Source: Eledone cirrhosa (taxonomy: Eukaryota). From it: DNA of 64,000 bases. The notes beneath the pieces are model-generated. The model did not search any database. It had not been told where the DNA came from and saw only the letters and a program-made list of their open reading frames with translations. The position numbers and the translations under genes are program-made. Below, one piece after another: positions 1-64,000 of this stretch. The stretch spans positions 1,736,001 through 1,800,000 of the forward strand of contig OZ024747.1 of assembly GCA_964016885.1 (NCBI GenBank), written 5' to 3'. How positions within the stretch are numbered: the first letter of the stretch is position 1; every line of letters starts with the position of its first letter.

Positions 1-1
1 T

Positions 2-235
2 AATGTTAACACTTCCTGTGATCAGCAGCAAATACCTTTCACTATAACTGGTACCACATCTAACATAACTGAACAACCATCTACAATTAAAAGTGACTTT
101 ACTTCAAAGAGTAAACCACCTCTACCAGCTGTACCTAAAGTAACAACAGTACCAAAGGTACCATCAATACCTCAGGTACCTTCTCTGACTATAGTAAAAA
201 ACTTACATAGCAGCTCTATGGAAACCCTGAATTAA
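2..235 (+). CDS. Candidate 3'-terminal coding exon of a host gene entering from the left (S/T/P-rich C-terminus ...KSKPPLPAVPKVTTVPKVPSIPQVPSLTIVKNLHSSSMETLN*)
   Basis: Frame 2 is open from the window edge to TAA at 233-235 (77 codons) in non-repetitive DNA and is followed by a long AT-rich, UTR-like stretch. No recognisable domain. Confidence 0.45.
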   Translation, partial: NVNTSCDQQQIPFTITGTTSNITEQPSTIKSDFTSKSKPPLPAVPKVTTVPKVPSIPQVPSLTIVKNLHSSSMETLN

Positions 236-1309
236 TATCTATGAAATCCTCATTAATCCATTATATTAACAAATATTATTGTCATAAGCCAGTCATTATC
301 TAAACAGTGTAGAAAATATTAATGATATTATATTTTAGTATTAAAGAAAATTATTTAGTGAGAATCAATGTTAGGCTTCATACAGAACTGACATATTTTA
401 AAATTTAGTATAGAGGTAGAGTGATATAGACATAGGTAGATACTAATGTTAAACTCTACAGTTATATAAAAATATATTTATGAAATATAACTCAGTAACA
501 TTGTAATATTTCATATATATTAACCCTGAATAGTTTCTAACAGTTGTCTCCCTTGGTTATAATAGTAATTCTAACGGATATTGTTTTGAAAATTAGTTTT
601 TTTTTTTATTAATAAATTATCTAACATAAATATAACCACTAAATTTTCTATGATAGATATATAAATTGACTTTATTTATATTTTCCTCCATGTTAGGTAT
701 ATATTTGATATAAATACTATTGGAGCAATGTAATATTTCACAATATTACTGACATTTTAAACAATATTCAAAATATGTATATCCCGGTTTTAAAATAGGT
801 ACATATCCGTGTGTTATAAGTGGTTACTAAAGGTGTTAGGCCTGTATGGTGTTCTCATCCATAAAACACTACCTAAAAAATGGGATTAAAGGTGAGTATG
901 ATTAAAAGAATGTCATGGAAGCAACAAAGCTATCCAACACTTTAATATGTTTGTCATTGCTCTAGAGTAATTATATTGTAGTAATTATATTTTAATAGAT
1001 AAATATATTGTAGTTAATATTATTCCCAATCTGAAATTTAAGGAGCGAGACACACACAGACAAGACAAAACCTTTTTGTTTATATTTCAAATAATATGAA
1101 ATTATATTAACATTACTAAACTTATATTTTTCCCACCAAATGTGCCTTAATACATAAATGTGTAAAAATATAATAATACGCAAACACGTGTATGTACACA
1201 CACACATATGCATGTGTGTATTACTATAAACATCTTACCCAGATTTGTGCCTTAGGAAGTAATATTCTAGCTGCAAATTACTGGTCATTCGTGGCCAAAG
1301 GTGTCTTTA

Positions 1310-1356
<47 letters not shown>

Positions 1357-3880
1357 GTTATCAGGCATTTTTAGTATTATGTTTTTGTTTATTATGCTAA
1401 TCTATTCACATAGTTTTAATCAGTTATTATCATTACCATACTGCTCGCATTCTCAGACACCACTTCAACAATATCTTATAACTTTGATATTGTAAGTATT
1501 TGGCTGAGTCTCATAGAATGAGCTTTGTAAAATCCCTTGACATCATATAAAATACTGGCATTCTTAAGCTCCTTATGAACAGTCAGATTTTTTTCAATAT
1601 TTTCAGTAATTTTGTTATGATATTATTTATAAGCTGTTATATCTGGCACTGACAAGTTAATATTTTTCTGTTTTGTGTATAATTACATATATTCCTGGAC
1701 TGGGCGATAAATTATGTCCTGAGCAAGACACTTTATTTCAAGGTGCTCATTCTGCTTGGATTTGCTACCGATAGATAGTTTTAGCAATTAGAAAGACCAG
1801 TGGAAACATTGTTTCTTTGGTTCGATTTGACAAGCTCCACCCTACTTAAGCGAATAATGCCTAGGATCTTGTTGATCAACTGTTTTACATATATGTGACT
1901 GTTCTATTTTTCCTGTGATTCTGTTATTTCAATATTTTTCTAGTTTGAAGCTGTTTACAACTGTTTTATTTCAGGTTATATTTGTTTTATGACCAACTAT
2001 ATTTCTTTTATCCTCAGCATTTACTTCCATTATTGTTCCATGACTGGCTCATCAAAACCAGAGCTTTATCTGCATTGTTTTCATGATGTTTAAGGACCAG
2101 ATATGTTTCTTTATTAGCCACAGGGGCACAAAAGAAGGGGACAAATACAAAGGGGGGAAGTTTACATACAATAAGTTGGGCGTTTTGTCCTTTCACATAT
2201 ATTGAGTCAAGTGTTGCTCATGGTATTTTATATTTTTAATTATATCTAAAGGGTTTACATCTTTAATCCATACAGAAAAGTTGTAAAGGTTGCTGTTGCC
2301 TTATAGAAATGAGTACTCAGCCCCATAGTAGAGATTAACAGTTTATTAAGACTGATCCAGTAGCCTGTTACTCTCAACTTTTCACTGTGTGCTACATCTA
2401 CACATATATTGTAGTTCGAGACCAGGATATTTTTATGGCTCATTACTCTTGTCATATGGATTATATATATATAACTTATATACACCCACAAGTGGAGTAT
2501 AATTTTATTTATTTTTTATTGATTGAAATGAATGAAAGTCAAATATGTAAATGTGTTTACATTTTTTTAAAAACTGTTTTTGAGCGGAAATTCAAAGCAA
2601 AAGTAAATAAAATGTTTAAAGGGAACTGAGCCCACATATTTTTTTATCAGTTTTCATGTGACTTTCTATGTGATAAAAAAAAAGAAAGAAAATTTCACTC
2701 TCTTCATAAAGTTTAAAATTCAAATCGACGCAAACTCATAAGTATTTGTGCCAACATTTTGGAACATTTTGCATGTTATTGTTATTTTTATATTTACAAT
2801 TTTTTGCTTTTGTATGAAGATGAAAATAAAATCTAGCCATTATTGTTTGAACATTTAAGTATTTATAATCAAAATTATATAAGTTTTCAATATTTTACAA
2901 CCATTTAAATATTTATAATCCAAATTATATAGCACTTTACAATATTTTAATCAAATATATATTAAGTTTTATATTATTGTTATTTTTGATAAACTATTAA
3001 ATTGTAATATTAAAAAAGAAAATTACAATTTCAGAAAAGTTTTGTTTTATCAACTAAATGTTAACCACTGCATATTTGATGTTTTATATTTTAACATTTA
3101 CCACTTGTATGAAGAAAATACATATGCTCATACATGTATATATTTATGTATGAGTAACTAGGATTCATATATCCAGTTTTATTTTGGTTGGATGTACATT
3201 TAGGTTTGATATGTTTTACTTTGCATGTTCATAAACTATATTATATATACTTCGATCACAGAACATTCTTGTGATTCTGCATGACAAACTAAATATGGGT
3301 GTCTGTATATATGTACATATCTTTTTATAAATATGTATATTTGCGCGCATGCATGTGTATATGTATGTGCCTATGATTGTATACATGTATGTGTGGAATT
3401 ATATGCATACATTAATACATATATATCATTTTTGTATTTGTTTCACAATATTCTTGTAATTTGGAGAGTCATTCTGGCTGTAATATTACATCATGTAACC
3501 AGGAAAACTGTAAACACCTTCCAAACCAGCACCAACAGTAACAAGAAGATGCCTGCATTATATGTACTTTAGAAGGATCATAAATCCACCAATGATTCCA
3601 TTTTTGGAACTAACTTTACTTTTCTGAGGCAATATCAACTATAGGCTGTCATTTCATCTCAATGATCATAGGCTTATTAGTTGAGGTGTCTCCAGCTGTT
3701 TGCAAGCAATGAAACCTCCTCTGCAGAATGAATTAATGTAACCTTACAGACGATCAGAAGCATCAATGTCATATCTGTCAATATTGATTTAGTCATAGAG
3801 AAGTGCATGGAGATGATTTGTGTGAGTAATATTGTATTTCACAATGCTGATACCAATGAACTGCAAAATCTCATGACCTC

Positions 3881-4039
3881 TTACACAAATACAACTCTGA
3901 GTCCTCCCCAGTAGGGAGCTGTGTACTCTGTCGCTTCACACCACAGGCCTGATGAGTCTTCAAGCACGGGACAGACTTTAGACAGATATACATATAAAGA
4001 AAACCAGTTGCATGTTGCTACTGAGATGTCCAATGTTGT
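3881..4039 (-). CDS. Candidate terminal coding exon (TTLDISVATCNWFSLYVYLSKVCPVLEDSSGLWCEATEYTAPYWGGLRVVFV*)
   Basis: Minus-strand acceptor gtttatttccAG, then 52 phase-0 codons to TAA in locally GC-richer unique sequence. No homology recognised. Confidence 0.3.
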   Translation of the reverse strand, partial: TTLDISVATCNWFSLYVYLSKVCPVLEDSSGLWCEATEYTAPYWGGLRVVFV

Positions 4040-4261
4040 CTGGAAATAAACATTGACAAACCAAAGAAGAATTAATCAACAAAAAAGCAATGAACTATAA
4101 CCAGTGCCTGTGTTTTAATTGACAGAATGACTCTCCCAAAGTACATGTATCAACATGATATATATTCATCATAAATACCACAAACATCTGCATACAACAG
4201 ATAATTAAACAATCCATCACATATTTGATGTTATACAATTTAGTTTCAAATATATAGACAT

Positions 4262-4507
4262 TTCATATAAAAATGAGAAAACTCATCACTAGAACTGCCA
4301 AATGCTGTTCAAAGATAGCAATGGGTAAAAAAGGTCTGAGAGGACAGAGACCAGTGGTCAACAGAGAAACAATGCACGACACAGATGAAATATAGAAAAG
4401 ATTGAAAGAGGAGGAAAATGAGAACTGTGACTAGAAGAAATATCAGTCTTGGATATCATTTGGCAGTTCTAATGTTATAGTGAAGAGTTTTCTCATTTTT
4501 ATATGAA
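4262..4507. repeat. MITE-like inverted repeat element
   Basis: ttcatataaaaatgagaaaactc (4262-4284) is the exact reverse complement of 4485-4507, with further imperfect pairing (tagaactgccaaatg / catttggcagttcta). Confidence 0.65.
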
Positions 4508-4707
4508 TTAAATCTGACTTCATCTCAATCAGAGATAAGGTTTATTCATTTTAACTGTTATTTTATTATTGTTGTCATTTTGTTTTATGTTGATATATTC
4601 TTATACAAATGAATAAATATCTAATTTGAATATTTTGATACTGTCTTCAGTCTTATCTTTGAAATATGTATTTTTATGTATGTACATATATGATATATAT
4701 ATATATA

Positions 4708-4969
4708 GGTGGTGCTATTAAGTTAGACATGGCCTGGGCCAATACTGGCCGAAACCTATCAAAGTTATATATAACTTTCATAACTTTGATAGGTTTCGGC
4801 CATGTCTAAATTAATAGCACTACCTGGCAAAGTCTTTCAAATCAGGATTTGGGCACCATGGCCCATTCAAGTAGAGCTATTGTTTATGGAGGCATATCCA
4901 GGTGTGGGCGGTTTATCCGGGATTTCTTGAAGGAATTTGTCCAAAGAATTCTTGAACTTGATGGGGTTT
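4708..4969 (-). mobile_element. 3' end of a CR1-group LINE, truncated by the gap, with folded-back 3' terminus
   Basis: Minus ORF tail FKNSLDKFLQEIPDKP resembles the C-terminus of the LINE at 37361-39980 (FKKHLDTLLSRIPDEP). 4708-4825 is an inverted repeat. Confidence 0.65.
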
Positions 4970-5169
4970 NNNNNNNNNNNNNNNNNNNNNNNNNNNNNNN
5001 NNNNNNNNNNNNNNNNNNNNNNNNNNNNNNNNNNNNNNNNNNNNNNNNNNNNNNNNNNNNNNNNNNNNNNNNNNNNNNNNNNNNNNNNNNNNNNNNNNNN
5101 NNNNNNNNNNNNNNNNNNNNNNNNNNNNNNNNNNNNNNNNNNNNNNNNNNNNNNNNNNNNNNNNNNNNN
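4970..5169. other. Assembly gap (200 N)
   Basis: Run of N. Confidence 1.
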
Positions 5170-5326
5170 AGAAACAGGTGAAAGTGAAAATTGAGAGAGA
5201 CAAAGATGAAAACAAAACAAAGGTAGAAGGGTTACCGTAGTGGAGATAATCTCCACTACGGTAACCCTTCTACCTTTGTTTTGTTTTCATCTTTGTCTCT
5301 CTCAATTTTCACTTTCACCTGTTTCT
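5170..5326. repeat. Perfect 157-bp palindrome (78-bp arms, 1-nt centre at 5248)
   Basis: agaaacaggtgaaag...gtagtggagat A atctccactac...ctttcacctgtttct. Confidence 0.95.
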
Positions 5327-5407
5327 CCTATCTATCATTCACTTCCTACCTCGAGATTTCCCTCTGCATTGTTGTGGCTTTCTTAACTACGTATTTTATA
5401 TAAATAT

Positions 5408-5460
<53 letters not shown>

Positions 5461-5474
5461 AATATATATATATA

Positions 5475-5857
5475 TCATCATCATCATCATCATCATTTTA
5501 CGTCCGCTTTTCCCTGCTTGCAAGGGTGGGACGGGTCTTATTCAGCACAGCATCTCTCCACTCGTCACGGTCCCTCGTCATCTCCACCGTGAGCTTCAAT
5601 GATCTGAGGTCTGTTCTCACCACCTCCGCCCATGTTTTTCGTGGTCTACCTCTACCACGTCTTCCTTCAACTGGCATTTCCTGGCACTTCTTCACCCATC
5701 GGTCATCCTCCATGCGCATCACATGTCCATACCACCTCAGTCTCCTCTCCCGTACACTACATTCTATCCCTCTCAGACACAGTTTCTCTCTCAACACATT
5801 TATGCTGGGTCGTTCACGCACATTTACACTGCACATCCAACGGAGCATGCTTGCCTC
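5475..5857 (-). mobile_element. 5'-truncated RTE-clade LINE 3' end (family A) with (GAT)n tail, in (TA)n
   Basis: ORF 5498..5848 has [11 protein letters not shown]...[12 protein letters not shown]...DRDEWR, the typical RTE C-terminus. Nearly identical to 59365-59745. Confidence 0.92.
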
Positions 5858-6364
<507 letters not shown>

Positions 6365-6393
6365 GCCCCAGCATGGCCTCAGAAACAGGTAAA

Positions 6394-6453
6394 ATTTATT
6401 TATACTTCTCTTAGGTCAGTGTTGTTTCTGACCTAAGAGAAGTATAAATAAAT
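6394..6453. repeat. Hairpin, 26-bp perfect arms, 8-nt loop, just after a CR1-group LINE tail fragment (gccccagcatggcctcag)
   Basis: atttatttatacttctcttaggtcag / ctgacctaagagaagtataaataaat. The tail fragment matches 39928-39945. Confidence 0.85.
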
Positions 6454-6964
6454 AAGTAAATTAAATTAAATAAAATAAGATAAATAAATACATACACAAG
6501 CACATAAACACACACTAGTCACCCAGCAGACACAACACTATACACACTAGTCACACATCACACATAACACTATACACACACGCAAACGCATGCGCAAAGA
6601 AGACAAAATAAAATAAGATAAACAAACAAGCAAATAAATAAATAAATATATAGACAGACTGAACAAAAAAAATGGCGTAGACATACAACACAACAGGAGG
6701 AACAATGAATATAACACCACTGACGATGTTGCAGATGTGCAACGAAAGATTTATGTAAACTATATATATATGTGTTTGTCTATATTGTATCTGTATTATT
6801 TTTGACCGCCGGTCAGTCAATGGCAACATTGAGGACCGAGTAAGTTAGATCGCAGATATATATATATAAAAGACAGCGAGAAGCGAAAACCAACCAAACA
6901 GTGAGTGTGTTCTGTTATTAATTCCGGCAATATTACGCAAATATGACCCTCCCCAAATATAACA

Positions 6965-7406
<442 letters not shown>

Positions 7407-7590
7407 GTAAGTATGCATGTATACGTACATACATATATGTATACAGACGTACAGTAGCATGCACATATATATATATACATATATATATACATACAGGTAC
7501 ACATACATATATGCACGTATCAGTTAATATAGTTAATTTTCATAAGGAAAGTATATACTTTCGAACGTTCAACTATCTGGCAGATGGGTA

Positions 7591-7635
7591 AACGGTGCTG
7601 ATGATAGCTAACAAGCTTGAAACTAGTACATCGTT
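7591..7635 (+). ncRNA. Minimal type-I hammerhead ribozyme motif, copy 1
   Basis: aacggtg-CTGATGA-t-agct-aaca-agct-t-GAAA-CTAG-TA-catcgtt: 7-bp stem I, 4-bp stem II, palindromic ACTAGT in place of stem III. Confidence 0.7.
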
Positions 7636-8058
7636 CCTGTGTCAGTGTTGAACAAAAAGGTGACGTGGTTGCCTTAACACCGTATGGCATAAATTCAGGC
7701 TGTTCAGTTTGTTTACAAACGAACAAAGCGACGTTAGCGCCGCTAAACTGATACGTGCATATATGTATGTGTACCTGTATGCATATGTATATATATAGGT
7801 ATATATATATATATATATGTGCATGCTACTGTACGTCTGTATACATATATGTATGTACGTATACATGCATACTTACATTTAAGTAAGTGCCATACTAAGA
7901 GTGAGAAATGAAATTTCGTTTTCATTTTGTTTCAATTTATCGTTTTCGGTATGCCTGACCGATTTAACTCACTCAATATGCAAATTAGGCTGCTCAGCCG
8001 TTAATTTTCATAAGGAAAGTATATACTTTCGAACGTTCAACTATCTGGCAGATGGGTA

Positions 8059-8103
8059 AACGGTGCTGATGATAGCTAACAAGCTTGAAACTAGTACATC
8101 GTT
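8059..8103 (+). ncRNA. Minimal type-I hammerhead ribozyme motif, copy 2
   Basis: Identical to 7591-7635, 468 nt downstream. Confidence 0.7.
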
Positions 8104-8403
8104 CCTGTGTCAGTGTTGAACAAAAAGGTGACGTGGTTGCCTTAACACCGTATGGCATAAATTCAGGCTGTTCAGTTTGTTTACAAACGAACAAAGCGAC
8201 GTTAGCGCCGCTAAACTGATACGTGCATATATGTATGTGTACCTGTATGCATATGTATATATATATGTATATATATATATATATGTGCATGCTACTGTAC
8301 GTCTGTATACATATATGTATGTACGTATACATGCATACTTACATTTAAGTAAGTGCCATACTAAGAGTGAGAAATGAAATTTCGTTTTCATTTTGTTTCA
8401 ATT

Positions 8404-8505
<102 letters not shown>

Positions 8506-8628
8506 TATATATATTTATATATATATATATAAAATATATATATATATATATAAAATATATATATTTATATAATATATATATATAATATATATATATAAAA
8601 TATATATATATTTATATATATATATATA

Positions 8629-8660
<32 letters not shown>

Positions 8661-10709
8661 ACATATCTACCACCAGGTCACTCTCTGTCTGGTTGGAGCT
8701 CTGCTCCAGTCACAAGTTCATCAGTAGCCTGCAGTAAGTTGTCACGTAAGAAATTCCAGTTATTATCTATGTCATACATCTCTAAATCGTCTTCTTTTTC
8801 TCATTTTCTTCTCTTTTTTTCCTCATTCCTTATTCCTATGTATATCGTAGAGTTTCTTACTTCTTCTATACATCCATCTATATATCCATTACCAGTGCCA
8901 TGATGAAGTTCCTCACCCTGTCCAACATTTCTGTCTGAATTTCCCCAGCCTCCAACCCGGTGTCATCTTCAAGAACATCCTTCAGTATTGTGGTTGGTCC
9001 CTCAACTTGTCAGCATGATGTCCAATTTGGCTGGAATGTAGAGTGTTGTCGATTCTTGGTCTGATCTGATGCATCTTCTTGTCGTATCAGCATTATCAAC
9101 GAACAAGGTGGACTGGATATTTTTGGCCATGGTACCAGCACTGTGGGAGTGCAAGTGATATGTCATGGGGTTGACTTTTAAGAGGGTTGTCCTTGGCAGT
9201 ATATTATATAATATGTCCAGATTTCCATGCATTCATGGTTTGGACAGGAAACCAAGTGATAGGGGGAATGAGGACAATGGAGAAAAACATCAGTCTCATC
9301 CTCACTAAACATCTATTGTCCATGTCCACTTGGGCCTGATAGGCTGTCATGTTCAGAGATCAGGCTGGACAGGTGACCATTTGGTATTGGCATGGCTTCT
9401 ACACTTAGAAACTTTTTCTAATCCCATCAGGGGATTTTATTAAATGAGTATATATCATCCTCATCGTCATTTAACATCCATTTTCTACAGCAATGACCAT
9501 AATAAAATAAAAATGTTATCTACATTGGCCAGTGAAGTCAGAAATGTTTACTTATGTAAGTTATCCTGGTGTAAAGGATTTGTCTGGAATGTTTGAAAGA
9601 ATTTGTTAACATATCAATTCTGAGCTTTTATTATTTTCATAACACCTTTGGGAATAATCTTGAACAAAGCTTGGCTGATCTTGATGGGATATATAATATG
9701 TGCTGTTAGTAGGTTTTTGTGAAAAAGCTGGTGAATTGAGGTCAATATTGAAAGTTTTGAGTCAATTTTGAAATTTACACTGACTTGTTATAAGTACTGA
9801 TAGTAAAGTTACCAGTTTTTGGAAATGGCGAGCCACTTAGGATGACTTCAGGAGAAATATAGATTGAATAACTCAAGGTGACTAACACAGACTCTGTATG
9901 TTATTTATTTTCTAGTTATGTAATCTTTGTAATGCTTCAGTTGTTATAATATGTTGTTTGGTATTGGGAGACCACTAGAAACAGTTATACTGTGAATGGT
10001 ACCTCACAATTGTTAATAATAGACAATTAGATGTCTGAAGATGTCACAGAAAAATGTGTGATGAAAGAACTTTGAGAAATTATATTTATATTTTCAACTG
10101 TTGGTCAATCAATTATAAACATTGATTGCCAGCTAAATTATTTATAAAAATATAAATATATACTGAAGCAAAAACAAAACCAAACATTGAGTGTGTTTTA
10201 CTATTTTTGGCAATATTAGGACAACATGACCCTCCCCAAATATAACAAACCATTTAACATTACTTTTTTAATGTTGTAAGGCATAATGTCACCATCTCTT
10301 ATTTCTTGCAATATGTTGGCTACAAATAAAGCAGTGAGATTTTCATCTGGTTTGGCTTACAAGATCTCATTTACTGTTATTATATAGTCTCTCTCTCCCA
10401 CACATAATGAACTTTACAGCATCTCTTTATAATTATTAGAAACCAGTAGTAATACTATATATAGAAATACCTACGTTTCAATGTGACTATTTCAATCTCT
10501 CTCTCTGTATGTGTGTGTGTGTGTGTGTATATATATACAGGAATAAGACCATCATTGCTACAACCAGTCTACTCATCATCAATAACTACCCTAAATATAC
10601 ATGCACATACAGTACACACACATATACTATATACAAATATATACATATATATATATACAAATATATACATATACATATATAGACAAAGGATTTGCTTTGA
10701 AGTCGCTAG

Positions 10710-10802
10710 ACGTATCTGAGGAACTTGCGAATCCAAAGTCAAGTTCGATCCACAAATAGATCGCACCTCAAGCTGTTCGTCGGGGAAACAATTGTAATAC
10801 GT
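10710..10802 (+). ncRNA. Type-I hammerhead ribozyme motif with large stem-II insertion
   Basis: acgtat-CTGAGGA-[62 nt]-GAAA-C-AATT-GTA-atacgt, then AATAAA at 10804. Stem I is 6 bp and stem III is the palindrome CAATTG. Stem II pairing is weak. Confidence 0.7.
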
Positions 10803-10867
10803 TAATAAATTGTGTTTCGATGCATCACTGATTCTTCGTTTTCCATGTATATATATATATATATATA

Positions 10868-11081
10868 TAACGAAGGAAATGTGGTAAGGAACCAGGTGGA
10901 CCATAACGCACCAAAGTACTCAATACTTGAGGTAGTAGAGTGGGTAATAGGAACCAGTAAGACCCCGACAGCTGAGCTCAAGCCGTTTCGACGGCTAATT
11001 CTGGACTGAATTAGTGTCATAATAATGTCCAGAATTAGCCGTCGAAACGGCTTGAGCTCAGCTGTCGGGGTCTTACTGGTT

Positions 11082-11086
<5 letters not shown>
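10868..11086 (+). mobile_element. Short hairpin-ended repeat family, copy 1 (80-bp body plus 60-bp perfect inverted arms, 20-nt spacer)
   Basis: Arms at 10947-11006 and 11027-11086. The body recurs at ~18720-18803 and ~40070-40154. Confidence 0.8.
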
Positions 11087-11137
<51 letters not shown>

Positions 11138-11342
11138 AACAAGCAGGTAGGGCCGTGAAACACACAAATTCAAACTCAGACCTCCAGAATAAACACAAAG
11201 GAATCATCAAATGTCCTTTACATAAATAATACTCAGAAAACAAAGCCAACAATAAACAAGATATCCTTCATAATCCCTGTCTCAGACATTAACCATGTTT
11301 ACCAACCCCCAACCTGCTCTAAAGATGTGTGTGTGTGTATAA

Positions 11343-11421
<79 letters not shown>

Positions 11422-11427
11422 TATATA

Positions 11428-11490
<63 letters not shown>

Positions 11491-12660
11491 GTATATATAT
11501 ACACAAATACATATATATATTTATATATATATATATATATATACATATATATATACACAAATACATATATATATGCAAACACAGTTTTGCTAAATATGAA
11601 CTTTGTTGAATTTCTCTCACGAAAGGGGTCACATGTTTCACATTTTAGATAATTGATGTGAACTGTTTTGTTGCTAGTAAACTTGTAATAGAATTTGCAT
11701 ATATTTAAATGCCACTATTTGTTTCAACACAAATTGTAAATATTATGTAACAGATAACATATAAATACTAGTCTTTACCTAGATCTAGATTAGTTTGCTA
11801 AAACCAAATTGAAAAAGAAATGTTTTATATGATTCAAAAGGAACAATATCCATAGTAGTTCTTAGTCCTCGTGGACTTGAGGATAGGGACAATAGATTTC
11901 AAGTAAATATAGTTTTGTAAAGTTGGTTTCATAATTACGATGCATTATGTCCTTTAGCAAAATGCTATATTTCATGTTGCTGTATTTTCCAGGAGTTGTG
12001 ACTGGGAGATAGTATCTACAATTGGAAAGACTTCACTCGGTAAGCAAATAATGTCTGGGATATTGTTCTTCCTTCCTAGAAATATGATTATTGTTCAGTT
12101 TAATTTTTGTATACCAGAAATTAAAAAAAAAAAAAAAAAGTAAACATTGATAGGAAAAGATTCCTAGGTGGAAACAATTTGAGATAGAAGGATTGGACAA
12201 ATATACCTGACAAATGTTTAGAATACCTTCCACACTCAAACCCATCAGTCTGAGAAAGGATCATGGGTATTGCCCTTCCATAAATTTAAGGATTAAAGAG
12301 GCCATTTTCATCACGTGAATAAAACCAGGGATAAATAATATATCAAAAGTGCACGAGGCAGAAAGGTTACTGTAGCAATTCTGCGCATCCATTTTACAAA
12401 CACCAGTTAGGGAAGAAAGCTCTAATTGGTCATTTTGTTTTGTTTTGGACTGTTTCAGTCTCACCTCTGAAAAGAGGGCAATAACCCTGAAATATGCTGA
12501 AATACACTGGATAAAACATTACTTTGTTTTGGTTTATTTACCGTTATTTGCCCTTTGTATTTTCTACCACATTTTACTAGCTTTTAAAATTATTGGCCAT
12601 TTACTGCATATCTCACAATGCATTGTATTAACTACAATATATATATATATATATATATAT

Positions 12661-12850
12661 AAAAACCTCCCAGCCCCACACTGTAAATGTGGTTGGTGTT
12701 AGGAAGAGCATCCAGCTGTAGAAAACCCGCCAGACAGTCCTATGCGAGCAAGACAATCACTCTTGCCTCAAGTGGGAAAACCCCCGTCCAAACCCATGCA
12801 AGCGTGGAACACGGACGTTAAACGATGATGATGATGATGATGATGATGAT
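12661..12850 (+). mobile_element. RTE family-B 3' UTR fragment with (GAT)n tail
   Basis: ggttggtgttaggaagagcatccagctgtagaaa...ggacgttaaacgatgatg, matching 16815-16986. Confidence 0.75.
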
Positions 12851-13104
12851 ATCATCATCATCATTTCACGTCCGCTTTTCCATGCTTGCAAGGGTGGGAT
12901 GGGTCCTATTCAGCACAGTATCTCTCCACTTGTCATGGTCCTTTGTCATCTCCTCCGTGAGCTTCAGCGATCTGAGGTCTGCTCTCACCACCTCCGCCCA
13001 TGTTTTCCATGGTCTTCCTCTACTGCGTCTTTCTACTGGGATTTCTTGGCACTTCTTTACCCAGTGGTCATTCTCCATATGCATCACATGTCCATACCAT
13101 CACA
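12851..13104 (-). mobile_element. RTE family-A 3' end, tail-to-tail with the preceding element
   Basis: ORF 12866..13087 WVKKCQEIPVERRSRGRPWKTWAEVV. Confidence 0.88.
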
Positions 13105-13814
13105 CTACAACTTATCCCTCTTATACACAGTTTGCAGTGATGATACTGATAGTTATATTTCTGTTAGGAAATGATAAAGTTTATAATTCAAAACTTATTG
13201 TTTTTATTATTTATGGACAGATTGTGATTTGATGAAAAATCTTTCTATAGAGAACTGAAAGGACGACAAATGAAGACAATAACAATTTACTATTTTTACA
13301 GCTAGGATGATGATAAAGTCATTATAAAAATGACATATGCTAATTATCTATTCCCATTCTACTTATTTACCCCTTATTCCATCCTAGATACACAGGAGTA
13401 CATACTGAATCATCACCTCTGTGATACATAGATAACTATGATGGAGATATTTTCCACAATTTAGAGTTTCATTTAGTATAATTACAACCTAGCTAAATAA
13501 TGTCCTCAGAGAGAAACTATGTTATAATGACACTTATTTTGGAAACTATGTTATAATGACACTTATTTTGGAAACTATTTAGGTCATAGCTATACGAAGA
13601 TTCACAAAAATAGATTAGATTGCTAAATTATTATTGAAGAAATTACATGAAATTTTAGCAATAGAGACATGTATTTCATTCTAAATTTATTCAGATATTT
13701 AGAATAAGTATTTTTATACCGAGAGAATATTACCAGTTTCATTAAATTTAATACAATAAAAGTTATCAGATTTTTATGTCATGTAATATTGTTATAAAAT
13801 TTAGTAGATCAGGG

Positions 13815-14114
13815 CAGGGTTGGATTTAGACCGGGGGGGGGGGGGTCACTTCAGGTTTGGGGGGCCCCTTCATACACAAAACATTAGAATACACAGGAAA
13901 CTCCCCAATTTTACATATCAAAGTTAGCTTGGTGCAAGTAATTGGAGTTGAAAAGTTATACATACAGGTATTAAATTAAAAAATTCTAACCATCCTAAAA
14001 CTAAAAAGCCCAGCTGAGGGCTCAAATAAATTGCTATGGCTGTTACTGGTGGGGTCCCCCACTGCAGCGGACATGGGACAGTTGCTCCCTTTGCCTCCAT
14101 TAAATCCGGTCCTG
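13815..14114. mobile_element. hAT-like MITE
   Basis: Imperfect TIRs cagggttggattta / taaatccggtcctg. The 8-bp flanks gatcaggg / aatcagga match 6/8, a decayed TSD. Confidence 0.55.
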
Positions 14115-14689
14115 AATCAGGACTCAGTTTAGAAGGATGGACCTATAGACATGGCCTCTGAGATTTTGTAAGGTAGAACTAAACTCTTTTCAGGCCTCGG
14201 GATGTCGGAGAGTGAAACTCTTCTCAAACTTCAAGGAAGTGATGAACCAGATACTTATTGGTCCCTACATGACCCTCTAGGTCCCAGAATGTTGTATGGG
14301 TTGACACCCAACTTCTTACAGGTTTTACTTATAGAAATTCAAAAAGAACCCAAAATGGAATAAATTATTTTGCCATAAAAGCAAAGGAAATCTTCACTGA
14401 TATGTTGAGAGAGAGAGAGAGAGAGACCCTCAACATATACAGAGAGAGAGGAAGAGAGAGACCCACACACACACACATATGAGAGAGGGAGAGAGAGATC
14501 CACACACACACACACATGAGAGAGGGAGAGAGATCCACACACATATGAGAGAGGGAGGGAGAGATCCACACACACACACATATGCACACAAAGTAAGTGA
14601 TTCTAACATTTATTTTCACATTCATAGATATGTTCTGAGGCAGTATTTTATAGCCAGATGCCCTTGACACGAAACCCATGAGGTCACCT

Positions 14690-14805
14690 CATATGTTGAG
14701 TGGAATAAAGTGTCTTGTTCAAGGACAGAATGCACTGGCTATAATTGAACTCACTACCTTGCGATTGTGAACCAAATATCCTAACCACTAAGCCGTACAC
14801 CTTCA
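14690..14805 (-). mobile_element. Decayed tRNA-derived SINE (family 1 head)
   Basis: aataaagtgtcttgttcaagga...attgaactcactaccttgcgattg...ctaaccactaagcc matches the reverse complement of the 23121 head. Confidence 0.65.
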
Positions 14806-14842
14806 CACATACTTAATGTTTGTGCATGTATGTGTATACATA

Positions 14843-14980
14843 GGTAGCGAACTGGCAGAGTGTTTAGAACGTTGGATAGGCTAATACCTTGCGGTATTCA
14901 TTCTGGCTTTCTGCTCTCTCGGTTCAAGACCCCTTAAGTCAATTTTGCCATCTTTTCATGGTCGATAAAAAAGTACCAGT
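14843..14980 (+). mobile_element. Decayed SINE family 2
   Basis: ctggcagag...ggttcaa...tttgcc...ggtcgataaaaaagtaccag, as in 20448 and 62333. Confidence 0.6.
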
Positions 14981-16544
14981 ATGACTGTCCCACTTCCTCT
15001 CTCTCACTTCCTCTCCTTCTCTGGAAGAAATCTGCTTATTCAGACCTGGAGAGAGATAGGCTCTGCCAGGCTTTAAAATACTCTAGAAATGCCATTACAA
15101 CACTGCTACGACTCCATCAGGAGTTATGGGGTCATATATGTATGCATGTGTATGCACACCCTCACATACATTTATGTGTGGAAAGCAAAGAACAGAACTC
15201 TCAATACAATATGTAGAGTTTATATTTGTAGAAATGAAAAATACTAAAAACAAATAAAAAACAAAAGAATATTTCACTTGTTTATGTAAAAATATTATGA
15301 AATACTATTTACAGATGATTGGTCAATTGTGGATGAGGTGAACGAGAAAATCATATTGGGAATTTGGGAATTACAATTCCTAAATTGATAAAATAGTAGT
15401 TGAGAAACCTTCCAATTAGGAGGTATTTAAATTTGAAGAAATTTTTTTAACGGAAACAAAAATGCATAGAGGACTCTTTAAATCCCTTAATAGAATGCCT
15501 TGTTGTGCAAATAATAAAGCATATATATATTTTTATTTATTAGTAGGAGTATTATTTTGAAGAGCACATGAAAGTTAGAAATGCAAAATATATCAAACAT
15601 TCTTCTTAGTTTAAATAGCTAACTAAATTTTTTTTTATAACTCCACAAAAAAACATATAACAGAAAAAATACAAATAAAATATTAAAAAAATGTTGCTGG
15701 TGGCATTGTCAAATATCTGTTTCATTATTTGTATTGATTTTATTTCAGGTGGATTTATTGTTGGGGAAAACATCCTATAATTACAAACTGAAATTTGCAA
15801 GAAAGGGAAGGAGAAAATTCAGCATACATGTTCTTCGAAAAAGACATATTAAATAGGAATTAATATGAAATCTGATTTGACATTTAAACCCCAGAAATCA
15901 ATATATATATAGAAATAAATAGCATAGATTTCTAATTGCTTGTACCCAAATTTATGGTGATGGGCTTGCTAGAGAGATTGTTTACTTCTGTTGCCTTCAA
16001 ATTTCACAGATCACACACACTATTTTAACAATAAACTTAATTTTCTAACAAACCTAGCACTTAGGTCTGTTCAGTCTGTAGCACAGTGGCAGCATTACAA
16101 TCACACTTTGTCAATTAAGTCATTTTTTTTCAAGGTGAAATTTGGCATTTATTAGTTTTTGGCAACATGATTTTTCATGTAGAATATATATATATTAAAT
16201 TAAAAATGTAAGGAAAGAATAGACAAAATAGACAAAATATACATATTTTTTCTCCAAAATCCCAACTGCAGTTTCGCTGACCAGTTTGCAGCCGTTGTGC
16301 ACCAAAATGGTGCACCAGGGCTGTGAGGCTATCAGCTTTTCAAGAGACCCCTCACGTGAATGGACTACTTCTTGAACTGACTGTTACGAGTGAATAATTC
16401 ACAGGGGAAGAAATTATCATGTTGTATAGCAGTCACAGAAAGGATGTGCAAATATTATATATATCTATATATAAATATTTACACATAGACACATATATTT
16501 GACAAGTAGAATATATTTTGGTGCACACACTTACACCTCTCCAA

Positions 16545-16986
16545 GACAATGTCACTGGACTGAGATCTTTGGCACTACACAGTAATACAGAAGACTCGCC
16601 TTGCCTAAGTACAAAGCGAAACCTACAGTCAGTAGGCACCTCTTAACAAAAATACACCCCCGTCCCACTACCCCCACCCCATCCACACCACCCCTTTCGA
16701 TGAAAAGTTATGTTGGTACCACAACATCCAGTCCAAAATAAATGAGGTCGTGTAGGTGTCACGACAAAAAAACACACAGTCCACACTGTAATGTGGCCGT
16801 GTAGGTAACATGGTAAAAACCTCCCAGTCCACACTGTAAACGTGGTTGGTGTTAAGAAGGGCATCCAGTCGTAGAAAACCCGCCAGACAGTCCTATACGA
16901 GCAAGACAACCAATCTTGCCACAAGTGGGAAAATTCACGTCCAAACCCATGCAAGCGTGGAAGATGGACGTTAAACGATGATGATG
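16545..16986 (+). mobile_element. RTE family-B 3' end (ORF tail plus long 3' UTR)
   Basis: gagatctttggcactacacagtaatacagaagact encodes RDLWHYTVIQKT, matching RDLWRHAVIQKT of ORF 45191..45790. Ends ggacgttaaacgatgatgatg. Confidence 0.75.
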
Positions 16987-17004
16987 TAGAATATACGTAT
17001 AAGG

Positions 17005-17034
<30 letters not shown>

Positions 17035-17043
<9 letters not shown>

Positions 17044-17226
17044 AAACGAAAAATCAGTGATGCATCTGAACTCAATTTATAGTGTGTTACAATTGTTTCG
17101 CCGGCAGACAGCTCGAGATGCGATCATTGTGTGGATCTGTCTGATTCTGGACCCGCAGGTTCGACGGACACGTCTAATTTTATATTATATCACAGATGCA
17201 TCACTGATTTTTCGTTTTATATTATA
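17035..17226 (-). mobile_element. Penelope-like terminal fragment: hammerhead-family core between 34-bp inverted repeats
   Basis: tataatataaaacgaaaaatcagtgatgcatctg / cagatgcatcactgatttttcgttttatattata. The interior is homologous to 10705-10843. Confidence 0.65.
17084..17171 (-). ncRNA. Hammerhead-like motif with altered core (CCGTCGA in place of CTGANGA)
   Basis: Minus strand: gtgt-CCGTCGA-[insert]-GAAAC-AATT-GTA-acac. Stem I is compensated relative to the 10710 copy. Confidence 0.5.
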
Positions 17227-17297
17227 TCATACTCAGCTCTGTAAGAACATAGAGTGCTCAACCGGCATACCGCCTATGGAAGCATCTTAGCTACCAT

Positions 17298-17333
<36 letters not shown>

Positions 17334-18192
17334 AGTATATATAAAGCCGTTTAAAAACAGGAATGATTCTTTCAATGGCTTATACATCTATCATCTACTA
17401 AATTTCATTCACAAAGCTTTATTTGAGCTGAGGTTATGGTGGAAGACTTGCCCAAGGTCCTGTGCAGTGGTATCAACAATGGTAACACCTATTCCAAGGA
17501 TAGTATCATCTGAATAAAATTAATTAGCTAGAATTAGTAACAGAAACCAGGCTGCAGATTCTACTCTGTAATAATTTGCCTTGTTTACGTTTTTAAATTA
17601 ATTAAAAAACCCAATGTTATGTTATCTATTTTTAAAACAGCTTCAATTCAGAACATTTCATTTTACACTAATTGTTTAATTTTTTAAACATATTTTTTAA
17701 ATGGATTCTGAGAACAAAGAGTTAACATTGAAAACAAAATTATTTGACCAGCTTTTTTACTACATTACATAGACTCAGGAGAAAAAAAGTTTCAGAAAAA
17801 AACAACAACATAAAAACGAAAAAATAAATAAAGCCTTATAAAATATAATTAAAATGTTTTGCAGACATAAAAAATTAAAAAGAAAGAGGAGACTTCCATT
17901 TTTTTTTTTACATTTTAAATCAGCATCAGTAATAAAGGTGTTGTCACCCATTAGCAAATAACTATTTTCATTAGATTGACAAAGGTTAAGATATGGAATT
18001 AATTAGTTGTTTTATTATTGTGTGTAAAATAACAAATATTGATGAAATTTTCCATACAGATAAAAATGTTAGTTTTAAATAGAAAAAAAATACAAGATTT
18101 TTTGTTCAAATTTTTACCTAGGGGTAAATAATAATAATAATAAAAATAGTTTTAAAGAAAAACCTAAAAAACACATGGATATTAAAATAACT

Positions 18193-18395
18193 TACGCGGA
18201 TCAGCTGAAAAGTTCATAGGCCGACCAAGATACTCTCATGGAATGACCAACTGAGGCTTATTTTTCTTGATAGTCCCTGGAAAGAAATAATGCAGTTATT
18301 AATAAGAAAAGTTAAAATAAATGCATGCAAGATTTTACAGCTCTAACATCAATCCTTCATAGTCAGCCTATGAGATTTTCAGTCAAGGCCTGTAT
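18193..18395. mobile_element. Mariner-type MITE or deletion derivative
   Basis: Imperfect TIRs gctgaaaagttcataggccgac / gtcagcctatgagattttcagt with TA flanks. A solo similar end lies near 48225. Confidence 0.55.
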
Positions 18396-18564
18396 AGGCA
18401 CACGTATAGGTGTGTGGTTAAGAAATTTACTTTACAACCAATAGGTTCCTGATTCGGTTCCAGCAGACAGCAACTTTAACATGTGTTATCTAATATAGCC
18501 TCAAGTTGACTAACATCTGGGGAGTAATATTTGATATGCAGAAATTGTATAGAGTCCCATCATA

Positions 18565-18607
<43 letters not shown>

Positions 18608-18609
<2 letters not shown>

Positions 18610-18803
18610 GGAAAAGAGTCAGGACCCTGATGGCTGAGCTCCGGCCATTTTGACAGCTAGATTCGGATCTAGTTGTCGAAACGGTCAAAGCTTAGCTGTC
18701 AGGGTCCTGAATCTTTTCCAATTACTGACTCTACTACCCTAAGTATCAAGTACTCTGGTGTGTTATGGTACACCTGGTTCCTTACCACACTTTCTTTGTT
18801 ATA
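18608..18803 (-). mobile_element. Short hairpin-ended repeat family, diverged copy 2
   Basis: tcaggaccctga...gctagat tcgg atctagttg...tcagggtcctga hairpin plus the same body as 10868. Confidence 0.7.
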
Positions 18804-19109
18804 TATATATATATACTATGTGTACTTGAATATAGGCTGTGGAATAAGTGAGAAAGAAAAAAAATTGCTGATAAAATGGTAGAGAGAGATCAGCTTATAT
18901 AGACACCATCTAAACAATGTGTTGATTAGCTGCCTTGGTTTATAAATATGGGGTTTGGATTTTTGTCCATTTCTCATACATAAAATAGAGGGGAGAACTT
19001 ATATTTGAGTATATATGGTATTATATTCAGGAACAAAATACTTGACTATAAGTTCCGTAACTATATGCCAGAAAGTCAATCTGCCACACTTGTGTCACAA
19101 AATAATTGT

Positions 19110-19247
19110 TTCTTCTTTAGGTACAAGGCCAGTCATTTGAAGAGGAGGGGAAAGCTAATTAAAGGGACCTCAGTGTGTTACTGGTGCCTTATTTTATCAA
19201 CCCCGTAAGGGTGAAAGGCAAAGTTAACCTTTGCAGGATTTGAACTT
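19110..19247 (-). mobile_element. SINE family 2 fragment
   Basis: ttattttatcaaccccgtaagggtgaaaggcaaagttaacc...ggatttgaact. Confidence 0.75.
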
Positions 19248-20447
19248 TGTGTCACAAAATAATAAAAAGCCTATCACAATTCATCCTGCCTGCAACCTTC
19301 TTTTTACTGATCAATTAGGAAGTGAAGGGTAGACTTTCATTAGGGCCATCTGGTGGGAAGGGGGGGGGGGGGGGTGTATCCTCAACTTTGCTCTGAATGT
19401 TTGCGACAGGACTTTGCAATAAACAACTTCAGGCCAGATAATGGAATTAAACTGGGCAATGAATTATGTCTACCCACCATACGAAGACTAACAGAAATAT
19501 TGGTAAGAACCAGGACACGTCTGTGTATTTTATAGATTTCAAAATTAAAAAAAAAAACTTTAAAAAAAATGCAAAAACTTATTCTATATTTTTTTTAGAT
19601 ATTTTTCTGGGTAGTTTTAGGGTTTATTTTTTAAAATCAGAAACACATGTTTTTTTTTCAAAATTGTCATATGAAGATTTCAAATCTGATGTAAAATTCA
19701 AGGTTAAACTTTTATTGATTCCCCCAAAAACTGATTTCTTCAAAAGAGATTATATTGTATATCAGAGTTATATTTAATATTATTAAATTCTCATATTGAA
19801 AACCAGATCTGAATTTGAAAGAACTTCGATTTTCTGAAACAAATCCAATAAATTGTATTTCTGATAAACAGTAAACAGTTTCAATGGTGTCATACACGAA
19901 GCCAAAACAGTTGCAGAAAAATCAATCCACAAAAATATCAATAATGAAATTTTTCTCACAAGGAATTTTTCCTTATTTTTCCCTTTTTTTGTTTTTCTTG
20001 ATAACATTTGGAACAAAGAAGAACAATGAAAGGTTTCGTTGGTCAAAATAAAAACAAACCCCTTAGCAATAAATTACAAAGTTGATATAAATATTCATCC
20101 TTCTTCTCTTTTTTCCTGTAATAGATAGAGTAAGGCTACTTAGTCTATCTGTCATTCATTTTTTTCTATTTTGTACATTTATTTATTAATATATTTATTT
20201 ATTTATTCATTGCTGCCATTCTTGAAATATTTGTTTTATAGATTCTAATAGTGACTAAACTAATAACAGATAAAGAACTCCTCTAACCACAGATCATGTA
20301 GGAAGACATTTTCTTAAATAATTAGGCAGCAGGTAGCTAGCAGAATGTTAGATTGCCTTTGGTAAACTTTGACCTCACTGAAGCCAACAATATGAGTGGA
20401 ATGTTTCCTATATTAACTGAATATCAGCTTGAGAAAGCAATAGCATT

Positions 20448-20632
20448 GGTGGATTGGCAGTATCGGTAGAGGGTCAGACGCCATGCTTTGCAGCATAGAG
20501 TTACGCCCCTTTATGGTCTGAGTTCAAATCCCGCCGAGGTTAACTTTGCCTTTCATCCTTACCGGGGGCGATAAAATAAAGTACCAGTAATGTACTGGGT
20601 AATTGCTGGCCTTGTGCCAAAAAGTAGAAACA
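20448..20632 (+). mobile_element. tRNA-derived SINE family 2
   Basis: A-box-like tggcagtatcgg and B-box gagttcaaatcc. Near-identical to 62333-62518 and to the reverse complement of 57135-57348. Confidence 0.85.
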
Positions 20633-20762
20633 ATTATAAAAATATAGAGATTTAGCTGGCATCCATGTCACTACAGATTTCTTTATTTTATTTTACTTTC
20701 TCAGACTCTGATTCATTCATTCACTTCCCTTTAACCTTTTATTCAAATCTTTGCATTTTCTA

Positions 20763-20793
<31 letters not shown>

Positions 20794-20794
20794 G

Positions 20795-21280
20795 TTCAAA
20801 AATAAACAAGACAAACACAGAAATGCAAAAACACAAAGTCTTATTAGTTTCATGCTTATGAATGAAGATAAAGAAAAAGGAAAATAAAAAATAAAAAACT
20901 GTTTCAATGTATCATACATTGGTCCTTCATCAGGAAAGAGTAAAGTTTGCCTGTGCTTCTTCAAGAAGTGGCTAGATAGGAGGAATTAGTGGTGTGGTGG
21001 CTATGTGTAGCACACTAAGAACTGGGTGTGTGTATGTAGACTGGGTGTATGTATGTGGGCTGGGTGTGTGTATGTAGGCTGGGTGTGTGTATGTAGGCTG
21101 GGTGTGTGTATGAAGGCTGGCAGTGTTTATGTGCATGTTTACCTGTTTTTGAATATTGTTAAACAAATAAAACAGAAACACAGGGAGGGATGCAAAAATA
21201 CAAAATCTTACTAGAATCATGTTTGGGAAGAAGTGGAGGAGGGTTCTACATTTCAGACAGAAGTCCTTCCTCAAGAAATG
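20795..21280 (-). mobile_element. Old Penelope-like terminal remnant with two decayed hammerhead-like motifs
   Basis: Minus strand: tttc-CTGATGA-aggac...GAAAC (20899-20937) and tttc-TTGAGGA-aggac-ttct-gtct-GAAA-tg-TA-gaa (21244-21278). The tail resembles 22600-22670. Confidence 0.4.
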
Positions 21281-22457
21281 GAGGGTTCGGATTGAGAGAG
21301 AACAGGTAGGTAGATGAAAGTTTGGAAAAGATATGTATATTGTTACTTCTACAAGTTTCTGTGTTTAGCATGTGTGTAGGTGTGTGTAGGTGTGTCCATG
21401 TGTGTGGTGGTGTAGGGGGAGGTACAAGTGAATAAGTTTTTACATCTTGTTTCTTCCCAAAGTTTTTGTGCGTGTTTTTATACTTATCTTTATCTGCCTA
21501 TGTGATGTATTAATGTACGCTCTGGCAAATCTCCCACCAGTTTTTCACTATCTTTATCTATGGCCATGTAAATGTGTATGTCCTTATTTACATCTCTGTT
21601 TCTCCCTATGTCTGTCTGTGTGTTCATTCTTGCGTCATATTCTTATTTTTCTTTTCCTCCATGACTACATAATTACCATTCTATTTCTACATTTTATTGA
21701 GGGTGGGTTTATGTTTGTTTGTGCACTCCTATGCCTTTATTTCTTTTCTCCGATCTCGAATAATCCTCCCCTGCCCCACTTTTTTCAGACCCCCCCCCCA
21801 CTTATTAAATTTTGCTAATCTATAATCTATTTTAAGTGGTAGCATTCCTGCCACAATTAATTTTCTTTATACATTAAAAAAACATTATACATGACAAAAA
21901 AAGTACATTACTAGAAGTCCCATACATTATAAAATAAATAGAATGTGTTGCGGTCTCAATATGTAAACTAAATGACCAATTCTGCTTTTTAAGAAAATCA
22001 ACTTACCAAGTAAAGTAGTATAATTTTAAGTAACTTTGGTGATTGTTTAGTTATTTTTTGTAAGGTAAGTCTTGTTAGAAATCTATTTCTCATTAATGAT
22101 TAAGACACACCACACTTAATATTTATTTAAATTTGATTATATCTCAACTTTAATATTTATTCCGTTAATATTCACATTTAACTGTTGTTTCCACCCACCT
22201 TCTTTGTTGTTTATTGTCAACACAAACTAATTAGGGGATCATTAGATTCTTCTTACAATCATTAAATTTATTGAATTAATTAAAGTATGAAGAAGGAGGT
22301 GAAGATTATAAAAGATAGGTAAACATTCTACAGACATATTTTATAATGTGGTTTGTGGTTTATTTTAGATTAGGTAGTATAAAGAAATGAAAGTAAATTT
22401 AAATTGTCATACCTGGTCTACAAACTGAACATGCATGTATATATATATATACGCTAT

Positions 22458-22522
<65 letters not shown>

Positions 22523-23001
22523 TATATATATATATATATACAATACCAAAGTACATACTAGAAACTATGCATAGAGTGCTCATTTTATATATATAATTCA
22601 AGAATAAACAAGATGAAGACAGATGCCAAAATACAAAGTCTTATTAGTTTTATGCTTTGGAAGAAGTAAAGGAGGGTTTCAACATATCAGATATAAGTGC
22701 ACTAGCAGCTGAAGTATATGATAAAGTTATATCTGAATACATAGAGAGTGCTCCAATACGTATAGAAACACACACCTATAAAATATGTAGACATGAAAAC
22801 ATGCCAGAAAATACCAAGTTCCCTGTAAATTGAAAAAATGATAAACATTTTGGACATAATTGGGCCCCCATCAGATGACAGGTATATCATCCAAACTCTA
22901 AACAGCCACAAGGAAACATGCATTTCATAGGCACACACACACACACTCACACATGTATATATACTAGAGTGGAATATGGATGTTAAATGATGATGATGAT
23001 G

Positions 23002-23114
<113 letters not shown>

Positions 23115-23120
23115 ATATGT

Positions 23121-23459
23121 GGAGGCACATGGCTTAGTGGTTAGAGCATTGGCCTTGCAATCGAAAGGTTGTGAGTTCAATTCTCAGTCCGGGTGATGTG
23201 TTGTTTCCTTGAGCAAGATACTTTATTTCACATTGCTCCAGTTTACTCAGCTGTAGAAATGAGATGATAGGGACTGGGGTCCATATCATTCCACTGCAAA
23301 GTGGTCATGGAGGTGCCATGGCAAAAAAGCACCCAGCACTCACTGTAAATAAGGTTGGTGTTAGGAAGGGCATCCAGCTGTAGAAATCAACCCAGAATCA
23401 GTTCCCGTCCCACCCTTGCAAGCAGGGAAAAGTGGACGTAAAATGAAATGAAATGAAAT
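23121..23459 (+). mobile_element. tRNA-derived SINE family 1 with RTE-derived body and tail
   Basis: A box tggcttagtgg, B box gagttcaattc. Same element at 35568-35895 (-) and 40272-40608 (+). Confidence 0.9.
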
Positions 23460-23532
23460 ATACATTTATAATTTAGCTACAAATTAATATAATTCTGTAG
23501 ATCAGTTGTTGAAATACTTATTATAAGCACAC

Positions 23533-23925
23533 ATATACTACAGTAACATAGACATATATATACTACAGTAACATAGACATATATATACTACAGTAACATA
23601 GTCATATATATACTACAGTAACATAGACATATATATACTACAGTAGCATAGACATATATATACTACAGTAGCATAGACATATATATACTATAGTAACATA
23701 GACATATATATACTACAGTAACATAGACATATATACTACAGTAACATAGACATATATACTACAGTAGCATAGACATATATATACTACAGTAACATAGACA
23801 TATATATACTATAGTAACATAGACATATATATACTACAGTAACATAGACATATATACTACAGTAACATAGACATATATATACTATAGTAGCATAGACATA
23901 TATATACTACAGTAACATAGACATA
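23533..23925. repeat. Minisatellite ctacagtaacatagaca(ta)n, left part
   Basis: 23-29-bp unit. The array resumes at 27991. Confidence 0.95.
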
Positions 23926-25040
23926 CTAGCTAGAAAAATGCGTACAGCAAAAAAAAGTAATATTGTTGGAACAAACCTTTAAAAATACAGGACAAGGAAG
24001 TAAGATAAACCTTTAAAAATACAGGACAAAGAACTAAGATAAAACTTTAAAAGAATAGGACAAGGAATATAAATTTTTACAATAATATTAGTGGCAAAAT
24101 TCAATTGGTAAAAAATTGAGTTTCCATCATTACACCAATTACAACTATGATGTTCCGCATGCATCCACTCCAACCATGATCACTTGTCTGTCATCTTTCC
24201 CGGTCCAACTCCTCGCGGATGACCCGGCGCAACTCGGACTGGGTCGGAGCAGGAACTGGAGGGGGAGAGGGAGGGGTACGGGTCTTGACTCTGGGACGAT
24301 GACGGCGAGTGACCAAGGTGAATGGGCCCGTGTTCGACTCGGAATCCTGCTGGTCCTCGATGACACTTTGAGGCACGGTTGACGGTTCCGGACTGGCTTC
24401 ATGGGCAGTGGTAGAAGGGCAGGTGGATAGGGCAGAGTGCTTCTTCCTGGGAGAGCACTTGAAGCAGGTGAAGCCGGCGCCGGACTCGTTGAACCACTTC
24501 CAGACAGCACTGGGCATGTTGGCGCAGCAATGATGAAAGTTGAAGCAGGCGACGAGGGGGGAGGAGGTGGAGGCGTTGGTGCAGGAGCAACAGACTGCTG
24601 ATTTGGGAGTCATTGTAGCTGGGGGATGCAGGCGCTGAGGGGGCTCGAGTAGAAGGGAAGAACAGAAATGAACCATGATGACTTTTCCTACATTTTTCCT
24701 GGCCCACTTCCTCATGAACCAATGAACCAGTTGGTACAACTCGGACTTGGAGGAGGAACACAAGACAGGGATCAATTTCATTGTATTGATATTTCTCATT
24801 AAGTAATTTCATGTTACTCAAATAAATCACTTTTATTTGATCAATTATCTATTTTTCCAATAAAATTTTTGCCACTAATATTATTGTAAAAATTTATATT
24901 CCTTGTCCTATTCTTTTAAAGTTTTATCTTAGTTCTTTGTCCTGTATTTTTAAAGGTTTATCTTACTTCCTTGTCCTGTATTTTTAAAGGTTTGTTCCAA
25001 CAATATTACTTTTTTTTGCTGTACGCATTTTTCTAGCTAG
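23926..25040. repeat. Perfect 174-bp inverted repeat (23926-24099 / 24867-25040) enclosing a GC-rich insert
   Basis: Base-by-base comparison found no mismatch. Both arms end in CTAGCTAG followed by T. Confidence 0.95.
24145..24613 (-). pseudogene. Captured LINE ORF1-like fragment with degenerate PHD finger
   Basis: CCSC...LVAC..FHHCC...W..F.....FTCFKC, a low-complexity linker, then ELRRVIREELDRER* and, after a frameshift, RQVIMVGVD. This resembles the PHD plus 'REE.ERE.R..N(L/V)II.G' layout of CR1/L2-group ORF1. GC content is far above the flanks. Confidence 0.55.
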
Positions 25041-25507
25041 TTTCCTATTTTTCAAGGCAATGCAAACAACAACTACTTAATTAAATAGTTATTACTTTAG
25101 TTACTTCTATCAAAAAATCCCAAAAATGATGTTAATGAAAACTATAGGTGAAAGTGAAGCTATTCTTTTGTGACCTCTTAGTTACTTGTACCAATTTTGA
25201 ATTTAATTCAAGCTACAGTGTCAGCCTGTGCATTGGAGTCACAGAAATAAGTTGAGATATTTTATCTAATTGGTACAAGCATCCACTCCACATGGCGGGG
25301 ACATAGGTCAGATCGTGGAGCACTCACCTATCTTAAAAATATTAACTTATGATAAATAAGAGTCATTTAAGAAAATACAATTTTTTTAAATTAGTAGGTG
25401 AGCATTAACAACTGAATCTAAATGGAGCAAATTTGCACCATTTGCATTTAGTTGAAAATAACATTTTAATTAAACATGACAAATTCTAATGCAATAGAAG
25501 GCAAATA

Positions 25508-25775
25508 TCAATTTTCACATGCAAATTTTTTGGGGATTTTTTTCACGCGCGCCATTTTTGGTCGATTTTTTGTCAATTTTCCACATGCAAATTTTTTTGG
25601 GTTTTTTTGATTTTTTTTCACGCGCGCCATTTTTTTCGATTTTTTGTCAATTTTTCACATGATAATTTTTTTTTGGATTTTTGGATTTTCTTCACGCACG
25701 CCATTTTTGTCGATTTTTTGTCAATTTTTCACATGATAATTTTTTTTGGATTTTTGTATTTTCTTCACGCGCTTT
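25508..25775. repeat. About 4 degenerate ~70-80-bp tandem units inside the Helitron-like element
   Basis: tcaattttcacatg...ttttcacgcgcgccattttt..tcgattttttg repeated. Confidence 0.8.
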
Positions 25776-26354
25776 TTGGTATGCATTATTCATATGTTTT
25801 GCTTGTTCTGATTGTCTTTTTTCTTTTATTTCAGCAGCTTTTCGTTTTTTATACTCCCTATTCCTAATGGCATTTTTTCTCCGTTTTTCATTCTCTTTAT
25901 GAATTTTTTGATCTTTGGGACATTCGGAAGCACTATCAGTCTCATTGAATTCAAATTCAGGTCCAGGATTTAATTCAACACAACCGATAATAAGCAATGA
26001 TAAGATCAGTGCACGTGTTCTATATTTCTGATTGGAAATCGGGTAAATTCGTTTATTGGATTTGTAAAAAGCCGCCTGAATGTGAATTTCATCATTCGAA
26101 TTGCCCGATTGTGGAATTGTTTCATTCGAAATGGAAATATTGCATTTTCGCGCCAGGCAAAAAAGTAATAAGCCGATCAAAAAGCCGCGAAACGTATATG
26201 GTGACTTTTTTCGAAAGCCGCGAAACGTATGAAGTGACCTTTTGCGATTTTTTTTGCGACCATTTTGGCGAGACTTTTGCAGGGAAACAAATTTTTCATT
26301 TGTAATAGTCAAAATAAATAAGCCGATAAAAAAGCCGAGAGACGTCATTTTCAT
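25692..26354 (-). CDS. 220-codon ORF with a 2A/StopGo-like motif (RALILSLLIIGCVELNPG|P) followed by a K/R/E-rich helical segment; possibly a remnant N-terminus of the element's protein
   Basis: The motif GCVELNPGP is at 25959-25985. The ORF is in the same orientation as the TC...CTAG termini. Both ORF ends run through tandem repeats, so the true start and stop are uncertain. Confidence 0.5.
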   Translation of the reverse strand: MKMTSLGFFIGLFILTITNEKFVSLQKSRQNGRKKNRKRSLHTFRGFRKKSPYTFRGFLIGLLLFCLARKCNISISNETIPQSGNSNDEIHIQAAFYKSNKRIYPISNQKYRTRALILSLLIIGCVELNPGPEFEFNETDSASECPKDQKIHKENEKRRKNAIRNREYKKRKAAEIKEKRQSEQAKHMNNAYQKAREENTKIQKKLSCEKLTKNRQKWRA

Positions 26355-26680
26355 ATGTCAAATGAGCACACTATTCGCACCTATCGCAAATGAGTTCACT
26401 ACTCGCACCTATCGGTACAAAAAATAGCACAACTATTCACAACTATTAGTACAAATCCAAATGATTTTCTGAATTTCTAGTATATCAATCAGCGACTGCT
26501 TTGAAAGAGAACAATGCAGTGAGTGATTACTCATTTGAATATAAATAGAAGACAACCTCAACTAGTTTGCAACGTGTGACCACTTATCGCGAGATAGGAG
26601 AACATAATAGCTCCTAATTAGCTCAATGATTAATGTTTACTGCCACATTGTATCAACATTTAAAATTCAAATTCAAAAAA

Positions 26681-26950
26681 ATAACCGCAGTCACTGGGGG
26701 GAGGGTTCGAATAAGCGCCGCACCCCGAATAATCGCAGTCACTGGGGGGAGGGTTCGAATAAGCGCCGCACCCCGAATAACCGCAGTCACTGGGGGGAGG
26801 GTTCGAATAAGCGCCGCACCCCGAATAATCGCAGTCACTGGGGGGAGGGTTCGAATAAGCGGGGGGGGGGGGGGGTCGAATAAGCGTCTCACCCCGAATA
26901 ATCGCAGTCACTGGGGGAGGGTTCGAATAAGCGCCGCACCCCGAATAACC
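26681..26950. repeat. GC-rich 48-bp tandem repeat, ~5.5 copies
   Basis: ataaccgcagtcactggggggagggttcgaataagcgccgcaccccga. Confidence 0.95.
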
Positions 26951-26986
26951 CCTTATCCTCCTCTGACCGGTCCCAAGAGATGCATC

Positions 26987-27417
26987 AAATGCACAGAGCG
27001 TCACCCTTACTCACTCACTTACTCACTTGAACACAGTTTTTTTCAGCAAACTTTGATCATAACTTTTTTTGTGCTGAACGAAATTTCGAGATTTTTAGCT
27101 TATAAGAGATGTGCAATGATTTACTCTCCATGCTCATATAACTTTCATGTGATTTTGATAATCGGAAGACATTCTAATAATGCTGTAAAGAGACGATTGC
27201 CAACGAAATCACTAAGACAACAATATTACTAAACCGACTACCGTCGGTTTAGGATATACAAATGAAAAAATTAATATGTTGCGTACATATCTAAAATCTA
27301 ATTTGCAAACAAAATGTTCACTTGCATACTATATTGGATATATACCAGATGTAATCTCCGATTTATACAATTTAAGTATTTAAATCATATTTGCGTACAT
27401 GCGTAATGAGTACGAAA

Positions 27418-27464
<47 letters not shown>

Positions 27465-27990
27465 CGTTCATACAAACATACAAGTATAATCATATTTATG
27501 AAGGTTATATGCATTTATACATAGACATTATACATACTTATTTAATAATACCAACACCAGAACCAAACATTTCTTAATAAAACAACAATAATCATTTATT
27601 TCTTGATATTTACACGAAGAAGAAGAAGAAGAAGAAGAAGAAAATGATGATGAGGGAGGGGGGGGGAGAAAGAGGAACAAAACAAGTGGAGGAGGAGGGG
27701 GATTATTGGAGTCGGAAGAAGAGAAAATGCACAGAGCGTCACCCTTACTCACTCACTTACTCACTTGAACACAGTTTTTTTCAGCAAACTTTGATCATAA
27801 CTTTTTTTGTGCTGAACGAAATTTCGAGATTTTTAGCTTAAGAGATGTGCAATGATTTACTCTCCATGCTCATATAACTTTCATGTGATTTTGATAATCG
27901 GAAGACATTCTAATAATGCTGTAAAGAGACGATTGCCAACGAAATCACTAAGACAACAATATTACTAAACCGACTACCGTCGGTTTAGGA
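26987..27990 (-). repeat. Direct duplication of the element's ~267-bp 5' end (26987-27254 and 27725-27990)
   Basis: Identical except a 2-bp indel. Each copy carries the hairpin ctaaaccgac-tacc-gtcggtttag and an A|TC junction on the minus strand. Confidence 0.93.
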
Positions 27991-30100
27991 TATATATACT
28001 ACAGTAACATAGACATATATACTACAGTAACATAGACATATATATATACTACAGTAACATAGACATATATATACTACAGTAACATAGACATATATACTAC
28101 AGTAACATAGACATATATATATACTACAGTAACATAGACATATATATACTACAGTAACATAGACATATATATACTACAGTAACATAGACATATATACTAC
28201 AGTAACATAGACATATATACTACAGTAGCATAGACATATATATACTACAGTAACATAGACATATATATATACTACAGTAACATAGACATATATACTACAG
28301 TAACATAGACATATATACTACAGTAACATAGACATATATATACTACAGTAGCATAGACATATATATACTACAGTAACATAGTCATATATATACTACAGTA
28401 ACATAGACATATATACTACAGTAACATAGACATATATATACTACAGTAACATAGACATATATATACTACAGTAACATAGTCATATATATACTACAGTAGC
28501 ATAGACATATATATACTACAGTAACATAGACATATATATATACTACAGTAACATAGTCATATATATACTACAGTAACATAGACATATATATACTACAGTA
28601 ACATAGACATATATACTACAGTAGCATAGACATATATATACTACAGTAACATAGACATATATACTACAGTAACATAGACATATATATATACTACAGTAAC
28701 ATAGACATATATACTACAGTAACATAGATATATATATACTACAGTAACATAGACACATATATACTACAGTAACATAGACATATATACTACAGTAACATAG
28801 TCATATATATACTACAGTAACATAGTCATATATACTACAGTAACATAGACATATATACTACAGTAACATAGACATATATATACTACAGTAACATAGACAT
28901 ATATATACTACAGTAACATAGACATATATACTACAGTAACATAGACATATATATACTACAGTAACATAGACATATATACTACAGTAACATAGACATATAT
29001 ATACTACAGTAACATAGACATATATACTACAGTAACATAGACATATATATACTATAGTAACATAGACATATATATATATACTACAGTAACATAGACATAT
29101 ATATACTACAGTAACATAGACATATATATACTACAGTAACATAGACATATATACTACAGTAACATAGACATATATACTACAGTAACATAGTTATATATAT
29201 ACTACAGTAACATAGACCTATATATACTACAGTAACATAGACATATATATACTACAGTAACATAGACATATATATACTACAGTAACATAGACATATATAT
29301 ACTACAGTAACATAGACATATATATATATACTACAGTAACATAGACATATATACTACAGTAACATAGACATATATATACTACAGTAACATAGACATATAT
29401 ATATATACTACAGTAACATAGACATATATACTACAGTAACATAGACATATATATACTACAGTAACATAGACATATATATATATACTACAGTAACATAGAC
29501 ATATATACTACAGTAACATAGACATATATATACTACAGTAACATAGACATATATATACTACAGTAACATAGTCATATATACTACAGTAACATAGACATAT
29601 ATATACTACAGTAACATAGACATATATATACTACAGTAACATAGACATATATATACTACAGTAACATAGTCATATATACTACAGTAACATAGACATATAT
29701 ACTACAGTAACATAGTCATATATATACTACAGTAACATAGACATATATATATATACTACAGTAACATAGACATATATACTACAGTAACATAGACATATAT
29801 ATACTACAGTAACATAGACATATATATATATACTACAGTAACATAGACATATATACTACAGTAACATAGACATATATACTACAGTAACATAGTCATATAT
29901 ATACTACAGTAACATAGACATATATACTACAGTAACATAGACATATATACTACAGTAACATAGACATATATACTACAGTAGCATAGACATATATATACTA
30001 TAGTAACATAGACATATATATACTACAGTAACATAGACATATATACTACAGTAACATAGACATATATATACTACAGTAACATAGACATATATATACTACA
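27991..30100. repeat. Minisatellite ctacagtaacatagaca(ta)n, right part
   Basis: Direct reading. Confidence 0.97.
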
Positions 30101-30534
30101 TGTAGTTATCCATACATGTGATATATGTGTATCCATCCAACTCACACATTTATACACATCTACACATTTTTGTCATCACTTTCCTTTCTGTCTAGCCCCC
30201 CCCCCCCCCCCGTCTCTCACTATCTCTCTCTCTCTCTCGCAATTTACTTTCATTTTCCTCCTTCTTTTGTCTCTCCCTCTTTCTTCCCCTCCTTATTTTC
30301 TCTGATATATTCTTTACTCCCAACTAAATGTAGGAGGAATAACTAGAATTTATCATTTCTCAAGAAATGAAGAATCAAGGCAGTGATAGGATGGAATTAC
30401 AATTCTCACAGAAAGGAAAATATCCTGAATGCAAGACTTCTGTGATAAATATCAAATAAATACACTAAATCACACACACACATTATATATATCATTTAAT
30501 GGAAAACAAACATTAAATGATGATGATATACATA

Positions 30535-32538
<2,004 letters not shown>

Positions 32539-32542
<4 letters not shown>

Positions 32543-32790
32543 AACCTGTCCCATGGTCGGGTCGTTGGCGACTAAACTGGCAACCCCACCAAGGTTTCTT
32601 GGTGAGGAGGGTGACTTTGGACATCCTGCAGGACTAAAAACAAAACCTGTCAAAGGGCAAAGGAGCTCTTAAGAGTCAATGGCCATCCAAAATCACCGGG
32701 AGAGATGACCCCTTAGCCTTTGTCAAGGCAGAATTCTAGGAGAAGGAAAACTCTGATATAACACCTGCAACCCTGATGGTATCCAATGAT
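32539..32790 (+). mobile_element. Possible RTE-type LINE 5' UTR fragment
   Basis: GC-richer island in (TA)n with ctaggagaaggaaaactctga, a motif I associate with RTE 5' regions (recall only). Confidence 0.3.
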
Positions 32791-33106
32791 GTTGACTTGT
32801 TCTTCTTTTTGGTAAATATCCTCTTGGTTAAGAGAGTGGGACTGGCTTTGTGCAGTGCCTTTGCTCACTATAAAAGCTTCACGGCACAGGCATTGCTTTA
32901 TATCTGGAGATCTCTCTGCACTTGTCGTCACATGGTACCATGGGCCCAGCACTATGTGTCAGTAATTGTCACAAGTGTAGTGTTTGTACCAGAGTTTTCA
33001 AGTCGCTGGCTGGACTAAAAAGTCACACTCGTTCAGCGCATCGGTAGGGGTTCTCCTACATGGATATAAAGTAGTGGCCGTACTCGAAAACGAGTTGGCA
33101 GCCACC

Positions 33107-34210
<1,104 letters not shown>

Positions 34211-34523
34211 ACAAATATAAATTATCGAGAATCGCATTTCGGCCCACGAAATATCGAAAAACAACCTCCGAGATGCGTGGCAAGTGCTCAATGATTCAGA
34301 TGACCCAGAACTATAACAAACGTTAAAGGCCAAACACACTGAGACGATGGTTAAACAATCATATATATATATATAGACATATATATATATATATATAGAC
34401 ATATGTATAGACATATATATATATATAGACATATATATAGACATATATATGTATATATACATATATATACACATATATATGTACATACACATATGTATAT
34501 ATATGTATATATTATATATATAT

Positions 34524-34557
<34 letters not shown>

Positions 34558-34651
34558 ATACACATATATATATAATTATATTGAATAATATCATTCACTT
34601 TTCATTGCAATATGCTGTTACATTTCACATTTTTTGGTGAAAGAATAGAAA

Positions 34652-35015
34652 AAAAACCTTGCTCTATGTAAAAACCCTGCTCTATGTAAAAACCTTGCTC
34701 TATGTAAAAACCTTGCTCTATGTAAAAACCTTGCTCTATGTAAAAACCTTGCTCTATGTAAAAACCCTGCTCTATGTAAAAACCTTGCTCTATGTAAAAA
34801 CCTTGCTCTATGTAAAAACCTTGCTCTATGTAAAAACCCTGCTCTATGTAAAAACCTTGCTCTATGTAAAAACCTTGCTCTATGTAAAAGCCCTGCTCTA
34901 TGTAAAAACCCTGCTCTATGTAAAAACCCTGCTCTATGTAAAAACCCTGCTCTATGTAAAAACCTTGCTCTATGTAAAAACCCTGCTCTATGTAAAAACC
35001 CTGCTCTATGTAAAA
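34652..35015. repeat. 18-bp minisatellite aaaacc(t/c)tgctctatgta, ~20 copies
   Basis: Direct reading. Confidence 0.97.
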
Positions 35016-35532
35016 GTCAATATAATGAGTATGAAGAAAGGTGAAGAGATGAGCAAGAAATATGTCTTCATTTCAAACTATCAACTTTTCTGGTTACCAT
35101 CTTCATAGTCTGTTGTGGTTTGATATTTAATCAGTTATTTATTACATATCGGTTATGTATGGAAGTAGGTGTATATATATATAGACATAGATAATTATAT
35201 TTATATACATACATGTCTATATGCACATGTACACACTCACACACATATTATATATATATATTTATATGCAAGTATATATATCATATTTATACATGTATAT
35301 ATATATATATAATATATATACATATATATTTATATATATATATAATATATATATATGTGTATATTTACATGGATATATATATATATATGTTTTTATATAT
35401 ACATGTATATATATATATAATATATATACATATATATTTATAGATATGTAATATATATATATGTGTATATTTACATGGATATATATATATATATATATAT
35501 GTTTTTATATATACATGTATATATTTACATGG

Positions 35533-35563
<31 letters not shown>

Positions 35564-35567
35564 TATA

Positions 35568-35895
35568 TCATCATCATTTTTAAGTCCGCTTTTCCCTGCT
35601 TGCAAGGGTGGGACGGGAACTGATTCTGGCTTGATTTCTACAGCTGGATGCCCTTCCTAACACCAACCTCATTTACAGTGAGTGCTGGGTGCTTTTTTGC
35701 CATGACACCTCCACGACCACTTTGCAGTGGAATGATAGGGACCCCAGTCCCTATCATCTCATTTCTACAGCTGAGTAAACTGGAGCAATGTGAAATAAAG
35801 TGTCTTGGAAACAACACATCAGCTGGTCTGAGAATTGAACTCACAACCTTTCGATTGCAAGGCTAATGCTCTAACCACTAAGCCATGTGCCTCCA
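35568..35895 (-). mobile_element. tRNA-derived SINE family 1
   Basis: Reverse complement of the 23121 and 40272 element. Confidence 0.9.
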
Positions 35896-36079
35896 TATAT
35901 ATATATATATTGGTTAATTATTTGTGTTTGTTTTATAACATCTAGTTGAGAGCTTATGATGATTAGCGGAAATTAAAATATTTCCTTTGTCTAACATTTT
36001 GAATGACCCGCCAAAAACCGGGGGTTATTTCCCTTGCCGGAATTAACACGTGACAGCTATAGATACGATACGCCGCATG

Positions 36080-37340
36080 TAGTAGCAACATTTAGCTTAT
36101 CACTTCGGCCACATATAAAATCTATATTCTTAGTTAGCTTACCTGTGATCCCACTACATCTTTTATGCACCCATACTTTGCATTTGGGACATAAAATGGA
36201 GTTTCTGCCTACTCTTTTCCTACACACTGAGCATGGCCATTTCCCAGATGGGACCAGTGCCCTATTTTCCTTCCTACAAACTAGAACTTTAGTCTTAGAC
36301 AGGTTAATTTTAAGGCCTTTTGATTCTAGGCCATGCTTCCATGTTTGGAATTTCTTCTCTAGTTCAGCCATTGATTCAGCTATGAGCGTTAGATCATCTG
36401 CGTATAGAAGTTCCCATGGGCAGCCGGTCTTGAACTCTTCTGTTATAGCCTGAAGGGCAATAATAAATAGTAGGGGGCTAAGGACGGAGCCCTGATGAAC
36501 ACCAACTTTTACGCTAAACTCTTCACTATATTCGTTGTTAATTCTAACCTTGCTGACTGTTTCTTTATACATAGCTTGTATAGCTCTCACAAGCCATTCA
36601 TCAACACCTAGTTTTCTAAGGGCCCACCAGATAATTGAGCGGTGTCTCTGTCAAAGGCTTTCTCCAAGTCAACAAAAGCTAAGTATAGGGGTTTACTTTT
36701 AGCTAGGTACTTCTCCTGTAGTTGTCGTACAATGAAAAGAGCGCCTGTGGTACTTTTACCTGACACAAACCCGAACTGTATTTCATCTAGATCGATTCGC
36801 CCTCTGATTAGTTGCGCTATTACTTTTTCTGTGACCTTCATGACCTGGTCAATTAATTTAATGCCTCTATAGTTTCCCCTATCTAGGGCATCTCCTTTAC
36901 CCTTTTAGCAGTTAATGATGATGCTGCTGCGCCAGTCCTTCGGAATGACCCCATTCTGTATGATTTGGTTTACTATCCGGGTGACCATAGTGTGTCCCAC
37001 CGTTCCAGATGTTTTCAGCATTTCAGCAACTATTTCCGAAGGCCCAGCCGCCTTGCCCGTCTTCATGTCTTTGATCACCTTACTTATTATACTACCTTCA
37101 ACTTGCACTGCTGGTCCCTCTATTGGATCGATGTGGGGGAGACTGTCTTTCTTCCAATTATTCTCCTCATTTAGTAGCCTTTCGTAGTGACACTTTCAAG
37201 CTACCTTCTTATCAGCATCAGTGATGGCAAGTACACCATCATTATTAAGGACACACTTCTCCCCGACAATATCACGGTTTTCCTTGACACATTGCCTAGC
37301 AATCCTGAACACCTCACGTTTTTGGTCCTCGCGTTGTAGA
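36080..37340 (-). mobile_element. RTE LINE internal fragment (reverse transcriptase, disrupted)
   Basis: ORFs give KTGKAAGPS, QFGF..GKSTT, AFVDLEKAFD, GVHQGSVLSPLLF, LLYADDL, KTKVL and a Cys-rich finger, with stops and frameshifts. Confidence 0.93.
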
Positions 37341-37360
37341 ACATATATAAATATATATAT

Positions 37361-39980
37361 AGGTCCTTGACAAACTGGACCAGGGTCTCAACATTCTACT
37401 GCTGGGAGACTTCAACCTACCAAAGGTCAAATGGCCTGAGGGCCACCTCCTCCCTGGAATGACGTCAATAGAACAGAGACAGACGGAATCCCTGCTGGCC
37501 CTCACACACAGGCTGTTCATGGAGCAAGCAATACTCCTCCCAACAAGAGGCGAAAATTTCCTGGACATCTGTTTTACAAACAACGAAGTGCTCATCCACA
37601 ATGTAAAGGTGACACCAACAATTCTCTCGGATCATAACTTAGTAGAGCTAATGATATGTGGTCTGAGAGAACCAACAGAGACAAAACCACCAAGAAGCTC
37701 CGGGATGTTATCCAGCCTTAACTTCTACAAGGCTAACTGGAAAAAGATTAAGAGAGAAATCCAGAAGCAAACATGGAGTGAAAACACCGCCACACAAGAC
37801 ACTAACACACAATTTCAACACTTCATGACAACGATACACACTATATGCAAAAAGTTTGTCCCGGAGAAAAAGGCAAACAGACACAAAAATCTTATTCCCA
37901 GAGATAGGAAAATCCTTATGAGACGTAGAACCAAGCTCTCAAACCAGTTGAATAGTCAACAAGAAAACAAAAACAAGAAGGAATCCTATTTGAAATGTGC
38001 ACTACTTGGCACCGAGATTGCACTCAAACTTTCCCATGAAAATGAGAAGGCAAAGAAAAAGAACAGGGCCATAGAAAACATTAAAACAAACCCTAAGGCC
38101 TTCTTTAAATTTGCAAAAGAAACTGCCTCGGTACACTGCAAGATTGGACCACTCTTCCATACGGATGGTTCATTAACCGAAAACCCCCAAGAGATATGTG
38201 AAATACTGAACGAACAGTACAAAAGTATGTTCACATGTCCACTGAGGCACATGCAAATAACGAAGCCAGAGGAGTTCTTTGATGCCACAACACTACATGA
38301 AGAAATGGCGACCATCAACCACATAGACATAATGGAGGAGGATGTGGTGTACGCCATAGATGAAATTAGAACAGACTCAGCTGCTGGACCTGATGGATTC
38401 CCAGCAGTTCTCTTAAAAACATGTAAGCGGGCCTTAGCAACTCCACTGAAGATGCTCTTCAGAAGCTCCTTGGCTAGCGGTGTACTACCCAGGGAGCTGA
38501 AAGAAGGCACAATATGCCCTATCCATAAAGGAGGTAGCAGAGCGGAGACCAAAAACTATAGGCCAGTCTCCCTGACGTTGCATATCAGTAAGGTCATGGA
38601 GCGAGTCATCAGAAAGAAACTGATCACTTTCCACAAGGAAAATGACCGCCTGACTAGCACGCAACATGGCTTCCGCCCAGGAAGAAGCTGCCTTACACAG
38701 CTGCTACATCACTACTAGACAGCTCACATGTGGACGTGATATATCTTGACTTTGCAAAGGCCTTTGACAAGGTCGACCACGGAATGATATGTCACAAACT
38801 ACACGGACTCGGCATAACTGGAAAAGTAGGTGAGTGGCTGCATGACTTCCTAAAGGACAGAAGCCAGACAGTCGCAGCAAATGGGGCCCTCTCAAAGGAA
38901 ACACCAATAACAAGTGGGGTGCCCCAGGGGACAATCCTGGGACCACTACTGTTTTTGGTGGCTCTCTCAGACATGCCCTCTGTAGTACATACAACAACAT
39001 CCCTCACTAGCTATGCTGATGACACTAAGGTAGCACAGGCAATCAAAAACCCGGCTGACGCTGCCCTTTTACAACAAGATCTGGGCGGAAGAAAACAACA
39101 TGCAGTTTAATGCTGGCAAATTCCAAGCCCTACAATACAAACCTCCAAACAAACCTGCAAACACAAATATAATACAACACAACTACACAGGACCAGGAGG
39201 GACCGATATCCCCGTGTCAAAATCGATACGAGACCTGGGCATAGACATGAGCGATGATGCATCGTTTTCCTCACACATCATGAAAGTGGTGACAATGTGC
39301 AGACGACTCGCTGGCTGGATCTTGAGGACTTTCCGGACAAGGGACCGAGACACCATGTTGACACTATGGAGGACATTTGTCCTAAGCCGCCTGGACTACT
39401 GCTCCCAGTTGTGGTCACCCCATAGTGTCAAACTAACCACGGAGCTTGAGGCAATCCAGCGAAACTACACCAAGAGGATTGCCAAGATGAGGGAGACAAG
39501 CTACTGGGAGAGGCTAAAGGAACTGAACCTCTACTCCTTGGAATGAAGACGGGAGAGATACGCAGTGATCTACATGTGGAAAATCCTGGAGGGACTAGCA
39601 CCAAACTTTGGAATTGGGAGCTGGACCAACCGTCGAACAGGACGTCATTGTGTGGTGCCAAAGGTCCCGTCTTCCACATCTAGAATAAGGAGCAGGTATT
39701 GCAATAGCCTGGGATCCAGGGCCCTCAACTCTTCAACAAACTGAGAGATTTGCATGACGTGGAGGTGGATGTCTTCAAGAAACATCTCGATACCTTGCTA
39801 TCCAGGATCCCGGATGAGCCCACAGCAAAGCACGAGGGAAACCTAAGGGCAGCAGCAACAAACTCCCTCTTACACCAGTGGCCAACCTATACAGGCTGGA
39901 GATAAAATGTGTAGCAACAAGGGCGGTGCCCCAGCATGGCCTCAGCCGGATGGCTGAAAGAGGTAAAAGAGTAAAAGAGT
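37361..39980 (+). mobile_element. 5'-truncated CR1-group LINE ORF2 (APE C-terminus plus RT), inactivated
   Basis: LLGDFNLP, PTRGENFLD, SDHNLV, AAGPDG, NYRPVSLT, QHGFRPGRSCLTQLL, YLDFAKAFDKVDH, SGVPQGTILGPLLF, YADD, RDLG, LDYCSQLWSP. Small deletions near 38720 and 39085 and a TGA at 39544. Tail is aaaagagtaaaagag. Confidence 0.95.
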
Positions 39981-40002
39981 ATATAAATATATATATATAT
40001 AA

Positions 40003-40152
40003 ATAGGAACGAGTAGGACCCCGACGGCTGAGCTCAAGCCGTTTCGACGGCTAATTCTGGACTACTCATTTCTATTACCCACTCTACTACCCTAAGTATT
40101 GAGTACTTTGGTGCGTTATGGTCCATCTGGTTCCTTACCACATTTCCTTCGT

Positions 40153-40154
<2 letters not shown>
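40003..40154 (-). mobile_element. Short hairpin-ended repeat family, copy 3 (one arm only)
   Basis: Arm ggaacgagtaggaccccgacggctgagctcaagccgtttcgacggctaattctggac plus the body of 10868. Confidence 0.8.
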
Positions 40155-40188
<34 letters not shown>

Positions 40189-40271
40189 AATATATATATA
40201 AATAAATATATATATATATAAATAAATATATATATATATATATATATAAATATAAATATATAAATATATAT

Positions 40272-40608
40272 GGAGGCACATGGCTTAGTGGTTAGAACAT
40301 TGGTTTTGCAATCGAAAGGTTGTGAGTTCAATTCTCAGACTGGGTGATGTGTTGTTTCCTTGAGCAAGACACTTTATTTCACATTGCTCCAGTTTACTCA
40401 GCTGTAGAAATGAGATGATAGAGTCCATAGGGTCCATATCATTCCACTACAAAGTGGTCGTGGAGTTGCCACGGCAAAAAAGCACCCAGCACTCACTGTA
40501 AATGAGGTTGGTGTTAGGAAGGGCATCCAGCTGTAGAAATCAAGCCAGAATCAGTTCCCGTCCCACCCTTGCAAGCAGGGAAAAGCGGACGTATGATGAT
40601 GATGATGA
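40272..40608 (+). mobile_element. tRNA-derived SINE family 1
   Basis: Same as 23121, with a (GAT)n tail. Confidence 0.9.
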
Positions 40609-40619
40609 TAAATATATAA

Positions 40620-40657
<38 letters not shown>

Positions 40658-41110
40658 TACAGATATTAATCATGTTTCTATTATATAGAAGAATCAAAAT
40701 AACTGGGTAAAATGTAATCTAAGAAATCCACTCTCGTTTCTTTTTAGTAAACATAAACTAAAATGGTTATTTGCTTTGGCAAACCAGTCAATAAACATTG
40801 ACTTACTATTTGTTGTCTCTTATTTTCTTATAACAGTTGTATTTTTTGTGTTTCAGCAATTTATTTCAAAGACTCTGTCAGACTTCATGTTGGAAGGAAA
40901 CACACAAATACCAAAAAAAGGCATAATTTATTTATAGTTAGATTTATTTTACAGTACAATTGGTGAACATTTTCTGACATCTGCAGTGATAAGGGAGTAT
41001 CTTCAGCTCTTTGCAGTACAAATACCACAAGGGAATTTATGTGAAATGTGCTGGTGTTTGGTTTTTGTCATTTATTTTTGCCGATGTTTGCATTCTTTGC
41101 TGATAGACAT

Positions 41111-41154
<44 letters not shown>

Positions 41155-41159
41155 AATGA

Positions 41160-42470
41160 CAGATGAGCATAACGTAATATCGGCCTCCCAACCACTAAAT
41201 GGGAGACGGGTATTACACAACCCACCTGTACTGCTATCCCAACCTATCCATGGTGTACCCGCTACCCGCTACCCACAACAAAAACTGTAACTGCCACCTA
41301 CCTGAAAGATGTCCATTGAAGAATAAATGCCTAAAGTCCAACATTGTTTACCAATGCACTGTTGAATCGAACGATCAGAAATGGTATTATATCGGATCTA
41401 CCACTACCTCCTTTAAATCTTGCTGGTATCGTCATCGATTCTCAATTAAACATCCTAATCACCATTTTGTGACCAGCTCGCCAACAAGACCTGGCAACTC
41501 TGTGAACGCAACCAACAGTTCACCTTGAAATGGGATATACTTTCCAGCGCTAGTGCATATCGGAGTGGATTGAAGTACTGTAGGTTATGTAACCTTGAAC
41601 TCTTTTACATATTAAAATCCAAAAATAAATTACTAAATGATAGAATCGAACGATCATTATACTGCAACCACAAACTGAAGGCTAAATTCTCTCACTATAA
41701 AATAACTTAACATTCGAACCCGTAACTATAACATTGCTTTCTAGCTAACCACTTTCTCTTCCCCCTCACTACAAGACAATACCCTGCTTATCACTATAAA
41801 TGGAAACTTAGTGCAATTTGTAGACTACTACTATGAATTCAATGTACACCCTTCCCATAGCTTTCGTCTGTCCCCTCTCTATCTCTCCCTCTCTATCCAT
41901 TCCCCTCTCTCTCTCTCGCCCTAGGTCCACCTCCCTCCCTCTCCACATCTATGAACCTGCCCTCGGTGGCAATAAATAATTCCAACCTTGACTATTAACG
42001 GCAGCATCGCTTAAGGTGGTCGCTTTAAGAGTAACCAGTATAATAAAACCCCTACCACAACATTTTGATTAAGATATCTACAAACCACTCTCTCCCATTT
42101 CTCCAACCCCTGCATATCTCTCTCTCCCTCTCCCCTTCTTTTCTCTCTTCCTTTTCTACTCTATCTTCCCCAATAACCTCACTTAAGGGTATTTACATTG
42201 TACATTTTAACCATTCTGCTCTGATGATACAGTGGTCACAGCATTTGATAATTGAGTTTTGCACATAGCATAACTAGGCTATATAACCACCGTGGAAACA
42301 TTTGTAAGCACACAGAATAAATTACCTTTTTATGATGTCTACCTGTTATTATTCATTCTTTATCTACACTCTGGAATACAGAAGGATCAGGAACTGAGTT
42401 TCTTCAACTATTCTTTCATAACTCGTTGAGTAACCTCTCACCATACGTCAACTCTATCCAGTGTAGTAAT
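41160..42470 (+). mobile_element. 5'-truncated Penelope-like element: GIY-YIG endonuclease plus 3' region
   Basis: CNC..PERCPLKNKCL..NIVYQC...YYIGST...FK....H (41199..41528), frameshift, then KWDIL...YCRLCNLE...LLNDR.E....CNH (41525..41710). Hammerhead and AATAAA lie downstream. Confidence 0.88.
42217..42310 (+). ncRNA. Type-I hammerhead ribozyme of the Penelope-like element
   Basis: tgct-CTGATGA-tacagtggt...accaccgtg-GAAA-C-ATTT-GTA-agca, then AATAAA at 42316. Confidence 0.8.
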
Positions 42471-42546
42471 TATACAGATATAAATACATGCTTACATACA
42501 TAATGCCCACACATACACGCATGTATGTATATATATATATATATGC

Positions 42547-42962
42547 AGATATCAAGTTGTTGGATCAGATTATGGAGGTTACAGAAAGTGTGATAACAAA
42601 ATTGATGAGGGACAGAATTAATCTTGATGAGATGCAATTTGGCTTTATGCCAGGGAGAAGTACTATGGGTGCCATTTTCATAGTAAGACAACTGGAGGAA
42701 AAAATATTTAGCTCAAACAAATAACATTCTATATTTAGCATTTGTCAACTTTGAAAATTTTTTTTATAGAATCCCATGCTCTATAATATGTTAATTACTT
42801 CAGAAGCTAGGGATAGACGAATGGATTTTGAGGGCAGTACAAGCCATGTACAGTGGTGTAATCAGCAAAGTATTAACATTGAATACTGCGATGGGTGTGT
42901 GTAGGAGTGAACCAGGGCTCAGTTTTCTGTTCCCTCAGTATTTATCATAGTCCTACAGGATA
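42547..42962 (+). mobile_element. Decayed RTE RT fragment
   Basis: IKLLDQIMEV...LDEMQFGFMPGRSTMGAIFIVRQLEEK and VGVNQGSV. Confidence 0.85.
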
Positions 42963-44399
42963 TAATGGGAAGATGTGTCTCACCTGGTTACTGTGTGTAT
43001 GTCTCCTTTTGTCTTTCATCTCTTTAGCACTTTGTTCAACCTTTCTCTCTATTTCTTTCTTCACCAACTTTTCAATCACTATTTCAATTCATTTTACCAT
43101 CAAATCTTTTCATCACTTATTTCTTGGCTACGGTAGCAACTTTGCCATATTATTTTTACAACAGAAAATATTCTAATAATAACAATCTTATTTTAATCCC
43201 TGGTAAAAATATAACCTTGTGTCTACACAGGGCAGTGGTTTCCAACCTTTTTTCATTCAATGTACATTTTAGATGAAGTAAAAATATTTTGCTACAACTA
43301 AATTAAAAAATTTCTTCAAATGAGTTACTTAAAAATATTAACATAGCATTCAGTAGAAATATAGATAATTAAAAATACAGAAACAAATGAGTTGTCCTCC
43401 CTTCTGTAATCAATAAATGGAGCAAAATTATCAACAAAAAACATGCACTTATTGTATTTTTTTGACAATATAGGGTGGGCCTTAAGTTGCACACCAAAGT
43501 CAATGTAACAGTCATTACTTGAACTTGGTTCCAAGGACCACGATGCATCGAATCCTCAAAGACGAAAGTTCTCATTGATGCATTTGATGAAAGGAAGGGC
43601 ATCCAGCTATAGAAAGCTGGGAAGACCCTTCAGTTGTGTCAAAGACATGACAACTTCTCTACACTCAGTAGAACATGAGACCAAAATGTAAGCTAGATGC
43701 AGATCTCTGGTCTGCCTGGGAGGTCAATAGCCCTTCTTCAGTACTGACTTGGTTTATCCAGACCAGTCCAACCCATGCTAGCAGGGAAACTGAACATAAA
43801 GCGATGACAATGAGGATGATGATGAAGTTTTTCAATTTTTTCTATCCATGTCTGATTTTATTCTAAAAAGTAATTAATCTAGAAATATGAAATTGTTGTC
43901 CAAAAATTACTTCATATATATGGAAGACAATAAAAATATACAATGCAAACAATTCCTAAATTTCTTTTGTTTGTACTTGAAATATAAAAACAAAAAATGA
44001 AAAAAAAAAGCATGCATATTCTTCTTAGATTCCTTTAAAAATTACAGCAGATATTTGCATATCTTGAAGAATATAAAATTGCTTGCAAATTAAATTTGTA
44101 TCCATAAATATTGCAGTTTATCATATTTTGTAAATTAACTTTAAAAAGTAATTCCATCTTTTTTCTTTACACAATTAAAGTTATAATAATTGAATTACTT
44201 GTTAGTTTGAGAATCTAACCTAGTTTATTGTATTTTCTCTTTAGAAATCATGTTCAGCATATTTTGGTAATTCCATGTACTGCATGAGTTGTAAGTAGTT
44301 TAGTTTACCTGAGAACTTGTCTTAGGTTCAATGCATCTCATAACACACACACACACCTAATTGATGTTGAACTTGCTTACCTACCACCCACCCCGGCTC

Positions 44400-44995
44400 T
44401 GGTACACCTCACATGTTCAACCCATAAAAATTGGACACCCTCAATAGCCGATCTTCAACAATGCTGTTGCCATGATAAAAAGCACAAAGTCCACCCTGTA
44501 TGCTAATCTGGTGCCACAAAAACAAAAGCACTCAGTCCCACCTGTAAGGTGGTCATACTGGTGACATGACAAAAAGTACTCAGTTCACATTATAAGGGGG
44601 GTCGTGCTGGTGACACGACCAAAAGTACTCAGTTTACACTGTAAGGTAGTTGTGCAGGTGACACAACAAAAAAGTGCCTAGTCCTCACTGGAAGGTGGTC
44701 GTACTGGTGACATGATAATAAGCACCTAGTCCACCATGCAAGATGATCATATTGGTGACACAACAAAACGTGCCCTGTTCACTCTGTAAGGTAGTCGTTT
44801 CTGTGCCATGACAAAAAGCACCCAGTCCACACTGTAATGTGGTTGGTGCTAAGAAGGGCATCCAGCCCTTGAAATCAAGCCAAAATACAGATCTGTATGA
44901 GCCAGATATGGTCTGAGACCTGACTTATCTCATAAAGTGAAAACCTGTCTAACCCATGCAAGTGGGGAAAAATAGGAGTTAAACAATGATGATAT
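44400..44995 (+). mobile_element. RTE family-B-type 3' UTR with ~8 degenerate ~47-bp tandem units
   Basis: Repeated cagtccacactgtaaggtggtc..ctggtgacacgacaaaaag, then ggttggtgctaagaagggcatccagc and a gatgat tail. Confidence 0.7.
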
Positions 44996-44998
44996 ATA

Positions 44999-46181
44999 TC
45001 ATCATCATCATCATTTTACGTCCATTCTTCCATGCTAGCATGGGTTATATGGGTTGTCCTGTTGTGGGCAGTGTCCGGTCGGCTGACCACTGATTCTGGC
45101 TTGATTTCTACAGCTGAATACGCTTCCTAACACCAACCTCATTTATAGTGAGTGTTGGGTGCTTTTTTCTGTGGCGCCTACACGTCCACTTTACAGTGTG
45201 GGCTGGGTGCTTTTTTGCCATGGTACCTCCACGACCACTTTGCAGTGGGAGGGTGTGGGGGCATATTGTTTATATGCTTCGGCTTGTACCCGTGGGGGGT
45301 GGGTCTTCTGTATTACTGCGTGACGCCAGAGGTCACGGTTGTGTGTCATTGCCTTTGAGAGGTGTAATTGAGTAAGGTCGGCTTTTATCACCTCATCCCA
45401 GGTCTTCTTGGGTCTCCCTACTCCGCGGTTCCCATCAACTTCTAGTGCTCTGTACCTTTTTATGCAGTTATCATCCTTCATATGCATCACATGTCCATAC
45501 CGACGCAACTGCCTCTCCTGCACACAGCATTTGATTCCTCTTATGCTCAGTCTCTCTCTCAATTCATTTATGCTTTGTCGTTCACGTATATTACTATTAC
45601 ACATCCATCGGAGCATGCAGGCTTCGTTTCTTTCTAATCTACGCAAGTCTTCCACAGACAGCGCCCAGGTCTCACTACCATGTAACATTGCTGTTCGTAT
45701 ACACACATCATACAGTCTGCCTTTCATTTTGAGGGAAAAACCTTTTGCAGCTAGCAGTGGCAGTAGCTCCCTGAACTTCTTCCATCCCATTCTTACCCTA
45801 GTTATTGTACTTTCTGAACACCCACCCCCGCTGCTAATTCAGTCACTTAGGTAGCAGAAGCTGTCTACTGTTTCTACAGAGCTCTCCCAGAGTTTGGTGG
45901 TACTTGTTTCCTGTGGCTGTTTGCTGCTTGCTGTCCCAGCGCAGCTGCTACATGTGAAGCCTACATTCTTAGTTAAGCTTCCTGAAATCCCGCTACATCT
46001 CTTGTGTACCCACTGTTTGCATTTGGGGCAGAGAATGGAGTTCCTACCTACACCTTTCCTACATACTGAGCAAGGCCATTTCCCTGAGGGGATCTGGGTT
46101 CTATTTTCTCGTCTACTTACAAGGACCTTAGTCTTTGTCAGGTTGACTTTGAGACCCTTTCTTTCTAGTCCCTGCTTCCAA
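44999..46181 (-). mobile_element. RTE family-B LINE 3' portion (PHD finger, RT C-terminus, long 3' UTR, (GAT)n tail)
   Basis: ORFs 45839..46342 (part) and 45191..45790: KTKVL, C4HC3 finger, VDSFCYL, MLHGSETW, RYGHVMHM, GRPKKTW. Confidence 0.92.
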
Positions 46182-46493
46182 GTTATATATAAATATATAT
46201 GAAGTTGAAAATGCACACAAACAGCATATTTGATATAATATAGTTTATGATAATGATATTTTAATATCAACAGTATCAATATACACACGTATACACTCAG
46301 AAATATAAACATGAGTGGAAAAAATTTAATGCTTGTGACCATTCACACACATGCATATTTTTGCTAAAAAGATATGATCTCAGCACGAGACAGACAGCTG
46401 TCTAACCCATACTAGCACAGAAAATAGATGTCAAACAGTGATGATGATCTATGTATATATATATGTATGTATGTATATATGTATGTATATATA

Positions 46494-47379
46494 CAGGGTG
46501 CGGACGATATTTGTTCGCAACTTTCAACTGCTAATTTTATGCAAATTTTTTTTTACTTCTGTTGTCACTCTTGTCTTCATAAAAACAGTGACTATATTTC
46601 CATTATTTATTTTCAGAATAATTGATTATGAATAATTTTGAACCTCCAAATTTGTGGAAGAGACACGGAGTTCTTCTTGGAATCCGCGCCGGGAGGACAA
46701 ATAAGGAAATTTCAGACATTCTCAGCGTCAGCAAGTGAATGGTGGAAAATGTCAGACATGCCCAGAGTCATGCAGACAAAGTTTCCAGCGACAACATTGG
46801 TCTTAGGTGTCGTCAGCAGTCAAGGTGACATCATGCCACCTCACTTCTTCCCTGAGGGCCTCAAGCTGAACACCGATGGCTACATCCGCGTTCTGAGCGA
46901 GGTAGTAAAGCCCTGGATCGACCAGATAGCTGCAGGTAGGCCGTACGTGTGGCAGCAAGACTCAGCGCCCTGCCATACCAGCCGAAAGACTCAAGCCTGG
47001 CTGTCAGAGAACTTCGTCGACCACACTTCACCTGACATCTGGCCTCCCAGCTCGCCTGACTGCAACCTCCTTGACTTCTTTGTGTGGGGTGCAATGGAAT
47101 GAGACACCAACAGATCTAGCTGCAATACGAAAGACGAGCTGAAGGCCAGGATCACAAGTGCCTTTAGGGGCCTAAGTCGGGGGACAGTGATGAAGGCCTG
47201 TAGCTGGTTCTGAGGCCGCCTTGAGGCCGTCATCAAAGCCAATGGCGTGTTTATCGAGTGAGATCGAAAGAACAAGTCATGAAGACAAACTGACCCAAGT
47301 TTGATAAATATATCTTAAAAAATAAAACTGTGTTATTTTTTCTTAGACAGTAATCTTGCGAACAAATATCGTCTGCACC

Positions 47380-47382
<3 letters not shown>
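46494..47382 (+). mobile_element. Internally deleted Tc1/mariner transposon, DD37D (maT) type
   Basis: TIRs cagggtgcggacgatatttgttcgcaa / ttgcgaacaaatatcgtctgcaccctg with TA flanks. QQDSAPCH...WPPSSPDCNLLDF has 37 residues between the two Asp. Confidence 0.93.
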
Positions 47383-47417
<35 letters not shown>

Positions 47418-47749
47418 TCTTTGTTGCAATTTAAATTTTTTTATTATTCTTTCAACACTTGAATTATTAATACTGTCTTTCTTCCTTTATTAAAAATTAT
47501 GAATTTATTCTCTTAATATTCTTTGTTTGCATTACATCTATGAGTTTATCTCTTCGGCTGGCTTCATAATTGTTTTCTTGGGGGGCTGGGAGTCTGGGGG
47601 GAAGATTTTTATTCTTAATCATTCAATCATGATTTCCAATAAATGCTTAGATTATTTATCTAGGTCACAATTTATTTTCTGGATTCAATTGGAAATTTGC
47701 AAGTATCTATATTGGATTTTTTTTTCTTTTAATAAAATTTGCAAATATT

Positions 47750-47855
47750 CAGAGAGGAGATGCTGAAGGAATGCAATGTGTGGAGAGATGCTGTGCTGAA
47801 AAGGACCCTTCCAACCCATACTAACAGGGAAAATAAAAAACCGGACGTAAAAACA
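47750..47855 (+). mobile_element. RTE 3' end fragment
   Basis: tggagagatgctgtgctgaaaaggacc...ggacgtaaaa. Confidence 0.7.
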
Positions 47856-48609
47856 ATAAAGAAGAAGGAGGAGGAGGAGGAGGATTTAGTGTAGTTCAAT
47901 ATATAGAATATTGGGAGTTTCTTAGGCACAGTTTGTAAATTTATCAATTTTATTGAGAGATCAAATAAATCAGATTTGAAGATTTAATCATTTAATCTAT
48001 GATAAAATATGAGAAATAATTAATTATTTTGTATGATCAATTGGAATTAGAAAAGCGTAAATCAGAGAATAATATATGAAATCTTTTTGTTTATGAATTT
48101 CTTTAAAATAAAATCCTACAGAACTCTGGCCTGAATATTTTAAAGTAGAGAATTCAATATTTATATGTTGCAAGAGGTGACATTACTTTTTATTGCTCAA
48201 CAGTTGATAGAATAAATATTAGTTCGAGGGTTGGCTGAAAAGATGTCTTAGATAATGTATTCCGGGAATAACAGTGTTTGAAAATTGGATAATTTGATCA
48301 TGACTGGAATATTTAGATCATAGGTTTGTTTGATCAGGGCTTGACCTGCTAGAAATACCAGCCTAATATCCCTTGAATCCTAGCTTACCATTTTAAAAAA
48401 GAAAATATTAGATAATGTGGTCTTATGTTCCTTGTACAAAGAACAAAGACAAGATGGTCACAGCTAGAATGTCTTTGAGGCTAACCTTGGGTTTACAAAA
48501 ACAACACAATTCAAAATATCCACTTCTGCCTAAAACTCCATCTTTTTGCTGCGAACCTGTTATTTAAGTTATTTCAGCCTGGTTGCCATTAATATGTTAC
48601 CTAACGATA

Positions 48610-48930
48610 TGAACAGTTGATAAAATCAGAAATCAGTACAGCTCCCATGACTTTCAGAAACATTTTTTCACACTCAGAGTTGCTGAAGCATGGAACAAAC
48701 TCCCTGCACCAGTTGTTAGCTGTCGAGACACTGCATCCTTCAAAACTTCCATGATTCACCTCCATACACATACATGTGTGTGTGTGTATGTGTCTGTGTG
48801 TATATCATGTTTCATACACTGTTCACTTTTCTGACATTTATACACTTTACTATGTACTATACATGAACCTTTGATGAGTTGTGCACCTGAGCACTGTACA
48901 CAATAATTTTCATTATTATTATTATTATTC
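48610..48930 (+). mobile_element. CR1-like LINE 3' end with (ATT)n tail
   Basis: Encodes FFTLRVAEAWNKLPAPVVSCRDTASFK, like the CR1 'FF..RV...WN.LP..VV....FK' C-terminus. Confidence 0.7.
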
Positions 48931-49652
48931 TTTGAGTCTCAGTCATTGATGTTAGTTAACTGGAAAGTTTGCTGAAATGAATATCAAGCCACTAATTATT
49001 ATTATTATTATTATAAAGATTTCTAGTTGTGTTGCAGATGGTTAAAACCTTTAATTCACAGAATTGTAGAAGCATTGTCTACACTCTATTTCTTATAAGA
49101 TGGTGATAATAATGACAATAATTAGAAATTACATAAAAATTATTATTTCCCTGAATATACATTCTTACTTTAATATCAAATTATAAAATAATTTCCTTTG
49201 ATTCAATAGAATTTGTTCAGAGCTCACAGTATCTTTAAAATTACATTAAGAAATTTATAAAATAAGTTCGACATATTTATAATATAATATTGTAGGAATT
49301 TCTAGGTCTAAGATCCTCTTTCATTTGATTATATGTCCTCTTGTTTGAGAGAAAAGTTCAAGTAGATTCATTCAACTCTAGTTTCTTACTTTGATAATAT
49401 AACATAGAAGCAAAAGTTAAGAGTCTAATCTAATATTTACTATATTTACAATAGAATTAAATATTCTATCAGTCAACTATACCAATATCCTTGGCAAAGA
49501 TATCTTTGAAGTAATTTTAAACATAACCAGGCAATGATATTCTGGGGTAAAATGGACTGTAAAGAATTTAGTTTGGCAACAAATAAGTGTTTTATACCTG
49601 GCTATCTTTGACTGAAATTTTAATCAAATTGTCAGTGTTTCATTAAAGAAAT

Positions 49653-49699
<47 letters not shown>

Positions 49700-50555
49700 C
49701 TATAAGTAATGAATTAAAAAAATTCTAATAAGATATTGCAAAGATGTGAATATTGATATAAAGTCAATCAAAATATTTAACAGAATATAGGTGAGATGAA
49801 ACGCCATGTAAAACATACACTAAATAGAAAATAAAGAAATAAAATGATATAAATTCCTAAGCTTCATATTAAAATATATAAAAAAAATTAAATACAATAT
49901 TTGATCTGTGTAATGAAAAGAGAAGAAAAAACATATTTGAGATCTTTCAGAAGTGGAATATGAAGACTAGGGATTATTACTAACAAAGAACATGCCCTAA
50001 AGCTGAAAATGTTCAATACTAAAGAAATTAATGAAAACTAGATAATGACATAAGCTATTTTTGTCAGCATAAAGACGATGTATTAAAATATCACACTGCT
50101 TAGAATTTTTTTTTCTAGAGATGGTACAGATAGCAGCAGAAAAGCTGAATTATTCAAATTTAATAAAGAAACTACCATATATTTCAAAATAGTTTATAGG
50201 AGTTTCTTATATTTTATTAGTTAAAGCAATAACTGAAAAAATATTACTGAAGATTTTCCAACACTATTTCAATTTAGTTTCAGATTCAAACAAATATGAA
50301 AATATATCTGATGTAGCTTCAGGCCAATTCATTAAACAGAAAAATATAAAATATGTTGAGATGTTTAAAGCAATGAGGTTTATAGAAAGTTTTCATTAAT
50401 ATTTATAATTTTACCATTGTATGGGCACCAGGGATTAGTTTTAAAGTATTAAATGCAAGACTGATAGACTCTGTATCTGATGACTCAACTTGATAACGCA
50501 CACACACACACACACACAGACACACACATGAACACACACAATTACAACATCAGAA

Positions 50556-50631
50556 GTCTGATGAGCTTTTGATTCCAGAGTCGGGCCAGATCAATACAGA
50601 TCGAACCTTGAGCTGATCAATAGCGAAACGC
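50556..50631 (+). ncRNA. Truncated hammerhead motif of the 10710/17084 family
   Basis: CTGATGA-gcttttgat...atcaatagc-GAAAC with a paired stem II and a homologous insert. The 3' GUH and stem I are replaced by (TA)n. Confidence 0.5.
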
Positions 50632-50967
50632 TATATATATATATATATATATAAACATACACACACACATATATAAATAAATATACATACATAAACACAC
50701 ACACACGCATATATATGATCATAAAACAAAATTCCTTAGTAATCATTTTTCTAAAAATGAAAGTGAATAGCATTGAATATATTTTTACATGAGAAAATCT
50801 ATTTTACTGATTAAATTGACTGAAGTTAAAAGTGATATTCATGTTTCACTGAATTATTGAACAGGAAAATAGCCATTGTTGAAATTGTGTTTGGAATTCA
50901 GGATAAAAATTTGTTTGTTGTTGTTTTTGTTGTAATGATGATTAATATGATGATAGGGATGAATGAT

Positions 50968-51027
50968 AGTAGTAACAGTAGTAGTAGTAGTAACAGTAGT
51001 AGTAGCAGTAGTAGTAACAGTAGTAAC

Positions 51028-51064
<37 letters not shown>

Positions 51065-51126
51065 ACAGTAGTAGTAGTAGTAGTAGTAACAGTAGTAGTA
51101 GTAGTAGTAGTAGTAACAGTAGTAAC

Positions 51127-51166
<40 letters not shown>

Positions 51167-51168
51167 AC

Positions 51169-51202
<34 letters not shown>

Positions 51203-51246
51203 ACAGTAGTAACAGTAGTAGTAGTAGTAGTAGTAACAGTAGTAAC

Positions 51247-51280
<34 letters not shown>

Positions 51281-51312
51281 ACAGTAGTAGTAGTAGTAGT
51301 AGTAGTAGTAAC

Positions 51313-51346
<34 letters not shown>

Positions 51347-51357
51347 ACAGTAGTAAC

Positions 51358-51391
<34 letters not shown>

Positions 51392-51522
51392 ATAGTAGTA
51401 ATAGTAGTAATAGTAGTAACAGTAGTAGTAGTAGTAGTAGTAGTAACAGTAGTAACAGTAGTAGTAGTAGTAGTAGTAGTAGTAATAGTAGTAATAGTAG
51501 TAATAGTAGTAATAGTAGTAAC

Positions 51523-51556
<34 letters not shown>

Positions 51557-51624
51557 ACAGTAGTAACAGTAGTAGTAGTAGTAGTAGTAACAGTAGTAAC
51601 AGTAGTAGTAGTAGTAGTAGTAAC

Positions 51625-51658
<34 letters not shown>

Positions 51659-51771
51659 ACAGTAGTCACAGTAGTAGTAGTAGTAGTAGTAATAGTAGTA
51701 ATAGTAGTAATAGTAGTAATAGTAGTAACAGTAGTAACAGTAGTAGTAGTAGTAGTAGTAACAGTAGTAAC

Positions 51772-51805
<34 letters not shown>

Positions 51806-51924
51806 ACAGTAGTAACAGTAGTAACAGTAGTAGTAGTAGTAGTAGTAATAGTAGTAATAGTAGTAATAGTAGTAATAGTAGTAGTAGTAGTAGTAATAGT
51901 AGTAATAGTAGTAACATTAGTAAC

Positions 51925-51961
<37 letters not shown>

Positions 51962-52045
51962 ACAGTAGTAACAGTAGTAACAGTAGTAGTAGTAGTAGTA
52001 GTAGTAATAGTAGTAATAGTAGTAATAGTAGTAACAGTAGTAACG

Positions 52046-52093
<48 letters not shown>

Positions 52094-52104
52094 ACAGTAG
52101 TAAC

Positions 52105-52141
<37 letters not shown>
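50968..52141. repeat. (AGT)n trinucleotide array with AAC/AAT interruptions
   Basis: Direct reading. Confidence 0.98.
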
Positions 52142-52264
52142 ATGACAATGACGCTGATGATGATGTCAATCATGATAATAATTACAATGTATTATTGATC
52201 ATTTACAATTAAGATGATAATTGAATTAAGTATTAACGTGGTTCAAATGGTTTTTATCTTCAAA

Positions 52265-54841
52265 TAGAGAGGTGAAGGTTGGTATAGAGAGGTGAAGGTT
52301 GGTATAGAGAGGTGAAGGTTGGTATAGAGAGGTGAAGGTTTGTATAGAGAGGTGAAGGTTGGTATAGAGAGGTGAAGGTTGGTATAGAGAGGTGAAGGTT
52401 TGTATAGAGAGGTGAAGGTTGGTATAGAGAGGTGAAGGTTGGTATAGAGAGGTGAAGGTTGGTATAGAAAGGTGAAGGTTGGTATAGAGAGGTGAAGGTT
52501 GGTATAGAGAGGTGAAGGTTGGTATAGAGAGGTGAAGGTTGGTATAGAGAGGTGAAGGTTGGTATAGAGAGGTGAAGGTTGGTATAGAAAGGTGAAGGTT
52601 GGTATAGAGAGGTGAAGGTTGGTATAGAGAGGTGAAGGTTGGTATAGGAAGGTGAAGGTTGGTATAGAGAGGCGAAGGTTGGTATAGAGAGGTGAAGGTT
52701 GGTATAGAGAGGTGAAGGTTTGTATAGAGAGGTGAAGGTTGGTATAGAGAGGTGAAGGTTGGTATAGAGAGGTGAAGGTTGGTATAGAGAGGTGAAGGTT
52801 GGTATAGAGAGGTGAAGGTTGGTATAGAGAGGTGAAGGTTGGTATAGAGAGGTGAAGGTTGGTATAGAGAGGTGAAGGTTGGTATAGAGAGGTGAAGGTT
52901 GGTATAGAGAGGTGAAGGTTGGTATAGAGAGGTGAAGGTTGGTATATAGAGGCGAAGGTTGGTATAGAGAGGTGAAGGTTGGTATAGAGAGGTGAAGGTT
53001 GGTATAGAGAGGTGAAGGTTGGTATAGAGAGGTGAAGGTTGGTATAGAGAGGTGAAGGTTGGTATAGAGAGGCGAAGGTTGGTATAGAGAGGCGAAGGTT
53101 GGTATAGAGAGGTGAAGGTTGGTATAGAGAGGTGAAGGTTGGTATAGAGAGGTGAAGGTTGGTATAGAGAGGTGAAGGTTGGTATAGAGAGGTGAAGGTT
53201 GGTATAGAAAGGTGAAGGTTGGTATAGAAAGGTGAAGGTTGGTATAGAAAGGTGAAGGTTGGTATAGAGAGGTGAAGGTTGGTATAGAAAGGTGAAGGTT
53301 GGTATAGAAAGGTGAAGGTTGGTATAGAGAGGTGAAGGTTGGTATAGAGAGGTGAAGGTTGGTATAGAAAGGTGAAGGTTGGTATAGAAAGGTGAAGGTT
53401 GGTATAGAGAGGTGAAGGTTGGTATAGAAAGGTGAAGGTTGGTATAGAGAGGTGAAGGTTGGTATAGAGAGGTGAAGGTTGGTATAGAGAGGTGAAGGTT
53501 GGTATAGAAAGGTGAAGGTTGGTATAGAAAGGTGAAGGTTGGTATAGAGAGGTGAAGGTTGGTATAGAGAGGTGAAGGTTGGTATAGAGAGGTGAAGGTT
53601 GGTATAGAGAGGTGAAGGTTGGTATAGAGAGGTGAAGGTTGGTATAGAGAGGTGAAGGTTGGTATAGAGAGGTGAAGGTTGGTATAGAGAGGTGAAGGTT
53701 GGTATAGAAAGGTGAAGGTTGGTATAGAAAGGTGAAGGTTGGCATAGAGAGGTGAAGGTTGGTATAGAAAGGTGAAGGTTGGTATAGAGAGGTGAAGGTT
53801 GGTATAGAGAGGTGAAGGTTGGTATAGAGAGGTGAAGGTTGGTATAGAGAGGCGAAGGTTGGCATAGAGAGGCGAAGGTTGGTATAGAGAGGTGAAGGTT
53901 GGTATAGAGAGGTGAAGGTTGGTATAGAGAGGTGAAGGTTGGTATAGAGAGGTGAAGGTTGGTATAGAGAGGTGAAGGTTGGTATAGAGAGGCGAAGGTT
54001 GGTATAGAGAGGTGAAGGTTGGTATAGAGAGGTGAAGGTTGGTATAGAGAGGTGAAGGTTGGTATAGAGAGGTGAAGGTTGGTATAGAGAGGTGAAGGTT
54101 GGTATAGAGAGGCGAAGGTTGGTATAGAGAGGTGAAGGTTGGTATAGAGAGGTGAAGGTTGGTATAGAAAGGTGAAGGTTGGTATAGAAAGGTGAAGGTT
54201 GGTATAGAGAGGTGAAGGTTGGTATAGAGAGGTGAAGGTTGGTATAGAGAGGTGAAGGTTGGTATAGAGAGGTGAAGGTTGGTATAGAGAGGTGAAGGTT
54301 GGTATAGAGAGGTGAAGGTTGGTATAGAGAGGTGAAGGTTGGTATAGAGAGGCGAAGGTTGGTATAGAGAGGTGAAGGTTGGTATAGAGAGGTGAAGGTT
54401 GGTATAGAGAGGTGAAGGTTGGTATAGAGAGTCGAAGGTTGGTATAGAGAGGTGAAGGTTGGTATAGAGAGGTGAAGGTTGGTATAGAGAGGCGAAGGTT
54501 GGTATAGAGAGGTGAAGGTTGGTATAGAGAGGTGAAGGTTGGTATAGAGAGGCGAAGGTTGGTATAGAGAGGTGAAGGTTGGTATAGAGAGGTGAAGGTT
54601 GGTATAGAGAGGCGAAGGTTGGTATAGAGAGGTGAAGGTTGGTATAGAGAGGTGAAGGTTGGTATAGAGAGGTGAAGGTTGGTATAGAGAGGTGAAGGTT
54701 GGTATAGAGAGGCGAAGGTTGGTATAGAGAGGCGAAGGTTGGTATAGAGAGGTGAAGGTTGGTATAGAGAGGTGAAGGTTGGTATAGAGAGGTGAAGGTT
54801 GGTATAGGAAGGTGAAGGTTGGTATAGAGAGGTGAAGGTTG
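52265..54841. repeat. 20-bp satellite tagagaggtgaaggttggta, ~129 copies
   Basis: Highly homogeneous array with no indels seen. Confidence 0.99.
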
Positions 54842-55089
54842 AAACCTTGTTAAAGTCATATTTGTGTTCTTTTATTGTTTTTATTTTCAATATTTGACAG
54901 GGAGAGTGTGATATATTTTTCTAGGAAGAATTTTCTATGAGTGGAATTTAATGGATGAAATATATTACTGGGTAGAATTTATATATAGATACTCTTCCAA
55001 CCCCTTATGTTGTTAAATATAGACACCCCTCTCCAGCTCTTTAGATAATACTTACATCATGGATATATAGACAAACCCATGTCCAATCA

Positions 55090-55330
55090 ACTCTTCTTCC
55101 TCTTCTTTATGCACTTATACCAGGGAGGGTCGTGGGTAGGGAGTCTTCAAACACTCTTTCCAGTGGGTCCTGTCAGAAGCAACCATCACCAAGGGAGACT
55201 AGCCAAGTTCAATAGATGTTATCTAGTCATTTTTCTCAGGGTGTACCCTTGGGTCTCTTGCTAGTTGGTTTTTGCCTGTAAAATCTGTCCAGTGATTCTT
55301 TCCTAAGACATTCTAACCACATGCCCACTC
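55090..55330 (-). mobile_element. Old RTE-like 3' remnant
   Basis: The minus strand gives GHVVRMS followed by degenerate downstream coding sequence. Confidence 0.45.
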
Positions 55331-55814
55331 AACTCTATATATAAATATTACAAAGTCACAATAGTCACAAGTTATGTATAAATATAGACCATCTTTCATT
55401 ACAGGAGAAGAAACTAAGGAATGATATAAAATCCCTAGTAACTCTGCCAAACATCAAAACACTATGTAAACATCAATCAATTCACAACATTCATACACTA
55501 ACAGGTCGCTGAATGTTTTTAAAATGTTAGTGTGGAGATTACATAAACTCTTTAACAACAAAACAATTTATAAGATTAAATGGAAACATTTAAAATATAT
55601 TATACACACATAAAATGTCTATCTGTTTTCCACTCTCTTTATCTATATATTACAACTACTGTTACTACTACTATATATATATACATATGTATGTAGCCAT
55701 ATATATTTATATATATATATAACTTTTAAAATGTTCTCTTTATTGCAAACAAGTTATGTTGCAAAACAAGCTGTTCTCTGTTTATTGTTCTTAGTTAAAA
55801 TGATTTAAAACCAT

Positions 55815-56590
55815 TGTAATTATACTACTACATAACTATAACTACTGTAATTATACTACTACATAACTATAACTACCGTAATTATACTACTACATAACTA
55901 TAACTACCGTAATTATACTACTACATAACTATAACTACTGTAATTATACTACTACATAACTATAACTACCGTAATTATACTACTACATAACTATAACTAC
56001 TGTAATTATACTACTACATAACTATAACTACTGTAATTATACTACTACATAACTATAACTACCGTAATTATACTACTACATAACTATAACTACTGTAATT
56101 ATACTACTACATAACTATAACTACCGTAATTATACTACTACATAACTATAACTACCGTAATTATACTACTACATAACTATAACTACTGTAATTATACTAC
56201 TACATAACTATAACTACTGTAATTATACTACTACATAACTATAACTACCGTAATTATACTACTACATAACTATAACTACCGTAATTATACTACTACATAA
56301 CTATAACTACCGTAATTATACTACTACATAACTATAACTACCGTAATTATACTACTACATAACTATAACTACCGCAATTATACTACTACATAACTATAAC
56401 TACCGTAATTATACTACTACATAACTATAACTACCGTAATTATACTACTACATAACTATAACTACTGTAATTATACTACTACATAACTATAACTACTGTA
56501 ATTATACTACTACATAACTATAACTACTGTAATTATACTACTACATAACTATAACTACTGTAATTATACTACTACACAACTATAACTACA
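55815..56590. repeat. 31-bp minisatellite (t/c)gtaattatactactacataactataactac, ~25 copies
   Basis: Direct reading. Confidence 0.97.
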
Positions 56591-56686
56591 TCTATTTGCT
56601 GTTATATATAAGCATTGTTTTATCATTGTCTACTTGCAATCTATAAGACAGCCATTCTGTGGTTCTAGCTCTGTCTTAATTTAATG

Positions 56687-56836
56687 GAAGGATGGCAGAT
56701 GAGTGAAGGATAGCAGATGAGTGAAGGATAGCAGATGAGTGAAGGATGGCAGATGAGTGAAGGATGCCAGATGAGTGAAGGATGCCAGATGAGTGAAGGA
56801 TGGCAGATGAGTGAAGGATGGCAGATGAGTGAGGAT
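56687..56836. repeat. 18-bp minisatellite gaaggatggcagatgagt, ~8 copies
   Basis: Direct reading. Confidence 0.95.
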
Positions 56837-57134
56837 TAGGTAAAGCAGCTTTTAAAAATGTTCTTTAAAACTAACTTGTAATATTTCCCATTTATTTTCA
56901 AAAGATAGTTAAATAAGAAAGGTGCTTAAAAAGCTAGGCTACTGTTTGTTGAATATCAGCACCAGCATCACTGTCATCATCATTACCAACATCATCTTCA
57001 TCACATACATGTGTATGTGAGTGTATGTGAGTGTATGTGAGTGTATGCATACACAAACTTGTAACCACACACAACACACATATATGTATGTACACAAACA
57101 ACAACAGTAACAATAATAATAATAATAATAATAG

Positions 57135-57348
57135 TTTCTGATTTAGGCACAAGGCCAGCAATTTTGGGGTGGAAGGGAAAGTCGATTAAATCAACCCCAG
57201 TGCATGACAGGTACTTTATTTTATCGACCCTGTAAGGATGAAAGGCAAAGTTAACCTCGGCAGGATTTGAACTCAGACCGTAAAGGGCCATAACTCTATG
57301 CTGAAAAGCATGGTGTCCGACGCTCTACTGATACTGCCAATCCACCAC
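57135..57348 (-). mobile_element. tRNA-derived SINE family 2, flanked by (AAT)n
   Basis: Reverse complement of 20448 and 62333. Confidence 0.88.
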
Positions 57349-58125
57349 CCTATAATAATAATAATAATAATAATAGTGTCTCAGAATGACAATATGTAGT
57401 AAGAAATATTACCCAGCTTTGTGTGCAATATTTTTACATAAATCTAGTGTTCGTTTATGTAACATAGCTCCAGAAAGATCTATCACAAACAAACTGTTTG
57501 GTGCTAGTGTTTCAATTTCCCACCCCAAGCCTCCTTCTCTGTCGTAGATACATAAGCTTCACTGAATTTGGCATCTATAAGCTTTTCTGACAAAAAGTTA
57601 TTGCTTAAAGTTAAAATTAGTAAGTTCTACTGTTATTGATCTAAATTTAATCTTTAGACGAATTGATTTGGCAAAGAACTAGGAGAGACTTTTCAAAGTT
57701 CTCCTCTGATAAGATGGGATGCCTGAATGAATACATAATATCTTACTTTCAGATTAATTTGGCTATAATTTTAAGTCTATGCTTGAGAAACATTGGTCAG
57801 TGTGCCAAACATTTCTATCGATGTTTCACAGGGTCTTCCTGGATTTCAGGCTCCAAGCTCCTTGGACACACACACACATACATTGATACATACATAAATA
57901 TGAATATATATACATATATTACATATACAGACATATACACATAAATATATATATATACATATATATACACACAAACATATATATGTGTGTGTGTATATAT
58001 ATGTATGTATTACTAGCTAATATTAGACCAAAATACCAATAAAAAACACCAATAAAATGAAATTGTGTATATATATATATATATAAATATACGCATATAT
58101 ATATATATATATATATAGAAATATA

Positions 58126-58167
<42 letters not shown>

Positions 58168-59133
58168 TATATGCGTATATTTCTATATACAATATTTATA
58201 TATGCACTGAAGATCAAATTTAATCCAAGCATAATATCACTATAAGAATCAATGATCTTTTTTGAGATATTTATGGAAATAGGCAAAAAAAACTCCTTTC
58301 AATTTCTACAAGACAAACTCATTTTAGCTTATCTCACAAAATATCAACATTGAGACACAGAAACATTGAACAACTTGATACTTTCTTTACATAATATACT
58401 TTACAGTAATTCCATATGCTGTATTTTGTTCTGTATGTAGAACTGAGTCACCTATTAATTTAATCATCTTATCTCTTTAATGTTTAAACTGGCCGTATCT
58501 GGCCAGAATTCTGAAGTTCATTCTGATCAAACTGGCTGTAACTGATGTTAAGGTATTGTTCTCAAAATAAATACTTTCAAAATCTCATAGATTCGATATT
58601 ATGTGAGATAATTATGTGAGATAAAGCCTTTACCATGAAAATATGATAGTATATATAGAATAATGTAAATGGTAAAGGGTTAAGTGAGAGATATTACATT
58701 ATGTTATGTATTTTAATTCTTTACATGCACACACACAAACACACACGCACACATATATATATATATATGGAACTAGCTGTTGAAACAGCAAGAGCTCAGC
58801 TGTCACGTCCCGACACTTTCAAGCATTAAACTAATATATTCTTTCCATGTACTGTGCCGTTTTGTTATTTTTGTTATTTCCGTTTACCCTTTACACACAC
58901 ACTCCCACACACCTACCCCCATCCCCACCCCACAAGACTACAATGGGCTTCTGCAGTTTCAATCTACCACAAGATATTAGTCACAAGTCTATAGTAGAAG
59001 ATGTTTGGCTAAAGTGTCAGACAATGAAACTGAACCTCGTGGTTGCATGAAAAATAAACTTCTTATCCACACAGCCATGCCTGTATATATATATATGTAT
59101 ATGTGTGCGTGTGTATATATATATATATACACA

Positions 59134-59278
59134 CATCATCATCACCGTTTTATGTCTGTTCTTCCATGCTAGCATGAGTTAGGCAAGTTGTCCTGTTGCC
59201 AACCAGCTACTGCCTACAACAGGACAACCCATCTAACCCATGCTAGCATGGAAGAACGGACGTAAAACGGTGATGATG
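59134..59278. repeat. Fold-back of two RTE family-B tails, head to head
   Basis: catcatcaccgttttatgtctgttcttccatgctagcatg...gttgtcctgttg / caacaggacaac...catgctagcatggaagaacggacgtaaaacggtgatgatg. Confidence 0.85.
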
Positions 59279-59364
59279 AGGATGTGTATATATATATATA
59301 TGTATGTGTATATATATATGTGTGTGTATATGTATATATATAGAGAGAGAGAGAGATATGTATA

Positions 59365-60538
59365 TCATCATCATCATATCATCATCATTTTACGTCCGCT
59401 TTTCCCTGCTTGCAAGGGTAGGACGGTCTTATTCAGCACAGCATCTCTCCACTCGTCACGGTCCCTTGTCATCTCCACCGTGAACTTCAGTGATCTGAGG
59501 TCTGTTCTCACCACCTCCTCCCATGTTTTTCGTGGTCTACCTCTACCACGTCTTCCTTCAACTGGCATTTCCTGGCACTTCTTCACCCATTGGTCATCCT
59601 CTATGCGCATCACATGTCCATACCACCCCAGTCTCCTCTCCCGTACACTACATTCTATCCCTCTCAGACACAGTTTCTCTCTCAACACATTCATGCTGGG
59701 TCGTTCACGCACATTTACACTGCACATCCAACGGAGCATGCTTGCCTCATTTCTCTCCAGCTGTCGCATATCCTCTGCAGTTGCTGCCCATGTCTCACTA
59801 CCATGCAGCATCGCGCTCCTCACACAAGCATCATATAACCGGCCTTTTGTACGCAGGGAGAAACCCTTCTTCGTCAGCAGAGGAAGCAGCTCCCTAAACT
59901 TCTTTCAACCCGTCCTTATTCTAGATACTATGGCCTCAGAACACCCCCCTCCCATGCTAATCTGATCTCCTAGGTACCGGAAGCTATCCACCACTTCTAT
60001 AGCACCCGCCTGCTTTTGAAAAATGTGTCTATCAATGTGACTTCTACTGTCTAATTTCCCTGTACATCTACTGCATACATATTTCTCCCTACCTGTTAGT
60101 TTTCCTGCTATCCCGCTACATCTCTTGTGTACCCAGGATCTGCATTGTGTGCATGTTATAGAATTTATGCCAGTTCCTTTTCTGCATATCAAACATGGGG
60201 CCATTTCCCTGACGGAATCAGAGTTTTGTCCCCTTTTCTATTCATCAACACTTTTGTCTTAGCTAGGTTCACTCTCAGTCCTCTTGCTTCCAACTGCTGT
60301 TTCCATAGCCAGAATTTATTCTCTAGCTCCTCTACTGATTCTGCTATAAGAACCAGATCGTCAGCATAGAGAAGTTCCCATGGACAGCCAGTCTTAAACT
60401 CCTCTGTTATGGCTTGGAGGACTATAATGAACAAGAGTCGGCTGAGGACCGAACCTTGATGTACTCCTACTTGTATCTGGAATTCCTCACTAAACTCCAT
60501 TCCTACCCTAACTTTACTGACAGTACCTCTGTACAAAG
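59365..60538 (-). mobile_element. RTE family-A LINE 3' portion
   Basis: GVHQGSVLS, LLYADDL, KTKVL, PHD-like finger, [30 protein letters not shown], with frameshifts. Confidence 0.95.
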
Positions 60539-60803
60539 TTTGCAGAGTGGTTGTGGAGGTGCCACGGCAAAAAAGTACCCAGCCCACACTGTAAAGTGGA
60601 CATGTAGGCGCCACGGAAAAAAGCACCCAGCACTCACTGTAAATGAGGTTGGTGTTAGGAAGAGCATCCAGCTGTAGAAATCAAGCCAAAATCAGTTCCT
60701 GTATGAGCAAGGCATGGTCAGCCGACCAGACACTGCCCACAACAGGACAACCCGTCTAACCCATGCTAGCATGGAAGAACGGACGTAAAATGGTGATGAT
60801 GAA
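60539..60803 (+). mobile_element. RTE family-B 3' UTR fragment
   Basis: Matches the reverse complement of 44999-45250. Confidence 0.8.
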
Positions 60804-60813
60804 AACAGTGATG

Positions 60814-60845
<32 letters not shown>

Positions 60846-60852
60846 ATATATG

Positions 60853-60889
<37 letters not shown>

Positions 60890-60897
<8 letters not shown>

Positions 60898-61016
60898 TAA
60901 AATAACAGATTAAAGTTTCACCCTTAACGGGTTCTTCTGAAAGTTTCAGAAGATCCCGTTAAGAGTGAAAGCAGCGATTCTTTGCTTAAACTTTAATCTG
61001 TTATTTTAATAAATAT
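60890..61016. repeat. Nested inverted repeat (29-bp outer arms, ~27-bp inner hairpin)
   Basis: atatttattaaaataacagattaaagttt / aaactttaatctgttattttaataaatat, with inner ttaacgggttcttctgaaa / tttcagaagatcccgttaa. Confidence 0.85.
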
Positions 61017-61099
61017 TTGCTCTACGGTTCTTATATATTTGATATATATTTATCCTTATCGAGCCCTCTTTGGATTTTAGTCTTTAAATTTATTATTAT

Positions 61100-61138
<39 letters not shown>

Positions 61139-62332
61139 TATATACATATATATATATATACACACACATGATGATGATGATGTATATATATATAGGATAG
61201 TGATGTGTATATATATATATGATGTTAGAGTTTCATGTTAGTCTATGGGAGATAAACAATATTATTGGTGAAGAGGAAAAAATATTTTTATTCTAAAATA
61301 TCTAAATAAATAAAACGAAAATTCTTCTCTTTATACAATGTCAGATAATTATACATTATTTCTTTTATTATTTTATTAGAGCTTGATAGCAAAGAATTTA
61401 GATTTTACATGATCTATTTCCAGCTTCACCGTTTCATTATTTGATAAAACATTTTACTTTCACCTAAATTAGGCATCAACCTATCTTTTTCCAATAATTT
61501 CATTAAAAATCCATAAAGAGACATTGTATGATAAATCATCATTTTCGACAGCTATGATGGCTATTCTATTTTAGTGTAGTTTAATAAACTCTAAATATAG
61601 GAAGAGAAGCTGAACAATCCTATTTACATACTACTTTATCAGTGATTCTGATTTACCATGTGTTCAATAGACAGTTTTCATAGGAGAATTTCCTGTTTGT
61701 TGCCAAAACTTATGTGGATATTTTCACCCTCTCTCAAATGTCACATCTGTTACTTCTGCTAATATATTGATTACTAAAAGGAAAAATTTAGAATAACGTT
61801 TGGCTGGCTGAATAAATTACGTTTTGGTCCAATCTCTCTCCCTCTCTCTCATATATATACATATATCAAGGAAACAAGAAACGAACAAACAAGAGGATGC
61901 AATAGTATATATATATAGAGAGAGAGGGAGAGGGAGCTAGTATATGTCAATCAAATGACTAAACTCATATCTTCAGAGGGAAGAACCGTCAGGAATATTT
62001 ATTATAAAGTCTGCTAATAAGATTCTAATTAAATAAAGACTATTATTGACCTCATCTTTTGTATGTATATTTGTAATATTTATGTCTAGACTATAACTCA
62101 ATTGGATTGCTAGCTGATTGTCATCAGCTATCTTCCGTGTGGGCTTCTGATAAGGTCACAAAACCATAAAAGAAAATGTCTGTGGTATTTGTTTCAGTTC
62201 TTTGTGTTCCAAGTTCAAATCCTATCGAGAAGGTTTTTCAACCTTTCAATAACCTAAATATGAGGTCCAGGGTAGAAGATTGGTGGAACTTTTCAAATGT
62301 TCGACAAAATGCCTTGTATTATTTATTTCCAA

Positions 62333-62518
62333 GGCAGTGGATTGGCAGTATCAGTAGAGGGTCCGACGCCATGCTTTGCAGCATAGAGTTACGGCCTTTT
62401 ACAGTCTGAGTTCAAATCCCGCCGAGGTTAACTTTGCCTTTCATCCTTACGGGGTCGATAAAATAAAGTACCAGTAATACACTGGGATAATTGCTGGCCT
62501 TGTGCCAAAAGTAGAAAA
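62333..62518 (+). mobile_element. tRNA-derived SINE family 2
   Basis: As 20448. Confidence 0.88.
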
Positions 62519-63081
62519 AATTATTTATTTTCTCTGATGTGTTCAAAATAATTATATTTTCTCCCCAAACTACCAAAACACACATCTATTTGTATATGTG
62601 CTACAATATATGTACATGGTATGTTTATCACATATCAAAGTATTTTATATCTTGGTTGATATTTTATAATAACAGCTAAACTAATCACTACAACTAAATT
62701 GACCAAATTTGCCCCTCCCCTCCAATTCAGAGAAGCTTTCACCACCTCTGTTATTTCCATATTTAGTTTCAGTTATTTCCTATTTAGTTAAACTGAGATG
62801 TTTAGAAGTTAAATATAATGACACAACACAATAGCAAGGACAACATATAATAGAATGTGAGGACTTGTTAACCTGCTCTTATATCTGTTTAGACATCATC
62901 ACTCTCTTTAACACACTCCATATACTGTCATCATCATTTCAATGGCCTGCTTAAAATGATGATGGTGGTGATGATGATGATGATGATGATAATATTGTCT
63001 ACATGTTGCATATTTTCCTAAAAAAAACCAGCATGTGACTTGTCTACAAAACCTCATTTCAAAATATATGTAAAATAGAGG

Positions 63082-63712
63082 TGTGACGTATCTATTGTTG
63101 TGACATATCTATTGGTGTGACATAGCTATTGTTGTGACATAGCTATTGGTGTGATATAGCTATTGGTGTGACATAGCTATTGGTGTGACATAGCTATTGT
63201 TGTGACATATCTATTGGTGTGACATAGCTATTGGTGTGACATATCTATTGTTGTGACATAGCTATTGGTGTGACATAGCTATTGTGACATATCTATTAGT
63301 GTGACATAGCTATTGGTGTGACATATCTATTGGTGTGACATAGCTATTGTGACGTATCTATTGGTGTGACATATCTATTGTTGTGACATAGCTATTGGTG
63401 TGACATAGCTATTGTGACATATCTATTAGTGTGACATATCTATTGGTGTGACGTAGCTATTGGTGTGACATATCTATTGGTGTGACATAGCTATTGTGAC
63501 GTATCTATTGGTGTGACATATCTATTAGTGTGACATAGCTATTGTGACATATCTATTGGTGTGACATATCTATTGTGACATAGCTATTGGTGTGATATAT
63601 CTATTGGTGTGACATATCTATTGTTGTGACATAGCTATTGTTGTGACATAGCTATTGTGACATAGCTATTGTTGTGACATAGCTATTGTGACATAGCTAT
63701 TGGTGTGACATA
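63082..63712. repeat. 17-bp (and 14-bp variant) minisatellite tgtgacata(g/t)ctattgg
   Basis: Direct reading. Confidence 0.96.
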
Positions 63713-63944
63713 TACACAAGTATATAAGATATCACTTTATATATAGCAAGGATATTGCATAACTATATGTATATATGCATGTGCTGGAGTGTGTGTGTGT
63801 GTTGGTGTGTGTGTGTCGGAGTGTGGATGTGTTGGAGTGTGTGTGTGTTGGAGTGTGTGTGTTGGAGTGTGTGTGTGTTGGAGTGTGTGTGTGTCAGAGA
63901 GTGTGTGTGTGGCAGGAGATGAGAGATAGATAGATAGATAGAGA

Positions 63945-64000
63945 GTTAGCTTTGCCTTTCATCTTTACGAGGTCGATAAAATAAAGTACCAGTAACACAC
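63945..64000 (+). mobile_element. SINE family 2 fragment at the window edge
   Basis: ctttgcctttcatctttacgaggtcgataaaataaagtaccag. Confidence 0.75.

Follow-up and report, generated by a model that had tools for sequence, protein, structure and literature searches.

The window analysed here, a 64,000-nucleotide stretch of the 3.0-Gb Eledone cirrhosa genome (G000:C7:1736001-1800000), contains a 4065-bp block that interrupts a host minisatellite and reads, on the minus strand, from A|TCC at position 27990 to CTAG|T at position 23926. An initial annotation had delimited this block, and on re-reading the sequence its coordinates and termini proved correct, as did its list of interior modules: a duplicated 5' end, a 48-bp array, repeats of about 75 bp, an ORF bearing NPGP and an inverted copy of the 3' end. 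The locus comprises:

23926..27990, minus strand: whole non-autonomous element of family A, with A|TC...CTAG|T ends
23533-23925 and 27991-30100, unstranded: 25-bp host minisatellite, split by the element
27725..27990, minus strand: extra outer 5' module, the first 266 bp of the element, 100% identical to positions 1-266 of the parent element
27965..27988, minus strand: 5' hairpin with a 10-bp stem and a 4-nt loop, 2 nt from the end, -10.2 kcal/mol in families A and B
27954..27966, minus strand: 5' copy of a 13-bp subterminal inverted repeat (element positions 25-37)
27255..27724, minus strand: 470 bp of captured host DNA, donor locus identified
23926..27254, minus strand: core element from the inner TC, collinear with the parent save for one deletion
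26680..26933, unstranded: 48-bp GC-rich array, also found in the 5' region of the parent, variable in copy number
25769..26357, minus strand: 5' stub of the RepHel ORF, a 100% match within a 1904-aa frame
25769..25772, minus strand: deletion junction with 4-bp microhomology, joining parent position 1789 to 9358
25535..25772, unstranded: 74-bp repeats derived from the 3' non-coding region of the parent
24852..25040, plus strand: inner arm, an inverted copy of the 3' terminus ending in CTAG|T on the plus strand
24115..24851, minus strand: 737-bp loop, 52% GC, which contains most of a degenerate PHD-like ORF (24191-24808) and for which no origin was found
23956-23968, minus strand: 3' copy of the 13-bp repeat, within the outer arm
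23926..24114, minus strand: outer arm, which is the 3' terminus; the 190-bp repeat pair spans 23925-24114 and 24852-25041

Rejoining 20 nt from either flank restores an intact unit of the array, a sequence with five occurrences. The restored unit is of the (AT)5 type, which accounts for 5 of the 86 intact units and is rarer than the (AT)4 (44), (AT)3 (31) and (AT)6 (6) types, and the window site taken alone is therefore compatible with a 2-bp TA duplication. The absence of a target duplication, initially claimed from this site, is instead secured by other copies of the element. Genome searches with each element end returned 100%-identical matches (the best 40 of 636 and the best 40 of 938 candidates being scored), and a search with the ORF of the loop, for which all 68 candidates were scored, gave 47 matches, with 45 full ones and one split copy, so that at least 46 copies carry this ORF. 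We tallied 44 family-A loci; for the 3' ends, the double count of L069 was dropped, together with L141, a fold-back with no true 3' end. The outer 5' ends read A|TC in 46 of 46 cases, and T follows each of the 43 distinct 3' ends, which read CTAG in 41 cases and CTAC and CTAT in one each. Because 30 of the loci were picked through end queries, there is some selection on the terminal letters; the A and T of the flanks lay outside the queries, and each makes up about 33% of the local DNA, against A|T at all tallied ends. The left and right flanks have zero overlap in 13 of 43 copies, which excludes a target site duplication (TSD), and empty paralogous units are present in the tandem arrays around L085 (93 units), L142 (20) and L074 (4). 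The copies accordingly share boundaries in the way that had been anticipated, with co-occurring ends and no fixed TSD. The lack of a TSD is characteristic of the Helitron superfamily, and the 5' TC, 3' CTRR and A|T target are those of Helitron1; the T|T target and 3' hairpin of HLE2 elements are absent, all copies having A|T.

A RepHel-encoding partner with identical ends, of the kind the initial annotation had proposed, is present in this genome as an 11,204-bp parent (G000:C13:18885149-18896352), alongside a second full-length copy of 11,169 bp that is 99.4% identical to it; these are the two RepHel-encoding copies. The partner thus supplies the HUH Rep and Pif1 helicase that define the superfamily. 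The window element is 99.6% identical to the parent over its last 1847 bp and 100% identical over the 5' module, and is without about 7.6 kb of parental sequence. Its deletion junction is common to 28 of 41 loci tested; a second junction has a motif match in 7 of the 41, and a third occurs in L075. That the block is a real Helitron, descended from the RepHel element, we hold to be practically beyond doubt, and its earlier description as a recently moved, non-autonomous rolling-circle element stands on the A|TC...CTAG|T ends, the lack of a fixed TSD and the RepHel parent.

The same annotation had explained the interior as the product of serial capture, with unrelated host and LINE pieces assembled into a non-autonomous mosaic. 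One true capture does exist, the 470-bp piece with its donor, and the loops of related families, which differ from one another, may be older captures. However, the array, the 2A-like ORF, the 74-bp repeats and the cassette at the 3' end are collinear with the parent at 97.7-99.6%, and hence were inherited in order, as was everything in the interior but the extra 5' module and the 470-bp piece. Moreover, the 2A-like ORF continues as the RepHel. Serial capture is refuted for the window copy, and we consider it very improbable as a general account. The 2A-like ORF does bear NPGP, as first noted, but it is really the first part of the RepHel gene, a 100% match inside the 1904-aa frame of the parent locus that has been cut by the 7.6-kb deletion. 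Its motif, CVELNPGP at 25959-25982, has C where canonical 2A has D, which sets it apart from the D(V/I)ExNPGP consensus of ribosome-skipping 2A peptides, taken from a literature listing; a literature search for Helitrons with 2A found nothing relevant.

The parental RepHel carries DUF6570, Helitron_like_N, PIF1 and a C-terminal UCH domain. According to the accessible parts of PMC11417382, DUF6570 is a marker of HLE2 and UCH is almost confined to it, so that the protein has the HLE2 pairing of domains; with UCH at its C-terminus, it is distinct from strict Helentrons, in which an AP endonuclease is fused to RepHel. Rep motif 2 reads YFWRLEYQQRGAPHIH, versus VIEFQKRGLPHAH in the Helitron1 (HLE1) proteins of the same genome, and departs from the G-L-P-H of HLE1. 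It contains FWR, given as a Helentron signature in the portion of PMC4067079 available, but has A at the position between G and P where the HLE2 signature is S. A Rep-region search of the genome recovered two sister families, B (about 90% identical in amino acids) and C (62% in the Rep region, 48% overall), the latter with open frames of 2230-2245 aa in 5 of 5 merged copies. In a quick tree of 46 rows (four rows shorter than 220 aa or without the motif were dropped, and named HLE2 references lie outside it), families A, B and C group at 99, with the Helitron1 proteins of this genome set apart by a branch of 4.2 substitutions. In both assembled family-A parents the helicase is interrupted by an in-frame TAA, ahead of the last helicase motifs, of which motif VI is reported as essential in Helraiser (accessible text of PMC4778049), and the assembly yielded no intact transposase of family A. 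Contig(s) of another sample under the same species label have a sense codon at this position, on which ground we rejected the idea of a stop codon fixed in the species, and in contigs from a second organism three bases are missing there without a shift of frame. Together these differences make it likely that an open family-A transposase exists outside this assembly.

The ends of the element follow a mixed pattern. The 5' hairpin is kept in family B through a compensatory pair change, and subterminal inverted repeats of 13 bp in family A and 10 bp in family C complete the combination of short repeats and 5' hairpin known from HLE2. The last 60 nt fold weakly in all three families (-2.3 to -2.7 kcal/mol, with -2.3 in A), no strong short hairpin being formed, and the 16-20-nt palindrome that Helitron1 elements carry about 11 nt before the 3' end is lacking. 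The Helitron signature proposed at the outset therefore holds for the TC and CTAG ends and the A|T target, but the element is not a canonical Helitron1, given its HLE2 markers and a good short hairpin at the 5' end only. We suggest that it combines a predicted HLE2-type transposase (DUF6570, UCH), assigned on domains and with named HLE2 reference rows outside the tree, with Helitron1-like ends. As far as the accessible parts of PMC4067079 and PMC11417382 go, this combination has been described only for the oomycete proto-Helentron and, in part, for the fungal HLE2-reverse elements.

The comparisons that follow rest on the portions of the cited papers open to us. Proto-Helentron-Pi of Phytophthora (PMC4067079; PMC11417382, section 24) resembles the family-A element in its HLE2-type RepHel without endonuclease, its 3' CTAG, its A|T target without TSD, its 5' stem-loop and its inverted repeats of about 12 bp. 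In contrast, it starts with TT rather than TC, its 5' stem-loop lies about 3.6 kb from the left repeat, and those texts describe no long 3' repeat. It has been reported only in Phytophthora and is stated not to have been found in 404 other genomes (PMC11417382). The Fusarium elements FoHeli3-5, or HLE2-reverse (PMC5148889; PMC11417382), share a 5' hairpin without a 3' hairpin, an inverted repeat of 13-16 bp, a size of 9-11 kb, DUF6570 and, among FoHelis, multiple 5' termini; they differ in their ends (TGCCT...CTCCTGT, not TC...CTRR), in duplicated 5' pieces that are typically shorter than 200 bp, and in that the passages concerned mention no long 3' inverted repeat. The family-A end layout hence matches HLE2-reverse, and its CTAG and A|T match proto-Helentron. 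Helraiser, a Helitron1 (PMC4778049; PDB 7LCC), has the same TC...CTAG ends, A|T target and HUH plus Pif1 transposase, but it needs as terminator a 19-bp 3' hairpin 11 nt from the end (PMC4778049), which family A does not have, and the two transposases are similar at only 58 bits. Helentrons and DINE-1 (PMC4067079) likewise have 13-bp subterminal repeats, a hairpin beside one of them and deletion derivatives, whereas their target is T|T, they encode an endonuclease domain and their hairpin is at the 3' end. DINE-1 also carries an extra inverted repeat near its hairpin-less end, but this is a short one at a distance of 3-22 bp, whereas the repeat of the window element measures 190 bp and lies 737 bp away.

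At the 5' side, 2-9 5' ends are present in many copies, and the window element has two, separated by the 470-bp spacer. The donor of this spacer is G000:C1:69199651-69200144, a locus with no element within 10 kb and with both edges at A|T, identical to the captured DNA outside microsatellites. Capture patterns of the window type give 21 matches, of which 20 lie in elements or their 5' pieces and the remaining one is this element-free donor. The 470 bp of host DNA likely lay upstream of a copy and were captured together with the second 5' end; the donor site is empty in this assembly, and the capture intermediate was not seen there. A literature search for 5' flank capture by Helitrons found nothing relevant. 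It is also possible, if unlikely in our view, that the extra 5' end arose by nested self-insertion into another Helitron copy, as modelled in PMC5148889 (Fig. 7) and PMC3288121 (accessible parts of both), rather than by truncated strand transfer. In L071 and L076 the 5' extension breaks at A|T steps, as nested insertion predicts. Yet the window spacer was taken from host DNA at a locus devoid of elements and not from an element, and the tandem 5' stubs (18, 25 and 26 nt) break off at steps other than A|T, as expected of an early stop followed by rejoining. Truncated transfer would produce such stubs where copying stopped early and the strand was rejoined in place; alternatively, a truncated 5' piece would remain upstream of a copy, at an A|T site, and the intervening DNA would later be carried off. 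We posit that the window element acquired its 470 bp of host DNA and second 5' end in this latter way, at an earlier insertion site. L061 is a solo 5' piece of 172 bp, and L069 has a solo 5' piece 3.6 kb upstream of a full copy. Capture of host DNA on the 5' side, with an identified donor, would constitute a route distinct from 3' end bypass.

The 3' side is dominated by the long inverted repeat. The terminal motif CGCATTTTTC-N-CTRG|T is common to families A, B and C, and in each the 3' end is repeated in inverted orientation, with arms of 190 bp in A, 174-218 bp in B and 220 bp in C around loops of 737, 666 and 532 bp, respectively, which bear no meaningful similarity to one another (the best match of loop A to loops B and C is 52 bp at 75%, E 0.002, with no credible protein match). 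The body/inner-arm junction is alike in all three families. Within an element the arms are 98-99.5% identical in A and C and 95-99% in B; between A and B they have clearly diverged, and those of C, compared by eye, share the terminal motif alone. This pattern suggests an old repeat whose arms are kept alike. An inverted repeat of 175-220 bp around unrelated loops of 0.5-0.75 kb is thus a property of three sister families of this genome, and a literature search, covering the accessible parts of papers with Repbase and Dfam outside its scope, found no description of so long a 3' repeat in Helitrons. Among 80 metagenome relatives the ends could not be fixed, the overlapping contigs resembling the same loci, and a hairpin-plus-repeat scan of 20 gave no matching pair, although its controls recovered the true 3' end for family A only, among the three.

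The loop had been labelled a LINE-ORF1-like cassette. An ORF-bearing cassette does lie inside the inverted 3' end; the label is a weak lead, as Pfam gave nothing at cut-off for five window ORFs including this one, no longer homologue was found (which is weak evidence), and the genome yielded no donor LINE (68 of 68 candidates scored). Its neighbours in a protein atlas are PHD-finger proteins, at scores of at most 0.83. With its 190-bp terminal inverted repeats, the 1115-bp cassette could be taken for an independent TIR transposon, a MITE nested at the end of the element. We find this scarcely credible: in every fetched family-A locus with the cassette it occupies the element end, joined inward in the same way and without a duplication, the 45 full loop-ORF matches fit element copies (all but 4 fetched), and the homologous junction of family C holds another cassette.

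Copy-specific changes have moved between the arms of single elements. A patch of the outer arm is present in the inner arm of L064, the reverse is seen in L089, and L087 has a private substitution at mirror positions of both arms, so that conversion is visible in 3 of 42 family-A arm pairs. In family B, L139 carries a private change shared by both arms, and a fourth 34-bp unit is present in both arms of L210 and B_C28 and in the outer arm only of L138 and L139. The loop is flipped in L074, one among the 41 loop-bearing A loci, and in L206, one among 20 C copies; L141 is a head-to-head fold-back dimer, and in L142 a MITE is joined at mirror positions. Since the palindrome of L142 is a pre-existing MITE-like repeat, we rejected its origin by fold-back and count the mirror placement alone. 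That mirror positions share copy-specific changes makes it likely that the arms can pair into a long hairpin. Most private substitutions are confined to one arm (8 of 10 unshared in A, 11 of 11 in C), and rebuilding of the outer arm hence does not accompany each jump. The outer arm has more mutations (15 versus 6), an excess that was left unused as too small and that includes three terminal-base changes. Separately, polishing errors around inverted repeats might imitate the patches of L064 and L089, and chromosomal conversion or flips between close inverted repeats are an alternative origin for the transfers observed.

How the long repeat should be read depends on whether it acts in transposition. 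It may be a passive relic of an old inverted self-insertion that chromosomal conversion keeps uniform, termination then proceeding through pairing of the 13-bp repeats and the element and its parentage being unchanged. Several points are in keeping with this: subterminal repeats of the necessary kind exist in families A and C, pairing of 5' and 3' ATIRs has been proposed as the Helitron2 end signal (PMC3627910, in part), inverted self-insertion is modelled in Fig. 8 of PMC5148889 (likewise), and copies without the inner arm and yet with correct ends occur (C3a and L196 in family C, L149 in family B). However, each of these arm-less copies was seen once, whereas the deletion types found in more than one copy all retain the long repeat, and the repeat persists across three families despite RepHel identities as low as 48% and the replacement of arms and loops. 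We regard a passive relic as a real possibility, if one somewhat short of an even chance.

In our preferred reading, internal deletion of an 11.2-kb Helitron encoding an HLE2-type transposase gave rise to the block, which the parental RepHel likely mobilised in trans; taken as a whole, with 5' capture and a fold-back terminator included, we consider this reading probable. In this pathway RepHel would nick at the outer TC and peel off a strand, with rolling-circle copying into an A|T site. The displaced strand would fold its last 1.1 kb into a stem of about 175-190 bp, the base of which is the CTAG|T cut site, and copying would be stopped by this long stem instead of by a short 3' hairpin, while mismatches in the paired arms would be repaired. 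To our minds, a role for the stem in transposition is about an even call, and its likely contribution, judged from sequence, would be to help termination. More tentatively still, we propose that, in an animal lineage of HLE2 elements bearing Helitron1-type ends, a 0.2-kb fold-back of the 3' end maintains itself and acts as terminator, with arms repaired on the peeled strand and the loop as an exchangeable cargo slot; if true, the fold-back would be one more type of Helitron end, next to the hairpin of HLE1 and the short repeats of HLE2.

The mechanistic model of how copying stops comes from Helraiser, a Helitron1 and not an HLE2 element (PMC4778049, accessible text). With near-identical young copies, a transposase that is likely intact in the species and natural end mutants, HLE2 termination would be directly testable here. 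The pairing of an HLE2 protein with HLE1 ends is extended by these families from Phytophthora to an animal, and such elements would be mis-called under detection rules that demand a T|T target or a 3' hairpin. We note lastly that L078 is a tandem duplication of the core and 1.8 kb of 3' flank, which starts exactly at TC.

Family C, a sister of the window element's family A, constitutes a second young Helitron family (L172-L181, L192-L206), with copies of approximately 12.8 kb that are 98-99% identical to one another, an open RepHel-UCH frame of 2230 aa, a 5' hairpin with a 19-bp stem and a 3' inverted repeat of 220 bp. This family is likely still active. Two of its copies, C3a (L176/L177) and L196, have lost the inner arm and loop of the inverted repeat, and in both the sequence resumes at an identical point within the outer arm.

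In family A, the independent 5' pieces at L063, L066, L072, L076 and in the window all end at element positions 260-266, and a small internal hairpin adjoins this end point. It is possible that positions 260-266 constitute a cryptic stop site.

The closest RepHel homologue, P0001, is labeled as deriving from a gammaproteobacterial MAG, but we infer that it likely represents animal DNA inside that bin. The family-A RepHel itself occurs at approximately 98% identity in run X4, under a different organism label, and may reflect either a close relative or horizontal transfer.

Elsewhere in the genome, near-identical Helitron1 Rep domains recur every 100-300 kb at L091-L110 (G000 C19, C20, C27 and C16), on a single strand within each region; this spacing and shared orientation suggest that they lie in large tandem segmental repeats. 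A palindromic, TA-flanked MITE-like family is also abundant, with 1333 candidates (L142:5995-6166, in a family-A copy; L243-L259). The window further contains LINE fragments:

37363-38715, plus strand: LINE endonuclease and reverse-transcriptase fragments in a 451-aa frame

Sequence resembling this frame adjoins L149, a family-B copy without the inner arm.
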